Sequence record: NC_009760.1
Strand: one strand, 5' to 3'
DNA: 64,000 nucleotides
A model generated the notes under the pieces. It worked only from the letters and a program-made list of their open reading frames with translations, had not been told where the DNA came from and ran no database searches. Both the position numbers and the translations under genes were made by a program. This document shows, piece after piece, positions 1 to 64,000 of the stretch (positions within the stretch are counted from its first letter, which is position 1; each line of letters starts with the position of its first letter).

Positions 1-462
1 GTCTTCTAACTGTGTACGGCTAAAGCCTAGCTTTTTACCTAAACGTTTAATCTTACCAATGCTATCAACAGATGCTAAATCAGGTTCATATGCCTGTAGT
101 TCATCGGCTGTTACCATACCTACGTTTAAGAAGTCACGGAACGCACGACCTTTGGCACGAGTTAATGCCATACGTGGGAATGATGCTGCTGTCATTTTAC
201 CGCAGTTATTCACACTTGCATCGGCTTCTTCCATACCAATGCGTTTACCTTCTTTGTCGAAGATTTCGGCACGAGCATAACATGTAAACTTATTCTCCGA
301 TGACGGATACTGCGTGACATATGCCTCGATATGTCCAAAGCGTGGGTCTTCATGTGCAAGGGCAAGCAAACCATTATATAGAATTGCTTCTTTCCCTTTT
401 GGCCCACCAATCTTCATGATAAATTCTTTCTTAAATTCGGGTGTTAATTCTCTACTTTTCAC
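1..462 (-). CDS. Rad52/Sak-like single-strand annealing protein (3' end runs off the window)
   Basis: Not in the ORF track. GTG at 462 follows a GGAGG SD and the frame is open to base 1. MKSRELTPEF...RMALTRAKGRAFRDFLNVGMVTADEL resembles the Rad52/Sak MA.TRA..RA.R..L motif. Confidence 0.55.
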   Translation of the reverse strand, partial: MKSRELTPEFKKEFIMKIGGPKGKEAILYNGLLALAHEDPRFGHIEAYVTQYPSSENKFTCYARAEIFDKEGKRIGMEEADASVNNCGKMTAASFPRMALTRAKGRAFRDFLNVGMVTADELQAYEPDLASVDSIGKIKRLGKKLGFSRTQLED

Positions 463-477
463 ACTGCAACCTCCTAA

Positions 478-792
478 TTAGCCATTAATCCGTTTGTCAT
501 AGCAATAGCCACAAACATCTAATCCCGGATTCCTCGGCTCTGACTTACAATCAACACACTTCGGTTCTAGCTCTTTATAAATCGCTTCCTTGATCTCTCT
601 CCATTCACCTAGTTGCTTCTGATGATTTGCAACTTCACGTTTGCGACCATCAATTACAACTTGTGGTGTCCGCATACTTTCAGGAAGAGATTTAATATAA
701 GCACTCGCTTGTTCACGACGAGTAATCTCCGTATTCACGAGCTTCCGAAGTTTCTTTAATTGTGCATTAGAAAACGGGCGACCGTTTACCAT
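478..792 (-). CDS. hypothetical protein with C-terminal CxxC...CxxC
   Basis: ORF tiles with its neighbours; CVDC...CGYC. Confidence 0.6.
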   Translation of the reverse strand: MVNGRPFSNAQLKKLRKLVNTEITRREQASAYIKSLPESMRTPQVVIDGRKREVANHQKQLGEWREIKEAIYKELEPKCVDCKSEPRNPGLDVCGYCYDKRING

Positions 793-1223
793 TTCTCGAT
801 TCTACTTTCTACCTGTAATGTTGCAGTTAAGTCGTCGTTTGTACGAATTACTAATTCAGGAGCATTGTATCCATAAGAACCTTCATAGTATTTTTGGAAT
901 GTACCACCACGCCATAATGGTGTCACACGACCTTTTGCAAACGTACCATTCTTTTTCGTAGGAATTTTATTGAACCATTCTTCAAACTTATTACCCTCTT
1001 GAATCTCAATAATAAGTGCTTTGATTTCTTCCTCTTCCGCAGCACGCTCTGCTTCTGTTGGACGTGTAAAGTCTGTGTCCATATCACAAGTATTAATGCC
1101 GTAATCCTCATCTTCTGGATCAGCACCAATCATGCTTTGCAGTTCACGAATGATTTCATCCTTGTTTCCTTCTAGGTTGAATACCTTATGACGCTCATCT
1201 GTCTTTGTGAATAATACTACCAT
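786..1223 (-). CDS. hypothetical protein
   Basis: ORF on the coding strand; start moved to MVVLF, which has an SD-like GGAGTG. Confidence 0.6.
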   Translation of the reverse strand: MVVLFTKTDERHKVFNLEGNKDEIIRELQSMIGADPEDEDYGINTCDMDTDFTRPTEAERAAEEEEIKALIIEIQEGNKFEEWFNKIPTKKNGTFAKGRVTPLWRGGTFQKYYEGSYGYNAPELVIRTNDDLTATLQVESRIEKW

Positions 1224-1699
1224 TTCACTCCACTCCCATCTTCGCCGCAATTACTACAGCTATTTCTTCTTAACCAGCTATACAGATGCTCTTTTAGGTT
1301 ATCTTCTAGCGGTTTCCCGTAGTCCTTCATAAAGTCAGTGACAACATCGTCAATACGCATAATGACGGCACTACGTTCCTCCCCTGTATAGAAACCAGCA
1401 TCAGTATCACATACGAGTTTGATGATTTCATCCTTAATACCTACATCAATTGCCGGCTCTACCGGTGCTAACTCATATGCACGAATCATGCTTGAATCAA
1501 TACCGTATTGCTTCGATGCAATTTCAATTGCAACTGCGGTTGATTCAACGGAATACGTACCTAAAATAATACCAGCATGAATGTCACGCCATTCTTGTAC
1601 CTCATAGAAATTCTCTTCGTCTTGTATAGGCTCCGTTAACACTTGTATGTCACGAGTGTATTCTTCGTCTACAACGCATAGATAATCATTTTTGACCAT
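1217..1699 (-). CDS. hypothetical protein (paralogous N-terminal domain with 21823..22359)
   Basis: Tiled ORF; YLCVVDEEY...IRAYELAP. Confidence 0.65.
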   Translation of the reverse strand: MVKNDYLCVVDEEYTRDIQVLTEPIQDEENFYEVQEWRDIHAGIILGTYSVESTAVAIEIASKQYGIDSSMIRAYELAPVEPAIDVGIKDEIIKLVCDTDAGFYTGEERSAVIMRIDDVVTDFMKDYGKPLEDNLKEHLYSWLRRNSCSNCGEDGSGVKW

Positions 1700-2306
1700 G
1701 TGGGGTCACCACCTTCAATTGTTTTAGTTGTTCAAATGCTTCTTCCTCTGTTAATTCTCCCGCATCTAACTTCGCAAGCACTTCATCAATGCTATTCATT
1801 GCTTCCGGATTTCGACCAATTTCTGTTTCTACCGTATAGCTATCCAATGGTTCTACATATTCACTTGAATTTTCCGCCATTAGTTTCTCTAATGTTTTAC
1901 GTAATTGATCGTCAGGCAAGGATAAGGCATTCTTTATATCATCAACTTTAATGTATTCTGCATCCTCTGATGTTTTTACCGTATGGTCTGGTTTACCCGG
2001 ACGGACGTACAGTGTATCAGCGGCGAAACCATCGTCTGCTGAACATGATCTGTCGTATGCTGCATTATGTTTCTTTAACAACTGTTCCAGTTCTTTTATT
2101 TCACCATCTTGATTATCTTCTTCTTCAATCGAGATGAGCGTTTTCTCTTCATCTACATAACAGTTTTCTAATAGTGATACTTTATCTTTGTAATCTGCCT
2201 TCCCGCTATCGTAATATTCTTTATCCTTTAGATGCTGTGCTATCTCCGGATGCAACATACGTGCCGGGAAAGTAACTTCTACATGAAAATATCCCATCTT
2301 GTTCAC
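1686..2306 (-). CDS. hypothetical protein
   Basis: 206-aa ORF with GAGGTG SD. Confidence 0.65.
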   Translation of the reverse strand: MNKMGYFHVEVTFPARMLHPEIAQHLKDKEYYDSGKADYKDKVSLLENCYVDEEKTLISIEEEDNQDGEIKELEQLLKKHNAAYDRSCSADDGFAADTLYVRPGKPDHTVKTSEDAEYIKVDDIKNALSLPDDQLRKTLEKLMAENSSEYVEPLDSYTVETEIGRNPEAMNSIDEVLAKLDAGELTEEEAFEQLKQLKVVTPHGQK

Positions 2307-2363
2307 CTCATTACTTTTATTGTTACCATCTGTAACGCTTTTATGCAGAGAAACAAGAGGCTT

Positions 2364-4337
2364 TTACACCTCTTGAATTAACTCATCCGGCAACTCTTCC
2401 ATAAAGCGTGAAGGTGTTTGCCAGTTATACGTACGGTTATAATCCATACGACGCTCTGCATGAGTGAAATACAATATCTCCTGCGCACGAGTGATACCTA
2501 CATACGCTAGGCGACGTTCTTCTTCTAATTGAACTGTATCAGATAGACTACGTGAATGCGGGAATAATCCCTCTTCCATACCAATCATAAATACGACTGG
2601 ATACTCAAGTCCTTTCGAAGTATGAAGCGTCATTAATTGTACTTTGTCTTGATTGACTACTTTATCTTGCTGAGATTGCAGTGCGATTTGGTCAAGGAAG
2701 TCTTGTAGATGTGGGTCTTTATTCTCTTGTTCATAACCCTTCGCAATCTTCGTTAACTCCTTGATATTATCAATACGGCGGAAGTCTTCTTCCTTACCAG
2801 TTTCCTGCAACTTCTCAATGTACTGCGTATATTTAAAGATAAGTTCTAACATGTCTGTAATCGGTTGGTCAGATACGCTCTTACCTGCTTCATACAATGC
2901 ATTTAAACGAGCGACTGTATCTGTTAATCCTACGAATGCAGCTTTCGCTTTCGCTGTCTTCGGATTGAAATACTCCACCACTTCATAGATAGACTTGTTC
3001 TTTTCGTTTGCCTTATCTTTGATTTGTTTAATCGTTGTTTTACCAACGCCCGCTTGCATGTTCAAGATACGGTCACATGCAATATCGTTGTCAGGATTAA
3101 CAGCTAACTGCATCCATGACATGATGTCCTTGATTTCCTTACGTTCATAGAAGGAGAATCCGGAAACCATATTGTACGGAATGTTATGGCGGATAAACTG
3201 ATCCTCAAGGAGACGAGATTGAACGTTCGTGCGATACAGAAGTGCAATGTCTTCATACTTGTATCCATCGAATGTACATAGGTTCTGAATCTCCTGTGCA
3301 ATGAAGCGTGCTTCTTGTTCATCGTCCGGCGCTTCATACTTACGTATCTTCTCACCCATTCCTTTATCCGTGAAGCAAGTTTTATTCATCTGCTTCGTAT
3401 TATGTTTCATGATGGCGTTACCTGCGGTTACAATCGTATTGGTAGAACGATAATTCTGCTCTAGCTTCACGACCTTCGTACCCGGATAATCTTTTTGGAA
3501 GTTGAGTATCTTCTCAATGTTCGCTCCACGCCACCCGTATATGCCTTGATAATCATCGCCAACGACAAATATGTTATTCTTATCGCCGACAATGTTTTTA
3601 ATCATACGGTACTGACATTCATTCGTATCTTGATACTCATCACACATAATATACTTGTATCGTCGCTGGAACTTCCTGCGTACTTCCGTATTGCTTTCCA
3701 GTAAGATAACCATCTTCATGATTAAGTCATCAAAGTCTACGGCATTGTTACGTGCCATTCTGTCTTGATAACGCTCATAGATTCTCGCAAATGACTTATC
3801 TTGCGGTTCCATTTGCTTACGGAAATCTTTCGGCAGTATCATATCATTCTTCAAGTTACTAATACGGGACTGCGTTGCATATACGTTCTGCTTTGAGTCA
3901 TCCATATTGTTACTCTTTAGTAACTCTTTAATGACTTTGTTTGTATCCTCTGAATCGAAGATCGTCCAGTTCTTTTTCAGACCTGCTTCACTATAATATT
4001 GATGTAACCAACGTACAGCTAGAGAGTGGAATGTACCAATCATAATCTTCTTGGCTCTCGCTTCTCCTACCTCATTGCCGATACGTTCCTTCATTTCTGT
4101 TGCTGCTTTATTTGTAAACGTCACGGTTAATATACGGCGTGGGTCAATACCATTTTCTAAAATATACCCCACACGCTTTTGAAGAACCCTTGTTTTTCCA
4201 CTTCCTGCTCCGGCGATAACTAAACTAGGGTTCTTTACTGTTTTAACAACCGCTTCCTTCTGAGCTGGATTCAGACCATCTAATAACTTACGTATCCGTT
4301 TCCGCTTTCTCTTTCTTTCTTCATCCATTACTACCAC
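2364..4337 (-). CDS. pcrA: PcrA/UvrD/Rep superfamily 1 DNA helicase
   Basis: Walker A AGAGSGKT, DEYQD, VGDDYQGIYGWRGA, LEQNYRST, TLHTSKGLEY, EERRLAYVGITRA. Confidence 0.95.
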   Translation of the reverse strand: MVVMDEERKRKRKRIRKLLDGLNPAQKEAVVKTVKNPSLVIAGAGSGKTRVLQKRVGYILENGIDPRRILTVTFTNKAATEMKERIGNEVGEARAKKIMIGTFHSLAVRWLHQYYSEAGLKKNWTIFDSEDTNKVIKELLKSNNMDDSKQNVYATQSRISNLKNDMILPKDFRKQMEPQDKSFARIYERYQDRMARNNAVDFDDLIMKMVILLESNTEVRRKFQRRYKYIMCDEYQDTNECQYRMIKNIVGDKNNIFVVGDDYQGIYGWRGANIEKILNFQKDYPGTKVVKLEQNYRSTNTIVTAGNAIMKHNTKQMNKTCFTDKGMGEKIRKYEAPDDEQEARFIAQEIQNLCTFDGYKYEDIALLYRTNVQSRLLEDQFIRHNIPYNMVSGFSFYERKEIKDIMSWMQLAVNPDNDIACDRILNMQAGVGKTTIKQIKDKANEKNKSIYEVVEYFNPKTAKAKAAFVGLTDTVARLNALYEAGKSVSDQPITDMLELIFKYTQYIEKLQETGKEEDFRRIDNIKELTKIAKGYEQENKDPHLQDFLDQIALQSQQDKVVNQDKVQLMTLHTSKGLEYPVVFMIGMEEGLFPHSRSLSDTVQLEEERRLAYVGITRAQEILYFTHAERRMDYNRTYNWQTPSRFMEELPDELIQEV

Positions 4338-4348
4338 GTTGCAACCTC

Positions 4349-4474
4349 CTATGCTGACTCTTTAATACTTTTCCATGCACCTTGCAACGCACGGTCACCG
4401 TCCATAATAGGATTATGTTCCCATACAATATCGCCGGTGTCGTTTATACTTCCTAAATAAATAACGTTCTCCAT
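4349..4474 (-). CDS. small hypothetical protein (41 aa)
   Basis: ATG at 4474 after AGGAGGTG; MENVIYLGS...; fills the gap before pcrA. Confidence 0.55.
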   Translation of the reverse strand: MENVIYLGSINDTGDIVWEHNPIMDGDRALQGAWKSIKESA

Positions 4475-4485
4475 TATGTCACCTC

Positions 4486-4704
4486 CTAAAATGGAACATC
4501 AATCATGTTTTCTGGTGTTACCTCTACTGCGATGAATCCATGTTCATGTAGTGCAGGAAGTATATCAAGTTCTGTGTAATTTTCACCTTCACATACTTTA
4601 CGGATAACTCCTTTAAATTCCTCTTCTGTTGCATTTGTTTCGATTAGTTTCATCCACGTAGAACGTTTTGAATCGCTATCAAATAAACGGAATGTGTTGA
4701 ACAT
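4486..4704 (-). CDS. hypothetical protein
   Basis: Start MFNTF with GGAGG SD. Confidence 0.6.
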   Translation of the reverse strand: MFNTFRLFDSDSKRSTWMKLIETNATEEEFKGVIRKVCEGENYTELDILPALHEHGFIAVEVTPENMIDVPF

Positions 4705-4705
4705 A

Positions 4706-4954
4706 TTATGCCTCCTGTTCTTCGTATTTATCTTGATACAAGAAGAATGCGGTACTGTCTGCATGATGACTATGAATGAAGTCCGATAACTCATCATACT
4801 TGTGATGAAACCCTTCATTTGAGTATTCATCCTCAAGGTCACTTAATAATCGTTTAGCAAACTCATTGGCTTTCTTTTCATCCTTGAAGCTGTATTCACC
4901 ATTATTCACGAATAATCGTTTGACTAATTCTAAGTTCTCTTTATGGTCATCCAT
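4706..4954 (-). CDS. hypothetical protein
   Basis: Start MDDHK with GGAGG SD. Confidence 0.6.
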   Translation of the reverse strand: MDDHKENLELVKRLFVNNGEYSFKDEKKANEFAKRLLSDLEDEYSNEGFHHKYDELSDFIHSHHADSTAFFLYQDKYEEQEA

Positions 4955-4964
4955 GATGAACCTC

Positions 4965-5300
4965 CTATAATATACTGTCGTTACATGCCCATATTGCTTT
5001 TGATACATAGCGTTTATCAAACTTTTCTACGGTAGGTTCGATTGCTAGTATCTTTTCTCCACGGATTCTATTTACTGTTGAATCATCAGACTCAATTAGC
5101 TTTCGAATACCATTTTCTACACGACGAATCGCATCTGCTTCATCTTGTGCAAAGATAACAACATTCACCGCCATCCAACTTTGTGCGGAATATTGAACAA
5201 CATAAGGTTCTCCATCCGGGTCACCAATTAAAAACGATTCATCTTGCTTGCGACTCCATCTCATTGAATTAAGAAACGGGTCTGTATATAGTTCAGGCAT
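4965..5300 (-). CDS. hypothetical protein
   Basis: Start MPELY with GGAGG SD. Confidence 0.6.
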   Translation of the reverse strand: MPELYTDPFLNSMRWSRKQDESFLIGDPDGEPYVVQYSAQSWMAVNVVIFAQDEADAIRRVENGIRKLIESDDSTVNRIRGEKILAIEPTVEKFDKRYVSKAIWACNDSIL

Positions 5301-5380
5301 AACAAACCTCCTTACTAGTTTGGCACGGGAATCCCCGTATGATAAAAAGAGAGGGAGCATTGTTACATGCCCCTCTACTG

Positions 5381-6076
5381 TTATACAATTTCAGTTGTTT
5401 CTTTCTTCTCGGCTGGCTTCTTCGCTGGTGTTTTACGTGCAGGTTTCGTCGCTGGCTTCTTATCTGCTACCGGCTTTTTCGTTGTAATCTTCTTTGCCGA
5501 CGCTTTCTTCAAAGCAGCTTCTTCCTCTGCGGCAATTTGCTTCTCGATTTTCTCAAGTTCTTCGATGTCTTTCATTTCATCAGCATCTTGATACTTCGGA
5601 AGTAGTTCACCTTGTTTTACTTTCCCGCGAATCTCCTGACGTAACTGTTCAGCGAACCACGGATTATCCGTCATGAACTCACGGAACTTCGTTTTACCCG
5701 GAAACTTCAATGGTACATTCTTCGCCATCTGCGGTACTGGATCATCCTTCTTACGAACAAGTGCCTCGGCTGCTTCAATCTGCTCACCGTCTTCTTTCTC
5801 GTAATAGAACCATGAGCCTGACTTACGCATGATGCCAGCAGGTTCAACGTTCTCCATAATCTCAGTAAGCTTATCGACACCCTCACCATAAATAACGTAA
5901 TATTCACATTTTTTGTAAGGGTTGTCGTATACACATCGGTTCTTCGCAACACGAGCGCTGATTTTCAGTCCATCGTCGTCCGTAATTGGGTCACTATCTT
6001 GTAGTTTCAGTTTATTCATACCAAAACGTAATGACGCATAGAACGCTAACGCACGACCACCAGTTGTCACGTTTGG
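5381..6076 (-). CDS. recA: RecA recombinase, exon 2
   Basis: PNVTTGGRALAFYASLR, ARVAKNR and GSWFYY motifs. Joins exon 1 (..FGD|PNVTTGG) after the intron-terminal G at 6077. Lys/Ala/Pro-rich tail. Confidence 0.93.
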   Translation of the reverse strand, partial: PNVTTGGRALAFYASLRFGMNKLKLQDSDPITDDDGLKISARVAKNRCVYDNPYKKCEYYVIYGEGVDKLTEIMENVEPAGIMRKSGSWFYYEKEDGEQIEAAEALVRKKDDPVPQMAKNVPLKFPGKTKFREFMTDNPWFAEQLRQEIRGKVKQGELLPKYQDADEMKDIEELEKIEKQIAAEEEAALKKASAKKITTKKPVADKKPATKPARKTPAKKPAEKKETTEIV

Positions 6077-7189
6077 CTTACACATTTAAGTGTAATGGAC
6101 TATATCTTCATCCTCTATCGAGGAGCCTTGCGCTTCGAATGGTGCTAATCTCCATCCTACTCTACTCGCTTCCATCGTATGATGTGCTTTCGATAGTCTC
6201 TACACCTTCCCTATTGGGCTTGGCACGGTATTGGGAGCCTTCCGTCCACCGTTAGCCGTCTTACGACGACACCGCTTTTGCTTGCGTTCACAAGGTTATT
6301 TTACATACCATTACTGATATGGGTGACCCAAAACTTTTGTATTTGTTGTTTCACCTTATCTATATCATTTAACTCATCGTCTTCGATTGTTAATACACGG
6401 TATCCTTTACTGTGTAGTTCAGACAACTTACGTTTATCCTTATTTACATTCTTTTGTTTACTGTGCCAATATACACCGTTTACTTCTATCGCTAGTTTCT
6501 TACCTAAATAGAAGTCTACATTCCATCCTTCAACAACGTGATGTGTAAAATACACGATGTCTAATTCATCAAGTATTTCTTTTACACGACGTTCAGGTGT
6601 TGTTAGATGTGTCGATGTATCAATTTGTGGCTTAAACTTACCGTGTCTTTTCTTTCTCCATCGTTGGATAGCAACATCACTTACGCCATACTTTTCAGCA
6701 AGCTCAATTGATGAATACTTTGGATTATCAATATCCTTAAAGAATGCTTCATCTCTTGGTGTCTTCCCCGGACGATAGTGTGGGTTCTTCTCGATATATT
6801 GCTTCGTGTCGATACCCAACTTCTTCATTCGTTTCTGTACACCTGCAAGACTAATACCAATGTTATTGGCTAATTCATTTAAGGATATTTCTCCCTTCCA
6901 ATCTTTAATCGCTTTACGTTGTTCTGCGTTTAGTCTATCCTTCGGTACTTTTGTAAGGTCATGCTCATCAGCGTATTTCATAAGAGCATCCTTTCCGATA
7001 CCTAACTCTTTCGCAAGTTCACGTATGCTAATATCAGGAGAAGCGTAACCGTCGATAACGATTTGTTTTTGTTCAATAGATGGTGACCATGCTCGTGACA
7101 TATTATTACCTCCGACTTTAAGTAGTTACATTCGTTTACTTAAAGTCTAACATAGGTAAATACTATTGTCACGCACAAATACGAGTCCA
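6077..7189 (-). mobile_element. group I intron in recA (1113 nt)
   Basis: 5' splice site after U (GAT|TGGAC) and 3' terminal G (TAAG|CCA). R element GAGACTA and S element AAGATATAGTCC are present. Removal restores the RecA reading frame. Confidence 0.92.
6301..7101 (-). CDS. intron-encoded EDxHD (Vsr-like) homing endonuclease, I-Bth0305I-like
   Basis: N-terminal HTH repeats plus TTPERRV...VDFYL...IEVNGVYWH catalytic domain. The 266-aa length and His at position 213 match my recollection of I-Bth0305I. Confidence 0.88.
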   Translation of the reverse strand: MSRAWSPSIEQKQIVIDGYASPDISIRELAKELGIGKDALMKYADEHDLTKVPKDRLNAEQRKAIKDWKGEISLNELANNIGISLAGVQKRMKKLGIDTKQYIEKNPHYRPGKTPRDEAFFKDIDNPKYSSIELAEKYGVSDVAIQRWRKKRHGKFKPQIDTSTHLTTPERRVKEILDELDIVYFTHHVVEGWNVDFYLGKKLAIEVNGVYWHSKQKNVNKDKRKLSELHSKGYRVLTIEDDELNDIDKVKQQIQKFWVTHISNGM

Positions 7190-7867
7190 ATCACCGAAGC
7201 GTGAGTTTACATCTGTACGTAATTGGTTGATGAAGATTGCATACAAGTCCTTCTTACCGATAAGAGCAGTCCACTTACGCATTAGCTTACTCATCATACG
7301 AGCTTGCAGGGCGATATCAGACTGTGCTAAGTCCGTTTCAACCTCACGTTTCGGTACTAAACCAGCTACGGAGTTTACAACGAATCCTGATAAGATACCA
7401 GAACGCATTAACACTTCTAAACGGTCAATAGATTCCTCTGCACCTTTAAGCGAGATATCGACATAGATTAGACGGTCTAAGTCAATGCCGTGAACATCTC
7501 GTGCATAGTCTGGGTCGAAACTTTCTTCCGACTCAAGCCAAGCCCAAAGTGCATCCGGATCTTGCTCCATATCTTCACCAATTGTTTCTAAACATAGTGA
7601 CGTTTTTCCTGATGAGTTATTACCAAAGATTTCAGTAATACGACCACGAGGGATACCGCCACCAGTCATGACATTGATTTCTTCGGAAGGTGTAGGCAAG
7701 AACGTTAATTTCTTTGCTACATCTTTTGCGAAACCAACCGCTGTTGAACCCGCCGTTTTATTAATACCATCCATTAACTTCATCGCAATTTTGCGTTTTT
7801 CTTCCTTCGTTAACTTCTTATCGACTTGAGTTTCTTCGGCTGTTTCTATTTGTTTCTTCTTTGCCAA
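7190..7867 (-). CDS. recA: RecA recombinase, exon 1
   Basis: TTG start with SD; GGGIPRGRITEIFGNNSSGKT, ALQARMMSKLMRK, IFINQLR. Confidence 0.93.
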
Positions 7868-7880
7868 TCCGATAACCTCC

Positions 7881-8198
7881 CTATAATACCTTCTTTAGCC
7901 GTTGTAGTTTCGGCTTTAGTATACGGTTGCCGAAACTGGCATAGGCTTTCTCTTTTTTCGAATATGCATCAACGTTTGCGATAATATCATCAACAATTGC
8001 AACAGGATTAGCGATGCTTGTTGCTACACCATTAAACGTACCATTTTCTACATATTCTCCATGAACTTCTGCTATGTCTTTTGCTACTTGTGCTTTTGCA
8101 TCCTTCGCACTCATGCCCTCTTCACGATAACTATTAAAGAGATAGACAATCGACTGACGAAACATATGCTTTGCACCTAGTTGTTTTGGATTATTCAT
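7881..8198 (-). CDS. hypothetical protein
   Basis: ORF with AGGAG SD. Confidence 0.6.
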   Translation of the reverse strand: MNNPKQLGAKHMFRQSIVYLFNSYREEGMSAKDAKAQVAKDIAEVHGEYVENGTFNGVATSIANPVAIVDDIIANVDAYSKKEKAYASFGNRILKPKLQRLKKVL

Positions 8199-8319
8199 AG
8201 ATTTTCGAATAACATCTCCTTCCGTTATGATGCGGAACGTCCGTTACACCCCAAGACGGGGCGAAAGGGTTCTTCGCTTTAGGCTTTAACTCGCCCACTG
8301 CAAAGACCCCTTTCGTTTC

Positions 8320-9021
8320 TCAATCTTCGTCTTCTTCGTCGAAGTAGTTGTCATCTTCATCATCATCGAAGTCGTCATCATCATAGTCCTCTTCGTAATC
8401 CTCATCCTCGTCTTCTTCCTCACGGCGACGTTTACGAGACTTACTAGCAGGTTTCTTTTTCTTCGCACCATCAGATGCTTTACCGCTTGCACGCTTCTTA
8501 CGGCGTGGAGCTTCCTCTTCTTCATCTTCATCGTGGTCATCATAATCTTCTTCCTCATCACGACGACGGCGACGCTCACTACGTGGTTTACGTTCGCTAC
8601 GCTCGCTCTTGCCACGAGAAGCACCTGCACGTTTAGAACCACTAGACTTCTTACGACGACGTGGTTTCTCTTCTTCCTCTTCATCGCCTACGACTTCACT
8701 TACAGCCTCGGACAATGCTTTTGGAAGTAAGCTAATCTTACCTGCTTTGAACGAGATACGATCCTCTTCTGCGTCATCTGGACGGTACACATCCATTTCA
8801 CAATTGACGAATGTAACCCAATGACCTACACCTGCATACTCACGTAAATACGCTGCATCGTGACCAAAGATAGTGACTGCTGGATATACGTTTGGCATAT
8901 CCCCTTCTCGCACGAATTGTTTACGGCACTCAACAACTACCTTTAAGATAGCATCCTTACCGTCCTTGTCATTGTCATGAATGATTCTTTTGATTTGCCC
9001 TGCAATATTTGCACTAAACAT
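8320..9021 (-). CDS. SSB-like OB-fold protein with basic/acidic tail
   Basis: N-terminal beta-rich ~100 aa with SSB-like layout (PAVTIFGHDAAYLREYAGVGHWVTF), then R/K and D/E tracts. Confidence 0.55.
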   Translation of the reverse strand: MFSANIAGQIKRIIHDNDKDGKDAILKVVVECRKQFVREGDMPNVYPAVTIFGHDAAYLREYAGVGHWVTFVNCEMDVYRPDDAEEDRISFKAGKISLLPKALSEAVSEVVGDEEEEEKPRRRKKSSGSKRAGASRGKSERSERKPRSERRRRRDEEEDYDDHDEDEEEEAPRRKKRASGKASDGAKKKKPASKSRKRRREEEDEDEDYEEDYDDDDFDDDEDDNYFDEEDED

Positions 9022-9083
9022 ATTGTGAACCTCCTAATTGTTCATTAAGTATAGTATTTCCATTTGTAATAATCATATACACG

Positions 9084-9118
9084 AAAGAAACGCCCTCGTA
9101 CCTTTATCGCACGAGGGC
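9084..9118 (-). terminator. intrinsic terminator after HU gene
   Basis: GCCCTCGT/ACGAGGGC stem followed by TTTCTTT on the - strand. Confidence 0.75.
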
Positions 9119-9129
9119 ATCTGCCTTTA

Positions 9130-9402
9130 TTATTTTACTGCTGTTTTCAACTCTTTACCAGCTTTGAATGCCGGTACTTTTGTTGCAGCAATTTCAATTT
9201 CTTCACCAGTTTGTGGGTTACGTCCCTTACGAGCCGCACGGTCACGAGTTTCGAATGTACCAAAGCCGATTAACTGTACTTTGTTACCTTCTGCTAAAGC
9301 GTTTGTGATACCGCCAAATACTGCGTCTACAGCTTTTGTAGCATCCTTTTTAGAGATTTCTGCTGTTTCAGCTACGTGGTTGATTAATTCAGTTTTGTTC
9401 AT
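9130..9402 (-). CDS. hup: HU histone-like DNA-binding protein
   Basis: MNKTELI...VQLIGFGTF...[29 protein letters not shown]. Confidence 0.97.
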
Positions 9403-9479
9403 GATAAGTGTCCTCACTTTTTCTCTGATTTGTTTTGTGTTTCTAGTGTCCTTAGTAGTTGTCATTTCTGACTATCCTC

Positions 9480-9507
9480 ATTTTATCATCCATAAAAGTA
9501 ATGTCAA
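9480..9507 (-). promoter_or_regulatory. host sigmaA-type promoter upstream of HU gene
   Basis: - strand TTGACA-16 nt-TAAAAT, with TGn extended -10. Confidence 0.65.
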
Positions 9508-9526
9508 GCCTTGACACTAAGCCATT

Positions 9527-9727
9527 TTAGAAAATAATAAACATGACAGCTCCAATAATGACAACCCACTTAAAGATACCTTTTGCTACTTCCTTGAATC
9601 CTTCCCAAAATGATTCTGCACCTTGCTTCATTCGGTCTAGACCTCGAATTGCTGATGAGCGATGCATTGGTGTGCTTTCCTTTCGCTCAATGACTTCCAC
9701 TTGGTCAATCGTAATAGTTTCCATCAT
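9527..9727 (-). CDS. small protein with C-terminal transmembrane segment
   Basis: SD AGGAGG; WVVIIGAVMFIIF. Confidence 0.6.
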   Translation of the reverse strand: MMETITIDQVEVIERKESTPMHRSSAIRGLDRMKQGAESFWEGFKEVAKGIFKWVVIIGAVMFIIF

Positions 9728-9739
9728 ATAACCTCCTTA

Positions 9740-9764
9740 TACATAACAGGGCGTGCGAACGCCC
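9740..9764 (-). promoter_or_regulatory. hairpin element copy 1 (candidate phage RNAP promoter)
   Basis: + strand TACA-taacaggg-CGTGCGAACG-ccc. Confidence 0.7.
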
Positions 9765-9770
9765 CGTCAT

Positions 9771-12314
9771 TTAAATGATGTAGCTTTCTACATCTACCTT
9801 TCCGCTTTTACGTTTCTTCTTCCTCTTCGGCGTTGGTTCCTCGTCGAATAGATCGGCAACTGGGTCAGCTTTCTTCACTGGTACAGATTGCTCGACTACT
9901 GCAAGTTCCTCCTTCGGAGCTTCTACCTGTGCCAAAGGCATAGTCGTCTTGATACCCATCTGCTTTTTCAGCTTCTTCGCATCACGAACGAGAACTTTGC
10001 TTGCGATGAACTGGTCTTTCTCCTCACCATTGTAGTAGCTCTTTTCTCTATAACCACGGACAACGACAATATTATCCTTATAGAGATGCTGACTACAAGA
10101 TTTAAACACGTCAGGGAAGACCGTAAATTCTAGCGGTTCCAGTTGTGTTTCGATTTCCACGAACGCCATATCCTCTTTGCGCTTCGTCTTGATGGTACGT
10201 ACTTTTGTAATACGACCACCTACATCATACTCCTTCTTGTCACGGCGACCACGGGATACATCCATATCAAGCAGTGGCGTAAATGGTAAGTCTTCATAAG
10301 GAGAACCGGAAACATAGATACCGATTAATTCGTGTTCCATTTGAAGCATTCGTTTTTCGTTGAACTGAGCTGGATCGTAAGCGAATGAGTGGTTCGCTTT
10401 CTCTTTCGAAGTCAACAGGTCTTCTTCCAGCCCATTCCACACTTTATCTTTACGTAATGTAAAGTTGTAGTGGTTCAGTAAGTTATAGCGATTTCGTTCA
10501 AACGTATCAAAACAGCCGGCCTCAATGAGTGTACGTATAACACCTCTATTAATCGGATTACTCTTCTGTTCTTCGGTCTTCACAAATTTGACAACGCATC
10601 TCGTATAGAAATCATCAAAGTCTTTATAGTCGCCATTATTATCTCTTTCACGTACGATGGCACGAACGGCTTTCTCACCAACGCCAGCGATAGAGAAGAT
10701 TCCAAACCGGATTGCCCCCGCATCCGGAGAGAAATCGGCGTAAGACTTGTTAATATCAGGTGGGAGAATGCGGATACCCATACGTTTTGCTTCTTTTAGA
10801 TTCTCCATTGTCTTCTCTTTGTCACCGCCACGAACGGACAGTAACGCAGTCATGAACTCAACGGGATAATGTACTTTCAGCCACGCAGTTTGGTATGTTT
10901 CGTCAGCGTAGCAAGCCGAGTGACTTTTATTAAAAGCGTACCCGGCAAAGGCTGCCATCTGTGAGAACAGGTTCTTTGCGAATGACTCTTTATAATTGTT
11001 TGTCACGGCTCCTACGATTTCGTGGGAATCCATTGCTTTCTTATTCTTCTTGATTGTGTTCTCGATGTCTTGCTTACGTAAGAACAAATCATTTCCGTCA
11101 TAGTCAGACTTTATGATGACGCCCTCATTGCCATCTTTATCTGTATGTTTCGGCATAGAATCGTACTTCGCAAGTAAGTTCTCGAACTTTTCAATTACAT
11201 ACTTATGACCATACATAAACTCGTCGTATAGCTTCGGCATTTCATCAATCTTCTTCTTACCGATGACACGACGGAAGTTGTCGGCATGACCTAAATTGTA
11301 TCCTGCAATTACTTGAACCAGTCCCATGATTTGTTCTTGATAAACCATCTGACCACGAGATTGCTTGAGTAAGGCGCGCATATCTGGATGAACATCAGAA
11401 AGGTACTCTTTTGGCTTTCGACTACCATTGAGTACATATTGTTGAGCGATTGTATTACCGTTTTCCAGAGTTGCATCTAGTGGGCCGGGACGGAATAATG
11501 CTAGAATATCAATTACTTCTTCTTGTTTTGCAGGTGCTACTTGACGGGTATAGGCTGTAATCCCTCGTCCTGCAACTTGGAACAGACCATGTGTCTCTCC
11601 CTTTGCCATAACTTCGAATGCTTTTGGATCGTCACGACCGATTGAATAAATATCAATACGTTTGCCTGTAGATTGTTCAATAAGGTCAATTGTCGTTGAG
11701 ATGATACGTAACGTGGATGTACGCAACAAGTCCATCTTTAGTAGCCCTACAGACTCACAATCGGGATAATCCCACATCGTGATTGGTAACACTGCTTTTG
11801 ATTTCTCTGTTGGTTTAATCGTTGGGCAATCCAAGTCTAGCGGACGTTTTGAAATGATGACACCGCCGGCATGAATACCACTCGTATCTATTGCACCCTC
11901 TATCTTACCTAGATAGTCATTCAGTTCAGGATACTTTGTCATCAGCTTACGGAACTGTTTACTTGCCTCGACGAACTTCGATAACGAACCGCCGTAACGA
12001 GCATAGTTCTCCGGATGAACAGAGATTTCCATCATGTCTTTGTAGGTACAGTCTTTTTGGTCTGGCATCTTTCCTTGATCGCCTGTTTCCTTTAATGTCG
12101 CTTTTACTTCATCAGCAACCTTGTAGCCATATTCCAATACCTTTTTCGGATTATCCGGGTCACGTTTCTCAAGCGCTTTACAAATTTTATCAATCGAAGA
12201 CTTCAATTTGAACTTCGTGAATGTTAAGACCTGCGCTGTTTTGTCACGTCCATAACGCTGTGCTACGAAATCGAGCAACATGTCATGATTGTCACCAGGG
12301 AAATCGACGTCAAT
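9771..12314 (-). CDS. dnaE: DNA polymerase III alpha subunit, exon 2
   Basis: IDVDFPG (completes PPD|IDVDF), GIHAGGVII, GLLKMDLL, ALFRPGP, YAFNKSHSACY, LPPDINKS and a C-terminal OB fold. Confidence 0.93.
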   Translation of the reverse strand: MDVDFPGDNHDMLLDFVAQRYGRDKTAQVLTFTKFKLKSSIDKICKALEKRDPDNPKKVLEYGYKVADEVKATLKETGDQGKMPDQKDCTYKDMMEISVHPENYARYGGSLSKFVEASKQFRKLMTKYPELNDYLGKIEGAIDTSGIHAGGVIISKRPLDLDCPTIKPTEKSKAVLPITMWDYPDCESVGLLKMDLLRTSTLRIISTTIDLIEQSTGKRIDIYSIGRDDPKAFEVMAKGETHGLFQVAGRGITAYTRQVAPAKQEEVIDILALFRPGPLDATLENGNTIAQQYVLNGSRKPKEYLSDVHPDMRALLKQSRGQMVYQEQIMGLVQVIAGYNLGHADNFRRVIGKKKIDEMPKLYDEFMYGHKYVIEKFENLLAKYDSMPKHTDKDGNEGVIIKSDYDGNDLFLRKQDIENTIKKNKKAMDSHEIVGAVTNNYKESFAKNLFSQMAAFAGYAFNKSHSACYADETYQTAWLKVHYPVEFMTALLSVRGGDKEKTMENLKEAKRMGIRILPPDINKSYADFSPDAGAIRFGIFSIAGVGEKAVRAIVRERDNNGDYKDFDDFYTRCVVKFVKTEEQKSNPINRGVIRTLIEAGCFDTFERNRYNLLNHYNFTLRKDKVWNGLEEDLLTSKEKANHSFAYDPAQFNEKRMLQMEHELIGIYVSGSPYEDLPFTPLLDMDVSRGRRDKKEYDVGGRITKVRTIKTKRKEDMAFVEIETQLEPLEFTVFPDVFKSCSQHLYKDNIVVVRGYREKSYYNGEEKDQFIASKVLVRDAKKLKKQMGIKTTMPLAQVEAPKEELAVVEQSVPVKKADPVADLFDEEPTPKRKKKRKSGKVDVESYII

Positions 12315-13437
12315 CGCTTACACCGTCCCTTTCAGGATACTTTAACACTGCTTCCGCAGTCGGGCTAGACTATACCATTGTCTCTAGTGAGACACCCTTT
12401 GGTAGTCGTTGAGGGCTACTAATGTATCCCTGCTGATCGTCCATTGTTACGATGACGCTGAGTTGTATCTTCGTCATCATCCTTCTACTTGTTTCTGCTC
12501 TCGCTCCATATAGGCAAGAAGGCTTTAGGATGTTCCAGCATATTCAGGGTACGCACGGCACATCACTGAACCGTGGGACTATACTTTTAAGTAGCGTTGA
12601 TACTTTCGAAATAAATATATATTAGCGCCATTGTAGATATAGCGACCAAACTTTCTTACATCATCTTTTGCCATAAACTCAAGTGAGTAACTGTTCTTCG
12701 TGTCAGTATGTCGCTTGTGCAATGTAGGCTTGTGGTCTATGTGTTCAGCAAGAGTCGTTAAGAACTCTCGTGTACCCATTATCTTTACTGCGTATGTATC
12801 ATCTCTCTTACCGGAGTATGAGAATGAACCATCGCCATCAAAGTAACCACGAATGAAATGATGTACTAAATGTTTCGGTACAATATCTTCGCTAGGAAAC
12901 TTGAGAATCAGTGACTTGTTTTCGAATACACCCTTCTCAACTAAGTGAGTGTACATCGTCTTACTAGTGAATCTAAATCGGCAATACTTTGTACCTACGC
13001 CATAAGAGTTACCTTCGTATTCTCCTATTGGATGCGTAGCCCGCAAAGCCTCTTTAAATCGTGATAGGTGACCTTTATCTTTTATGCCTAATGCAATTCC
13101 TACATTGTAATCGTTACGTGTATTGGACACATAACCATCGGCATACATAAAGCCTAACCAGTAAGCCTTCTCTTGAGTGTCGATTGTTTCGAAAAATGAT
13201 TCATCAAGTGTGTACTTTCTGCTATTATCTCTTGGAGATCGCATTAGTCCACGTTCTTTCAGGGTGCGTTGTAGTTTATTTCTACCGCATCCTGTTGCCT
13301 TCCAAGCGTCTAGCAAGGGCATACCATTCTTATAAAATTCGATAGCTTTTTCTAACTTATCCATGTTATAACCTCCTAATAGGGAAATCAACGTCTATAA
13401 ATAGACTAACATGGAATTACGCTACGTTCAAGTAATA
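12315..13437 (-). mobile_element. group I intron in dnaE (1123 nt)
   Basis: 5' site after U (GAT|TATTAC) and 3' terminal G (TAAGCG|ATT). P ATGCTGGAA, Q ATCAGCAGG, R AACGACTA and S GGTATAGTCTA elements are present. Confidence 0.9.
12579..13364 (-). CDS. intron-encoded double-motif LAGLIDADG homing endonuclease
   Basis: AYWLGFMYADGYV and FIRGYFDGDGSF motifs; start MDKLE with AGGAGG. Confidence 0.88.
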   Translation of the reverse strand: MDKLEKAIEFYKNGMPLLDAWKATGCGRNKLQRTLKERGLMRSPRDNSRKYTLDESFFETIDTQEKAYWLGFMYADGYVSNTRNDYNVGIALGIKDKGHLSRFKEALRATHPIGEYEGNSYGVGTKYCRFRFTSKTMYTHLVEKGVFENKSLILKFPSEDIVPKHLVHHFIRGYFDGDGSFSYSGKRDDTYAVKIMGTREFLTTLAEHIDHKPTLHKRHTDTKNSYSLEFMAKDDVRKFGRYIYNGANIYLFRKYQRYLKV

Positions 13438-14940
13438 ATCGGGCGGACTATCACGGTATGGTGATAAGAAACGCTCAAACATTAAACCATATTGTATCGG
13501 GTCAAGACGAGTAATGTCCAACAAGAACGCCATCATACTTCCGGCTGCGGAACCTCGACCGGGGCCTACTAGGAACTCCGGATAAAAGGCATACTTCGCA
13601 TTCGGTTTCGATACGACTTTTCGTTTGACTTTCTTCTTCTTGCCTGTCTGCTTATCCTTTACTACTTTCACAACAACTTCATGTACTTCTGCTTCAATCC
13701 ATTCTTTATTCTGCGGATAGGATAACCACTTATTACGGTCGGAAGCCCAAAGTAAAATATCCCATAGCAGTAAGAAGTATGAAGGGTACTTTTTCATTGT
13801 TACGATACGTAGTTCATGTTCTACACGTTCGATATATTCTTTTACGTTAATCTTGTAGCCATTTACTTCTACAAACTCCACGTAGCCGATTAAGTTATCG
13901 AATAGTAGTTTCTTGAGATAAGATGCATCAGTATGACCATCAGGACAATACGGGAACTCAGGCATCAAGTCCTTATTGAGTTCAATATCTACATTACAAT
14001 TGTCGGCAATCCAACAAGTATTCTCGATGGCGCTGTGAGGTACATTATTTTCATCAGCCCATTGATACACTTCATCTGCACTTGCTAGATGATACGTGTT
14101 TGTTCCGGAGTACGGTGCGCAATCATATACGCTTTGCTTACGACTAATCGCAACCAGTGCATGGTGAGCGTCTTTATCGTCCGGCTTTACATAGTGTACA
14201 TCTTTTGCATACACTAATGGAACCCCTGTGTCATTGGAAATTCTTATCAATGCTTCGTTTACAATTTCTTGCTCACGGGATCCGTTATCTTGTATCTCTA
14301 AGAAATAGCGATAGAAAAGATTATTACGACGCAGTATCTCTTGTTTTGCCTCCTCTTCCTTACCTTCTAAGATAAGCTGGGACGTTTCACTCGCAAGACA
14401 TCCTGTTGTCGCAATGATGTTCTTACCTAGCCCGTTACTTTCGATATAGTTCATATCGGTACGAGGCAATGGTTTTGGTGCATAATACACATACTGGTTC
14501 GCATCTGAAATAAGGTGCTGTAAATCAGCCCATCCTTGATTGTTTACTGGAATCATTGTAATGTGACGAGATGCGTTCCAGTTTCCTCTTGCGCAATCTG
14601 CTTTACTAATAACAGTTCTATCTTTTGCTTCGTACATTTCACATGCAGGAATAAACTTAATCCCCTCTTCCTCACATGCTTTCTTGAACTGAATAACGCC
14701 ACTGATATTACCGTGGTCAGTTAAGATAATCGTATCAATGCCAAGTTGTTTCGCACGCTTCGCTGTCTCTTTCGGTTTACACATTGCATCGGCAATCGAG
14801 AAGATACTATGCATATGAATGTGAACGATACGACGTGGCTTCTTGTTAGATTTGACTGCATCTAAGTCGTCCGAGAAATCGAATATTTCATCGTCGCTTA
14901 CTACGTTTAGTTTTTTCTTTCTCTTTGTTTTTGTTACCAT
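13438..14940 (-). CDS. dnaE: DNA polymerase III alpha subunit, exon 1 (PHP domain)
   Basis: HIHMHSIFSIADA, LTDHGN, AKDVHY, GPGRGSAAGS, LMFERFLSP. Confidence 0.93.
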
Positions 14941-15409
14941 GATTCGTCCAACCTCCCTCTGCTTTGCTCCACCATAATACCATATAAGTGAGTCCTGCAT
15001 AGAGGCTCAAGAAATAATGCTCATATGTTCGGTGACCTTTCTGTTCATTACATGTACGGCAACAACATGCTAAATTCTTTGTTAAAATCGAGCCACCTAA
15101 TCGTTTGGGTCTAACATGATCGACAGTTAACTCTGGATGATCCTTATGCATTTGTGTACCGCATAAGTAACACGTATAGTTATCACGTTCAAATGCTTCC
15201 TGCTTAAATACAGCTTCATCTTCATAGTGATACAATACTTGAATAGTAGTAGGGTCTAACCAAATGGATTTATCCGACTGAACAGAATGAGCCGCCCTGC
15301 TAGGCGTTGTGTACCCAGCAGGATTGCCATTCTTATTTAAAACACGGATACGTTTAGAACTCGTCGTCGTCCGAGATTGGTTCTTTTTCTTCTTCATCTT
15401 CGTCCTCAT
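14888..15409 (-). CDS. HNH endonuclease with N-terminal PLMP/RRXRR-like segment (IshB-like)
   Basis: RVLNKNGNPAGYTTPSRA...PTTIQV, then CYLCG...TVDHVRPKRLGG...NLACCCRTCNEQK. Confidence 0.75.
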   Translation of the reverse strand: MRTKMKKKKNQSRTTTSSKRIRVLNKNGNPAGYTTPSRAAHSVQSDKSIWLDPTTIQVLYHYEDEAVFKQEAFERDNYTCYLCGTQMHKDHPELTVDHVRPKRLGGSILTKNLACCCRTCNEQKGHRTYEHYFLSLYAGLTYMVLWWSKAEGGWTNHGNKNKEKEKTKRSKRR

Positions 15410-16040
15410 CGTCCCAAGCTACCCATTCATCTTCCTCTTCCTCGGCTGCTGACGCAACTTCTTCCTCTGCTAATTCAATCGCAATTGGAGGATTATGAAG
15501 ACTCGTCGGATTCTCTCTAAACTTCTTGTCTTCCATTTCAATTTGGTCAGGAGATGGTAACTCACCTTTTAGTTCACTAATCTTCCATGAACCATACGTA
15601 AGAGTTGGCGTAACCGCACAATCCACTACGCTCACAAGATGAGATGCTTTCTTTAATTGTCCTACTACATATTCGTATTCTTCCTTCGTAACTCGTGCAA
15701 CTACGTGTCTTGTATCAGGCATCGTAATCCAGTATATCGTTTGCATGATAACTGGGTTTGCACTATGGATATTATCAACATACATTGTTTTTGATGTCGC
15801 TGTAATATCCGCAATATCTACCTTGATAACTTCTGTTTCGGATACTTCTTTGCAGACAATCTTACGATTTCGTGCATTTTCAGGTAGATCAGCAGTCGTA
15901 TCCTTAATTGGTAATTTCTTTTTCACGTCGGCAGTAGGCTTCGGCTTTGCTTTCTTGCGTTTAGCCTCTTCTTCCTCGATAATTTCTACTACGTCCACCG
16001 ACTTGTCTTTTGCGGCCTTGACCTTCTTCTTCGTTCCCAT
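15354..16040 (-). CDS. hypothetical protein, basic N-terminus and acidic C-terminus
   Basis: 228-aa ORF with GGAGG SD, between dnaN and the HNH gene. Confidence 0.7.
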   Translation of the reverse strand: MGTKKKVKAAKDKSVDVVEIIEEEEAKRKKAKPKPTADVKKKLPIKDTTADLPENARNRKIVCKEVSETEVIKVDIADITATSKTMYVDNIHSANPVIMQTIYWITMPDTRHVVARVTKEEYEYVVGQLKKASHLVSVVDCAVTPTLTYGSWKISELKGELPSPDQIEMEDKKFRENPTSLHNPPIAIELAEEEVASAAEEEEDEWVAWDDEDEDEEEKEPISDDDEF

Positions 16041-16141
16041 CTCGATTCCTCCCTACATAATGCTTCCTAACTTCTTGTCTCGCAATTTCTCCTGCAACCA
16101 CCCGCAGAACTGTTTGTACTAATGCTTTTAACAATTTGTCA

Positions 16142-17227
16142 TCACCCTGTCGCCAAAATACAAGTGTGAGCCACACTGCTTTCCGGTCGAAGTGTAAGTG
16201 GTTGTTTATCACGAACACCAACTGTAATCATATCAGAATCAATATGTTTTACAACATCAATTATTCGTTTCACGCTGACACTAACCTCAGTTGCTTCACC
16301 TTGTAGCTTGGTCATTATGAACTCGGAGAAATTACCCTCCTGTGAATTTCCTGTTAGCGTTACTTTTCCCTTTTCAAACTGTAATATACCACTACCATCA
16401 ATCATGATAGAGGCACGGTCAAGTAAGCCCAACAGTTCGTCTCTGTCCGCTAGGAACTGTAAATCAAACTCTTTACCGGGTAAGACGTTATCTGTGTTCG
16501 GGAAGTTACCCGCAAGTGTTGGAAGATGATACGTCGCAAGTCCAGTCTTCACAATAAAATGATTGTTTTCACATGCTTGCATCGTTACCTTCTCATCATC
16601 TGCTACTACCTTCGCACAATTGACGAGCGACTTCTTACCCAGCACCACATTAAATGGGTCTGACTTAATCTTTCGCTTGTAATTCGCAATCGTAAAGCCG
16701 TCTGTACTAGTCAATTTCAGAAGATTACCATCTGATACAAACTGTATGCCCTGTAAGATAGGACGACTTGCTTCACGGCTAGAATCTGCCGCAAATGCTA
16801 CGTTATTAATCAGCTTCTTAAACACTAGACCTGACATATCAAATGAGAACTTCGATTGTAGCTTCGGTGTTTTCGGGAAGCTCTCTTCTTGATACGAAAT
16901 AAACGTCTGCTGTCCTTTCGCTGGCTTCGTCTTGAGTTGCAGGCCACCGCCTTTGCTAATGGCAAACATGACAGTCTGTACGTCTAGCTTCGATACGTAT
17001 GCAATGAACTTCTTCGCTTTCACTACAAATTTACCAGTTTCTTTTACACCAGCAGGAACCCATACTTCGGTTGTGTTACTGCCGTCTGTCGTTGTTAGCT
17101 TAATACGGTTGGTTTTCTTACTGGCATAAATCTTAATACCTTCATGCCCTTGTGTCTCTGTACCAATGGTATCTTTGACAACCTGCAATCCTTTCTTTAG
17201 TTCGTCGAGTGCCACGTCAACTTTCAT
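16142..17227 (-). CDS. dnaN: DNA polymerase III beta sliding clamp
   Basis: 361 aa; SRPILQGIQF, STDGFTIA, GNFPN, RDELLGLLDRA motifs. Confidence 0.9.
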   Translation of the reverse strand: MKVDVALDELKKGLQVVKDTIGTETQGHEGIKIYASKKTNRIKLTTTDGSNTTEVWVPAGVKETGKFVVKAKKFIAYVSKLDVQTVMFAISKGGGLQLKTKPAKGQQTFISYQEESFPKTPKLQSKFSFDMSGLVFKKLINNVAFAADSSREASRPILQGIQFVSDGNLLKLTSTDGFTIANYKRKIKSDPFNVVLGKKSLVNCAKVVADDEKVTMQACENNHFIVKTGLATYHLPTLAGNFPNTDNVLPGKEFDLQFLADRDELLGLLDRASIMIDGSGILQFEKGKVTLTGNSQEGNFSEFIMTKLQGEATEVSVSVKRIIDVVKHIDSDMITVGVRDKQPLTLRPESSVAHTCILATG

Positions 17228-17246
17228 CGTAAAACCTCCTTAAACA

Positions 17247-17273
17247 TGCAAAAAAGCCCGTGCGAGCGGGCTT
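17247..17273 (-). promoter_or_regulatory. hairpin element copy 2 (variant)
   Basis: TGCA-aaaaagcc-CGTGCGAGCG-ggctt; upstream of dnaN. Confidence 0.6.
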
Positions 17274-17277
17274 CATC

Positions 17278-17775
17278 TTATTTATTCAACATTGCTTTTA
17301 ATTCAGGGTCAGCATACGGTTTACCCCATGCAGCTAACATGATCTTTGCTTCTTCTGCGTATTCAACAGGAAAACGACCGCTTACTTTCGTAATGTCACG
17401 CTGTAATCGAGAGTCATTATGTTTCTTCTTCTCGAATCCCGGTGGTGGCGTAATCGTATTATAATCGACATGTAATTTCTCATGGTCGATACGTAGCGTA
17501 AGAAGTCTTGTTTCTCCCGATGGAGCTTTATTTAAACGCTTTGCGACAGCTTCGCATACTGTATGGAATCTACTTAATTCATGTACAATTGCATCTTTGT
17601 CTTTTGCGTTATCATACTTCCCTTTTATCTGTACGCCTTTCACATTCACAATGACTTCAAGGTTATCAGATAAAGGGAACGACTTAATAGCTTCATCGTA
17701 TACTTCTTCTTTTACACGGAACCCATAGGCTCCACGAATACTATTTTGTGATGACTGCGATAATGTCTCGTTCAT
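17278..17775 (-). CDS. hypothetical protein
   Basis: Tiled ORF. Confidence 0.6.
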   Translation of the reverse strand: MNETLSQSSQNSIRGAYGFRVKEEVYDEAIKSFPLSDNLEVIVNVKGVQIKGKYDNAKDKDAIVHELSRFHTVCEAVAKRLNKAPSGETRLLTLRIDHEKLHVDYNTITPPPGFEKKKHNDSRLQRDITKVSGRFPVEYAEEAKIMLAAWGKPYADPELKAMLNK

Positions 17776-18055
17776 TGATTACCAAGAACTCCTCTCCATC
17801 TAAGCTAACTGGTACACCAGCCATGCGAGAGTAAATAACACGTTGTCCCGGTTCTACATCCATTGGGATACGTCCGCCGTCAGGTTTACGTTGACCGTCA
17901 CCAATGGCAACAACAACACCTTCGAATTTTGGATCTTTATCACCTGTTGGTAAGATAATACCACTTGCTGTTGTATCAGATTCTTTTTCTAGCTTGATTA
18001 CTGCTCTAGCTCCTAATACTTGAATGCCTTCATATCCATCTAAAAACTTTGCCAT
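17741..18055 (-). CDS. groES: GroES/Cpn10 co-chaperonin
   Basis: TTASGIILP, GVVVAIGDG, IPMDVEPG, INERDIIAV. Confidence 0.92.
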   Translation of the reverse strand: MAKFLDGYEGIQVLGARAVIKLEKESDTTASGIILPTGDKDPKFEGVVVAIGDGQRKPDGGRIPMDVEPGQRVIYSRMAGVPVSLDGEEFLVINERDIIAVITK

Positions 18056-18067
18056 TTCCTATTCCTC

Positions 18068-18514
18068 CTACTTGACTGCATGTGCTTTAATTGTTGATTT
18101 TGCTGCGATAAGAGACTTTTCCCAGTTCTCTCCTCGCAACATCTCATCTAAGTATACATAAAGAGCCGCATTCTTTCCAGCTTCGTCTAAGTCATACTTG
18201 TCATCGTCAATCGTGCGGAACACATGGCGTACTTCTTTTAACTTGTTTTGTCCTGCCGAAATGTTTCCGATTTTCATGCCGAAACTATTCAAGAACTTCT
18301 CGAACGTAGCTGGCTCCATTTCTTGGCTGAATGCTTGTTGGTAAGAGCCGTTTTCTCCCAAGTATTCAACCGTAGCAATGATTTCATACGGCTCTTCTTT
18401 TGTGCGCGCGCCTGTTACAAAAGCAATACGTTCATCTAATAAATACGCTGCTCCTGCAAAATATAATGTATGTTTTGTTCCGATTAATTCACTACGTTGT
18501 GATGCAAATAACAT
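18068..18514 (-). CDS. hypothetical protein
   Basis: Tiled ORF with SD. Confidence 0.6.
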   Translation of the reverse strand: MLFASQRSELIGTKHTLYFAGAAYLLDERIAFVTGARTKEEPYEIIATVEYLGENGSYQQAFSQEMEPATFEKFLNSFGMKIGNISAGQNKLKEVRHVFRTIDDDKYDLDEAGKNAALYVYLDEMLRGENWEKSLIAAKSTIKAHAVK

Positions 18515-18533
18515 ATCACATGCCCTCCCTATA

Positions 18534-19157
18534 TTACGCTAACATATCTGCGATTGGTTTGATGCTTCCCCATAAGTCATTCGTTCTTGCCTTGAACTCT
18601 TCTGTATCTAAGAAGTTACGTGGATGATAAACAGGAATGACAGGAATGCTTTTATTCCCTAAATCAAAATCAAACTCTTCACCGATTGCTGTATCTATTT
18701 TAATTGGTTGTTGTGCTAATGCTGATATAGCTGTCGTACCTAATGCAATGATAACCGTTGGCTTCGTTACCACTATTTCATTATGCAGATACTTATACCA
18801 GTCTTTAATCAAACTCATATTAACCGCTTCTACTGGTTCTTTAAATACTTGTGTCCAGTATACATCGCTAATCTTAATCCCGACACGATCTAACAGGTTC
18901 ATTAAGTAGAAACCATACATGCCAAATCCACTAAAGCCGAAAATCTCTTCTGACTGTTCCGGTTTGTCGCTCACAATCATTACTTCCGGTGTCATTGTTC
19001 CACTTGAGATTACTGTGCCTTGACGTGGTAAATACTGATGCATTAACCCTATTGACTCGTAATGAAGAAACATCTCCCGTGAGACACGGGAGACATCTGA
19101 TTCCTTCATTCCTTGTTCAACAAGAGACTGTATGACTCTATGCTGCGTCATAGACAT
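18534..19157 (-). CDS. uracil-DNA glycosylase family 4-like protein
   Basis: VMIVSDKP...VYWTQVFK...PTVIIALGTTA...VIPVYHP layout; no Fe-S cysteines. Confidence 0.7.
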   Translation of the reverse strand: MSMTQHRVIQSLVEQGMKESDVSRVSREMFLHYESIGLMHQYLPRQGTVISSGTMTPEVMIVSDKPEQSEEIFGFSGFGMYGFYLMNLLDRVGIKISDVYWTQVFKEPVEAVNMSLIKDWYKYLHNEIVVTKPTVIIALGTTAISALAQQPIKIDTAIGEEFDFDLGNKSIPVIPVYHPRNFLDTEEFKARTNDLWGSIKPIADMLA

Positions 19158-20215
19158 TACTTACCGAATAAAGTCTTTTTAATGTGAGCTTTTACTTCGA
19201 CAACTTTAACTTTACCGTTTTTCGCTTTCGGTGGTTTGATACCGTGTTTCTTCATGATAGCTTGGATTTCCGCTTTTGTTTCAAGAGCGTCGATGTCCTC
19301 AGGAGTTAACTCATCTTCTTCGTCTTCCTCATCATCATCGTAGTCCTCTTCATCATCTTCTTCTTCGTCATCCTCTTCCTCATCGTCAGACTCGTCTTCG
19401 TCCTCATCTTCTTCCTCTTCCTCGTCGTCCTCTTCTTCTTCATCGTCATCTTCTGCATCTTCTTCGTAGCCTTCTTCTTCATCCTCTACGTCTTCTACAG
19501 AATCGTTTTCGATTTCAGCATCGTCTTCTTCCTCTTCGTCGCCCGGTAATGCGAATCCAAGATATTCAGCTAATGCTTCTGCTAATTCATCCAGTTTAGA
19601 ACGAGAGTTGATACCTTCAAGAGCTAGAGGTTTTGCGAATGCCCAAAGTTTCTTTGTACCTAATTTACGTAACTCTTCATAGTTTGTTACGCCTTCTGGT
19701 GCTTCCACTGTATCTTCCTCTTCTTCATCATCGTCGCCGTCTACATCTTCGAACTCATCTTCGTCTTCCTCGTCCTCTTCAACTTCCTCGACAGGCTCTT
19801 GTTTTGCTTTCTTTTTCTTTTTAGCTGGCTTTTCTTCTACTTCTTCCTCGTCGTCATCAGCAGCTAAATCTTCGTTCTCTTCTGCTGGTGCTACTTTGCC
19901 TGCTGCAAGTTCTTGTAAGTAAGTTGTTAATGCCACTAATTCTTCTTGCGTTAATTTCGTTGGATCTTTACCTACTAATGCTTTCGCATCAATACCGCCT
20001 TGTAATGATTCTAACTTCACTGTTTTACCGGCACTTGCATGTTTAATTTTGCTTGATACTTTTACTGTTTCGCCAACGATTTCACCGATTTCTTCACCAG
20101 CTTTTGTTGTTGCGATGAACTTGTCACCCTTTTTAATAATATGGAATGCATCCTTTGCAATTGCTACGATACCTGCGAATACTGTTGCACCTGATTTACT
20201 TTTTAATTGAGTCAT
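19157..20215 (-). CDS. highly acidic low-complexity protein
   Basis: Long D/E tracts and basic termini. Confidence 0.75.
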   Translation of the reverse strand: MTQLKSKSGATVFAGIVAIAKDAFHIIKKGDKFIATTKAGEEIGEIVGETVKVSSKIKHASAGKTVKLESLQGGIDAKALVGKDPTKLTQEELVALTTYLQELAAGKVAPAEENEDLAADDDEEEVEEKPAKKKKKAKQEPVEEVEEDEEDEDEFEDVDGDDDEEEEDTVEAPEGVTNYEELRKLGTKKLWAFAKPLALEGINSRSKLDELAEALAEYLGFALPGDEEEEDDAEIENDSVEDVEDEEEGYEEDAEDDDEEEEDDEEEEEDEDEDESDDEEEDDEEEDDEEDYDDDEEDEEDELTPEDIDALETKAEIQAIMKKHGIKPPKAKNGKVKVVEVKAHIKKTLFGK

Positions 20216-20441
20216 TTTGACTTCCTCCTCGATTTTGGTTTAATACTTTTTGATATTCACTTGCCATCTCGTCACTGCCATAGAAAGGAGTTTGGCACTC
20301 CTCTCCCGTGACGACTTCCTCTTTACTGCCACGTATCAATCTTATTAAATCTTTTACTATGTCTATCGTCCACTCGAATACGAGTATCAAGACGACAGAT
20401 AAGACGAACGCTACAATTATTGCAATCACGTCTGCTATCAA
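20196..20441 (-). CDS. small membrane protein
   Basis: N-terminal hydrophobic helix. Confidence 0.55.
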   Translation of the reverse strand: MIADVIAIIVAFVLSVVLILVFEWTIDIVKDLIRLIRGSKEEVVTGEECQTPFYGSDEMASEYQKVLNQNRGGSQNDSIKK

Positions 20442-20453
20442 GAGGAAAACCTC

Positions 20454-21410
20454 CTATGATTCAAGCGACGACTCCGTGTTCTTCATTAACTTCATTGCAT
20501 CAGCTAATTGATTCGATAGAACCACCAGCTTCTTATCAAGTATATCTTCATACTCGGATGCTCTGTCTTGTAAATCCACCACACGTTTTGCATATCGCTG
20601 AACAGTTTTGACACTGGCTGTGCCTTTGCCAAGTAAGTCTGCAAAGTCGGCAAGCAATTGATTTGCTTCCTCTGACATTTGTGACTCAACCTGACGTTGT
20701 ACCATATCACGTTGATCGCTCGTATCAATCATTGGAATAACTTCCATAATCGACTTCGACGTTCCCGTATGGTAATCCTCTAAGTCATCAATCACGCCAC
20801 GTAGGTTCTCTAACGTGTTACGTTGATTACGAGGAATGAATGTAGCCCTACCATTCGGCATGATGCTTACATGGTTCATGTCATTTACGACACGACGTAC
20901 AAGATTGTTTACAGTATCCTTAGTATGGAACTGCATCCATTCATTATACAAAGCTTGTGTATCAGACAGCAATACATCATACGGGTATTCTGTTAAGAAA
21001 CTTGAATCCCAACTAATGTCCATTGTGCCTGTTTTCTTTTGAAGAATGAATTTCCCCACTGTAGCATAGCCCAGTTGCTCATTCTTCTTATCCACTAGCT
21101 CTCGTACCAAGTGACGAATCACCATATTGCCATCGGACTTCACTTCACGAACCATCAGTCGTGCTTCGCTCGGTTTTCCTCCGAAGTCTATTGTCACCGT
21201 TGACGTTGCTTTTGCAGTCGCCCGGCGGTAAGCATCATGAGCCTTAATTTCCTGAGGCATGAACTTCGGGTCTAAGCTATTTCTAGCAAAGATTTGCCCT
21301 AAGTCATCCTTATGGATACGAAGGTCTGAAATGGTATGGAACTCTAAGAACCCTAATAATTCGGAAGTTTGCAAGTCTGCATTACTTCTTACTGCTGCTA
21401 CGTTTGCCAT
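20454..21410 (-). CDS. DUF6744/DUF3150-like protein
   Basis: LGFLEFHTISD...HDAYRRAT... with C-terminal coiled coil; family recalled from memory. Confidence 0.55.
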   Translation of the reverse strand: MANVAAVRSNADLQTSELLGFLEFHTISDLRIHKDDLGQIFARNSLDPKFMPQEIKAHDAYRRATAKATSTVTIDFGGKPSEARLMVREVKSDGNMVIRHLVRELVDKKNEQLGYATVGKFILQKKTGTMDISWDSSFLTEYPYDVLLSDTQALYNEWMQFHTKDTVNNLVRRVVNDMNHVSIMPNGRATFIPRNQRNTLENLRGVIDDLEDYHTGTSKSIMEVIPMIDTSDQRDMVQRQVESQMSEEANQLLADFADLLGKGTASVKTVQRYAKRVVDLQDRASEYEDILDKKLVVLSNQLADAMKLMKNTESSLES

Positions 21411-21433
21411 AACTGTTTCCCCTCTCCTAGTAG

Positions 21434-21811
21434 TTACTTAATTTCAAGAGACAACTTCATGTAGGTATCAAAGCCCATCTCGATGTCAAAGAATGCACCG
21501 TATTCAGTTGTCGTGTAGCTAACCGTTTCTGTATTGAATAGCAACGGTAATACATGGTTTAAGTTTGTAGATGGGTCTGTATCTAACCCTTCACGCTTCA
21601 TAATCTCTTCTGCCTTTGGCGTTACATATCCATAATGTAATTCCACATTATCTACTTCAGCAGAATAGACCAAATCCACTTTTACAATACCTTTCGTGCG
21701 AACGAAAGTAGAAGCTAGAGCTTCAATCATCCCTTGTAAATCATTATGTGTTAAGCTGATTTGTACCTTGTCAGCTTTAATCAGAGTGCCAAGTCTGTTT
21801 GTATATGCCAT
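21434..21811 (-). CDS. hypothetical protein
   Basis: Start MAYTN with GGAGG SD. Confidence 0.6.
   Translation of the reverse strand: MAYTNRLGTLIKADKVQISLTHNDLQGMIEALASTFVRTKGIVKVDLVYSAEVDNVELHYGYVTPKAEEIMKREGLDTDPSTNLNHVLPLLFNTETVSYTTTEYGAFFDIEMGFDTYMKLSLEIK
21683..21708 (-). promoter_or_regulatory. hairpin element copy 3 (inside a CDS)
   Basis: TACA-ataccttt-CGTGCGAACG-aaag. Confidence 0.7.
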
Positions 21812-21822
21812 GCTATAACCTC

Positions 21823-22359
21823 CTACCATAGTACGTAATCGTCTTTTAAATGAACGAGTTTCTTCGATAATAAATGACCGATTACATTTGTTCCGCCTAC
21901 AAAGAATCTCACTACTTTCCATTCATCATTCTCAACAACAATGGAGTAGATATAAGCGTCTTGTCTATCCAAGATATAATTTGTTTCATCTCTTGTTAAG
22001 ATGTAATTGTTACTATTTAATCCCTTGAATGCTTTTCTCGGAATTAAATCTGCTTCGTGCATAAAGTCCTGTATATTATCCACTGTCGGTGCAGATGATT
22101 TCACCGGTGGTTCAGGCTTCTTGTATTCAATTATTTCCGGTACAACTTCGTACGCTTTTAAATATGATATTGGAAGGTTCTCACTATGTGCGACAGACTT
22201 CATGGCTTCATGTACTGACCTCGCCTGTATCTTCTTTAGCAAGATTTCCGTATCAAACGGTTCATTTGCTTCTGTTGTATTACCTTTGTCATCGACATCG
22301 TAAATACGAGCGTCTGCATACTTTTCATCCACCATGACTAGATATGTCTTCACAATCAT
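21823..22359 (-). CDS. hypothetical protein
   Basis: Tiled ORF with SD. Confidence 0.65.
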   Translation of the reverse strand: MIVKTYLVMVDEKYADARIYDVDDKGNTTEANEPFDTEILLKKIQARSVHEAMKSVAHSENLPISYLKAYEVVPEIIEYKKPEPPVKSSAPTVDNIQDFMHEADLIPRKAFKGLNSNNYILTRDETNYILDRQDAYIYSIVVENDEWKVVRFFVGGTNVIGHLLSKKLVHLKDDYVLW

Positions 22360-22399
22360 CCCTCCTTGTTACTTATAGTGTTACCAAATGTAATGCTAA

Positions 22400-22840
22400 T
22401 TATGCAGCAAACTCTACATAAAATTCATTCATGTCTACCTTCGCTGCACCTACAAGATACCCAATCACACCATTCGTATTAATCGTGTCATCAGATACAA
22501 TCCAGTGACCGTGTATATTTTCTTTCACGGCATAGAATCTCAATGTACGACCTGCTTCTACAGATAACACCTGTACATGGTCGAGTGTGTGAAGATACTG
22601 TGCATTACCAGGAACACGGTCAGTCTTACGAAGAAGATTCGCGGCTATAATGAAATCTTCAAATGACATGTCGGTACGATCATCGTTACCCTCTTCCATC
22701 ATTGCGTTGATAGTGTTTAACATCCTATCTTTGACAGCATCATCTATACCCATTTCACCATCGAAATACTCGTCCTCATAATCAAAATCCATATCCTCAT
22801 TAACTTGCGGATTCATCTTCATCACCTTCATCGTCTCCAC
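22400..22840 (-). CDS. hypothetical protein
   Basis: Tiled ORF. Confidence 0.6.
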   Translation of the reverse strand: METMKVMKMNPQVNEDMDFDYEDEYFDGEMGIDDAVKDRMLNTINAMMEEGNDDRTDMSFEDFIIAANLLRKTDRVPGNAQYLHTLDHVQVLSVEAGRTLRFYAVKENIHGHWIVSDDTINTNGVIGYLVGAAKVDMNEFYVEFAA

Positions 22841-23048
22841 AAATTACTAAATGGAAGTATTCTTCTGTAACCAGTTTATCCATTGTTGTTTCATGCGTAC
22901 ATGTGTAACATTCAACGTCTGTCGGTTGTAGTTCTTCTGTTGGGCTGACATTAATTGTCTTACCGCTTCCATCACATACAACAACGGCTGTCATATTTTT
23001 GTGGTACTTAAATATTCCACCGCCACATTCCGGGCATACTTTTGTCAT
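22800..23048 (-). CDS. small zinc-ribbon protein
   Basis: CPECG...CYTC. Confidence 0.6.
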   Translation of the reverse strand: MTKVCPECGGGIFKYHKNMTAVVVCDGSGKTINVSPTEELQPTDVECYTCTHETTMDKLVTEEYFHLVICGDDEGDEDESAS

Positions 23049-23117
23049 ACAAATCTAACCTCCTCTGGTTCTTACCACTGGTTATCTATATGAACTAGGG
23101 CATTACCCTAGAGAATC

Positions 23118-23142
23118 TACGTAATAGTGCGTGCGAACGCAC
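23118..23142 (-). promoter_or_regulatory. hairpin element copy 4
   Basis: TACG-taatagtg-CGTGCGAACG-cac. Confidence 0.65.
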
Positions 23143-23151
23143 AAAAGATGT

Positions 23152-23526
23152 TTAAAACATGTGTCTTCCTTTACGTTTTGCTTCCTTCATCGCCTTACGT
23201 CGTGCTTCACGATTTTGATATAGTTCAACCGGGTACTTCATTGATTCGTTTATCTTTTCTATAAACTGTTCATCTAAACTTTGTGCAACTCTTGGAGCAG
23301 CGATAATTTCAATTTGCTCCTGTATATCCTGCAATACGATATGGTTACTTATCTTCGCTAATTCCGCCATTGCCTCAGGACTTAATTTACCACTTTGAGA
23401 ACCAACAACGATGTATTTCTTTTCTTTTTCATTTATTTCTGATATTCCTTCATAAAACGCCTCTAATGCATCAGGATCCATTCGGCCACTCGCATCATCA
23501 ACGATGATTAATTGCTCTCTTTCCAC
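23152..23526 (-). CDS. hypothetical protein
   Basis: GTG start after GAGGGAG. Confidence 0.55.
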   Translation of the reverse strand: MEREQLIIVDDASGRMDPDALEAFYEGISEINEKEKKYIVVGSQSGKLSPEAMAELAKISNHIVLQDIQEQIEIIAAPRVAQSLDEQFIEKINESMKYPVELYQNREARRKAMKEAKRKGRHMF

Positions 23527-23788
23527 GGTTCTCCCTCGCTTCTTTACGGCGTTGCGCACGGTTCTTAAAATTCATCGCATCAATTTGACGTTGCTCTGCT
23601 AAGACCATCGCTTCTTGCCATCCATGTAAATGTACATCACTCGGATCAACCGCAAGCATTTTGCCTCGTCCTCCTGTTGCACCAAACATTTCAACAACAA
23701 CACCTTTTGGTATGTTTAGATAAGAATAGGCAGCGGAGTGTGCCGGATTAAACCCGACAACACCCGTGCCTATAGAACGCCTCATCAC
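23498..23788 (-). CDS. hypothetical protein
   Basis: Tiled ORF, overlapping the upstream stop. Confidence 0.55.
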   Translation of the reverse strand: MMRRSIGTGVVGFNPAHSAAYSYLNIPKGVVVEMFGATGGRGKMLAVDPSDVHLHGWQEAMVLAEQRQIDAMNFKNRAQRRKEARENRGKRAINHR

Positions 23789-24288
23789 TTCGCCACCAGA
23801 TGCGCCATATCTTTTGCATCTGTCGCTTTGATTTCGATTTCTTCTGTGCGGTCAAACTCTTCATCCGTTAATGCCATGAACTGAATCATAGCAGGTTTGA
23901 ATTGTCGCCACGCACCACGTTCATGACACCATGCGACAACTTGACCATTCTTCCAATTGTGAGGTTCAATTAAACGTTTTGATATACCGCCTTTTGCATC
24001 TTTGTATTCAATCGCTAACTTCTTACGTTGCGTTGCACTCATTACAATATAAGCGATAAACATCGACGGGTCATCTGTTTGTAGGTCGGAAGTATTTGCC
24101 ACTTTTGTAGACTCTCCCGGCTTCTCGTATGACTTCTCGATGTTGGTGTTGATGAACGCTTTATACATGTTCGCCATCACACCGTCTGGATCGTTTTCCT
24201 TTTCTACTTTGTATGCTTCCACCATAAGTTTCTGAATACGACTAAGCTGTCTATATTCAACTCCGTTATCTGCCACTAATCTCATCAA
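23785..24288 (-). CDS. WYL-domain protein
   Basis: KLAIEYKDAKGGISKRLIEPH...VVAWCHERGAWRQFK. Confidence 0.8.
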   Translation of the reverse strand: MMRLVADNGVEYRQLSRIQKLMVEAYKVEKENDPDGVMANMYKAFINTNIEKSYEKPGESTKVANTSDLQTDDPSMFIAYIVMSATQRKKLAIEYKDAKGGISKRLIEPHNWKNGQVVAWCHERGAWRQFKPAMIQFMALTDEEFDRTEEIEIKATDAKDMAHLVAK

Positions 24289-24736
24289 ACTTCGCCTCCT
24301 GTAATGTATCTTGGAACTCCATTAAATAATACGATGCAATTTGTGCTGGCAAGAAGCCCTCGTCCGGGCGTTCTGTCACATACTTGCTATATGATTTTAG
24401 TAAGAAACGTAACTGCATTTCATTACAGTCCTTCCAATTTCTCGGCCAGTTTTGTTTTGGATGAACATTCATATCCATTAGGTACTCATCTAGGTAACCA
24501 TGACTTAATGCTTCTTTAATTACATCTTCATGATATGCTAGTGTATCTTTACCCGGCTTCTTGCCGTAGTTTGGTAAATCACGCACATCGAATGTCTCCA
24601 TTTCAGGCTCATCTACAACCTGATAGTTGTATTTCATCTTCTCTTCTAATTCATCATGCATATAAGAATGAAAGATGGTAATGCCTCCATAGACGGTTAA
24701 CACTTCTGCTGGTACACGTTTAGATATATACGGCAT
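24266..24736 (-). CDS. hypothetical protein
   Basis: Tiled ORF. Confidence 0.6.
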   Translation of the reverse strand: MPYISKRVPAEVLTVYGGITIFHSYMHDELEEKMKYNYQVVDEPEMETFDVRDLPNYGKKPGKDTLAYHEDVIKEALSHGYLDEYLMDMNVHPKQNWPRNWKDCNEMQLRFLLKSYSKYVTERPDEGFLPAQIASYYLMEFQDTLQEAKFDEISGR

Positions 24737-25083
24737 TATTCAACACTCATTTCCGGATATAGTTTCGTTGCTGACTCAAAGATGGCATTATTACGTGGAT
24801 CAGAATCATTCATGAGTTTATCAGCAGCATGTTTCGCAATCGCAACCATCTGCTCTTTTGTATACTCACCGTTTTGGAATACGTTCTCTACTTCCGATAA
24901 AATGTCCATGTAGTCATAACGTACATGTCCATCGAACGGGAAAACTTCTACACTTTGCACTTCTGCATTAGGCCCCCATGCACCTTCGATACCTGCTTGC
25001 ACGCCTTTACAAAGACTAGAATCCGAAATCATATCTACTTTATCTAATGTCATTGCCACAAGAAATGTCTTCTTCATTACCAC
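24736..25083 (-). CDS. hypothetical protein
   Basis: Tiled ORF. Confidence 0.6.
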   Translation of the reverse strand: MVMKKTFLVAMTLDKVDMISDSSLCKGVQAGIEGAWGPNAEVQSVEVFPFDGHVRYDYMDILSEVENVFQNGEYTKEQMVAIAKHAADKLMNDSDPRNNAIFESATKLYPEMSVE

Positions 25084-25544
25084 TTCATCCCCTCTTTTGG
25101 CGTATATTCTTTTATATTATGCATCGCCGTTTTTGCCTTCTCCATCCCTCCGCTTACACGTTCATGAAGATATTCATTATGTTGATTATTGATATGACTT
25201 GTAATGGTTGCTATATTTTCGTTCGCCATACTCACGGCATCAATCAATCCATTAATCGCTCGCTCCATATGCGCAAGTGACATACGAGTATTCCGTACTC
25301 GTTCAACTTCTATTTCATCATTGAGTGCAACATTCGCTTCACGAGCTAGTTGCGAAAGTTCCCACTCACCCATTGCTTGAATGACTTTATTGGATACGAT
25401 AGGTCGATAGTTCTTTTGTATATCTGTATTTTGAAAGGCTTTCTGCAACTGATACAATTCTTCTTCTGTTGCATTTAGCATCGTAATAAATAACGTAGGT
25501 CTGTCCGATAAACTTACAGGACTTGTTTGATTAATTTCTTCCAC
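25077..25544 (-). CDS. hypothetical protein
   Basis: Tiled ORF. Confidence 0.6.
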   Translation of the reverse strand: MEEINQTSPVSLSDRPTLFITMLNATEEELYQLQKAFQNTDIQKNYRPIVSNKVIQAMGEWELSQLAREANVALNDEIEVERVRNTRMSLAHMERAINGLIDAVSMANENIATITSHINNQHNEYLHERVSGGMEKAKTAMHNIKEYTPKEGMKW

Positions 25545-26278
25545 TCTTCGTCATCCTCCAATACCTTGACTACTTCAAAGTTCGTTGCTTCCATGCGTGC
25601 CTTCATCCAGTTTAATGTTAAGATGATATTCTTCATTGCATCTTCTAAGGATTGCACTTGGTTATCTACAGCTTCGATACCTACCCTATCATTACCACGA
25701 ACTGCTTCATTACGAAGATTTGTTAACCTATCGAAATGACGTTGAAACTGGTCAGATGAACTCATCTCTAGATTTACATCCACATACATATGGTCGGGTT
25801 TATACACATCCCAACGTATTCCTGTTACCCACGGTATCATTGTTCTAATACTATGCGGGTTGCCATACCCGTTTAGTGTATACCCATAAGTCACTTGTGT
25901 GAGTTCATCAAATATCTTCCACTGCGTTGACTCATCCAGTGCCAATGCAGATGGTGGTAATGCAAGGTCATCCTTGATTGTTAACTCTAAATCAACACAA
26001 TACGTTTCACTCTTACTAGGGTCGATTTCGAAGTTATAAAAGCAATGCATAAGGTCTTCCTCTTCGAATAGACTGCCCGAACCTGCATCTACCTGTAATG
26101 GTCGTACATACTGCATATCTGTAAAGTTTACAATTGCTTCGGGGAATGCAATGAGTAATGCGCCATTTTGATTATTCTCATAAATGAATCCCCTTGATCC
26201 ACACTCGACACCAATATTGTTTTCACCATTGGGCCAAAAGTCCTGACTTGCTTCTACCCAGTTCTTTAAGTGAATCAT
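25514..26278 (-). CDS. hypothetical protein
   Basis: 254-aa tiled ORF. Confidence 0.65.
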   Translation of the reverse strand: MIHLKNWVEASQDFWPNGENNIGVECGSRGFIYENNQNGALLIAFPEAIVNFTDMQYVRPLQVDAGSGSLFEEEDLMHCFYNFEIDPSKSETYCVDLELTIKDDLALPPSALALDESTQWKIFDELTQVTYGYTLNGYGNPHSIRTMIPWVTGIRWDVYKPDHMYVDVNLEMSSSDQFQRHFDRLTNLRNEAVRGNDRVGIEAVDNQVQSLEDAMKNIILTLNWMKARMEATNFEVVKVLEDDEEWKKLIKQVL

Positions 26279-26434
26279 TTAGCACGCCACCCTTCCTCGC
26301 TGTGCTGTACTGCTGATAATTGCAGTTGGTTCCTTCGCTAACAACTTTTGGTCTGCCTCACCTGTTGTTTTAGCGTATATAAAATCTGAATGTGGATAAC
26401 CATCCACGTAATACTTAATGTAATACTCAAACAT
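26279..26434 (-). CDS. small hypothetical protein
   Basis: Start MFEYY with AGGAGG. Confidence 0.55.
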   Translation of the reverse strand: MFEYYIKYYVDGYPHSDFIYAKTTGEADQKLLAKEPTAIISSTAQRGRVAC

Positions 26435-26456
26435 GACTACTAACCTCCTTTTGTCG

Positions 26457-26482
26457 TACAAAAAGAGCCGTGCGAACGGCTC
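26457..26482 (-). promoter_or_regulatory. hairpin element copy 5
   Basis: TACA-aaaagagc-CGTGCGAACG-gctc. Confidence 0.7.
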
Positions 26483-26504
26483 CCTGATTTTACATGACTA
26501 AGCG

Positions 26505-26783
26505 TTATCCGATTGCTGGATAATTATCTCTTACGAACTCTGAAATGAAGTATGGTGTTTCTTCTTTTGTATCGTTAGCAAGATAGAATCCCATTTCTTC
26601 TTCACCACTATCTGGATTATAGATGTACTGCACGGTTGTTTGACAGATGTCATATGCCTTTTCATCCGCTACATCTAAGAACTGATAGAACAGTGTCTCA
26701 TCGTCCGCTAATTGAATCTTTAATGCCAATGTATTTGTAATGCTAGATGTTGCCGTGTTATCCCCTTGTAGTACAGCCGCCAT
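26505..26783 (-). CDS. hypothetical protein
   Basis: ORF with AGGAG SD. Confidence 0.6.
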   Translation of the reverse strand: MAAVLQGDNTATSSITNTLALKIQLADDETLFYQFLDVADEKAYDICQTTVQYIYNPDSGEEEMGFYLANDTKEETPYFISEFVRDNYPAIG

Positions 26784-26833
26784 ACGACCACTCCTTTGCT
26801 ATGTTACTTTTAGTATTACCATTTGAAATACTC

Positions 26834-27262
26834 TTATGCATGTTGTGGTAAATAATTCTCATGCTCCGCCATGACCTGCTGACGGTACTTGCTATGTGGC
26901 TTAAACCAAACATCATAGACCATCTTTCTAAGTCTCCGGTCACCGAATAACCGTGCTGGTGGTACTGGTCGTTTCTCGTCGATATACATTGTTACTAATG
27001 TTCTGTCACGATTATCCACGACAATGTTCCATTCGTGATAATATCGTACTTCGGTGTGTTCTGTATCGCCGGGTCTACCGTAGATTGAGAACAACAGCAT
27101 GTAGTTCGCTCGTTTTGTTAACTCTGCGCTACCTACCTTCTGAAATCTTTTACGTGCTTGTTTCTTTTTCGTAGCCTCTGCCATACGTTGACGGAAGCGG
27201 TCTTCAAAGTGTTCACTTGCTTCGTAATACGTTGTTTGATAGTAGTACCGTCTTTTTACCAT
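26834..27262 (-). CDS. hypothetical basic protein
   Basis: Start MVKRR with GAGGAGGTG. Confidence 0.6.
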   Translation of the reverse strand: MVKRRYYYQTTYYEASEHFEDRFRQRMAEATKKKQARKRFQKVGSAELTKRANYMLLFSIYGRPGDTEHTEVRYYHEWNIVVDNRDRTLVTMYIDEKRPVPPARLFGDRRLRKMVYDVWFKPHSKYRQQVMAEHENYLPQHA

Positions 27263-27290
27263 ATCTCTCACCTCCTCTATAGTATAAAGC

Positions 27291-27319
27291 AAAAGACACG
27301 GCATAAGTCACCGTGTCTT
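27291..27319 (-). terminator. intrinsic terminator
   Basis: AAGACACGG/CCGTGTCTT stem plus T tract on the - strand. Confidence 0.7.
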
Positions 27320-27611
27320 GCTGTAAGCGAGGAATAAGTTATCGAACCATCCTCATTATAACATCGTGAAATACTGTATAACAGGTACAATATTTTACAA
27401 TATCATACGTTTTTATCCATCAACCGAATAACCGTATCCTCCGTTCTGTTCGCGACCATACTAGGATTCCTCGAATTATTATGTATCAGAAATGGGTACA
27501 CGATAAACCAACCCTTGTTACCCATTAGGATGAGCCAATCTAAAAAGGGCGAAAAGCAAATGCTCATTCAATACACGATACGCTCATATACTCAATGAGA
27601 ATTTGATATAG

Positions 27612-27725
27612 TGCAACGGGCAGGATTCGAACCTGCGACTTTCTGTATACTCCGGTGACCTCTGTCATGAGCAGTAGTGACCCATCTCCGTATACAGACT
27701 GTTTTACCCCTAAACTACCGGAAGC
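27612..27725 (-). ncRNA. tRNA-like RNA with ~40-nt insertion in the anticodon arm
   Basis: D arm GTTT/AAAC, T arm GCAGG-TTCGAAT-CCTGC, variable loop AAGTC. The TCTGT/ACAGA stem encloses 47 nt instead of 7. Acceptor stem is imperfect and there is no CCA. Confidence 0.6.
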
Positions 27726-27865
27726 ATGGAGAAGAGATACTATGCAGTGCATCCCTTCAACAGTGTGTAAAATTTACATAACGATGAATCGGTTAAAGTC
27801 ATCGTGACATTTTAGCGAGCCTATCGGTTAAATATGGCTCTTGTGGTGGGCTTTGCCCATGATAT

Positions 27866-27892
27866 AAAAAGGAGAGGATATTTCACCTCTCC
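27866..27892 (-). terminator. intrinsic terminator
   Basis: GGAGAGG/CCTCTCC stem plus T5 on the - strand. Confidence 0.65.
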
Positions 27893-28170
27893 GCTCCGAG
27901 TCATGTGATCCTATACAAATAACTCATAAGACTAAACTAACAATAATCGTAGAACCCAATACCAATAATAACCTATAGATAGAGACTAACACTTTGAAAC
28001 CAATTAATATTTTTAGCTAATTAGACCATTGAAAATTAATGAGATACAAAAAACATAGCCAACATATCAAGGCAGGTGTGATTTGCTTTGGAGATAGAAA
28101 TTTAGGCGGGCATTACGCCCATAGGAGGGAACACACGCAGGACTCCCCAGTTCTCGTGCATTCGCCTTTA

Positions 28171-28245
28171 GGTCATCATGTAAGGTTTCGAACCCCATTC
28201 TCTGACATTGTTAGGTCAGCGCTTTACCTATTAAGCTACGATGAC
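28171..28245 (-). tRNA. atypical tRNA or pseudo-tRNA (Val-like AAC, 8-nt anticodon loop)
   Basis: Acceptor GTCATCG/TGATGAC, D arm GCTT/AAGC, anticodon stem CTGAC/GTCAG with loop CTAACAAT, T loop TTCGAAA. Extra CA between T and acceptor stems; no CCA. Confidence 0.6.
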
Positions 28246-28306
28246 ATGAACTCCGGTTACCCGGAGAACAATATAAATCAGTTTTTGTGTATGTAACGGT
28301 AACCTT

Positions 28307-28335
28307 ATTATATAAGGCTTATGTCACAATTGCAA
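28307..28335 (-). promoter_or_regulatory. host sigmaA-type promoter for the tRNA-like region
   Basis: - strand TTGCAA-17 nt-TATAAT. Confidence 0.75.
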
Positions 28336-28351
28336 CACCTTTTTGTAACAT

Positions 28352-29098
28352 TTATTTATTATGATGATACTCATAATATGGTGTACGTGAACCAGCAATA
28401 AAGAAGTTCAAATACGGATCAGGTGTAAGTTCTGCATCCTGCGTCGCACGTCGTACTTTCATACTCGTACCACAATCATGACAGTTTACTTCTTTGACAC
28501 CTTCAGGTACGAAATGATTTGCTTCTGTTTTACAACGATTGTTTGGACACTTGTAGCGTACTTTATATCGCTTCGTGCCGTCACTATCTATTTTGAATCC
28601 TGTCTTCGATGGATCGTTCTCTTCTACGACAGGTTCTTCCTTCTTATTCATAGCAGCCTTCATGCGTTCACCGATTGTTGTACCGAAACCATTTGATTCT
28701 TCGTGTACCACTTCTAATGAATCATGTTTCTTGTTTTCTGCTATCGGATTAAACGGCTCATATGATTCTGCTATTTCTCTAGCGGCTCTTAGTGCTTGTG
28801 GTGGTATATGTTGCACGGGTAAATCAACATCAATATCAGGCATCGTTTGTCGCTTACTCACACGTTGTGATGGTGATACATATTCCACCTGCATACCCTT
28901 CTCTACAATCGTAGGGTCTGAATCACCTAATAGCTTACTGAAATCCATGATAGGTCGTTCTGCTTGTGCAAATTGGAATGCGTGCATCAATGCTTTCTCT
29001 ACTGCAAATTGTTTTAGTTGATCGCTTGGATTCGGAATCTCAAGTTTAATCTCCGGCTCCGATTTAATATGTAGCTTCATTTTCTCTACTGTGTCCAT
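28352..29098 (-). CDS. hypothetical protein with C-terminal zinc ribbon
   Basis: Start MDTVE with GGAGG; RYKCPNNRC...CHDCG. Confidence 0.7.
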   Translation of the reverse strand: MDTVEKMKLHIKSEPEIKLEIPNPSDQLKQFAVEKALMHAFQFAQAERPIMDFSKLLGDSDPTIVEKGMQVEYVSPSQRVSKRQTMPDIDVDLPVQHIPPQALRAAREIAESYEPFNPIAENKKHDSLEVVHEESNGFGTTIGERMKAAMNKKEEPVVEENDPSKTGFKIDSDGTKRYKVRYKCPNNRCKTEANHFVPEGVKEVNCHDCGTSMKVRRATQDAELTPDPYLNFFIAGSRTPYYEYHHNK

Positions 29099-29120
29099 TA
29101 CGGTTCCTCCTCGACAACAG

Positions 29121-29146
29121 AAAAGGCACTCTAATTGAGTACCTTT
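29121..29146 (-). terminator. intrinsic terminator
   Basis: AAAGGTACTC/GAGTGCCTTT stem plus T tract. Confidence 0.6.
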
Positions 29147-29838
29147 AACTGCACGTTTCGTACACCCCAAGATTCAGATGCTTGAAATGACGGCATTAAT
29201 AAGTCTACACGATTTCCTTTAATAGCGCCACCGGTATCTAGTGCCATCGCCTCACCGTATCCTTCCACCCATACTTTACTACCGAGCGGAATGACACTAG
29301 GGTCAACGGCAATCACTTTTGCTCCGGGATTCGCTGATAGGTCATACCCTGTCTTCGTTAATACTCGTCCTCCATATGTACCACCATTTTCACTCGGATG
29401 CGCTGTATAAGCCGTAGCCTTTACAGTGAGTGTTCGCCCGCCGTCTGATGGTGGTATATCACCGGCAGGTTCAGCCTTTTTTGCTTGTAAGTTCTTGACT
29501 TCCTTACGAGCGTTGTCTAAGTCAGCTTGTGCTTTAGACAATTCATTTTGGAGACTGTCAATACGTTCTTTTGACTGTTGCAGTTCTGTTTCTTTATTGT
29601 TCAGGCTATTGTCGAGAATGGTTTTCTCTTCTGTCGCCTTTGCAACTTCGTTCTCCAATCCTGCAATGGTATTATTCTGCGTAGAGACTTTCTTCTCCAT
29701 AACAGAAATGACTTTCTCCTTTTCGAGAAGCGCCTTGTCGTACTTCTTAAATTCGCCTTCTACTTGAAATGCGGAATAGATTACAAAACCTATTGTAAGT
29801 ATTACTGCGAATAATGTTGCGACTTGGTTCCTATTCAT
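29131..29838 (-). CDS. membrane-anchored coiled-coil 3D-domain (cell-wall lytic/binding) protein
   Basis: N-terminal TM helix, coiled coil, then ATAYT...VIAVDPSVIPLGSKV...ALDTGGAIKGNRVDL. Confidence 0.9.
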   Translation of the reverse strand: MNRNQVATLFAVILTIGFVIYSAFQVEGEFKKYDKALLEKEKVISVMEKKVSTQNNTIAGLENEVAKATEEKTILDNSLNNKETELQQSKERIDSLQNELSKAQADLDNARKEVKNLQAKKAEPAGDIPPSDGGRTLTVKATAYTAHPSENGGTYGGRVLTKTGYDLSANPGAKVIAVDPSVIPLGSKVWVEGYGEAMALDTGGAIKGNRVDLLMPSFQASESWGVRNVQLKVLN

Positions 29839-29857
29839 TCGAACAGTCCTTTCTGAA

Positions 29858-29888
29858 AATAACAATAGCCCCCAGTTATGCCGGGGGC
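29858..29888 (-). terminator. intrinsic terminator after VWA gene
   Basis: GCCCCC/GGGGGC stem followed by TATTGTTATTTT. Confidence 0.6.
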
Positions 29889-29914
29889 AAGGTTACATTC
29901 TAGTATAACATACA

Positions 29915-31576
29915 TTAAGGCTGTGCGTTTGGATCCGGTTGAGCATCGAATTTAGAATCATCTTCTACTAAGTTAAAGATTTGCTTCGCATTCACTGGGT
30001 CTAAGTCAGCAATAGAGGATAGTGTAATGATTTGGTCACTAAACTTCTCTACTGTTGCACGAGATGCGCCACCGTCTAAGTTGATTAAGACAGTTAACAC
30101 ATTGAACTGCAATTGCTCTTTTTTCTTCTTAAATTCTTTCAACCACTCATCTGTGATACCGCAATCGCCATCGGTGATAAATACAATGTCACCTTTCTTA
30201 TAGCGGTCACTTTCTAGACAACGAATAGATTCATCTAATACCGGCATGAATGTTGTACCACCGCTACTATCTAACTCTGCAATGTCCATGATGTCGTCAG
30301 GATCCAACTCACCGGCTGGTATGTTTTTAACATGACTTGCTACAATCTGATGCTGATACGGAATGTATCCGAAGTTACGCTTCTCTTTCTGCGCGACTTC
30401 TAACATCGCTAATGTAAGTGCAGTTGACCAGTCATCCTTGTTTCCTCTCATCGAACCCGATTTATCATGGTCTATGATAATGGGGCCACGACCAACTTTC
30501 TTTATACCATCTTTCTTGTATAACTGTAGTTGTTTCTCGGAGAACTCTTTCATGAATTGGTTACGTGTTGCTGGACTTGCTAACTTCATTAGTGACGTTG
30601 GCGTAACACGAGATAAATCATTTCCTGTTTCGATTGTACGAACAGAGTGACCATCTGGTGTACGCTGCGTCTTCTTCTGCAAGGCAATAGCTTTCATGCG
30701 ACCAACTAGGTCTGTTAAATTATTAAGGCGTGGACTGCGACGAATACGTTCAATTGCCTTCTTACGTCGGTCAATCGAGATACGCATCGTACTAGACGTA
30801 CCATCCAAGCCCCATGATTCCATTGTGTCACGGACTTCACGAACTTCTTCAAACGCCTTCTTCGACGCTTGTTCCATTGCTTGTTCCATGCCTTGCTTCA
30901 TTTCTTCCTGACCTGATTTGTTTAGGTCAATTTCATCTTCTAGATCTTGTATTTGCTGTTGCAAGCGTGCTAGTTCCTCGGCTTCTCTTTGTGTTAAACC
31001 TTTACCGCCGGGGCCACCCTTTTCATTTAATTCATCGACACGGTTCTGTGCATCTCGTGCCTTGTTTAATTGGTCAATCAACTCACCAGCGTCACCGCCG
31101 TCTTGCTTTTCACCAGTTTGTTGCTGTTGTATATACTGCTGTTTGAAATACTGGATTTTCTCCATTGCCTGATTCTGCATAACTTCTGTACCAATGGCAC
31201 TGTTCATCACATCAAACTTTGTATTCTTACGAAGCTGGTCATACTGCTCTGACTCCATCAGTCCTTCCATCATTTGATGGTTTAACCGAGAGAAGGCATC
31301 CATGTCCTCTTCGTCGTGCATACGTGCTTTGTAGCTGAACAAACTTTGGTAAATATCTTCTGACAGGTTACCGAAAGGAGCATACTCGTCTAAACCACTT
31401 TGCATGTTCTCTTGCATAACCTCGTACTGATCTACCGTGTCATGAAATAACTCACGGTCAAATTCCGTCATCTTGATACTATTCTTATGCTTCTGTAACG
31501 GGTCAATGTCCTTTTTCAATCCTAACGTTTCTTGTACTAAGTTACCCTCATTACGTTTTCTACGTCCCCAGCTCAT
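29915..31576 (-). CDS. VWA-domain protein (ViaA/CoxE-like)
   Basis: MIDAS-like DKSGSM, GGT.F and DIVFITDG motifs. Confidence 0.88.
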   Translation of the reverse strand: MSWGRRKRNEGNLVQETLGLKKDIDPLQKHKNSIKMTEFDRELFHDTVDQYEVMQENMQSGLDEYAPFGNLSEDIYQSLFSYKARMHDEEDMDAFSRLNHQMMEGLMESEQYDQLRKNTKFDVMNSAIGTEVMQNQAMEKIQYFKQQYIQQQQTGEKQDGGDAGELIDQLNKARDAQNRVDELNEKGGPGGKGLTQREAEELARLQQQIQDLEDEIDLNKSGQEEMKQGMEQAMEQASKKAFEEVREVRDTMESWGLDGTSSTMRISIDRRKKAIERIRRSPRLNNLTDLVGRMKAIALQKKTQRTPDGHSVRTIETGNDLSRVTPTSLMKLASPATRNQFMKEFSEKQLQLYKKDGIKKVGRGPIIIDHDKSGSMRGNKDDWSTALTLAMLEVAQKEKRNFGYIPYQHQIVASHVKNIPAGELDPDDIMDIAELDSSGGTTFMPVLDESIRCLESDRYKKGDIVFITDGDCGITDEWLKEFKKKKEQLQFNVLTVLINLDGGASRATVEKFSDQIITLSSIADLDPVNAKQIFNLVEDDSKFDAQPDPNAQP

Positions 31577-31830
31577 TTCGCTACCTCTTTCAAGTTCGTT
31601 TCTTTTTCAATTGATATTTTAATGAGTTCTTTGTCTTTGTTACGATACTGAATGTATCCTTCATCTGTATCTGTTAATGATGTAGCTTCGACATCAGTCT
31701 CCGTTTTCAGAGCAGCTACGATGATGTTTAAGACATGTTCTGCATTAAACCCACTGATATGTGTAAAGAAGAACTTCTTGTACTTTGTGACTGTTGAAAT
31801 TCGATAAGGATGCAATTGGTTTTCGTCCAT
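31573..31830 (-). CDS. hypothetical protein
   Basis: Tiled ORF with SD. Confidence 0.6.
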   Translation of the reverse strand: MDENQLHPYRISTVTKYKKFFFTHISGFNAEHVLNIIVAALKTETDVEATSLTDTDEGYIQYRNKDKELIKISIEKETNLKEVAK

Positions 31831-31921
31831 TGTATAGCCTCCCTAGTTAGAATCAGGAGAAGGCGCTAAGTTCCATAAGTCTCTTAGTTGCTTCTCCATA
31901 AATTCACTTACATTTAATTTC

Positions 31922-33337
31922 TTATCCCCACTGCCGAGAAGACTTGCGGTTCGTTTGACGTAAGCATGTAGTAGAGATTTCATTTACGATTTCTTCTACT
32001 TTTACTAAGTACGCATCTAACTTATCAAGTTCTGCGTCAGATGCGCCGTTACGTTCTGCTTCTTTGATTTCATCAGACATCTTATCTAACATTTCGGATA
32101 GAGAAGAATTTGTTTGAACAGCAGTTCCGGCACGCTCTGTGCGGTTCTCAATTTCCATTGTAGACTTCTTCAATTCTTCCGCTTTCTTCACGAACTCTTT
32201 CATCTTCGATTCATGCGGATTCATATACTTGCCTAACTCTTTATCAAGAATTTCTAGCTCCTTGCGGTCTTTGTTCCAAAGTACGTTACGTAGTGCCATG
32301 AAGTCACTACCATTTACTGTGTCACGACCTTCTAATAGAGCATTAGCCATCATGATAAGCTGTGCTTTGTAATAACGTCGGTCAGAGATAACCATGTTAT
32401 TAGTGCCTAATGTACGTACTAAACGCTCGAAGTCTTTCGCAATACGAGCAGGGAAATCAACCATATGTACCGCTTGTTGCAGTAAGTCGATTTCATCTAA
32501 CGTGATTGTTGTTTTCGGTAAGATACCTTTCTTCTTCGATGCACGACCTGCTGTAACCATTTTGATACGGTTCTGTGGGTCTTGGATATATTCAATCCAG
32601 TGACGGAACATGAATCGGTCATAGAACGCCTCTAATCCTTCGTCCTCCGGATATTCATTTGACGCACCCATAACGATACGTAATTCAACTGGTACAGCTT
32701 TCCCATCGTTATAGAAGATACCTTCATTCAGCATAGATAACAGATAGTTCAGTGACGGTTCATTCGATTTGAAAATCTCATCAAGGAAACCGACATGTGC
32801 TTCTGGCAACTTGCCTGTTGTGATACGTAAGAACTTATCGTTCTCCATACCTTTTACGGAATACGGGCCAACTAAATCCGCTGGGTCAGTTGTACGGTTC
32901 ATTAACCATTTGAATGTGCGAGCCTTTTCAACGTGACTTGAGAATAAATCAGCAAGCATCGACTTACCTGTTCCCGGAGGCCCTAAGAATAGAATGTTTT
33001 CTCCTGCAATTAATGCACGAAGAATATCTTTAATTACATGCTCACGTTCGAATACGTTTGCATTCATTTCATCGAAGATGTCTTCTAACTTCGGAACAAC
33101 CGCTAATGCAAGTTGCAGTGGATTCGATTTCTTTTTCACGGATGATTTCGTTGTAGATACTTTCTTTTTCTTACGAACAGGTTTTACTTCTTCAACCTCT
33201 TCTTCTTCGTAATCTTCATCCTCGTCATCCCAATCATCTTCGTCTAACTCATCATCTACTACGTTGTAGTCCTCTTCTAGTTCTTCCTCTTGCTCTCTTA
33301 GTCTACGTCTACGCTTTCTTGCTACTGCCTCTGCCAT
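31922..33337 (-). CDS. MoxR/RavA family AAA+ ATPase
   Basis: GPPGTGKS, FLDEIFKSN, GASNE, AFYDRF, ISDRR; acidic N-terminal extension. Confidence 0.92.
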   Translation of the reverse strand: MAEAVARKRRRRLREQEEELEEDYNVVDDELDEDDWDDEDEDYEEEEVEEVKPVRKKKKVSTTKSSVKKKSNPLQLALAVVPKLEDIFDEMNANVFEREHVIKDILRALIAGENILFLGPPGTGKSMLADLFSSHVEKARTFKWLMNRTTDPADLVGPYSVKGMENDKFLRITTGKLPEAHVGFLDEIFKSNEPSLNYLLSMLNEGIFYNDGKAVPVELRIVMGASNEYPEDEGLEAFYDRFMFRHWIEYIQDPQNRIKMVTAGRASKKKGILPKTTITLDEIDLLQQAVHMVDFPARIAKDFERLVRTLGTNNMVISDRRYYKAQLIMMANALLEGRDTVNGSDFMALRNVLWNKDRKELEILDKELGKYMNPHESKMKEFVKKAEELKKSTMEIENRTERAGTAVQTNSSLSEMLDKMSDEIKEAERNGASDAELDKLDAYLVKVEEIVNEISTTCLRQTNRKSSRQWG

Positions 33338-33368
33338 AATAAAATAACCTCCTTAGAATGTATAAAAA

Positions 33369-34037
33369 TTAATTAAATTCTTTGTATACGTCGCCCATTG
33401 GGTCATCGCCGTTATCATCTGATTTGCCAAGACCAGACTGACGCTCCCTGCGACTTCTTTTCTTCGGTTTCTCATCTTCTTCCCAGCTATCATTGTCATT
33501 GATATGATTGCCACGACGAACGCCACGAGAATCCTTTGTAACATGGTCTTGTAAGTCCAGTGTATCCACTAGGTCATCCGGATCGTTTTCTACTTCTTCC
33601 TCCGGCTCTTTCTTATCCCAGTTACGCTTTTGTTTCTTGTTGCCATATTTGCTCATAGATGTCTTCTGTAAATTGTCTACAAAGTCATCTAAGTTACTTG
33701 CTTCAAAGTCTTGATAAGAATCTTGCATGTCTTGTTTGACTTGGTTCGCAACATCAGGTGTTCCTGCTACGACGATTAACACACCAGCGATTGCTTGATG
33801 TAATTGTTTCATCATATCCATGAACTCATCTGTTGTTTTTACCTGCAACATTTCTTCAATCAATTCATGAATGTGCATGTATAACATTTCTAAATCTGAG
33901 AAGTCTGTACCTGAATACTTTGTAAGTGCCTTACATTCATCGTACAAACCTTTTACAAATGCATCTAGTTGCTCTAATTGCTTTTTACGGACAGCCATGT
34001 TATCGACATTGCCTTGACCGTTATTCCCTTTTGCCAC
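33369..34037 (-). CDS. hypothetical protein
   Basis: 222-aa ORF with SD. Confidence 0.65.
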   Translation of the reverse strand: MAKGNNGQGNVDNMAVRKKQLEQLDAFVKGLYDECKALTKYSGTDFSDLEMLYMHIHELIEEMLQVKTTDEFMDMMKQLHQAIAGVLIVVAGTPDVANQVKQDMQDSYQDFEASNLDDFVDNLQKTSMSKYGNKKQKRNWDKKEPEEEVENDPDDLVDTLDLQDHVTKDSRGVRRGNHINDNDSWEEDEKPKKRSRRERQSGLGKSDDNGDDPMGDVYKEFN

Positions 34038-34512
34038 TAGAATCTCCTCCTTTAAATAAATCAGCTAACTCTTGCACGAGTTCTTCCTCCATACGGATCA
34101 AGCCGAACTCCCAATTGATACGTGTACGCTTCAAGATAACTTTACGTAGTAAATCAATATGTGGCAAGGTTTCTTCCTTTGGCAAATCTTGCATAGCCAT
34201 TTGTTTCTCGGACTTCATCTTTTGAATCCATTCCGCCCGCTTATCACGAAACATCTGTTGTAACGAAACAATGCGTGGCAATTCAGTCTCCACTTCTTCT
34301 TTCGTTTTATGAAACAGAATGTCGTCGATACGAAATGTTCGCTCCATCCATGTAGCCATCGGTTTACCCATACGTGGAACCTGTGCTTTCGGTTTCCGGT
34401 GTAATGTAAATCCTTCAATTTCAACCCATCTTCTATTCATAAAATCAGGTACATGTGGACTATCAATAAATATATAGTCGCCTACCTTTAGTTGGTCTGC
34501 GATGACTGTCAT
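34021..34512 (-). CDS. hypothetical protein
   Basis: Start MTVIA with AGGAG. Confidence 0.6.
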   Translation of the reverse strand: MTVIADQLKVGDYIFIDSPHVPDFMNRRWVEIEGFTLHRKPKAQVPRMGKPMATWMERTFRIDDILFHKTKEEVETELPRIVSLQQMFRDKRAEWIQKMKSEKQMAMQDLPKEETLPHIDLLRKVILKRTRINWEFGLIRMEEELVQELADLFKGGDSSGKRE

Positions 34513-34574
34513 GTCGCACGCTCCTTCCGTTACAATTAGTATCACCAAATGTAATACGAATATACATTTTACCA

Positions 34575-34601
34575 TACAAAAAATGCCGTGCGAACGGCAT
34601 T
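34575..34601 (-). promoter_or_regulatory. hairpin element copy 6
   Basis: TACA-aaaaatgc-CGTGCGAACG-gcatt. Confidence 0.7.
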
Positions 34602-34606
34602 AATGT

Positions 34607-35164
34607 TTAATCAACCCACTCTTCATTATCTACTTGATTCTTTATAGGTAATGTAACAGTTTCAACGGGTTCTTGTGCTTTTTGTAATGCTCTGACGAAC
34701 ACATTATGGTCTGCACTTAGTTCCATATGACGACGTTCTAAATCATCGTATTCAACTTGCAGACTATCATATCTCTTTTGCAGAAGATCATAATGCTCTT
34801 GAAGCGTGATATGATTTAGTTTAAATTTCTCCTCTTCCTCTGCCTTCTGCTTGAGTACATGAATGATTGCATCATAAGACGTATCTCCAAGTGTAATAGG
34901 TTCCGGAGCGTCCTTTAACATATCATGTAATTGCATGGCACGAGCATATTCATGTCGTAATTCACCGGAGAAATGAGAGGCAACTGCCGCTGCTGTTCTC
35001 TGCGGTAAGTGTAGTTCGGAAATAATAGCAGATGCATCAGTTTGGTTATATCCTTGTTGGGTATACTCATGCATATGCTTCATCAAAATTAAATCTTCTT
35101 CTTCTGACCACGGGCCACGTTTCTTTTCAACTGCTTCCATGTATAGTTCATCTCCTCTTACCAC
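34607..35164 (-). CDS. RsfA-like Myb/SANT-type transcription regulator
   Basis: RGPWSEEEDLIL...RTAAAV..., followed by a coiled coil. Confidence 0.65.
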   Translation of the reverse strand: MVRGDELYMEAVEKKRGPWSEEEDLILMKHMHEYTQQGYNQTDASAIISELHLPQRTAAAVASHFSGELRHEYARAMQLHDMLKDAPEPITLGDTSYDAIIHVLKQKAEEEEKFKLNHITLQEHYDLLQKRYDSLQVEYDDLERRHMELSADHNVFVRALQKAQEPVETVTLPIKNQVDNEEWVD

Positions 35165-37032
35165 TCATCATCGTCACTTACGACTTTCTTTTTCTTTTTA
35201 CGTTTCTTCTTCACAATAGATTGGTGGAACTTCGTTACTGCTTCACTATTTTCAAGTGTTGCATCAAAGCTCGCCTGTTTATCATCTAGTCGTTCACGCA
35301 TTTGTTCATCGACAATACCCTGATTAATCAGGTTGATGATATGCACCCTATCGTGCGTGGAATCTAGTCTTCGAATACGATATTTACGCTGTTCCCATAT
35401 AGCAGGATTGTGAGGTAAATCGTAGTTAATCAAGTATCGTCCGGCTTGCAGGTTTAACCCTGTACTACCTGCACCAGTTGCGATTAATACTCGGCATGAA
35501 GGATCGGTATTGAATTTCATCTTACGGCGTTCCCTCACGGAGTCTTTCAATCCACCAACGTAGCGGACGGCACGAGTAAACTTCGATATTTCTCTATGTA
35601 GCATAACAGTCATGCGTTTACTCTCTACGAATATAACGACCTTATGACCATTGTCTACAATCTCCTGTACACGCTGGATACACTCTTGAAACTTCGGTAT
35701 GTCATAAATGTTCTTCACGGCATACTTCTTGTTTCGCTCACGTATCTTCTTATTCTTAGACATCTGGAATAGGTTCGGATGACAACTACCTTGAATACGG
35801 GCATTTAATACCGCCTTCATTCTGTCACCGACTGCTTTCGCTTCCACTTTACGTCCTGCTCGGAGCAGATCACTCTTCTCGGATATTAAATCCTTTTGGT
35901 ACTGCTTGAGTTCTTTATCCAGTTTCAATTGGTTTGGATGTGGCTGAATCGGTACATCTTCTTCTATCATCTTCGGTAGTGATAAGCCAATCTCGGCATC
36001 CGTACGTCTAATGAAGAACTTCTGTATCTTGCGTACAAATTCATCGAGGTGTTGATACCCGATAATGTCTTTATACTCATTCAGTGTTGTGTAACGTTCT
36101 CTGAACTTACGCCAACTACCTAGTATCTTTTCTGACACCATGCTCACAAGTCCAAACATATCATCCGGATAGTTCATAACTGGTGTACCGGTAACAAGTA
36201 ATGCATACGGAATACCTTTGTGGTATCCTTTCTTGTTACGATTGGTACGTGCTTTGATTAATCGTTTTGCGGCCTTGTTCGTTTTACTATCTTTGTTCTT
36301 AATGTTGTGCGCTTCATCAAAGATAATCATGTCAAAGCCCGCTTTTTCTAGCATCAGAGCATTCTGTTGCATGGTTTGATAACTCATGACCATGAACATA
36401 TCATCACTCTTCTTAAACGCTTCGATACATTGTTTCTTCTTATCATCAATGGATTCAGCTACATAGCTTTTACCATTCTTCTTGCGGTAGGTCGCACGGA
36501 AGTCAGCAAACAGTACAGCTTTCTCGTGACTAAACTTTTCTATCTCCTTCATCCATTGCAGACGAGTCGATGCAAGAACAACAACTAACGTTTTATTGAC
36601 ATGACCGGATTGCTTCATTTGAAGTGCCGTCATGATTGCCTGAAACGTTTTCCCTGTTCCCATTAAGTCACCGAGCAGTGCGATGTTTTGCTTCTTGAGT
36701 GAATAGGATAAGAAGTTTGCTCCGAACAACTGAAAGTCTTTCGGTGGCATCTTGAGGTCATGTATCTCAACCTCTTTGATTTTCCTTAGGATTGCAGGTG
36801 GTTTTGGCGGGTCAATATCAAGTAGTTCGTGTCTCGGTACTTTGTATATTAACTCTCCTTCAAATAGTTCGTCTAAATGGTCAGCAGACTCGATAGGGAG
36901 TACCCATACATCATTGTCGCCGTCCCATCTCGCACCATCCACCTGTCGCATCCTCTTATTGTAGTCTTCGTGAAAAGGTGTCTTCACTTCTACAATGTCA
37001 TCGGTTCTTAGGTCTACGAATATTCCCGGCAT
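35158..37032 (-). CDS. SNF2-family (SF2) helicase
   Basis: DLMGTGKT, DEAH, LVTGTPVMN, GSTGLNLQ, WNP-like HNPAIWEQRKYRIRR. Confidence 0.9.
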   Translation of the reverse strand: MPGIFVDLRTDDIVEVKTPFHEDYNKRMRQVDGARWDGDNDVWVLPIESADHLDELFEGELIYKVPRHELLDIDPPKPPAILRKIKEVEIHDLKMPPKDFQLFGANFLSYSLKKQNIALLGDLMGTGKTFQAIMTALQMKQSGHVNKTLVVVLASTRLQWMKEIEKFSHEKAVLFADFRATYRKKNGKSYVAESIDDKKKQCIEAFKKSDDMFMVMSYQTMQQNALMLEKAGFDMIIFDEAHNIKNKDSKTNKAAKRLIKARTNRNKKGYHKGIPYALLVTGTPVMNYPDDMFGLVSMVSEKILGSWRKFRERYTTLNEYKDIIGYQHLDEFVRKIQKFFIRRTDAEIGLSLPKMIEEDVPIQPHPNQLKLDKELKQYQKDLISEKSDLLRAGRKVEAKAVGDRMKAVLNARIQGSCHPNLFQMSKNKKIRERNKKYAVKNIYDIPKFQECIQRVQEIVDNGHKVVIFVESKRMTVMLHREISKFTRAVRYVGGLKDSVRERRKMKFNTDPSCRVLIATGAGSTGLNLQAGRYLINYDLPHNPAIWEQRKYRIRRLDSTHDRVHIINLINQGIVDEQMRERLDDKQASFDATLENSEAVTKFHQSIVKKKRKKKKKVVSDDDEW

Positions 37033-37041
37033 AATACACCT

Positions 37042-37974
37042 CTATAACTGAAAGACAATTGGTTTACTTGCGTAATTCTCATTAATGCCTTTCAAAAGAT
37101 ATAAGTCTGGATGTTTATCCACATACTCTCTCTTGCCTTCATACACATAATCCAGCAAGTGTGCGTGAAATGACGTATCGTACGGGTCACGCTTCGTAAA
37201 CATGCTACTGAACGATTCTGAAAGCATTGCTCGTCGTACTTTCCACGGTTGCGGCCCGACAAGTGTAGCTGTTTTCCCAATGTAATAAATATCATGTAGG
37301 ATTAAACGACTACCATATCCAATATATGCACCGTATATTGTATTTTGATTTTGATAAGCAACGCTCATATCATCCGGATCTTCCTGCTCAAATAAGATGA
37401 AATTACCATTGTCATTAAACACATACCATCCTGTTCCTTTATTTGCATTCACAAGGAACATAACAAAATATGTTTGAGAACCATATTGTATACCAGCTTC
37501 ACCTAACGGCTCTAGTATCATCGTGTCTGAATCAATGAGTCTTTGCACAACGTCATCTGTGTAAGGACGTGATACCTGTATTGTAGTAGGATTAATACTT
37601 TGCGCCATGTTTAACATGAACTGCACATAACTAGTATCAAGAGAGTCTTTTGGTGATGAATGTGCCTCGTATGATGTACCTAGTCTAAAGTATCCCTTCT
37701 TCACTTTCTCGTCTGCACGTTTCTGCGCTGCTTTCGTTGCGTCTTCTTTCGTAGGAAATTCACCTATCGTAGTAGATTGTAGGTTTGCACCGTTCCTGCC
37801 ATAGAAACCAGTGACACCATAAGTTGTTTCCCCACTATGCGGGTTTTCTGCTTTTGAAGCAATGACGATATATACCTTGTCACTTGTACCTTTATGGTAT
37901 CGTAAGTCTGTTCGTTGTACGATAGTCGCACCGCTTGGTAAACCATATCTAAAATCCTTGTAGCCTGTTAGCAA
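37042..37974 (-). CDS. WGR-domain protein with degenerate ligase-like C-terminal domain
   Basis: GTSDKVY...FYGRNG...EKVKKGY (WGR-like); LHDIYY...PWKVRRAML resembles the ATP-ligase fold, but KxDG is not seen. Confidence 0.6.
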   Translation of the reverse strand: MLTGYKDFRYGLPSGATIVQRTDLRYHKGTSDKVYIVIASKAENPHSGETTYGVTGFYGRNGANLQSTTIGEFPTKEDATKAAQKRADEKVKKGYFRLGTSYEAHSSPKDSLDTSYVQFMLNMAQSINPTTIQVSRPYTDDVVQRLIDSDTMILEPLGEAGIQYGSQTYFVMFLVNANKGTGWYVFNDNGNFILFEQEDPDDMSVAYQNQNTIYGAYIGYGSRLILHDIYYIGKTATLVGPQPWKVRRAMLSESFSSMFTKRDPYDTSFHAHLLDYVYEGKREYVDKHPDLYLLKGINENYASKPIVFQL

Positions 37975-37989
37975 CTACAAAACCTCCTT

Positions 37990-38019
37990 AAAAACGGCAA
38001 GCTCCCGAAGGAACCTGCC
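37990..38019 (-). terminator. intrinsic terminator with CUUCGG loop
   Basis: - strand GGCAGGTTCC-TTCG-GGAGCTTGCC-GTTTTT. Confidence 0.75.
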
Positions 38020-38189
38020 TACTTGTAATGCCCTACTTCGATTAGATCAAGACGAAGTTCGGATAACCTGTCTTTCAATTCAAATACTAATACATCATCT
38101 TTGTCTTGCATAGCTTGATGTAATTCTAACAGTGTGTAGTCCACTTCTGTCAGTAATGCTTTCGTGCTGAGAGGTTGCCTTGTTGTCAT
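38019..38189 (-). CDS. small hypothetical protein (56 aa)
   Basis: MTTRQP... with GAGGTG SD; not in the ORF track. Confidence 0.55.
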   Translation of the reverse strand: MTTRQPLSTKALLTEVDYTLLELHQAMQDKDDVLVFELKDRLSELRLDLIEVGHYK

Positions 38190-38236
38190 GTTCAACACCT
38201 CATTACATATAGTATTACAATCAGAAAGACAGATTA

Positions 38237-38262
38237 TACATTACATCTCGTGCGAACGAGAT
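38237..38262 (-). promoter_or_regulatory. hairpin element copy 7 (overlaps the end of the upstream CDS)
   Basis: TACA-ttacatct-CGTGCGAACG-agat. Confidence 0.7.
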
Positions 38263-38633
38263 TGAAGTACCGTATGGTTGACAGGCAATTCGCCTTCTTC
38301 TTGCTGACGATATAAACTCTTGTTAATTGCTTCAACCATAATAGTAGATAGTACAACCATGTCCTCCGGATTGGTTAAGGAGCATTCGTTTAATGTCTCC
38401 ATTACTGCATTTACTGTACCGTTGATACGATTACGTAATGTAATCTTCTCCTCTTCTGTACGACACATACTATCTACATGATTAAAGAACGTAGATTGAA
38501 TAATGTCTGTGAATCCCATTAGTACAGTGTTGAAGTTGTGCTTGTCAGGATTGATTGAATTAAGTATGTCGTTCATATTTTGTTGTCGTTGTTTACGACT
38601 AATGAACGAGCGCTCTGTATTCTTTGCGTCCAT
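38241..38633 (-). CDS. hypothetical protein
   Basis: ORF with SD. Confidence 0.6.
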   Translation of the reverse strand: MDAKNTERSFISRKQRQQNMNDILNSINPDKHNFNTVLMGFTDIIQSTFFNHVDSMCRTEEEKITLRNRINGTVNAVMETLNECSLTNPEDMVVLSTIMVEAINKSLYRQQEEGELPVNHTVLQSRSHEM

Positions 38634-38669
38634 ATGTACACCTCTTTCTTTTTGGCTACCTACATTATA

Positions 38670-38879
38670 TCAGAACAAGTAGTGCCATAAAGCTTTTAGT
38701 GTCTTTTTCCAAGTACCATCGTTCTGCAATTCATAACCACCCATATACACCTTCCCGTTTACCTGTGAAACGTTATTACATGGAATGTGTTTGGGAATCG
38801 TAAACGACTGTCCGTTCATGACCACGAATCTATCTGCTGTGTCGATGTGTATTCCATCTTGTTTATAAATCATTGGCAT
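38670..38879 (-). CDS. hypothetical protein
   Basis: ORF preceded by two GGAGG SDs. Confidence 0.6.
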   Translation of the reverse strand: MPMIYKQDGIHIDTADRFVVMNGQSFTIPKHIPCNNVSQVNGKVYMGGYELQNDGTWKKTLKALWHYLF

Positions 38880-38911
38880 GTATGTTTCCTCCTTTCGGTC
38901 AACCTCCTAAA

Positions 38912-39025
38912 ATAATAAAAAGACTGACATGACGATAGGGTACTCAGGAGGTTTAGAGTAGGCATCCCTGTCGTTGAAGCAATTGGCTGTCGCTTCACTG
39001 TCAGTCTCATGTTTATAGTGCAGTC
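38912..39025 (-). ncRNA. structured leader or small RNA ending in a U tract
   Basis: Outer stem AGACTGACA/TGTCAGTCT plus TTTT enclosing two hairpins; TATAAT at 39032-39037. Confidence 0.45.
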
Positions 39026-39069
39026 ACTAACATTATAACCACACTATGATGAAAGTATACAAGATAAAT

Positions 39070-39267
39070 TTAATCATTGTCAGTAATGACTTGAATACCT
39101 TGTTGTCTTAATTGACCTAGTAAGTCATTCACTTTACCGTCATACAACCCTAAGTATTCCGGTGCAATGTCCTCTCGATTCTTTACTAGACCGTCAGTTA
39201 TGTGCTGCACTTGTTCTAGATCAAGCCGTAACAAGACCACTTTCGGTGTCAACGTCACTGTTTCCAA
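39070..39267 (-). CDS. hypothetical protein
   Basis: Tiled ORF. Confidence 0.55.
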   Translation of the reverse strand: METVTLTPKVVLLRLDLEQVQHITDGLVKNREDIAPEYLGLYDGKVNDLLGQLRQQGIQVITDND

Positions 39268-39718
39268 TTGGTGTCACTCCTCCCGCTTTCGCTAACGGAC
39301 TTGTCGCAAATTGATTATACATTTCATCAGACTCTTCAAAGACGCCTTTGACAGTTTGTCTATTCACTTGTAAGTCCTCGAACACGATAATACCTTCTGT
39401 TTTATCATCGCTGAACTCTTTCAGTACGTCCGTGTTCTTCCAGTTGATTTCTTCACCCTTGAATGCGATAAGATGAACTTTACCTTCATCCTTTAATTGA
39501 CCATAGCCATCTTCATTCACGATTGTTTCGCCGTTCTCATCCTTTTGCATATCAAAGCGACGAGCAGCTAAGAAGCCATACGCTGTGTTTGGGTCATCGA
39601 ATAACATAGGCGGTTGACCATTGGCTGTATCACCTACACGTTTTTGCAATTCAATTCTCTTCTTGTCTGATGCGAAGAACGGGAAGTACCATATACGTTT
39701 ACGTCTTTTCTTTGCCAT
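39221..39718 (-). CDS. hypothetical protein
   Basis: Tiled ORF with SD. Confidence 0.65.
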   Translation of the reverse strand: MAKKRRKRIWYFPFFASDKKRIELQKRVGDTANGQPPMLFDDPNTAYGFLAARRFDMQKDENGETIVNEDGYGQLKDEGKVHLIAFKGEEINWKNTDVLKEFSDDKTEGIIVFEDLQVNRQTVKGVFEESDEMYNQFATSPLAKAGGVTPIGNSDVDTESGLVTA

Positions 39719-40356
39719 TATTTATTCGCTCCTTTGAAGTCTTTTGAGAAGTCTACTGCTAATGCTTCTTTTGCGTATTCAGGTACACTGTCTACAGATG
39801 CTTGTGCATCCGGAATGAATGTTGCGTTTGCAATGTAATCATCTGCAAGTGGTACGTCGGCCGCATATTCTTCTTGTTGCATTAACTCAATGAATAAGTC
39901 ACGAGCGTTGCTAAAGTTTAATCCATGTTCAAGAATCATTTCTCGTGTCTTTAACACAAGTGGATTCTCCATGTTAGGATTGATTAAGATTGTGCTAAGT
40001 ACACTGCTGTACGTAATCTTCCATAGTCCTGCACGAATACCAACTGCAACTGCAATCATTGTTAATTCAGGATTGAATAATAACGGGAAGTTCGGGTTGT
40101 TTACACCGCCCATGAACTCTTCTACTGTTTTACCAATTGCTACTTTACCTACGGATGGATCAGCAGTCGCTAACCATGTTGGGTAGAATAACATACTATA
40201 TGAGATTAATAGAGCAGCACTTGGAATCTCCGGCTTTAATGCAACCTGTGCTGATACGAAATCAATAACAACTGCATCTTCTGGATTATCTCCCATGTCT
40301 CTGTCAATCATTGCAGAACGTAATGATGTATAAATACTTTCATAAAAACTAGCCAT
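39718..40356 (-). CDS. hypothetical protein
   Basis: Tiled ORF. Confidence 0.65.
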   Translation of the reverse strand: MASFYESIYTSLRSAMIDRDMGDNPEDAVVIDFVSAQVALKPEIPSAALLISYSMLFYPTWLATADPSVGKVAIGKTVEEFMGGVNNPNFPLLFNPELTMIAVAVGIRAGLWKITYSSVLSTILINPNMENPLVLKTREMILEHGLNFSNARDLFIELMQQEEYAADVPLADDYIANATFIPDAQASVDSVPEYAKEALAVDFSKDFKGANK

Positions 40357-40389
40357 TGATATAATGCCCCCTATGTAATGTTTTCGCCC

Positions 40390-40788
40390 CTATATTGTAA
40401 CAGGCGGGATAAGGTCTTGTACAGCTTCGAATGCATCTTGACCGTCTTGGTAACCTTGATCGTACTGTTTTCGATAGTCGTCATGATAATTCTCTGTATC
40501 GAACGGCGTACCATCGAACCCTTGTGCAAATCCAGTACGATAGGCAGATGAATACTGTGCATCTAAATCTGCACAAATATGACGTTCATCAATCGTACCG
40601 TTCTTCCATTCTGAAATCGTAGCTTCTTTGTTCTTGAATTGTTCATTTGCTTCTTCCATACGTTGTTTTGTATAGACTGCACCTAAACCACACCCGCATC
40701 CATCATTAAATAAAAACTCACCCTGTTTAGGAGTGAGTCCCGTAAATATAAATGCTTCACGAACTTGTTCAGGAGTAATACGCTTCAT
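40390..40788 (-). CDS. hypothetical protein
   Basis: Tiled ORF overlapping the recJ stop. Confidence 0.6.
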   Translation of the reverse strand: MKRITPEQVREAFIFTGLTPKQGEFLFNDGCGCGLGAVYTKQRMEEANEQFKNKEATISEWKNGTIDERHICADLDAQYSSAYRTGFAQGFDGTPFDTENYHDDYRKQYDQGYQDGQDAFEAVQDLIPPVTI

Positions 40789-42518
40789 CGCCTTTTACCT
40801 GCCTTTCGTAAATCCTTGATTTTTAGTTGCACATCAACTTTACCTTTGTACTCATTTCTATCCGGAACGAATACAATGTCGATGTTCTTCGGTTTCCCTA
40901 ATGCTTCATACTTCTCATACAGGAAGAAACCAATCGTACTAAACGTTTTCTTTCCGTCGGACATAAGCGCCCACAAGTGGTTCTTCTCATCTCCTACCGG
41001 CATCTCACGAATCACACGCATCTTCTCCATCATAAACGATGGTTGCGCATGACCTCTGCCAAACGGCTCCATCTTATTCATCTCATCAACAAAGTCTAAG
41101 TCGATGATGTTACCTTTGACAATCGCATCCACGTAAACCTTAGGCTGTAAGTCAATCTCACTAATCATCGTATCCGCAAGGAACTCCATACGTGTCTTCA
41201 ACTCTTGGAATTTATCATTTGTAACAGATAAACCACAAGCCATTGCGTGACCGCCGAATCCTTCCATGACATCGGTCTGTCTCATAAGTGATGTGAATAA
41301 ATCAAATCCCGTAATGCTACGACCACTGCCCTTGTATAGTCCCGGTTCATCTGCATCTGTCATTATAATAGATGGTTTGTAGAAGTGGTTCATTAAGCGA
41401 GATGCAATGAGTCCCACAATGCCTTCGGGTATACCAGGATAATAGTGTACGATGATGTTCGTTGGATTATCTATTTGGTCTGCTTCGACACTCTTGATAA
41501 TGTTACCAACGTACGTCTTCGTGAGTTCCTTACGTTCCTTGTTGATCTCCACGAGTTTCTTTGCGCAACGATAGGCTGCTAACTTATTCGTAGAGATTAA
41601 CATATCCACCGCTTCTTCTGCTGATACAATACGACCAGCAGCATTAATACACGGTGCAATTGTCCATCCAATGTCCTGCGATGTAATCTGTTTTAATTCA
41701 TTCGCACGGAACAATTGGTATAGGCCTCTGTTTGGTTTGCGATTCATCATATCAATACCTAGTTTACCAATGACACGATTCTCATCAATGATGTCCATCA
41801 TGTCGGCAAATGTGCCAAGAGCCACAATATCCATGTATTGATACGCACCGGCTCTCCCAGCAGGATGAATCTTGTCGCAAACGGCGCAGAGTATTTTAAA
41901 TGATACGCCCACACCCGCAAGTCCTTTAAATGGATACTTGCAGTCCGGACGTTTTGGATTAACGACGATGGTATCCGGAATGAGATAGTCGCCAATGTGT
42001 TGCCCTACCTTCTGTACGTCATCTTTATACGCACTTGATTCTTGTGGTTCATGGTGGTCAGTGATGATAATATCCATGCCCTTATTCTTTGCGTATGCTA
42101 CTTGTTGGATTGCTGTGATGCCAGTATCACAAGTAATAACCAAATCAACTCCATTGTCAGCAAATAGATCCAGTCCTCTCTGATTTACACCATACCCATC
42201 TTTGAATCGGTCAGGTACGAAGTACATAACATCTAATCCCAGTTCACGTAATATCAGTACCCATATGGCTGTAGAACTTGCACCATCGGCGTCATAATCA
42301 CCGAAGATACCTATCGTTTCTTTCTTTTGAACAGCTTCAATAATACGAGTAACAGCTTTCTTCATATCCCTCATCTTATAAGGATTGTGAAGCTTCTTCT
42401 TGGTGATACGAAGGAACTCTTCTACGTCCTCTATACCACGAGCTTCCAATATGTCATAGATTAAATCATCCTTATGACTGATACGTAAGCCACCTGTTTG
42501 CCATACTGCGTCTGCCAT
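40785..42518 (-). CDS. recJ: RecJ single-stranded DNA exonuclease (DHH family)
   Basis: GDYDADG, PDRFKDGYG, ITCDTG, TDHH, LGTFAD, PCINAAGR, KGSGRS, GGHAMACG. Confidence 0.96.
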   Translation of the reverse strand: MADAVWQTGGLRISHKDDLIYDILEARGIEDVEEFLRITKKKLHNPYKMRDMKKAVTRIIEAVQKKETIGIFGDYDADGASSTAIWVLILRELGLDVMYFVPDRFKDGYGVNQRGLDLFADNGVDLVITCDTGITAIQQVAYAKNKGMDIIITDHHEPQESSAYKDDVQKVGQHIGDYLIPDTIVVNPKRPDCKYPFKGLAGVGVSFKILCAVCDKIHPAGRAGAYQYMDIVALGTFADMMDIIDENRVIGKLGIDMMNRKPNRGLYQLFRANELKQITSQDIGWTIAPCINAAGRIVSAEEAVDMLISTNKLAAYRCAKKLVEINKERKELTKTYVGNIIKSVEADQIDNPTNIIVHYYPGIPEGIVGLIASRLMNHFYKPSIIMTDADEPGLYKGSGRSITGFDLFTSLMRQTDVMEGFGGHAMACGLSVTNDKFQELKTRMEFLADTMISEIDLQPKVYVDAIVKGNIIDLDFVDEMNKMEPFGRGHAQPSFMMEKMRVIREMPVGDEKNHLWALMSDGKKTFSTIGFFLYEKYEALGKPKNIDIVFVPDRNEYKGKVDVQLKIKDLRKAGKRR

Positions 42519-42564
42519 TCGTTCACCTACTTTCCTTAGAATCGTTATTCTAAGTATAAACGAT

Positions 42565-42596
42565 AAAAGCTAAGATATACACGTATACCCTAGCTT
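42565..42596 (-). terminator. intrinsic terminator
   Basis: AAGCTAGGGTATAC/GTATATCTTAGCTT stem plus T tract. Confidence 0.6.
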
Positions 42597-43141
42597 ACCG
42601 CCTTCTTCTTTTTCTTTTTAACCGGTTTATCGCCTGTTGCTTTCGCCGGTTTAGATGATTTTGGTTTCTTTCTCACACGTTTTGCCTTTTGTTCTTCGGC
42701 TAGTTTCTCCTCATTACGAATCTTATTTACTTCGATATTCATAAGGCGTGTGATAGACTCATGGTCATGGTTAAAATCATACAGTGACGTAGGTAATGGT
42801 TTATCTACATCACCATCAGCAAGCGCAAGTAATGGTGCTACGGTATCCTTTGCCTTCTTGCGTCGCTCAAGTTCTTGCTTTTGTAATATCGCAAGGACAC
42901 GAGGTTCTGCTAGGCTACGTAACCGCACTAACTCTTGCTCGCCGATTGGTACAGCTTCTATACGAGGCTTATGATCTTTAAGGGTAAGTATCTGTACTGA
43001 TTCAAATTCCTTCATCAGTTCGATAAGCTCACTCATAAACTCATTGTCCACCGTATCTACATGCTCATATAAATGCCATGCAATTTTACTCATCGGGTGT
43101 TCGTCACCCATAAACCAATCAGCAGGAACAACTATCGTCAT
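42590..43141 (-). CDS. hypothetical protein
   Basis: ORF with AGGAGG. Confidence 0.65.
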   Translation of the reverse strand: MTIVVPADWFMGDEHPMSKIAWHLYEHVDTVDNEFMSELIELMKEFESVQILTLKDHKPRIEAVPIGEQELVRLRSLAEPRVLAILQKQELERRKKAKDTVAPLLALADGDVDKPLPTSLYDFNHDHESITRLMNIEVNKIRNEEKLAEEQKAKRVRKKPKSSKPAKATGDKPVKKKKKKAVS

Positions 43142-43238
43142 AACTGCAACCTCCTTATAAAAGCATCATTACATACGTGAATATGCAGAATGCTAACATT
43201 AAATATTTCTTCACGATGTCCCCTCCTATTTTAGAGCA

Positions 43239-43264
43239 AACAAAAAGTTCCGTGCGAACGGAAC
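43239..43264 (-). promoter_or_regulatory. hairpin element copy 8
   Basis: AACA-aaaagttc-CGTGCGAACG-gaac. Confidence 0.68.
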
Positions 43265-43271
43265 CTCTGTC

Positions 43272-43484
43272 TTAGCCTTCTGCTGGTGGTTGTGGTGCTG
43301 CGCCAGCCGGTGCTTCTTCTACTTTCGTAAGTAAACGATCCATGTTGATTAGTTCGTTTAATACGTGGTAGCCACCGTTAGCTTGTAAGTTTAGTGAGTT
43401 GCGGATTTCTTCCTTCAACTGACCAATCTTACCCTTTACCGCATCAAATGCTTCTTGTTGCTCTTTTGATAAGTTACTAGCCAT
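43272..43484 (-). CDS. hypothetical protein
   Basis: Start MASNL with GAGGTG. Confidence 0.55.
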   Translation of the reverse strand: MASNLSKEQQEAFDAVKGKIGQLKEEIRNSLNLQANGGYHVLNELINMDRLLTKVEEAPAGAAPQPPAEG

Positions 43485-43529
43485 ATGTATCACCTCAATA
43501 ATAGGATAGAGGACACGCCTCGTTACCAA

Positions 43530-44312
43530 TTATATCTTATTTGGATACATAAGGATATATTCTTTTACATCCGCTTCCACGATAGCATGAAGTTCTTCCT
43601 TCAACTTCTCACCATCTTGTGAGTATAAATCATGTGCTTGTTGATAGATATACTCGTACGGCATCATATCTTCTAACAAGCGTTGCGCTGTATGAACGGC
43701 AAAGTCACCCGGAATCACATTGTGTCTATAATCCAGCATCTTTGCTCGGTACAGGTCATCCGCATAGATAAGGTTATGCAATGTTTCAAATCCTTCGTCT
43801 GCAAACTTCATTAAGATAGTAGCTGTGCGATGAATGAACACCATTTCCTTACCGTCATATGAACCATCGCCACGTTTCTCATAGTCCTTTACGAATCGCT
43901 TCACACGATGCTGTATGCTATGATACTGTGACTTGTAGAACTTAAACAGATTCATGCGTACGATCTTATCTCGCATGGTCAGTATCTTCTTTAGACCACC
44001 AGTATGCTGTGCGAATGGACTAACGTCCGAATACGATGCATAGAGCAACTGCAAGATGTCGAGACTTTGTTTGTATAGTAATTCAGGCAAGTCACGGAAA
44101 TCATATGTTTTTAAATCAATCATATTTTCCGGTGCGCATAAGTCTTTTAAGTAACGCTTACCTTCATATAAATCTTTGAACGTTGGATATACGATTTGAA
44201 TCACATCAAAATCAGATTCTCCACTTACTGCTAGGTTGTATTCATGACTACCTGTTCCCGCAACCCATACGGTATCTCTTTCTGCGATTTGTAATTGGTC
44301 TTGGATTCCCAT
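43530..44312 (-). CDS. Pol-beta superfamily nucleotidyltransferase (RlaP/NrdC.11-like)
   Basis: GTGSHEYNLAVSGESDFDV...P..DLY signature. Confidence 0.75.
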   Translation of the reverse strand: MGIQDQLQIAERDTVWVAGTGSHEYNLAVSGESDFDVIQIVYPTFKDLYEGKRYLKDLCAPENMIDLKTYDFRDLPELLYKQSLDILQLLYASYSDVSPFAQHTGGLKKILTMRDKIVRMNLFKFYKSQYHSIQHRVKRFVKDYEKRGDGSYDGKEMVFIHRTATILMKFADEGFETLHNLIYADDLYRAKMLDYRHNVIPGDFAVHTAQRLLEDMMPYEYIYQQAHDLYSQDGEKLKEELHAIVEADVKEYILMYPNKI

Positions 44313-44313
44313 C

Positions 44314-44607
44314 CTATTTACCTCCTTTATTGAATACTGTTTTATGTATAGCGTTTACTGCTGATTTGATTACATCTGCACGGTTAACGGAACTCACACC
44401 GTGGTCTACATAATAATCCATTAGCTCTCCCATTTGTTTGCATGTTTCATTTGGAACAGCTACCAACTGTGTATCCTTTGTTTCTAAATTTAAAGCATAT
44501 GCAATTTGTCGTGCTGCTGATTCATTTACACAACGTGCTACTAGAATTTGTTTTGCTGTATCTTGTACTGACCAGCTAGTTCCTTGAATTGCTACATATC
44601 TTGCCAT
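44314..44607 (-). CDS. hypothetical protein
   Basis: Tiled ORF. Confidence 0.6.
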   Translation of the reverse strand: MARYVAIQGTSWSVQDTAKQILVARCVNESAARQIAYALNLETKDTQLVAVPNETCKQMGELMDYYVDHGVSSVNRADVIKSAVNAIHKTVFNKGGK

Positions 44608-45044
44608 GTCATTTCTCTCCCATTCACTATTTTATTATGTACAGCCAATGATTGTTCATTCGAGTGTACGAATTGTTTTGCTGATAGTGACATATTCTCT
44701 GCCCATGCACGGTATTCTTTATTGATACTGTGATGCACACGATCCATATGCACAAATAGGATATAATCAATGCAGAAGTATGTCGGTATATTTAATACCT
44801 CACATATGCGTAGTCCTATATCCATTGCAACGGCGAACTGTCCCTTCTCTACTTTACGTAGATAGTCACGTTTCGCTCGTGTCTTTAGCTTAATCGCAAG
44901 CATCTCATATGAGTAACCCTTTGCCTCTCGTGCTTCCTTCATCGCCACCGTAAACGGATGTATGCGTTCCGGTTGCACGGGCATAGCCTTACGACCAACA
45001 ATCTTCTTATATAATGTCGTCAATGTGTATCTCCCCTTTGACAT
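44592..45044 (-). CDS. XRE-family helix-turn-helix protein (start uncertain)
   Basis: MKEAREAKGYSYEMLA...YLRKVEKG...RICEVLNI. Confidence 0.7.
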   Translation of the reverse strand: MSKGRYTLTTLYKKIVGRKAMPVQPERIHPFTVAMKEAREAKGYSYEMLAIKLKTRAKRDYLRKVEKGQFAVAMDIGLRICEVLNIPTYFCIDYILFVHMDRVHHSINKEYRAWAENMSLSAKQFVHSNEQSLAVHNKIVNGREMTWQDM

Positions 45045-45134
45045 AGGTCTTTCTAATGAACAGAGAAGGAAAAGTGAAAGTAAAGAAGTTGAGTATAGTA
45101 TTGTGTGTGAAAAATACCCTTCTCTGCTCATTAC

Positions 45135-45159
45135 AAAGGGCGTGACCGGAGCCACGCCT
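45135..45159 (-). terminator. intrinsic terminator
   Basis: GGCGTG/CACGCC stem plus CTTT. Confidence 0.55.
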
Positions 45160-45170
45160 ATGTGCTTTGA

Positions 45171-45584
45171 TTAATGTACGATCTTTTCTTGTGTAACTGT
45201 TGCTTCGTCTACAGGCGTGCCTTCTTCTTCGCCATCTTCGTCATCATGACCAAGTGGCTTACCGCAAGAGCATTTACCTTCACGAGCGTTTTCTTGTGCT
45301 GCTTCTAATTGCTCTAACATTTCGATTACATTAGGGTCAGTCGTCATCAGTTCTTCGATTTTCGCTCTCGCTTCTACTTTCTTAGCTTCCACTGCTGCAT
45401 CAAGTTCTGCTTCCGTGATAAGACCTTTCTCAACCAATAGGTCGATTAACACTGTACCGTGACCAATTTCGCTTACGATTTCTTCTTCTAATTGCTCACG
45501 TACTTGGTCTTTTACTGGACGGTCAAGAGTAAGACGTGGGCCTCCGAATGGTGATAAGATAGCTCCTAGTAATTCTTTTAACAT
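45171..45584 (-). CDS. hypothetical protein
   Basis: ORF with AGGAGG. Confidence 0.65.
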   Translation of the reverse strand: MLKELLGAILSPFGGPRLTLDRPVKDQVREQLEEEIVSEIGHGTVLIDLLVEKGLITEAELDAAVEAKKVEARAKIEELMTTDPNVIEMLEQLEAAQENAREGKCSCGKPLGHDDEDGEEEGTPVDEATVTQEKIVH

Positions 45585-45621
45585 GATTGTTTCCTCCTAG
45601 TATGATAGTTAGTTTAGTTTT

Positions 45622-45648
45622 TACAAAACAGTTCGTGCGAACGAACTA
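45622..45648 (-). promoter_or_regulatory. hairpin element copy 9
   Basis: TACA-aaacagtt-CGTGCGAACG-aact. Confidence 0.7.
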
Positions 45649-45651
45649 GTC

Positions 45652-45945
45652 CTAGCTAAGTGTATATACTTCGCCTGTTACTGGGTCTGCTGTAATGTCC
45701 CATGCATAAGGGATGTTGTACTTCTTGCAGATATTCATCCAGCAACGATTCTTTTCTTGCACTGCTTTTTCAATCTGTGCGAATGGTACATTATCAGCAA
45801 GCTCAATCGCTTGGATATGTTCCCATGTACGAATGTTTTCTGCTTGTTCTTCCGGCGTTAATACAGCAAGCACTGTACCCTTCTTCGGTTTCTCCTTGAA
45901 TACATTCTTCGCTTTTGGTGTTACTTCTTTATTTTTCTTTTTCAT
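45652..45945 (-). CDS. hypothetical protein
   Basis: Tiled ORF. Confidence 0.6.
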   Translation of the reverse strand: MKKKNKEVTPKAKNVFKEKPKKGTVLAVLTPEEQAENIRTWEHIQAIELADNVPFAQIEKAVQEKNRCWMNICKKYNIPYAWDITADPVTGEVYTLS

Positions 45946-45966
45946 GACTTAGTTCCCCGCTTTCAA

Positions 45967-46434
45967 TTATTGTTTCGTAACAAATGCCTTGATGCGTTGT
46001 AACTTTTCTTCACGACTATGACCATCATGCTCTACCATTTCTAAATTAGACATGAAGTAAGCAATTTGACCTTGTGGTAATACGATATAAGCGATAATGT
46101 CGCCAGCCCAATCAGGCTTTTTACGAGACACGACTTCATGTACTTTACCAGCTACAATGTCTCCTACTTTGCGGAACCCTGATTGAAATCCGCAATGCTG
46201 CGCCGTAGCTACACACTGTGTAACCAAACGGTCACGAGTTTTGAAATCACCAATTGCTTCAAAGGACTCAATGCCTAGTAACATATCTCGTAATTCATTT
46301 TGTGCGTTCATTTGGTCAAGTGTATATCTTGGTTTTGGCACACTTGTAGTTTTACCTTCTGTCAATTTCAACAACTCCTGCCTTAAAGAAATTACCATGC
46401 TTATCTTGGTTCGGGAATCCAATACTTGTTGCAT
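45967..46434 (-). CDS. hypothetical protein
   Basis: ORF with GGAGG. Confidence 0.6.
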   Translation of the reverse strand: MQQVLDSRTKISMVISLRQELLKLTEGKTTSVPKPRYTLDQMNAQNELRDMLLGIESFEAIGDFKTRDRLVTQCVATAQHCGFQSGFRKVGDIVAGKVHEVVSRKKPDWAGDIIAYIVLPQGQIAYFMSNLEMVEHDGHSREEKLQRIKAFVTKQ

Positions 46435-46816
46435 CTCGAACCTCCATCATGTCTCCGCACTTATGACACTTCTTCTCTTTCCATTCCGGAAGGATATACG
46501 CATTGTCTCTGTGCTTACATGTTGGACAGTTGTATCGTAAGCGATACGTTTCTTTCCATTCACCGTCGAACTTCTTATACTTGATGCCAGTCTCTAGATA
46601 GTGTTCGTTCTCCGGATGATCTTCCGCCTCTTCTAAGTGTTCAGGGAAGAATCGTTCCAAAGCTCCTTCTAATTCTGGTGGATATGGTGCTTGAACTCGT
46701 AGTGCTTTTGCTAGTGCTGTCATTGCTACGTATGACTCATCTCTTGTTAATTGTTCGCCAGTGAACCTTACCTCATTGTGTTTATTTACTACACTAAATG
46801 TTATGCTTGTCGCCAT
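46352..46816 (-). CDS. hypothetical protein with zinc ribbon (paralogous C-terminus to 28352..29098)
   Basis: RYNCPTC...CHKCG...VRDAT...NFFKAG. Confidence 0.65.
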   Translation of the reverse strand: MATSITFSVVNKHNEVRFTGEQLTRDESYVAMTALAKALRVQAPYPPELEGALERFFPEHLEEAEDHPENEHYLETGIKYKKFDGEWKETYRLRYNCPTCKHRDNAYILPEWKEKKCHKCGDMMEVRDATSIGFPNQDKHGNFFKAGVVEIDRR

Positions 46817-47351
46817 CAGTTGGTTCTACCGACGGTTGTTGGTTTTCGTATGCTTTAAAGAAATGGTGCATACGATGCTGTATTAAATGAGATGAAAGTG
46901 CTGTGGCGATAGGGATATATAAGTCATGCGCTAAAACTTTAACATCAGGATGCTGGTCAACAAATGTACCAATCGTGTTGTTGATTGTTTCTGCTAATTT
47001 AATACGGAAGTTCGTATGTGATTCAGGATTATGATTCTGTAGTTCGTCCTCCGGAATCATTTCATCCATGTCACGAGCGAATAACGTAAAGACAGTTGAT
47101 AATGCAAGCAATGGTACAGTAATGTCCATTTTCTCGCCCTGATCTTTACCGAACTTCTCCATCGCATCAGCAATGACAACCTGCATTTCTCTTGTTAATC
47201 GCTCTGCTTCCTGTAACTTCTCCTGCGTCAGTTCTGACAGACCTAATGCCTGTGTGAAGAACTCAATTGGATTTGTTGGAACGCCAGCTTCTTGCTGTGG
47301 TGTCTCTGCCTTAGGCTTAAATGAGACAATGTTGTCTTTTTCTGTAGACAT
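46794..47351 (-). CDS. hypothetical protein
   Basis: Start MSTEK with GGGGAG. Confidence 0.6.
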   Translation of the reverse strand: MSTEKDNIVSFKPKAETPQQEAGVPTNPIEFFTQALGLSELTQEKLQEAERLTREMQVVIADAMEKFGKDQGEKMDITVPLLALSTVFTLFARDMDEMIPEDELQNHNPESHTNFRIKLAETINNTIGTFVDQHPDVKVLAHDLYIPIATALSSHLIQHRMHHFFKAYENQQPSVEPTDGDKHNI

Positions 47352-47375
47352 AACTTTTCTCCCCTTTGAAAACAT

Positions 47376-48420
47376 AATAAAGGAGGGAACACATAACGTA
47401 TCCCCTCTTCAACCGGTTGTGTATATCGTAGGCTAGTTAGGTATATGGTTTACTCTGCCCTCCGCAGTCCAAAGCACGTTCCGCAAATCAACTTTGCATC
47501 AAAGCTCACAGCTTATAGGTCACACATGTAACTTAACTGTGTAGGTATCCGTTTTATAATTAAGGAACATTCTGCAATGCTAACTCCCCAACCACATGTG
47601 ACCTATAAGCCGGACGAAGAGGTATGAATTATGCAACAAATAAGTACTCACTCTTATCTTGTTAATTCCTTCGTCGGCTTATCGTAAGTTGTTTTCCGCA
47701 CGGTTCCTCCTATTGGATCCAGCGTACACAAGGAAAGAATCTCCTACCATCTACTTGTATGTATTCTCGAAACTTCGTTGCAAAAGGCAAGAATGCCATT
47801 AGCAGAGGATACGAGAGACTCACTGTTGTACGTTACCGATATACTTTACTTTATGGAGTAATCTACTCCAAAGACAAGAGGGAAACCATTTGACTTTTAA
47901 CCACTTTATATTTAAGCCCTCTTATCTTTGCAATAGACTAATAGAATACAATAACGCCACGACAAGTGACCAAAAAGACAACAACATATTATCAAATTTT
48001 AGTGTAGAACATTTCATCAATATGGGCTGTATCACTTGCCGTGTGTATTGCATTGTCGTAGTTTTGGAGATAGTTGTTATGAGACAAACTATCATGGAAT
48101 GGTAGTCTAGGGGGACTACGCATTTGGAGTTATTCACTCCATGTAAGGTGTGTATAGGCTATTGAATACTTGACTATTGGGAGATAGTAAATTTTCCACA
48201 CCCTACATGGAAGGAACAAGTCCTCCATTGTAAGTATCAAACTATTTTATGTAATAGAAAAGGTGAAGCAGTGAATTGTCCAAGTTACACTGCTGGAATG
48301 GGTCGCCCAAAACCCAAATCAACATACAAGGTGGAAAAATATTAGGGTTGGAGGACCCCGGCATCAGCCTTAAAAACCACCTTGTATGCTCATTTGAGTA
48401 GAGGATGTAAATCCTCTCTC
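47376..48420 (-). ncRNA. candidate ~1-kb structured non-coding transcript
   Basis: No credible long ORF and several 12-14 bp inverted repeats. Bounded by hairpin element copy 10 and a terminator-like hairpin at 47376-47410. Confidence 0.45.
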
Positions 48421-48446
48421 TACAACATAGTTCGTGCGAACGAACA
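48421..48446 (-). promoter_or_regulatory. hairpin element copy 10
   Basis: TACA-acatagtt-CGTGCGAACG-aac. Confidence 0.7.
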
Positions 48447-48450
48447 AAGC

Positions 48451-48843
48451 CTATTCTTGTCTAATTTTTTCAATAACCTCGTCACGACGACGGGCATAAA
48501 ATTCAGATAAGATACTAAGCACATGTGCTGCACTTAACAGTTCAGCCGTTGGAGTCGGCTTCATGTCACTACGATTCTCATCCAGTAACCGAATGAGTTT
48601 GTCACCAATGACAAGACCTTCGTCCATTGATTTCTTAGCGTGTGCTTCATCAGGTGATAAACCTTTCAGTGACCATTCATATGCCACCTGTCCTAATGAT
48701 GCTATTAATAGGAAGAGATCCATACGCTCATATTTATACTCTTCTTTGGTAAATGTCTCAATTGCCTTCTTAATTGCGGTTGAGACTTCTTGGATGTTTT
48801 CTTTCGTAAATTGTTGCTCATATGTATTTTCGTTTACAGCCAT
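48451..48843 (-). CDS. hypothetical protein
   Basis: Start MAVNE with GGGAGTG. Confidence 0.6.
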   Translation of the reverse strand: MAVNENTYEQQFTKENIQEVSTAIKKAIETFTKEEYKYERMDLFLLIASLGQVAYEWSLKGLSPDEAHAKKSMDEGLVIGDKLIRLLDENRSDMKPTPTAELLSAAHVLSILSEFYARRRDEVIEKIRQE

Positions 48844-48974
48844 GTCTTGTACCACTCCCTCGTCTTGTCCCTTTTTAAAAAAAAAGAGAACGATCTCGGC
48901 ATAGCGGATAACCGCTACACTGAGTATACGTTCTCTGTAAGGGACTGTCAACACTTTGAGGGATATTTGTAACA

Positions 48975-49721
48975 TTAAGCGAAGAAGTCAGCGTCCTTCT
49001 GTTTTGAAGATGCTACTTCTTTCTTCGCTTGGTTCTGCTGTTTACGTCCAGCAGATTGTTGCTTTTTCTTTTGTTGCTGAGTAGAGCGTCCACCACGTTG
49101 CGTTTGCTTTTTAGGTTTTTCCTCTACCTCTTCAGGTTCTTCCACTTCCTCTTGGTCTTCCTCTTCGAAGTTATCGTCATCCTCAACATTATCATCCGCT
49201 TCATCTTCACCTACGAACTCGATGTCATCATCTTCGTCGATGTCGTCGAAATCTTCATCGTCAGTATCAACACTACGTCCAGTGTTGCGTCCCTCTGATG
49301 ATGGTACAAATGACGCCGTTTGGATTACGAACTCATACGTATTATATGGTACACCGCTAATCGTTTTGATTTTCGTTGCACCATTCTTTTTGATTTTAAT
49401 ATCAACATCCATTTGCTTCTCTGATTTACGTACATAACCAGTAAGCACAACAGGATGACCAGTTTTATCATCTTTACCATCGGCACTAAAATGCTCGTCT
49501 AAGAAACCAACTAGACCGCCTTTGTTACCGAAGTCTCTAAAGCAAACTGCGTCCATGAACTCGTATTCACCAGTTTCAGGATTACGATAACCGATACGTC
49601 CACGGAATAAAGTGCGGTCGTCATTATCGTTCTTTTTGTCAGTCCACTCATAAGCTTTACCATTATATAATTTACCTACTACAGTTGTGTTCATCATTTT
49701 AACATCTCTCCAATTCAACAT
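48975..49721 (-). CDS. SSB-like protein with acidic/Gln-rich tail
   Basis: OB-like N-terminus (FMDAVCF...PVVLTGYV...YEFVIQ), acidic tail ending DFFA. Confidence 0.55.
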   Translation of the reverse strand: MLNWRDVKMMNTTVVGKLYNGKAYEWTDKKNDNDDRTLFRGRIGYRNPETGEYEFMDAVCFRDFGNKGGLVGFLDEHFSADGKDDKTGHPVVLTGYVRKSEKQMDVDIKIKKNGATKIKTISGVPYNTYEFVIQTASFVPSSEGRNTGRSVDTDDEDFDDIDEDDDIEFVGEDEADDNVEDDDNFEEEDQEEVEEPEEVEEKPKKQTQRGGRSTQQQKKKQQSAGRKQQNQAKKEVASSKQKDADFFA

Positions 49722-49738
49722 TTTATTTTAATAGATAA

Positions 49739-49764
49739 TACAAAACAGCTCGTGCGAACGAGCC
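49739..49764 (-). promoter_or_regulatory. hairpin element copy 11
   Basis: TACA-aaacagct-CGTGCGAACG-agc. Confidence 0.7.
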
Positions 49765-49773
49765 ACACAATAC

Positions 49774-50133
49774 TTAGATTCGTTGTGTTACAATTCTACA
49801 CATTGAATACGCCTGTATCGTAAAGACATTATAAATATTGCGAAGCTGGTCGTATGCTTTCTCGTCGTCGCTAAACTCATCAATGAGTATCGCTAATTCT
49901 TCGAGCATTAAGAAAGCCTTTAAATCATCCAGTGCGGTAACTCCTAAACGAATTAACTGATGGACTAAACGAAAATCATTCAAGCGTCCTTTCATGCGTG
50001 TGATAATCTTCGTTCCCAACACTTCGAACTCCCACTGAGGCATAATGAATGTTTCAGCTTCCTCGTTCTTTACGTGCTGTCCAAATAATACACTGGGTAC
50101 AACCTGTTCGTTTTTCAGTGCTAATGATGACAT
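49774..50133 (-). CDS. hypothetical protein
   Basis: ORF with AGGAG. Confidence 0.6.
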   Translation of the reverse strand: MSSLALKNEQVVPSVLFGQHVKNEEAETFIMPQWEFEVLGTKIITRMKGRLNDFRLVHQLIRLGVTALDDLKAFLMLEELAILIDEFSDDEKAYDQLRNIYNVFTIQAYSMCRIVTQRI

Positions 50134-50165
50134 AATAATCTCCTACTTTCATATAGTTTTAGTTT

Positions 50166-50191
50166 TACAAAAGAAGCCGTGCGAACGGCTC
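50166..50191 (-). promoter_or_regulatory. hairpin element copy 12
   Basis: TACA-aaagaagc-CGTGCGAACG-gct. Confidence 0.7.
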
Positions 50192-50196
50192 CTGCT

Positions 50197-50663
50197 TTAC
50201 TGACGACGAGCTTTACCTAGCGTAGCCAAATCAATAACAGCTTCACACAAGAATGCGGCGGTATCCACAACACCGTGAGCGACATCACCAATCGTACCTA
50301 ACGTGTTATCAAGTATTCCTTCACGTTTCGGTTTCTCGGCGTCCTTACCACCATCCATCGCAACAGATTGAATCTTACCTGTTGCCATGCCCTCGATGAC
50401 ACGCTCAAGACCTTCGATGCGTCCTGCGTGATTCTCAAGGATTTCCTGATGTTCGGATAACTTCTCTTTCACTTTGTTGATACGTTTGTTTGTGTATGCA
50501 TTCGCTTTTTGAACGGATGTTGATACACATTTCTGCATAATTATGTCGAGTTGTTGCTCGGCTGTCAATTCTGACACACCCTCATTTTCCTCGATTTCTT
50601 CGCCTTCAATCTCTTCGAAGTCTTCATCGTCTTGAACCTCGACAGTTACTCTTTCTTCCGCCA
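50197..50663 (-). CDS. hypothetical coiled-coil protein
   Basis: Probable start MAEER. Confidence 0.6.
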
Positions 50664-51139
50664 TTTCCAACACTTCCCTTCTTTTTCGCCTAATATCATC
50701 CAATAATGTGACAACTTTGTGAACGTTTAGGTCAAAAAGTAACAAAATGACACTTTTCCGGATAATTATATATATAGTGAGGAGGGTTCTACAGGGGTCA
50801 GCGACTCGAATCGCTCACAAAAAGAAAAACCTCCCCAAACCACATGGTATAGTGGTCGTGTTCACCTTGCATAAAACATGCAAGACAAAAACCATCACTA
50901 CACACTACAATGAAGTAGGATGTGAGTTTGATAACTTGATACACTCGAACTGAAACTCGCATAGCACTACCGCACAACGAATGACTCAAGTGATTCAAGT
51001 AATTTAAGATGGGGCTATATCTAAGGGGAGAACATCGCTTCGCATACGCTACGCTGAGTCCTCCCCTTTAGAATCCCCTCTCCAATCATCCATAGGATAG
51101 GTTTGTTGGAGAATGTATACTGCGTTCATTTGAAGACAG

Positions 51140-51164
51140 TACAATACACGTCGTGCGAACGACG
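51140..51164 (-). promoter_or_regulatory. hairpin element copy 13
   Basis: TACA-atacacgt-CGTGCGAACG-acg. Confidence 0.7.
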
Positions 51165-51165
51165 A

Positions 51166-51549
51166 TTAACTATGTGACTCCGGTGATTCCATTTCAGATT
51201 CCGATTCATAGTGCAGTTCAGGATTGATGTTATTATCAACAATGGATGTAATCTTATCACCGTCGTTATCTGCACCTGCATAGCTTTTCGATGCACGTTC
51301 CTCTGCATCACGTTGAACCATATCACTATAGGCTTCCGCTTCTATATCACGTTGAGCGTCATTCTCCCACATTGGTTCCTCGATAGCCTTACGTAAGTCA
51401 CGCACGATTGTAGGAAGTGCTTGTGCGACTTTAAGAGAATCCATAATGTTTAAGCCTTCGATAGAATACTCTAGTTTACCAATTTCAATAGTTGCCTCTT
51501 GCGTTGGGACGTTTACTTTAATACCTTCTACGTTAAATTTAATGTTCAT
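51166..51549 (-). CDS. hypothetical protein
   Basis: ORF with AGGAG. Confidence 0.6.
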   Translation of the reverse strand: MNIKFNVEGIKVNVPTQEATIEIGKLEYSIEGLNIMDSLKVAQALPTIVRDLRKAIEEPMWENDAQRDIEAEAYSDMVQRDAEERASKSYAGADNDGDKITSIVDNNINPELHYESESEMESPESHS

Positions 51550-51639
51550 TATGATTTCCTCCTAAAATGGTTTAGAGCCACGTCGAATGTGACCACGTTT
51601 TTGTTTTTAAAAAATAAAGAGCAGGATCTCCGCTCCGGA

Positions 51640-51846
51640 TTAATAACCAAATGCAATGCGTGCGTCACGAATGAACTCACGTCTGACAGCAGGAGATGCG
51701 TTTTCCCACGCTGGTAACTCTCTGCCCGATAACATAACTCTCGCTCGATAATTAATATACAGGGTACGAGCGTAACCCTTAATTTGATGTTTAACGTCTA
51801 CGATTTCTAATGCTGATACTGTCATGATTGACACTCTCCATTTCAT
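51640..51846 (-). CDS. hypothetical protein
   Basis: Short ORF downstream of copy 14. Confidence 0.55.
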   Translation of the reverse strand: MKWRVSIMTVSALEIVDVKHQIKGYARTLYINYRARVMLSGRELPAWENASPAVRREFIRDARIAFGY

Positions 51847-51869
51847 ATGTAATTTTCAAAGAACAATAA

Positions 51870-51895
51870 TACATAACAAGCCGTGCGAACGGCTG
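51870..51895 (-). promoter_or_regulatory. hairpin element copy 14
   Basis: TACA-taacaagc-CGTGCGAACG-gct. Confidence 0.7.
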
Positions 51896-51896
51896 A

Positions 51897-52025
51897 TTAA
51901 ACCACTGCTACTGCATAGCCACCACGAATTAAATCGACAGCGACACGCATAGGTACATGAACTTTATCACCTACTGTGAATTTTGCACCATAACCTAATG
52001 AATCAATAATTTTAAGACATAACAT
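51897..52025 (-). CDS. small hypothetical protein (42 aa)
   Basis: MLCLKII... with AGGAGGG; sits between copies 15 and 14. Confidence 0.55.
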   Translation of the reverse strand: MLCLKIIDSLGYGAKFTVGDKVHVPMRVAVDLIRGGYAVAVV

Positions 52026-52048
52026 GCGTGTACCCTCCTATAATAAAA

Positions 52049-52073
52049 TACATAAAAGCCCGTGCGAACGGGC
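52049..52073 (-). promoter_or_regulatory. hairpin element copy 15
   Basis: TACA-taaaagcc-CGTGCGAACG-ggc. Confidence 0.7.
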
Positions 52074-52074
52074 A

Positions 52075-52641
52075 TTACGAGGCGAATAATTTCTCTCCTC
52101 TTCTAACCTTACGCACGAGCTTTCTATTTGGTTCAAGCACAAGCATAGGTAGTTTCTTACGCTGTGCATATTTTAAACAGTTTGTTGTTCCACTAGAACC
52201 ATTCCATACACCAATGATTGCCGTAGCATTATCAACCATATATTCATTACGTGCTTGCATACAACGCATGGTAAAGGGTTGATTACTTACCATCGTTACA
52301 ACATCAGCTTTGGATTTAATCCACTTATAATGCTTGCGTGCTTCTGGTCGCCATTTGTTACCGTGACCTTCATGCGGGACGGCAATCTCTAGTGTGATGT
52401 CGGGATATAACTTACGTGCTTCAATTACAATTTCAGCAGCCCACGTATCGACGCCCAACGCACCACCTGTGATGAAGTGTGCATTCGGATATTTCTTACA
52501 GTATGCTAGTATCTTCTTCGTAAGCCATATATACACCATCTTGTTGTCGGGATTATCTTTATCGAATCCGAACAAGTTCTGCGGGCGTGGGCCTGTAAAT
52601 GTTAATACTTTTCTACCTTGTTGGCGTGGTGTTAATGTCAT
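52075..52641 (-). CDS. SLOG-fold DUF1273/YspA family protein
   Basis: FTGPRP...FITGGALGVDTWAAE...AVPH...ARNEYMVDN...GSSGT. Confidence 0.85.
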   Translation of the reverse strand: MTLTPRQQGRKVLTFTGPRPQNLFGFDKDNPDNKMVYIWLTKKILAYCKKYPNAHFITGGALGVDTWAAEIVIEARKLYPDITLEIAVPHEGHGNKWRPEARKHYKWIKSKADVVTMVSNQPFTMRCMQARNEYMVDNATAIIGVWNGSSGTTNCLKYAQRKKLPMLVLEPNRKLVRKVRRGEKLFAS

Positions 52642-52750
52642 GATTATCGTCCCCTTATCATATTAATAGCGATTGCAAATACTATAAGTCCTATCCAACC
52701 CGGAGGGGTACAGAATATTAATGTTAATGCTGTTGCGATTGCTTCCATGA

Positions 52751-52999
52751 TTACAATACACCATCCTTTAGTTTCCACGTATAAATACCATGAACATCTA
52801 CAGCTTCATCACCCATCAAACGACGAGTTTGTTCTGTATCATCATAGAAATCATCTTTCTTAAACTGTCCAGCTTCACTTAACCATTTCCATGCATATGT
52901 TTCATTAATAGGCATAATAGCTTCATTCGCTTCGATACATATCTGTCTTGCGATTACCTCTCTACTTGGATTATGCATTAAGAACTCTTCAATTGTCAT
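52751..52999 (-). CDS. hypothetical protein
   Basis: Start MTIEE with GGGAG. Confidence 0.55.
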   Translation of the reverse strand: MTIEEFLMHNPSREVIARQICIEANEAIMPINETYAWKWLSEAGQFKKDDFYDDTEQTRRLMGDEAVDVHGIYTWKLKDGVL

Positions 53000-53030
53000 A
53001 GCCACTATCTCCCTTGTTATGTAATAAAAG

Positions 53031-53056
53031 AACAGTCCATGTCGTGCGAACGACAC
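53031..53056 (-). promoter_or_regulatory. hairpin element copy 16
   Basis: AACA-gtccatgt-CGTGCGAACG-aca. Confidence 0.65.
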
Positions 53057-53077
53057 GAACCGTCCTATCTTATACTA

Positions 53078-56000
53078 TTAAGCTTGTTTGCGTAAACCTT
53101 TTGCTTCTACATATAATTCATAGTGAGCAAATTGTAATACTAATGCACGGAATGCAGGATTCATGTTCTCACGGCATACATCGAATACACCTTTAGCAAC
53201 AGCTTTCACACCAACAGATGCTTTACGTCCGTCGCCTAGAACAACAGTTACAACTGCACACTCATGACCAACAGCTAATTTACCAGTTTGTTCAACAGAT
53301 ACACCAGCAACATCCATTGCTTCTGTATCAAATTCTGCTGTCCAGTAGTCAGCACTTAAATCCATAGAGTCAAGAACATCGTTGTTGAAGTTTAATGTGA
53401 ATACTTCTGCTTCTTCTTGGTACTCTTCTGTTTCCATGTCGTCATCCATTTCGATAACTGCTTTTTCTTCTTCCATGTATCCAGTGTAAGCAGGTTCTTC
53501 TACATAGTATGGTTGCTCGTTAACAGATGTTGTAACAACTTCTTCTTGGCGATCCGCAACTTCTGTTACTTCCTCTTTCTTAGCTTTTTGTTTCTTCACT
53601 AGTACACGGTCGAATGTCATTTCTAAGAAGAATGCTTGCACTTCCTTCTCTTTACCTGCACGCTTCGCCATGTAAGTTGGTTCTAATTTATCTAAGTTTG
53701 TTACTGTTAATTCACATGCACCAGTTTCCGCTACGTATTGAGCAACGTTTGCTTTTTGGTCACGAGCAACAGCACCGATACGTTGTTTACCAGTATATAC
53801 GTTCACACGCATTTCACGGTCAACTTTCTTTTGAACAAGACGAATCTTACCTTCGTTCTTTTGTAGTAATGCAAGAACATCATGTGAAGATAAATCTTCG
53901 AACTTCCATCCTTTAATTTCGAATGTAGCGAACTGTTCGATTGGACGCTCAACTTGACGCTTCTCTGCAACAGACTTCGTACCCATGATGATGAACACTT
54001 GACCATTACGTTTGAATGTTTTGTAAGTACCGTTTGGTAATTTAGACTCAACACGGTAGTCTTCACCTTCTGATACATTACGGTAGAACTTTAATTCAGA
54101 AGGTACATCATCAATATGACCATCGAACTGAACTTTACGAAGTTTTGTTTTTGTGTCTGTAGATTTAGACACGTTTAATAATAAACCATCATAGCAAGTT
54201 ACCCACGGGAATGAGATAGACTTACCTTTTGATGTAGATGAGAAATATGTGTGTTGATAAGCAGCACCAGCGATGTCACGGATGTCACCGTCGATAGATT
54301 GTACTGCTCTTGTGTACTTATCCATGATATGAGAAATATGTGCTTGTTCCTCTTCATCAGTTAACTCCATGTCACGCATGTTCATTAACTCTTTACGGTA
54401 AGCACCTTCTAAGTCAGAGATGATAGGACGAATACGATTTACTTCTGCATCGTCAACATCAGCTAAGAACTCAAGTGTGAAGTCAACAGTTGTTTCTTTT
54501 GTTTCTTGCTTGAACTTCGTTTCCATATACTCTTTAACAGCGTTGAATAATTGACCTAACTGAGACTTAGATACGAAAACATTTTTCTCTTTGTTCACTT
54601 TCTTCATTACGTTGAACTGTTTCCAGTGTGGTTGCTCCATGATTTCTACATATTCAGGAACTTCAGGGAAGAATCCAGTTTTAGCGAAGTCAATTGACCA
54701 ACCTTGCATGAAACGTAAGATACAAACAATCTCATCAATACGAGCAGGTGTTAAAGACTCACCATTGATTTTACGCTCTTTCATGATTTTAGGATTGTTC
54801 GCAATATCTTTCCATGCAGTAGACATGTTTGTAATTTCACCAATAGATAATACATCTTCGTTGATGATTGTTGCTAAGTCATACTTGAAGATTTGTGCTT
54901 CTGAGTTCGGGCTTTCACCAGCTTTGAAACCAGCATCATATAACATTGGTAAACCAGTTTCAACTGCATCACAAATCTCGTCGTTCTCAACCATTGCTAC
55001 TTTATCACCATCTGTATCCGCTCCACCCATACGTGGTAATGTATCATCGAACGGGTTCATGATTAAGATGTCTTGGTTAAATACATGGTAAGCAGGTGCA
55101 TCAACAGTGTTTAGTACCACTGCTTCTGATTTATGGATTAATGGAGAACGGAAAGCAGCGAAGCGTGACTCTACTCCATTGTAGTAATATTCACCAGCTT
55201 TAAGTACAGCTTTTCTGCCGAACTGTAATTCAGGGCATGTAACGATATAAGGGTTCGCACCTTTCACTGGGATACGTCCTTTCGCCATGTCACCCACATA
55301 CTTCTCACGAGTTTTACGGATTGTTTCTTGTACGAAACGCTCACCAATCATGTCAGGATTCTCCGTTAATAACTCGATAACTTTTTGAATCTTACCACCT
55401 GCGGCATTCATCTTCTTATCGTACTCACCAGCATCACGTCCAGTGTCATACATACCTAAGAATGCTTTTGCATCATCAGCGTTAGAGAAGATAGTTTCTT
55501 TTAACTCTTTTAATGCACGTCCTGCGAATGTCTTAGGAGAAATCTTGTCATTGCGAAGTGCTTGCCAATATTGGTAACCCATGAACACTGTATCGTTTAA
55601 GCGGTTCTTCTGCCATAATACAATCTCAAGTTTTACACGTTTCTCTGATGGACACTCTTCACTCACGTAGTAAGGATTGAAGTTTTCTTTCCACATTGAA
55701 TCAGTGAACATGATGTCTTTCGTGAAGTCATACTTGTGTGTCTTCTCACCGAAGAACTCCATGCATTTACCAGTGTTACGAGTCTTACGTCCGTTGCAGT
55801 CTTTTGTCTCAAGGTTATGTGGGTATACAAGTAATAAACCTTTAGTGAAACCGAAACGAATTTGGAATGCAGATGGTACTTTACTCCATACTTTAAGGAA
55901 CTCTTCGTTACCTTCTACTTCTGCAATACGTACATCTTGGTTATAGATTTCTAACCAGTCTAATAACATTTCACGTTCGTTACGAGAGATTAACTCAAGA

Positions 56001-56734
56001 CGATGTGCTGTACGAACTGCGGCACTCGGTAACATTGTACCTTGACCATCTAATGGCTCGTAAGTATCAACATGTTGTTTGTATGTGCTTAGTTTACGAG
56101 TCTTCCAGTCATATACTTTGATGTCATGTTTACGTTCGATAGCGTAGTCAGGCATAATGTCGAATGAGAAGTCTTCGTTCGTGATCTCAATCGTTGATGA
56201 CTCTGCTAAACCGTAACGTGCTTCCATGTTTGCAATCTTCACTTCTTCCGGGAACTCTGCACCATAAGATACACCATCACGTACTTCTTTCACTGGTAAG
56301 CTAGTCATTAGACGTTTACCTACACGAGTCTGTGATGCTGATGTTAATACACGACGATATACTACACGAGTGCCGTCTAACTTAACGATAGTTAAACCTT
56401 TCTTTAGAATACGACGAATAGCAAGTTTCGCACTCTCTTTATCTTCTTTAGATAAACCACCATATGAGAAGTTCACTACAATGAACTCTTCTGCAAGACG
56501 TACAGTTACTTCTTCGTTCAGTTCGTTGCCGTTCTCATCAACAATAGTCTTAACACGTACTTCTGTCTTATGAGAGAACATACGGAATGCACGGTTTTCT
56601 GATACGAATGTTTTCACTGATTTGAATCCACGTTGACCATAGTTTGCTTCATAGAATACATAGTCACGTCCCTCTGCTTGTACATCTGCGATATTGATAA
56701 TTCCTACTTCAAATTGATTACGTTTCTTAGCCAT
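53078..56734 (-). CDS. YonO-like single-subunit two-barrel RNA polymerase (eukaryotic RdRP-like fold)
   Basis: TSASQTR, DGQG, SAFQIRFGFTKGLL, FRSPLIH and the catalytic MGGADTDGD (DxDGD) motif; start MAKKR with AGGTGG. Confidence 0.88.
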   Translation of the reverse strand: MAKKRNQFEVGIINIADVQAEGRDYVFYEANYGQRGFKSVKTFVSENRAFRMFSHKTEVRVKTIVDENGNELNEEVTVRLAEEFIVVNFSYGGLSKEDKESAKLAIRRILKKGLTIVKLDGTRVVYRRVLTSASQTRVGKRLMTSLPVKEVRDGVSYGAEFPEEVKIANMEARYGLAESSTIEITNEDFSFDIMPDYAIERKHDIKVYDWKTRKLSTYKQHVDTYEPLDGQGTMLPSAAVRTAHRLELISRNEREMLLDWLEIYNQDVRIAEVEGNEEFLKVWSKVPSAFQIRFGFTKGLLLVYPHNLETKDCNGRKTRNTGKCMEFFGEKTHKYDFTKDIMFTDSMWKENFNPYYVSEECPSEKRVKLEIVLWQKNRLNDTVFMGYQYWQALRNDKISPKTFAGRALKELKETIFSNADDAKAFLGMYDTGRDAGEYDKKMNAAGGKIQKVIELLTENPDMIGERFVQETIRKTREKYVGDMAKGRIPVKGANPYIVTCPELQFGRKAVLKAGEYYYNGVESRFAAFRSPLIHKSEAVVLNTVDAPAYHVFNQDILIMNPFDDTLPRMGGADTDGDKVAMVENDEICDAVETGLPMLYDAGFKAGESPNSEAQIFKYDLATIINEDVLSIGEITNMSTAWKDIANNPKIMKERKINGESLTPARIDEIVCILRFMQGWSIDFAKTGFFPEVPEYVEIMEQPHWKQFNVMKKVNKEKNVFVSKSQLGQLFNAVKEYMETKFKQETKETTVDFTLEFLADVDDAEVNRIRPIISDLEGAYRKELMNMRDMELTDEEEQAHISHIMDKYTRAVQSIDGDIRDIAGAAYQHTYFSSTSKGKSISFPWVTCYDGLLLNVSKSTDTKTKLRKVQFDGHIDDVPSELKFYRNVSEGEDYRVESKLPNGTYKTFKRNGQVFIIMGTKSVAEKRQVERPIEQFATFEIKGWKFEDLSSHDVLALLQKNEGKIRLVQKKVDREMRVNVYTGKQRIGAVARDQKANVAQYVAETGACELTVTNLDKLEPTYMAKRAGKEKEVQAFFLEMTFDRVLVKKQKAKKEEVTEVADRQEEVVTTSVNEQPYYVEEPAYTGYMEEEKAVIEMDDDMETEEYQEEAEVFTLNFNNDVLDSMDLSADYWTAEFDTEAMDVAGVSVEQTGKLAVGHECAVVTVVLGDGRKASVGVKAVAKGVFDVCRENMNPAFRALVLQFAHYELYVEAKGLRKQA

Positions 56735-56819
56735 GATAAATTCCACCTTTTCATTTTTTATAGTTTTATAGTTTGATTCATACTCTGTCGTGTCTTGGGC
56801 GGACACAACAATCATCACT

Positions 56820-56847
56820 TACACGCCCAACCGTGCGAACGGTGGGC
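56820..56847 (-). promoter_or_regulatory. hairpin element copy 17 (upstream of the RNAP gene)
   Basis: TACA-cgcccaac-CGTGCGAACG-gtgggc. Confidence 0.7.
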
Positions 56848-57294
56848 ATAACGTGCGTGATACTAACTTTCGGATTTCATTACGCTGACATTATGCCAAC
56901 TTCAATCGTTCTCTTGTGCGTTTGTCGTCCATCTCTATAGCGTAACGAACAATCGCTGGTCGATATTTGATATATAATGCATATATCTCCTTATCGCTCT
57001 TATACTCATACCAGTGGTCGGCATAAGGAAGTATAACCATCAACTTCTCTATCATGCCTTGCACTTCTCTGCTGCGAGCAAGTCGCTGACCGTAATACAT
57101 AACACTCACCTCCTTTCAATTTCGCGGGCGACATAACGTACCCGATACTAAGAATATCTATATAAACCTCCTATACATACATAAGACATATAAGAGAGGA
57201 AAGACATAACGTGTGCGATACTGTGAATACATAACACATGCGATACTAGAATGACATAACGTACGTGATACGAGAGACATAACGTGTGCGATAC
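56847..57294. repeat. six copies of 17-bp CATAAC(GT/AC)-N4-GATAC
   Basis: Copies at 56847, 57132, 57205, 57230, 57255 and 57278. Confidence 0.85.
56891..57100 (-). CDS. small hypothetical protein
   Basis: Start MYYGQ with GGAGGTGA. Confidence 0.6.
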   Translation of the reverse strand: MYYGQRLARSREVQGMIEKLMVILPYADHWYEYKSDKEIYALYIKYRPAIVRYAIEMDDKRTRERLKLA

Positions 57295-57579
57295 TGACTC
57301 TATATATAAGAGACACATATGAGAGTGTCTTGAATGACTTAGGTAACAATTTAGATACACTTAGGATATATAACAACCTAACACTTGAATGACTTGTGTG
57401 TGACAACACACAAGAGAAATACCTCCCAACCATGTTCAGCGTATGCTACGACTGTGCTTATCCACGTTTGGTACGACGAACCATAAATGGTACAACGTCC
57501 CAGTTTCCTTGAGTGACTTGTGGAGCAGGGAGAGAAAGGGACGAAAAGAAAACTATTTCGCCCATATACGTTCGTCGAT

Positions 57580-57606
57580 TGCCCGATGATGCGTGCGAAC
57601 GCAATC
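57580..57606 (-). promoter_or_regulatory. hairpin element copy 18 (exact core, degenerate TACA box)
   Basis: TGCC-cgatgatg-CGTGCGAACG-caatc. Confidence 0.45.
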
Positions 57607-57874
57607 ATATAAAGCATCAAGCGTGCGAATGCGTTTCGAATGAAAGCAATGCGACGCAAAATGAAGATGCCATATATACAGGGACGACGAACCATAACTG
57701 GTAGAGCGTACCAGTTGTACAAGAACGACGCTGGGTGGTGAACGGCTCGCTCTGCTCGCCGTCGTAGGTCACTGCGTTTCCCCACAACACCCTTCCTGCG
57801 AATACGCCGGAGGCGGGGTATCACACAAGCAGAACCTCTATTGACTGCGAACACGGTCTGAATGTACGACCGTA

Positions 57875-58621
57875 CTACGCTCCACATCTTAACCATGCAT
57901 CTCTTATTTCATAACCGGTTGGCTGACGTTCATTGTTGCTAACGAACAACTCACGAAATTCGACCAACCACGATGCATCTACTGTTCCGCTGTATCTTGT
58001 CACTAGAGTATTTTCCTTACGCTCCGCAGGACTCACATTCTCCTGCTTCGGTTTATTATGCGTCTGTACTCGCTTACGCTCCTCTTGTTTTACTCGTACG
58101 GATGCTGGCATCTTACGTACTCGGACTAACGCTTTTACTATGCGTGCAATGTCACCATGCACTCCATTACTGAATGGCTTAAATGAATCAATCGCTGACT
58201 GTATCATCATTGGTTTCATAGGTTTCCCATCCACCTTTATATATGGTCGTGCATCAGATGGATTCCATCCAATCTTAACTGTTACTCCCTTTTGTTTGAA
58301 GACAACGCCCAGCTCGTTGCTACGCACATACTCAAATACTTTCGTGTACGCTGGTGCTGTCTTTTCTTCCGGCTCGCTGTCGCTCGCCGAATCATATCCT
58401 AGTTCCTCTGCTACATAGAAGTCATTCAGACACTCTATGCAAATGTGTCCATCATCCTCTGTGTAACATAGGTGACGAGACTCCTCATTGCAGAGTTCAC
58501 ATTGCTCGCTGACGCTCGCAAGTTTTACAGTCATCACTTTATAACTACGACCAAGTTTCTTTGTTTTCCAATCCATCCATAATACATATCTCTCTTCATT
58601 CACTACTGTTAAATTCATCAT
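57875..58621 (-). CDS. hypothetical protein with zinc-finger-like segment
   Basis: GGAGG SD; CELC...CIEC. Confidence 0.65.
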   Translation of the reverse strand: MMNLTVVNEERYVLWMDWKTKKLGRSYKVMTVKLASVSEQCELCNEESRHLCYTEDDGHICIECLNDFYVAEELGYDSASDSEPEEKTAPAYTKVFEYVRSNELGVVFKQKGVTVKIGWNPSDARPYIKVDGKPMKPMMIQSAIDSFKPFSNGVHGDIARIVKALVRVRKMPASVRVKQEERKRVQTHNKPKQENVSPAERKENTLVTRYSGTVDASWLVEFRELFVSNNERQPTGYEIRDAWLRCGA

Positions 58622-58649
58622 TTTAAATTCCTCCAATTTATATGTTTTT

Positions 58650-59345
58650 TGTTTAAAGCCGGGGACTCATTAGTGGTAGCCTGTTCAGGGCATCTCAGAC
58701 TTCACCAATCGTGTCCATGAAGTTGCTAGGTCAACTGACACTGACTGAACAACTCCGTAGAGATTGTTTTCACATGTGCGTGCGTTATGTCTTCTAGTCA
58801 TGACGTACTCTCCCTCGACCAAGAGTTAGAGTCGGCGTCCTAGCTTCTTGCACTTCCCTCGAAAGGGTGGCTATCCACTAGGGGCGTCCTCCATTCTTGT
58901 TAGTACGGAGAGCAGCAATGACATACATGATGTCACGCAATGAGGACTCGTGTTGTCTTAACCCGAAGCAATCTGTGTCCTCACTGCTTCGGGATGTTAG
59001 CTGGTTGCTAAGTTTCCTAGTACCATGTTTGTCCGCTACCCTATCGCGCTATCACTGATTACGGAGTGACCATCCGGGATACTGAATAAATGCTACATAT
59101 ATCTCACGACATACTGCATTGCCTGATTCCTCAACAGATCTCTTGTTTATACCGACGTTGATTCAGACGTCGAGGCATACTTGTGAAACGGTGGATGCTT
59201 ACCGTGCCTGATAGGTCGCTACTCGTCTACTGTTATGAGTAACAACGATGTTAGGTCTGATGATTCTACGAGGGCAACCAACCCTCCTCTCTGGTGTAGT
59301 TATAGTTGACACCATAAGAGACACGATATGCTCATGTCTCCTAGC
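58650..59345 (-). ncRNA. candidate ~700-nt highly structured non-coding RNA with pseudoknot
   Basis: No ORF of 60 aa or more on either strand; many nested stems, a UUCG tetraloop and an H-type pseudoknot at 58942-58993. Confidence 0.6.
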
Positions 59346-59356
59346 TACCAACTATA

Positions 59357-61009
59357 TTACTGACGACCTAACAACATAGCTTCTAACTGTGTATTTAACG
59401 CTTCTTCATCTCCTGTCTCATGGAATAGTGCCATCGCATCACACAATGGTGTTGATACTAACTTCTCTGCTGTCATTCTTAATACGCCGTTGTCATCGAA
59501 GTCTACATCAGCTACTTGTTCATGATTGTTGTACGGCCATAACACTAAGTCTTTTGATACGAAGCCACTGTTCATCATGTTCTCTTTTGTATATACGGTG
59601 TATCCTCTCTTACGTAATGTATCAGCAACGATTTCCACACTGCCTTTATACTCAACACGACCTGTATATAACTCTTCAATGAATAAGGAATGATCTTCAC
59701 CAATGCGGATTAAGAATCTACCACCCCATCTGTTTTCACCTTCATCGAAATAGCCAACGATTGTCGCACCGGATACATTACCCAACACACCGATGTTGTT
59801 GTCATTCACCTTACCTAGTTCCCACTTCATACATGACGTCCACTCCTTATCTGTTGATACACGTAGTAGATCATCCTTCATACCACTGAACTTCACATGA
59901 CCTGTCTTCTTCGTATTACGTGTTTCTACAATGTGTTTTACTTTGCCTAATGGAATACGAATGTCATCACCCAATATTTCCATCACTTGCGGAAACTCTT
60001 TTTCAATTCTGTTGATATACTTCACGACGCTGATCTTTCTGCCATCATCTAGTTGTACCTTGTTCTCCATGAAATCATCCTCATCTAATCGTTGTAATCG
60101 TAATAGTCTCATTTGGAATATTACTGTGTGTTTGTGTAATGGATTCTCATAATCGACACGCAATGCACTTGATACATCTCGCAATGCTGAATGGAACATC
60201 TCATGTGAGTGATTGATTAACTCAATGTCGAATGAATCTACAAGCAATGGATGTGCTGCTACTTGTTTGTGATTCGCTATCTTCATCATGTGATTGATTA
60301 ATACTCTTGGATTGTTATCTAATCGTGCTAAGTAATACATATCAACCATCATCACATTACCGATGTCGTACTTACCTGTGAATGTCATCTCTCTATCTAC
60401 GTATGCATACTTCTTAGTTACATAGTTTTGTAGAACACCTTGTTCATATAGATACTCACAATAGTCTCTGCTTAACTTGTATTCATGTCCGAGTTTGAAT
60501 CCATACTTCTTCGCACATAATGATGCTCTGATATAACCTGTTGGTTCGAACTTGAGTGGACGAATGATACGTTGTTTGAATCCAATCTCTGCTGGTTCTG
60601 TGATAACAACCTTGCCGTCGTAGTAACATGCAGTGATGTTAATGTCGAAGTCCTCTTGTACATACTGACGAATATCATCTGTGTTCACCATCATGATCTC
60701 TACACGATACTTACCTATCGTACCTTTTAATACTGATACAATTTTACTGATCTCAATGACACGTACTGATTCATCATCATCTTCTACTGTGATACTTGGA
60801 CGTTCTCTGATTACCTCGCTGAACATAAAGCCCTTGCTTAATACGTGATATAATACCTCTGACTTACATGCGTCGGATGTAGATACGAACACATCAATGT
60901 CATTAGGTTCTTTACCCATCAATGCATCTAATACACATCCACCTGCGATAATACCTTTGAAACCTTTTACCACTTTGTATACTTCTTTAATACCTGTACT
61001 TGCTGTCAT
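59357..61009 (-). CDS. CCA/poly(A) polymerase-type nucleotidyltransferase fused to an unknown C-terminal domain
   Basis: IIAGGCVLDALMGKEPNDIDVF and FDINITA head motifs; C-terminal WTSCM...WGGRFLIR domain. Confidence 0.75.
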   Translation of the reverse strand: MTASTGIKEVYKVVKGFKGIIAGGCVLDALMGKEPNDIDVFVSTSDACKSEVLYHVLSKGFMFSEVIRERPSITVEDDDESVRVIEISKIVSVLKGTIGKYRVEIMMVNTDDIRQYVQEDFDINITACYYDGKVVITEPAEIGFKQRIIRPLKFEPTGYIRASLCAKKYGFKLGHEYKLSRDYCEYLYEQGVLQNYVTKKYAYVDREMTFTGKYDIGNVMMVDMYYLARLDNNPRVLINHMMKIANHKQVAAHPLLVDSFDIELINHSHEMFHSALRDVSSALRVDYENPLHKHTVIFQMRLLRLQRLDEDDFMENKVQLDDGRKISVVKYINRIEKEFPQVMEILGDDIRIPLGKVKHIVETRNTKKTGHVKFSGMKDDLLRVSTDKEWTSCMKWELGKVNDNNIGVLGNVSGATIVGYFDEGENRWGGRFLIRIGEDHSLFIEELYTGRVEYKGSVEIVADTLRKRGYTVYTKENMMNSGFVSKDLVLWPYNNHEQVADVDFDDNGVLRMTAEKLVSTPLCDAMALFHETGDEEALNTQLEAMLLGRQ

Positions 61010-61031
61010 GTTTATTCTCTCCTTTTAATTT

Positions 61032-61060
61032 AAATAAGGAGCCGAGATATACCCGACTCC
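61032..61060 (-). terminator. intrinsic terminator
   Basis: GGAGTCGGG/CTCGGCTCC stem plus TTATTT. Confidence 0.65.
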
Positions 61061-61071
61061 GATGATTGTTA

Positions 61072-61746
61072 TTATTTATTTAATACTTCTGCTACTTTCA
61101 GTTTCCATACACCTCTTGTTGGCTTACCTTGTTTACCTAAGTCTCTCATGTATGCTTGATACCCACTGTTGAACTTACTACCTACCTTCTTGAACTTGTT
61201 CGCTGCATATACTTCTGCACCAATCTCTTTATGTGCTTCGATGATAAGATTAGAGATTCTTTCATCCATTGCTGATTCATATACTTTAACTTCCTTCACT
61301 TCCTCTTCTTCTTCCTGTGGAGTGATAACAGGCTCTTCTTGTTGTGGCACGATACTTACTTGTCCTTGCATCATACCTTCCACGATACCACGCATGATAC
61401 CTTGTACTGCATCTGCTAATTCCTCTTGTACAACTTCTCTTACTGTTGCTCTGATCTCCTCTTTAAACACTGGCATTACATCCTCTCTAACTGTTTTGAT
61501 GATTGTATTCTGTACGTTGTTTGCCCACATTTGTGTTAGTGTCCCAATACTATCACGAGCGATAACAGCGAATATATCCTCTGTTGATACTGGCTTCTTC
61601 TTAATAGTTGATACGATTTCTTTTGCTACTTCCATTTCAGTTTTCTGTTTTAACTTACCTGCACGAATGATTTCTTCATCACGCTTGTTTGCACCATAAC
61701 GTTTATTCCATCTGTCTAACCCTGATTGTGTATTCTTCATAGTCAT
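61072..61746 (-). CDS. hypothetical protein
   Basis: Tiled ORF. Confidence 0.65.
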   Translation of the reverse strand: MTMKNTQSGLDRWNKRYGANKRDEEIIRAGKLKQKTEMEVAKEIVSTIKKKPVSTEDIFAVIARDSIGTLTQMWANNVQNTIIKTVREDVMPVFKEEIRATVREVVQEELADAVQGIMRGIVEGMMQGQVSIVPQQEEPVITPQEEEEEVKEVKVYESAMDERISNLIIEAHKEIGAEVYAANKFKKVGSKFNSGYQAYMRDLGKQGKPTRGVWKLKVAEVLNK

Positions 61747-62090
61747 TAGATTGTATCCTCCTGTGTAGATGCTGTTTCAGCCATCATCATTATTTGTTCA
61801 AACATAATCTCGAATCTTACTTCACTTCCTCCATTACCTTGTGCATTCAGTCGAATACCATGATGTGCATACATTTGTTTAATAATCTTTGCTTCATTTG
61901 TGCTTTTTAATCTTACGTTTGTTTTGATTCTTGTTACAGTCAATCTGTCGATACCAAGAGATAACATGTACGATACGCAATCTTTTAAATAAGCCTTAGC
62001 TTCTTGTTGTTGGTCTAGGATTAGCTTTTGTGCTACGTTGTGTGATAATACCCCTTCAATCATTGAGATTGTTTCATTTGACAACTTCAT
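61746..62090 (-). CDS. hypothetical protein
   Basis: Tiled ORF. Confidence 0.6.
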   Translation of the reverse strand: MKLSNETISMIEGVLSHNVAQKLILDQQQEAKAYLKDCVSYMLSLGIDRLTVTRIKTNVRLKSTNEAKIIKQMYAHHGIRLNAQGNGGSEVRFEIMFEQIMMMAETASTQEDTI

Positions 62091-63115
62091 TATTCCTTAT
62101 CCCCTTTACTAATTAGTTCACTTGTTGCACGTAATGTTCCTGATGCTAAATCCACTCCTGCATGACCTACTTCTCCGCCTAGCTTGATAACTGTTCTACC
62201 GGCACGTTCTGTTACATTCAATACTTCTCTTGTTAAGCCGAGTGCAGATTCTAATACACTGTTTAATAATTGTGTTCCTCTGTCTACACCTGCATGACCG
62301 TACTTATCTACTACAGCAGCTCCTTTCAATAGCCCTTGTGCGGCACTTAATGTTAAACCTTTGTACTTCGTTCTGATTAATTCCTGTACATCACCTCCCT
62401 TCAATGCATGTAATTTCTCTTCCACTGAACGGTACTCTAATACTAGTTCGTTGTACTTTTGAGGCTTAGTGATATTCTTGTTCATCTCTTGTTGAATATG
62501 ACCTAGTTGTTTATCTAGCCCATCAATGACCTTTTGCTTATCCCCTTCTGTTAATACCAATTCCTGTACTGCTTCTTCTACTACCTGTATGCTATCCTCT
62601 GCTACTGCCTGTGCTGTTGCATCTGTTACTTGTTGCATCTTCTCTGCTGCCATAGCCAATACTTCTTGTTCTTTCTTAGCTAGTGCTTGTTTCGTTAACT
62701 CTCTATGCTGTGCTGTTAGTTCTTCCTGCATTGCTTTAACCTCTTCCTCTGTGTATACCTTACCTTCTGTTGTTGCTGCTACTTGTTCTTTAGCCATGTT
62801 CATTACCTCCATTTGTTGTTGTATTGCAGTGAATTGATTGATGATCTCTTTCAGTATCTCTGTACGCATACCCATGTTGACGTTAGCACCTAAGTTGTTA
62901 GCCTGTTGTACTAGTGATAATCGTTGACTATGCATTACTGTTACTCGTTGATATAGCTTGATGATGTTCTCTTTCTTTGTTCTATCACCTTGATACTCTA
63001 CTAATTGTTTTTCTGCTACTACCTTGATGTTTAAGCCCATATCCTTACATAGCGCCCCTGTAATACGGTTAATATCCTTTACTGTCATACCTTCGATTGT
63101 TTTTAAGTCTGTCAT
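62090..63115 (-). CDS. hypothetical coiled-coil protein
   Basis: 341-aa ORF with AGGAG. Confidence 0.7.
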   Translation of the reverse strand: MTDLKTIEGMTVKDINRITGALCKDMGLNIKVVAEKQLVEYQGDRTKKENIIKLYQRVTVMHSQRLSLVQQANNLGANVNMGMRTEILKEIINQFTAIQQQMEVMNMAKEQVAATTEGKVYTEEEVKAMQEELTAQHRELTKQALAKKEQEVLAMAAEKMQQVTDATAQAVAEDSIQVVEEAVQELVLTEGDKQKVIDGLDKQLGHIQQEMNKNITKPQKYNELVLEYRSVEEKLHALKGGDVQELIRTKYKGLTLSAAQGLLKGAAVVDKYGHAGVDRGTQLLNSVLESALGLTREVLNVTERAGRTVIKLGGEVGHAGVDLASGTLRATSELISKGDKE

Positions 63116-63136
63116 AATAATTAGCTCCTTTTATAA

Positions 63137-63283
63137 TTAGTTGTTTTTGTTTTTATTGATTAACTCACCTAGTGTTGGTGCTAGTTTAATACCTTGTTTC
63201 TTTTTGACTATGCTAGTTGATACCTTACCGATACCTGCTTTCTCCACTGTGTTAATGAATGTAACTACTGCTCTCTTCTTCAT
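63137..63283 (-). CDS. small basic protein (48 aa)
   Basis: MKKRAVVTF... with GGAGGAG; not in the ORF track. Confidence 0.55.
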   Translation of the reverse strand: MKKRAVVTFINTVEKAGIGKVSTSIVKKKQGIKLAPTLGELINKNKNN

Positions 63284-63295
63284 ACCTAACTCCTC

Positions 63296-63916
63296 CTATG
63301 CAAATAAGTTTTTAATCTTACCTAATAGACTACTGAATACACCCTGCTTACCTTCTCCTGGTGGTAATTCATTGTTGTCCTTTAGTCTCTTGATGTAGAT
63401 GATACGTTTCTCTAACTCAGGTACTAGATGATGGATACCTAGTCTGATACCCTCTGCTCTCATGATGTTAAGCATTAGTAATACACTCTCCTTTCCACAC
63501 TGTTGTACTGCATACTCATCACACTTAAACTCTTGCTCTGTCACCTCGTGCTGTTCTGTTAGATGTCCAGTAGGATACATGATATGACCTAGTTCATGAG
63601 ATACTAGTGCTTGTCTTACATACTGGTTACTGTTGAATGATTTATAGTCATATACAATAATCATGTAATCTAAGTAGTATCCTGTTAGTTCAGCGATTTG
63701 TTCATTGTCATACACTGTCATCATTACAGTTAAGATACGAGTGTCGATGTGGTGCTTCTCGATGTCCTCAATGGATAGTTGATGATGACTTGCTAAGTCT
63801 TGTGGTTGTTCGATGATAGCAACATGTTCTGTCTTGCCGTTGATGTTTACAGTGAATACTTCTTTCACCGATTGTCTTACTTCCATTACTTCTGCTTGCG
63901 TTAGTTTGTCTGTCAT
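63296..63916 (-). CDS. zincin (HExxH) metallopeptidase-like protein
   Basis: LVSHELGH...EQEFKCDEYA (M48-like). Confidence 0.7.
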   Translation of the reverse strand: MTDKLTQAEVMEVRQSVKEVFTVNINGKTEHVAIIEQPQDLASHHQLSIEDIEKHHIDTRILTVMMTVYDNEQIAELTGYYLDYMIIVYDYKSFNSNQYVRQALVSHELGHIMYPTGHLTEQHEVTEQEFKCDEYAVQQCGKESVLLMLNIMRAEGIRLGIHHLVPELEKRIIYIKRLKDNNELPPGEGKQGVFSSLLGKIKNLFA

Positions 63917-63947
63917 TTGTCATTCCTCCATTAGTTTAGGTGTAGTC

Positions 63948-63981
63948 AAAAGGGGTGGGGCATGAAACAACCCTATACCCC
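63948..63981 (-). terminator. terminator-like hairpin
   Basis: GGGGTATAGGG/CCCCACCCC stem plus TTTT. Confidence 0.45.
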
Positions 63982-64000
63982 CATTGCTATATATAAGACG

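Follow-up and report, generated by a model that had tools for sequence, protein, structure and literature searches.

As described by Forrest et al. (2017, PMC5467207), YonO of SPbeta is a single-peptide, two-barrel DNA-dependent RNA polymerase, for which DNA-templated RNA synthesis has been shown with the enzyme itself; its promoter and its need for a factor are left undefined, and promoter finding by YonO-type single-chain polymerases is an open question. Two-barrel polymerases have as invariants a DxDGD triad, one more Asp, an R...K pair and an R-x-P element (PMC2919709), and the same catalytic architecture as in gp99, the protein considered here, is found in QDE-1, gp66 of phi14:2 (a crAss-like phage) and gp96 and gp64 of Thermus phage P23-45 (PMC10770324). 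No hairpin is mentioned in the searched text of PMC10770324, and a literature search found no HIRAN-like module reported in these enzymes, nor any report of HIRAN fused to an RNA polymerase. HIRAN domains (PF08797) are themselves known from human HLTF, yeast Rad5 and L. plantarum lp_0118. The virion RNA polymerase of coliphage N4, a T7-like enzyme packed in the virion, uses DNA-hairpin promoters.

The window analysed, 64,000 nucleotides of record NC_009760.1, comes from Bacillus thuringiensis phage 0305phi8-36, of whose genome it forms the right end; the gene, orf99, encodes gp99. In Hardies et al. (2007, PMC2147016) this protein is a putative novel RNA polymerase, of the Pfam RdRP type, and a phage-specific promoter motif of 21 bp is suggested as what it targets; later papers termed it YonO-like, its polymerase identity being treated in PMC2147016, PMC2919709 and PMC7824862. 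Neither this identity nor the idea of a promoter motif is new; the divergent HIRAN-like domain in the C-terminal extension was previously undescribed. The phage clade combines a YonO-type enzyme, a clear multi-copy candidate promoter with a loop that varies by phage, and a candidate module for nucleic-acid binding within the enzyme itself, so that promoter finding can be tested directly with a single protein and short DNA templates.

The polymerase body and the gene

Gp99 belongs to the same Pfam family as YonO, and hhalign pairs its residues 75-697 with residues 106-640 of an 841-aa SPbeta-type YonO. Both have catalytic residues in common and are phage-encoded, non-virion proteins in Bacillus. 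The PF05183 match over residues 46-733 reaches 67.6 bits, relative to a gathering cut-off of 23.8 bits, and the strings SAFQIRFGFTKG, RSP..H and GGADTDGD, which an earlier note on this DNA had listed as RdRP-type motifs in a protein of about 1220 aa, were all found. The two-barrel signature, composed of D267, R293/K298, R529/P531 and D573/D575/D577, is invariant in 16 proteins, with a QDE-1-like spacing. These family and profile matches place gp99 among the single-chain two-barrel RNA polymerases of the YonO/RdRP family, in agreement with the YonO-like identity given in that note. In a PDB sequence search with the body, RdRP relatives were the sole matches, weak and to plant RdRPs.

The statement that SPbeta YonO is the shorter protein was also borne out, gp99 (1218 aa) being about 380 aa longer. 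The standard body covers approximately residues 1-860 and includes the acidic helical bundle, whose model matches the C-terminal region of QDE-1 (residues 1196-1338, Z 6.7) and maize RDR2 (Z 5.7). It is followed by four added parts, namely a basic beta domain, a HIRAN-like domain, an acidic linker and an end domain (Table 1). Regarding the start, the open reading frame spans 53078-56818 on the minus strand, and the GTG at 56818 was dropped because it overlaps the upstream hairpin and no homologue extends there; the ATG at 56734 agrees with the start position in every homologue.

Packaging in the style of N4, which had been raised as a possibility, is unlikely, as the only right-arm virion genes in the published proteome are orfs 205, 209 and 81, with orf99 absent (PMC2147016). 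Gp99 is thus unlike the N4 enzyme in being absent among the published virion proteins and in having a two-barrel body.

Table 1. Features of orf99/gp99 and its flanks (positions in the window)
Feature	Position	Strand	Details
Long hairpin, 17 pairs, with a motif copy	53029..53066	-	12 nt past the orf99 stop
orf99/gp99 CDS	53078..56734	-	1218 aa + stop; "hypothetical DNA-directed RNA polymerase" in EF583821
C-terminal sheet-plus-helix domain, residues 1118-1218	53081..53383	-	Invariant AHYE; model, alignment
Disordered acidic linker, residues 1048-1117	53384..53593	-	pI 4.1; model, alignment
Divergent HIRAN-like domain, residues 935-1044	53603..53932	-	Folded alpha/beta; structure and profile comparisons
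Small basic beta domain, residues 862-919	53978..54151	-	No fold match; model, pI
Acidic helical bundle, residues 748-855	54170..54493	-	Belongs to RdRP-type body; structure model
Two-barrel polymerase body, residues 46-733	54536..56599	-	Pfam RdRP PF05183, E 1.2e-18; hhalign to YonO
Catalytic GGADTDGD motif, residues 570-577	55004..55027	-	D573, D575, D577 invariant
Ribosome binding site AAGGTGG	56743..56749	-	8 nt upstream of the orf99 ATG
Hairpin motif copy upstream of orf99	56820..56846	-	Core CGTTCGCACG 56832-56841, 8 nt, TGTA 56820-56823
Second repeat copy, AGTATCACGCACGTTATG (repeat also given as GTATCRCRYRCGTTATGT)	56847..56864	-	Adjoins hairpin

The C-terminal modules

The order of beta domain, HIRAN-like domain, acidic linker and end domain recurs in 16 relatives (about 1200 aa, on phage contigs of about 210 kb), and the modules are also kept in more distant long RdRP-type proteins, whereas YonO, BUCT082 and Perkons have no detectable counterpart of any of them. 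A scan of IMG/VR found no relatives. Among the 16 proteins, the beta domain has a pI of 9.3-9.9 in every case and the HIRAN-like domain is basic in nearly all, the body, the helical part and the linker being acidic. The acidic linker and further small domain that the earlier note had read after its HIRAN segment are both present, the former varying from 21 to 87 aa among relatives and the latter being folded over residues 1118-1217. Searches of the C-terminal pieces in Pfam, PHROGs and PDB sequences gave nothing usable, and weak SNF7 matches were dismissed as coiled-coil noise. No family was found for the beta domain in sequence libraries or the ESM Atlas, which also gave no lead for the helical part and weak ones for the end domain (kinase N-lobe fragments at 0.84).

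The HIRAN-like domain corresponds to the segment that had been placed at 53690-53935, and its model has a pLDDT of 88.7 and a pTM of 0.80. In a structure search of 48,161 PDB chains, the first three ranks are all HIRAN, these being 3k2y (Z 8.2), itself HIRAN by sequence, HLTF 4xzg (Z 5.9) and the HIRAN region of Rad5 (Z 5.5), with 91-98 residues covered and rank 4 scoring just 4.0. Seven of the 30 best matches among AlphaFold DB clusters are named HIRAN (best E 2.5e-4), 78 of 100 feature matches in the ESM Atlas lie within PF08797 clusters, and hhalign of the gp99 domain with 11 bacterial HIRAN domains gave 85% at E 6e-6 over 74 columns. These four independent comparisons point to a common fold, with a similar order of strands and helices and the pattern V..G..(I/V)G.V.R in common.

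However, the gp99 domain is unlike HIRAN in other respects. The Pfam PF08797 model (cut-off 24.7 bits) gave no match at E up to 10, either in the C-terminal pieces or in the six-frame whole phage genome, and with HMMER the HIRAN chains of the PDB gave no match to the domain. N45, D48 and A51 are invariant in the 11 bacterial domains, and hhalign sets the N-P-x-D and A of HIRAN against D48, a gap, R49 and R52 in the gp99 domain, residues that its family does not conserve. This signature is the 3'-OH pocket of HLTF. Since the Pfam model fails and the signature is absent, binding of DNA 3' ends by the gp99 domain is not to be assumed. Foldseek against the PDB gave nothing significant with either model, and the fold search proposed for the C-terminal region returned HIRAN only through AlphaFold DB clusters and the non-Foldseek structure search. 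The HIRAN claim of the earlier note therefore stands at the level of the fold and fails for the Pfam model and the N-P-x-D..A signature: the models support a HIRAN-like domain in the C-terminal part of gp99, which by its residues is not a canonical HIRAN.

The HIRAN-like domain may help gp99 to find the hairpin-shaped promoter candidates of the right arm. It is possible, if somewhat unlikely, that this domain and the beta domain bind nucleic acid other than the promoter, such as a DNA or RNA 3' end (QDE-1 being a precedent for end-initiated synthesis), the nascent RNA or the non-template strand, serving processivity or R-loop control; the choice of promoter would then be made by the body or by another factor of the phage. 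The structural matches to HIRAN domains of HLTF and Rad5, the restriction of PDB sequence matches of the body to RdRP relatives, the basic charge of both domains and the undefined factor need of YonO (PMC5467207) are consistent with such binding, but conservation does not extend to the 3'-OH pocket signature, no candidate factor was found, and a sigma factor was not recognized in this genome by Hardies et al. (2007). It is far less probable that the modules serve as adaptors for protein binding (to the replisome, the DNA-entry machinery or a factor of the host, for instance) and play no part in nucleic-acid recognition; although the end and beta domains have no identifiable nucleic-acid-binding fold and the acidic linker is similar to the tethers of many scaffold proteins, the HIRAN-like fold and the consistent basic charge of two modules argue against this role.

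The recurrent hairpin motif

The hairpin core CGTTCGCACG occurs in the window in 17 exact copies, all on the minus strand, and in one copy with a single mismatch, where about 0.1 is expected by chance; the whole genome has 19 exact cores, every one on the coding strand. Across the motif, 94% of the stem cells are paired, three positions show 9-10 double changes each, and the stem covariation is 0.653 compared to 0.153 in shuffles, none of 500 being as high. TGTA or TGTT is found at a fixed distance of 8 nt in 16 copies, and many copies have a ribosome site within 2-25 nt past TGTA, leaving no room for another promoter. Whereas the promoter of YonO is undefined (PMC5467207), the phage of gp99 thus offers an 18-copy candidate consensus. 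In 0305phi8-36, as in N4, the hairpins are short and strand-specific, share a conserved loop, are placed a few bases ahead of a presumed start and are candidate targets of a single-chain polymerase.

In most copies, a T-rich run comes after the G+C-rich stem, an arrangement that also resembles an intrinsic terminator and is counted against the promoter mechanism. The hairpins could instead be termination or other RNA-level signals, that is, intrinsic terminators, insulators between short transcripts or sites of a phage RNA-binding regulator, in which case the copy upstream of orf99 would be the end of the orf100 transcript and there would be no autoregulation. We regard this as unlikely. It is in keeping with the T-rich runs, with the terminator-like copy directly after the orf99 stop, with the plain hairpin and T5 that form the element before the polymerase gene in L002, and with the covariation, which suits RNA hairpins as well as DNA hairpins. 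However, the invariant stem top, the invariant loop and the TGTA at fixed distance are all needless for terminators, the T run is missing in c38249, c51152, c53043 and c56832 as well as in the motif copies of L003, and the closeness of the ribosome site to TGTA also speaks against termination. The long hairpin past the orf99 stop is a candidate for both functions, being terminator-like for orf99 and a candidate promoter for orf98.

The motif loop is phage-specific among relatives, being TCGC in 0305phi8-36 and TAGC in one relative, for example. The CGT....ACG core is absent in L006, where another recurrent hairpin is found instead, and in L007, where no recurrent hairpin was identified. In a comparison of motif and domain covariation, the six phages were too few for any part of the enzyme to be assigned as tracking the loop. 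The RNA runs containing the phage are all assembled contigs, and the ends of metatranscriptome contigs at the locus were rejected as transcript ends because they overlap by 23-30 bases, which marks them as assembly joints.

A possible specificity module and the region upstream of orf99

The reading that we tentatively prefer, while rating it as somewhat short of probable, is that gp99 is a non-virion polymerase using the right-arm hairpin sites through a built-in basic specificity module. The enzyme would be an early product of the right genome end, and its transcription of the right-arm genes would use about 18 phage-specific sites. Each site consists of a 6-9 bp hairpin, whose top CGT-TCGC-ACG is fixed, plus a TGTA box 8 nt on, usually directly before the ribosome site. 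More speculatively, the beta and HIRAN-like domains may replace a sigma factor as the specificity module and hold the extruded or melted hairpin strand, the HIRAN pocket being re-used for unpaired bases and not for a 3'-OH end. Equally speculative is that the acidic linker folds back together with the end domain and acts as a DNA mimic or a regulator. Against this mechanism are counted the mismatch to the Pfam HIRAN model, the lack of conservation of the HIRAN-invariant N, D and A, the two relatives without the core, and the functioning of YonO without the extra modules (PMC5467207). If gp99 is specific, compact sigma-independent polymerase/promoter pairs with differing loops are possible orthogonal expression tools.

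A bolder and quite doubtful reading extends to a jumbo Bacillus-group phage clade, which would possess a sigma-free two-barrel polymerase with a HIRAN-derived reader of extruded hairpin promoters, the beta domain alongside and the linker as an internal DNA mimic. If true, HIRAN-derived hairpin reading would give the YonO family its first mechanism of promoter recognition, would parallel the N4 hairpin-promoter system by convergence and would put the HIRAN fold to a new use.

Regarding orf99 itself, hairpin copy 17 (counting the 1-mismatch copy) lies where the earlier note had located it, its TGTA box ending 86 nt upstream of the ATG, and no sigma-70-like promoter was found upstream of the gene. 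This copy is atypical, as the T-rich spacer of other copies is missing, and in relatives the element before the polymerase gene is degenerate in L025 and L002 and without a TGTA box in L005. Autoregulation of orf99 through its own hairpin copy is thereby a weak suggestion. The second repeat is conserved and adjoins the hairpin in 0305phi8-36, L024 and L025.

The polymerase and its record

The orf99 reading frame with its upstream part is 100% identical to positions 208026-211766 of Bacillus phage 0305phi8-36 (EF583821/NC_009760), the window being the final 64 kb of this 218,948-bp genome, with the right terminal repeat included. Its start is the ATG at 56734, 3' of AAGGTGG, which is the same in every homologue and gives a product of 1218 aa, whose annotation in EF583821 (ORF099/gp99) reads hypothetical DNA-directed RNA polymerase, with similarity to Pfam05183. 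That gp99 is a YonO-like polymerase, as the earlier note had claimed, is confirmed by a Pfam RdRP match (residues 46-733, E 1.2e-18), by key residues invariant in a 16-protein alignment (R293/K298, R529/P531, D573/D575/D577 and D267) and by profile comparison, where residues 106-640 of SPbeta-type YonO align with gp99 75-697; YonO is indeed much shorter (841 vs 1218 aa). In addition, phrog_8308 matches residues 103-812, the three motifs quoted previously are all present, and the spacing of the key residues resembles that of QDE-1 as tabulated in PMC2919709.

The polymerase identity and the promoter idea both predate this analysis. In the account of Hardies, Thomas and Serwer (2007, PMC2147016), gp99 is putatively an RNA polymerase of a novel kind; they proposed a 21-bp phage-specific promoter candidate, in 14 copies, as its targets and reported that a recognised sigma factor is absent from the genome. 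Ruprich-Robert and Thuriaux (2010) included a similar open reading frame from 0305phi8-36 among YonO-like proteins, and Iyer et al. (2021) named gp99 (ABS83659.1) a YonO-like enzyme; neither of these two mentions a HIRAN domain in gp99, and a literature search found no paper linking HIRAN to the YonO/RdRP-type polymerase family. What is new here is a conserved variation on the YonO architecture, made up of the HIRAN-like module and the basic domain next to it, together with the acidic linker and the end domain.

The C-terminal modules

In the AlphaFold model of residues 735-1218, the C-terminus is divided into five parts (see the table), including the acidic linker and the further small domain expected after the HIRAN-like segment. 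Because of its structural resemblance to QDE-1 residues 1196-1338 (Z 6.7) and maize RDR2 (Z 5.7), the modelled helical bundle is assigned to the standard RdRP-type body. The beta domain (pI 9.3-9.9) is basic in 16/16 proteins and the alpha/beta domain in 14/16, while the body, helical part and linker (pI 4.1) are acidic.

Coordinates of the features of gp99, its gene and related loci (window positions unless stated)
Feature	Location	Strand	Remark
orf99 ORF	53078-56818	minus	open reading frame
Helical bundle	residues 748-855		AlphaFold model
Small beta domain	residues 862-919		AlphaFold model
Alpha/beta (HIRAN-like) domain	residues 935-1044		AlphaFold model
Disordered acidic linker	residues 1048-1117		AlphaFold model
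Sheet-plus-helix end domain	residues 1118-1217		AlphaFold model; invariant AHYE
GTATCRCRYRCGTTATGT, single copy	56847-56864	minus	adjoins orf99 hairpin
GTATCRCRYRCGTTATGT, upstream copies	57132-57295	minus	with four in tandem at 25-bp spacing
NADAR/DarT-associated, RNase H, Macro, Acb2/Tad1-like genes	L003:17465-18742, L006:14436-15356, L007:17998-18423		early region of related phages

When modelled alone, the alpha/beta domain reached pLDDT 88.7 and pTM 0.80, and in a structure search independent of Foldseek the best three of 48,161 PDB chains were HIRAN structures: 3k2y at rank 1 (Z 8.2, 98/103 residues), HLTF HIRAN 4xzg (Z 5.9) and Rad5 residues 181-294 (Z 5.5), followed by the next chain at Z 4.0. 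That 3k2y is a HIRAN was confirmed with a profile built on 11 Pfam-positive domains of Bacilli genomes, which matched it at 4e-13 and HLTF at 6e-10, and profile-profile comparison with the gp99 domain gave 85% probability (E 6e-6, 74 columns). HIRAN-named proteins stand at ranks 1, 3, 7, 13, 24, 27 and 28 of the AlphaFold DB clusters, and PF08797 clusters take 78/100 feature matches in the ESM Atlas. The predicted fold is thus HIRAN-like, but the Pfam HIRAN model matched neither the C-terminal pieces nor the whole phage genome, and the N, D and A of N-P-x-D..A, invariant in true HIRAN, correspond to non-conserved positions or a gap. Therefore, the HIRAN claim stands for the fold and not for the signature; the domain is probably a remote homologue, for which a canonical end-binding pocket should not be presumed.

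The entire C-terminus is common to 16 full-length relatives (1169-1271 aa), several on ~210-kb contigs, and an AlphaFold DB RdRP of 974 aa has the helical, beta and HIRAN-like parts in common with gp99 (E 1.6e-9). YonO, BUCT082 (924 aa) and Perkons (857 aa) showed no similarity to these modules. Searched by profile against 1.8 billion proteins, the HIRAN-like domain occurred almost only in long RdRP-type proteins (1200-1325 aa), besides a few short proteins without a Pfam match.

The hairpin motif

The core CGTTCGCACG has 19 copies genome-wide, all in the right arm and on the coding strand, with TGTA or TGTT exactly 8 nt 3' of the core in 16, often immediately 5' of the ribosome site. Aligning 17 copies gives a stem that is 94% paired, in which the three variable pairs carry two-sided changes in 9-10 copies each, a result that 0/500 shuffles came near. 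This covariation would suit an RNA-level hairpin equally, and a stem with a T-rich run after it is also terminator-like. As a candidate promoter, the element is retained but altered among related phages: L002 and L005 carry a TAGC loop, L003 has TRGC and another downstream box, L006 a CGG-TGTC-CCG hairpin, and none was identified in L007. Such variation suits a co-evolving pair of polymerase and promoter. That the gp99 tail might read the hairpin is plausible from its modelled fold, charge and co-occurrence, yet we hold it to be rather unlikely.

Two minus-strand cores, 30 nt apart (57592-57601 and 57622-57631), lie just within the terminal repeat, whose first position is 57522; both are without the TGTA box and recur at the genome's left end.

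Control and surroundings of the polymerase gene

The expected hairpin copy is present 86 nt 5' of the orf99 ATG, with canonical core and TGTA at the correct distance; however, its spacer is G-rich, against T-rich in the usual copies. The closest relative, L024, has the identical arrangement, whereas the hairpin is degenerate in L025 and L002, and L005 retains the core without TGTA. In addition, a second repeat, GTATCRCRYRCGTTATGT, adjoins this hairpin, with single copies immediately 5' of it and of orf100 and an upstream tandem array of 4-5 copies in 0305phi8-36 and L002, the latter sharing the layout (L002:8874-9332), while L024 and L025 retain a single copy. Since the orf99 copy is atypical and variably kept, and GTATCRCRYRCGTTATGT adjoins it, control is probably more complex than the simple positive autoregulation suggested earlier. 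GTATCRCRYRCGTTATGT does not resemble a sigma-70 promoter; iterons or operators are possible readings of it. A search upstream of orf99 found no sigma-70-like promoter.

Relatives ~98% identical to window 51000-56999 occur in food-fermentation metatranscriptome/metagenome runs at word depths of 600-2500, with the orf98 region (52781-52961) swapped for a longer, different sequence; these metatranscriptomes consist of contigs that end at assembly joints and so give no start sites. In NZ_CP186007.1 (83486-90412), the polymerase C-terminus is 40% identical, HIRAN-like domain included; the record is the 206.5-kb 'plasmid pla' of Paenibacillus sp. EC2-1, which may represent a 0305phi8-36-like phage maintained in plasmid form, or a phage co-assembled with its host.

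Downstream of the polymerase gene, orf97 (52075-52641, minus) is a YpsA/DUF1273-type gene, as also found in L002, L003, L024 and L025, in each case with one to two small genes intervening, and nearby YAcAr-type genes take its place in L005, L006 and L007. In relatives, the part of the early region that adjoins the polymerase carries NADAR/DarT-associated, RNase H, Macro and Acb2/Tad1-like genes, suggesting an anti-defence gene island.

Follow-up and report, generated by a model that had tools for sequence, protein, structure and literature searches.

The window analysed here comprises the last 64 kb of the genome of the Bacillus thuringiensis jumbo phage 0305phi8-36 (NC_009760, 218,948 bp). 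On its minus strand, a 735-bp gap separates ORF102 from ORF101. The gap lies inside the 6,479-bp terminal repeat, so the genome holds two identical copies, at 1119-1835 and 213588-214304. ORF102 has a weak PolyA_pol-head nucleotidyltransferase match, and its 91%-identical relative carries a precomputed Gad2 label. ORF101 has no Pfam, NCBIfam, PADLOC, PDB or Atlas relative of known function, and belongs to a small family of 37 clusters among 1.84 billion proteins. The record annotates nothing in the gap, and it is not mentioned in the two genome papers consulted.

The gap holds no ORF over 50 aa on the gene strand and is one of the longest ORF-free stretches of this tightly packed genome, with a G+C content of 46.5% against 41.8% for the genome. 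The minus strand folds to a minimum free energy (MFE) of -232.4 kcal/mol, i.e., z = -4.9 against 100 dinucleotide-preserving shuffles, whereas the plus strand gives z = -2.3. Forty random 717-nt windows of the same genome gave a mean z of -1.08 (sd 1.10, minimum -4.2), and the second-lowest of them overlaps the tRNA-like region. The stems listed in the original prediction, which had proposed a large non-coding RNA with a pseudoknot, are all present in the sequence. As folding energy alone would not prove function, we searched for relatives.

Conservation and covariation of the gap

GenBank phages were searched by DNA and by tblastn with ORF101, ORF102, the polymerase and two distant ORF101 homologs, and only the phage itself and remote YonO-like polymerases were found. 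In IMG/VR, GTDB genomes and JGI metagenomes, searched with three DNA patterns and two protein alignments, the only real hits were near-identical copies from one NCBI metagenome assembly. In contrast, a collection of 5.8 billion proteins contained close relatives of ORF102 and a graded series of ORF101 homologs down to about 45% identity, on contigs (hereafter, L numbers) assembled from seven further sequencing runs. Only nine sequences in three clades were available. In clade 1 (L005-L011 and the more diverged L028), ORF102 differs from the phage at 3.7-8.0% of nucleotides, the gap at 0.1-0.5% and ORF101 at 0.5-1.5% (figures for L005-L011). In the distant clades 2 (L019, L026, L027) and 3 (L023, L024, L025), a gene-free gap of 690-780 nt lies directly upstream of ORF101 homologs that are only 45-60% identical. 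ORF102 is absent there and the upstream gene is ORF103-like, so the nucleotidyltransferase is an accessory insertion and not a partner of the RNA. The ORF103-like proteins gave no DIP1984 match, and only that of L023 carries a CCHC zinc knuckle. The relatives were found through ORF101, thus the linkage of the gap to this gene is partly built into the sampling, and one distant ORF101 homolog (P0025) has only a 95-nt upstream gap by its gene calls.

The gaps are alignable, and the distances between invariant blocks are nearly constant across clades, i.e., 131-138 nt from AGGGTAGC to TCTCCG and 228-237 nt from TCTCCG to CACTAAT. To determine whether RNA structure is under selection, we wrote a structure of 52 pairs for the central 255 nt from the phage's own stems and counted it over the nine sequences. 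A total of 87.3% of cells are paired, against 37-45% when partners are slid by 1-3 columns, and 22 pairs have changes on both sides, against 6-10 in the slid controls; none of 500 shuffles reached the observed values. The hairpin of the original prediction changes from CCCGAAGCA/TGCTTCGGG to TCCATAGCA/TGCTATGGA and then to CTCTGAGC/GCTCAGGG. Its loop pairs, in every sequence, with the segment just before the invariant ATTGCGTG, and the H-type pseudoknot is therefore real. As the structure was derived from clade 1, the other clades were also checked alone. Clade 2 pairs at 96% (33-45% slid), whereas clade 3 pairs at only 65% (35-50% slid) in the automatic alignment, although its own consensus fold gives an equivalent arm built from different sequence. 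Seven helices of the 5' domain (30 pairs) are 98% paired against 34-49% slid, with 8 compensatory pairs against 0-1.

G-U cells outnumber A-C cells 35 to 12, thus the folded strand is the minus strand. The element is better conserved than third codon positions of ORF101, 0.97 against 0.82 for the phage and L028, and 0.70 against 0.46 for the 3' domain of the phage and L019. No reading frame is conserved and substitutions show no three-base periodicity, which excludes coding.

Of the other stems in the original prediction, CCTAG/CTAGG with the arm around it, GACGT/ACGTC, ACGGT/ACCGT (GTGGT/ACCAT in L028) and GGTGT/ACACC are supported by covariation. GAGGG/CCCTC is kept with only G-C to G-U changes, and TGACAT/ATGTCA holds in clades 1 and 2 but only weakly in clade 3. 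TGTTCAG/CTGAACA with its inner hairpins and GAGACA/TGTCTC are not conserved beyond clade 1; in clade 3, other stable hairpins sit at the place of the latter.

Overall, the element has a 5' domain of short hairpins with conserved loops and a 3' domain of constant length, the latter closed by pairing of two almost invariant blocks. Inside this closure lie the pseudoknotted hairpin, a small hairpin, the arm of roughly 105 nt with its three-way tip, and a less securely aligned 130-nt subdomain. The closing helix and a candidate second pseudoknot rest on invariant bases and not on covariation. Clade 2 lacks part of the 5' domain, and clade 3 has an extra module.

Features of the gap and its flanking genes (window coordinates, all on the minus strand)
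Coordinates	Feature	Description
59357..61009	ORF102	550 aa; nucleotidyltransferase; only in clade 1; fast-evolving; not part of the RNA module
58622..59356	Gene-free gap	Between the stop of ORF102 (59357) and the start of ORF101 (58621)
58666..59342	Conserved structured RNA element	RNA positions 15-691 counted from 59356
59316..59342	5' hairpin	AGGAGACA/TGTCTCTT; specific to clade 1; different stable UNCG-capped hairpins at the same place in clade 3; may serve as a protective 5' stem
59292..59314	P1	TGGTGT/ACACCA; kept in clades 1 and 3; extended in clade 2, with a G-C to A-U change
59270..59287	P2 and Shine-Dalgarno-like block	Invariant GGAGGGT (59281-59287), partly paired in P2 (GAGGG/CCCTC); no conserved start codon or ORF follows
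59153..59172	P5	CGACGT/ACGTCG; CAACGT/ACGTTG and CAACGA/TCGTTG in clade 3; 100% paired, 2 compensatory pairs
59097..59136	P6 and P7	P6, covarying 3-4-bp stem presenting the conserved loop TGAGGWATCAG; P7, GTATGTC/GATATAT capped by GTGA
59031..59078	Small junction	CCC/GGG enclosing two small hairpins, then invariant AGGGTAGC (59035-59042); adjacent CGGAC (59031-59035) may pair with GTCTG in a hairpin loop at 58696-58700 (candidate second pseudoknot; 96% paired against 9-27% slid, no two-sided change)
58962..58993	P11	CCCGAAGCA/TGCTTCGGG; 9 pairs, 96% paired, 4 compensatory; loop carries the 5' strand of the pseudoknot
58942..58982	H-type pseudoknot	GAGGAC (58977-58982) with GTCCTC (58942-58947); GAGGATT/AATCCTC in clade 2; TAGGAC/GTCCTA and TGGGA/TCCCA in clade 3; 6 pairs, 100% paired, 4 with changes on both sides
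58934..58944	Long-range closing helix, 5' strand	CTCATTG-C-GTG; almost invariant; 91% paired against 27-58% slid; one C-G to U-A change
58807..58913	Long arm	GCTCTCC/GGAGAGT closes, in order, CAAGA/TCTTG, TGGAG/CTCTA, CG/CG and CCTAG/CTAGG; tip a three-way junction with a TGG-ATAG-CCA hairpin, a CCCT-TTCG-AGGG hairpin and a purine-rich strand; 12 compensatory pairs
58676..58806	3' subdomain	Length constant across clades; helices not securely aligned; contains conserved ATGAC and the AGTCTG hairpin loop
58666..58675	Long-range closing helix, 3' strand	CACTAATGAG; almost invariant; 3' edge of the conserved structure
58622..58665	Linker	A-rich, poorly conserved; contains the Shine-Dalgarno sequence (TTGGAGGAA) of ORF101; no terminator
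57875..58621	ORF101	248 aa; function unknown; follows the RNA in every relative recovered; N-terminal CxxC...CxxC motif in clades 1 and 2

Transcriptional context and possible roles

In the right-hand repeat copy, the run of same-strand genes from ORF107 to ORF101 continues into small ORFs and into gp99, the YonO/RdRP-family polymerase, and the gene order is the same in the distant relatives. No sigma-70-like promoter and no intrinsic terminator flank the element. None of the 14 copies of the phage-specific motif CGTTCGCACG, presumably the promoter candidates of Hardies et al. 2007 (PMC2147016), lies in the repeat, and one copy precedes the polymerase gene. Hardies et al. argue that the right end enters the cell first and that small host-takeover genes lie just inside it. 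Contigs from three food-fermentation metatranscriptomes cover the whole 5.9-kb stretch, including the flanking genes, whereas one wastewater run gave only scattered pieces. A control search with ORF101 found comparable runs, so no claim of selective accumulation can be made.

Given these patterns, we conclude with high confidence that the 720-base gene-free gap encodes a new family of large, multi-domain RNA of about 680 nt that is selected for its fold, found neither in Rfam 15 nor in the papers searched, although a discrete transcript is neither shown nor excluded and its function is unknown. How it acts is also inferred. Host RNA polymerase likely transcribes it early, as part of the polycistronic host-takeover transcript. 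Its closure through long-range helices, its constant length and its invariant loops favor an independently folding module over a conventional leader, most likely a stable module released by cleavage in the A-rich linkers on either side. A free RNA would need such processing, which is not shown. The module would then serve as a scaffold or decoy, possibly together with the ORF101 protein, with the invariant single-stranded or loop blocks GGAGGGU, UGAGGWAUCAG, AGGGUAGC and AGUCUG as candidate contact sites.

The main rival, possible but less likely, is a giant cis-acting leader of ORF101, in which the invariant CUCUCC block could pair alternatively with GGGAGAG (the arm closure), with GGAGGGU or with the ORF101 Shine-Dalgarno sequence, controlling translation or stability of the downstream mRNA. 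The element ends 35-45 nt before the ORF101 ribosome-binding site in all nine sequences, with no terminator between, though the sampling through ORF101 biases this result. Both strands of the arm-closing helix and the Shine-Dalgarno-like block are invariant while other helices covary freely, as would be expected of a strand with several alternative partners. However, the element is probably more than twice the size of known bacterial cis-regulators, the structure is closed on itself, no conserved helix sequestering the Shine-Dalgarno sequence was seen near the start codon in the alignments, and one C-G to U-A change supports the local arm closure.

It is also conceivable, though unlikely, that the RNA is a working partner of the phage's own machinery, e.g., a template, primer or regulator for gp99, encoded 1.8 kb downstream on the same strand in every clade, which would give a DNA phage an RNA-templated step. 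Alternatively, it may self-assemble, alone or with the ORF101 protein, into a large particle as ROOL and GOLLD do. Nothing found here excludes either version, and nothing supports either directly.

A ribozyme or the RNA subunit of an enzyme, for example one processing the early transcript, is doubtful. The fold is large and pseudoknotted with invariant unpaired blocks, and relatives carry small self-cleaving ribozymes in the same operon (Hammerhead_II in L024 above the gathering score, and sub-threshold HDV-like hits in L019, L023 and L025). However, there is no match to any ribozyme family in Rfam 15, even at E up to 10, no catalytic motif was recognised and there is no biochemical evidence. 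A DNA-level element, such as a replication origin, a packaging or terminal-repeat signal or a protein-binding array, is very unlikely: although the gap lies 1.1-1.8 kb from the genome end, compensatory changes keep base pairs, including a pseudoknot and long-range pairs, that duplex DNA has no need for, one strand is favored, and no iterons or long repeats were found. A decayed gene or neutral spacer is contradicted by the conservation, covariation, constant domain length and absence of a reading-frame signal.

Comparison with known structured RNAs

The original prediction allowed either a member of a class such as GOLLD or ROOL, or a new class. Rfam 15 gave no match to GOLLD (RF01998), ROOL (RF03087), OLE, raiA, HEARO, group I or group II introns, RNase P, tmRNA or 6S RNA, with none in the window at gathering thresholds, none in 58300-59700 at E up to 10 and none in seven relatives at E up to 5. 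The only hits in the region were chance-level snoRNA, miRNA and RsmY matches (E from 0.2 to 10), and ARAGORN found neither tmRNA nor tRNA at 58500-59500. An intron is further excluded because ORF102 ends with its own stop codon, ORF101 has its own ribosome-binding site, and the upstream gene differs between clades. This leaves the new-class alternative.

Large, intricately folded bacterial and phage RNAs are rare, and each one that was followed up revealed unexpected biology, such as RNA-guided nucleases or RNA-only cages. The RNA described here is known from only one phage lineage, seen only in raw assemblies, which limits its generality, but it lies next to the proposed host-takeover region of a cultivable phage for which deletion mutants have been isolated by physical selection (PMC3357382), and may bear on how such phages take over the cell.

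ROOL and GOLLD are likewise large (about 580-800 nt), multi-domain, pseudoknotted RNAs of phages and prophages of Firmicutes with no known function, recognised by covariation rather than by expression. However, GOLLD usually lies next to tRNA genes, whereas the only tRNA hits in the window are at 27617-28245, about 30 kb away, and this RNA is embedded between protein genes in a terminal repeat. The lnc001 and lnc002 RNAs of phage K (Kayvirus) are abundant 0.6-1.2-kb intergenic RNAs of a large Firmicute myovirus with long terminal repeats, transcribed early and of unknown function (PMC9241854). They were defined by RNA-seq without a conserved-structure model and lie near tRNA genes, whereas the RNA here is defined by structure conservation, with no discrete transcript resolved from assembled contigs. 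The phi29 pRNA appears to be a structured phage RNA whose gene lies close to a genome end and is read towards it, but it is 174 nt and belongs to a protein-primed podovirus packaging motor, whereas 0305phi8-36 is a terminase-packaging myovirus, and no similarity is expected. Interestingly, the HEARO/omega RNA of IscB is an example of a large ornate RNA later found to be the partner of the adjacent protein, and the RNA here also has a fixed position next to one protein gene, although ORF101 matches no nuclease and no guide-like variable segment was identified.

Genes flanking the RNA and co-occurring phage lineages

The nucleotidyltransferase gene ORF102 differs by 3.7-8% of nucleotides among clade-1 phages (0305phi8-36 and its closest relatives), while the DNA downstream of it (the gap and ORF101) differs by 0.1-1.5%, and the gene is absent from clades 2 and 3. 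A precomputed record labels its relative as Gad2, but the local Pfam scan shows only a weak PolyA_pol head match. ORF102 looks like an exchangeable anti-defence cassette. In clades 1 and 2, the ORF101 family has an N-terminal CxxC...CxxC motif, in place of which clade 3 and more distant members have an unrelated N-terminus. The conserved C-terminal domain (HGD[IV]A[RQ]IVKAL...) has no known relative, and the family has 37 clusters among 1.84 billion representatives. Interestingly, the ORF103-like protein just upstream of the RNA in the clade-3 relative L023 ends in a CX2CX4HX4C zinc knuckle (Pfam zf-CCHC_2, E 4e-4, below the cut-off), which the other homologs lack.

A food-fermentation metatranscriptome (run X1) and a wastewater run (X4) each hold a second, clade-2-like version of the RNA core beside the clade-1 version, with loose ends that match the clade-2 relative L019, indicating that several lineages of these phages co-occur in such samples.

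Coordinates of features in the window and in the relatives
Feature	Sequence	Coordinates	Strand
Type II hammerhead ribozyme	L024 (clade 3)	557-626	
HDV-like hit	L019 (clade 2)	546-606	
HDV-like hit	L023 (clade 3)	1075-1131	
HDV-like hit	L025 (clade 3)	971-1027	
ORF103-like protein with zinc knuckle	L023	2607-3221	
ORF101	window	57875-58621	
RNA core compared with runs X1 and X4	window	58866-58946	
ORF102	window	59357-61009	
Terminator-like hairpin	window	61038-61060	minus
Region depleted in sigma-70-like promoter matches	window	57800-64000	
Lowest-z background window	window	3336-4052	minus
Motif CGTTCGCACG(G/A)	window and genome	window 56831 and 13 other genome sites (genome 176642-211779)	minus

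Ribozyme hits and background folding

Small self-cleaving ribozyme hits were detected in the same operon of the relatives, in the gap upstream of the ORF105-like gene. The type II hammerhead of L024 is above the Rfam gathering score (46 bits against 37), whereas L019, L023, and L025 have sub-threshold HDV-like hits at the equivalent place. No counterpart was seen in 0305phi8-36 itself. Of the 40 random background windows folded as controls, the lowest had z = -4.2, based on only 22 shuffles.

Transcription signals in and around the terminal repeat

Sigma-70-like promoter matches are depleted in the terminal repeat, with 1 against 10.4 +/- 3.0 expected, and 3 against 9.2 +/- 3.2 expected. A terminator-like hairpin with a T-rich tail lies between ORF103 and ORF102, only about 30 nt before the ORF102 start, and thus ORF102 and the RNA are reached by read-through, or from a start that was not recognized. 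The motif CGTTCGCACG(G/A) occurs 14 times in the right arm, with one copy just upstream of the gp99 polymerase gene and none in the terminal repeat. This count matches the 14 phage-specific promoter candidates of Hardies et al. 2007.
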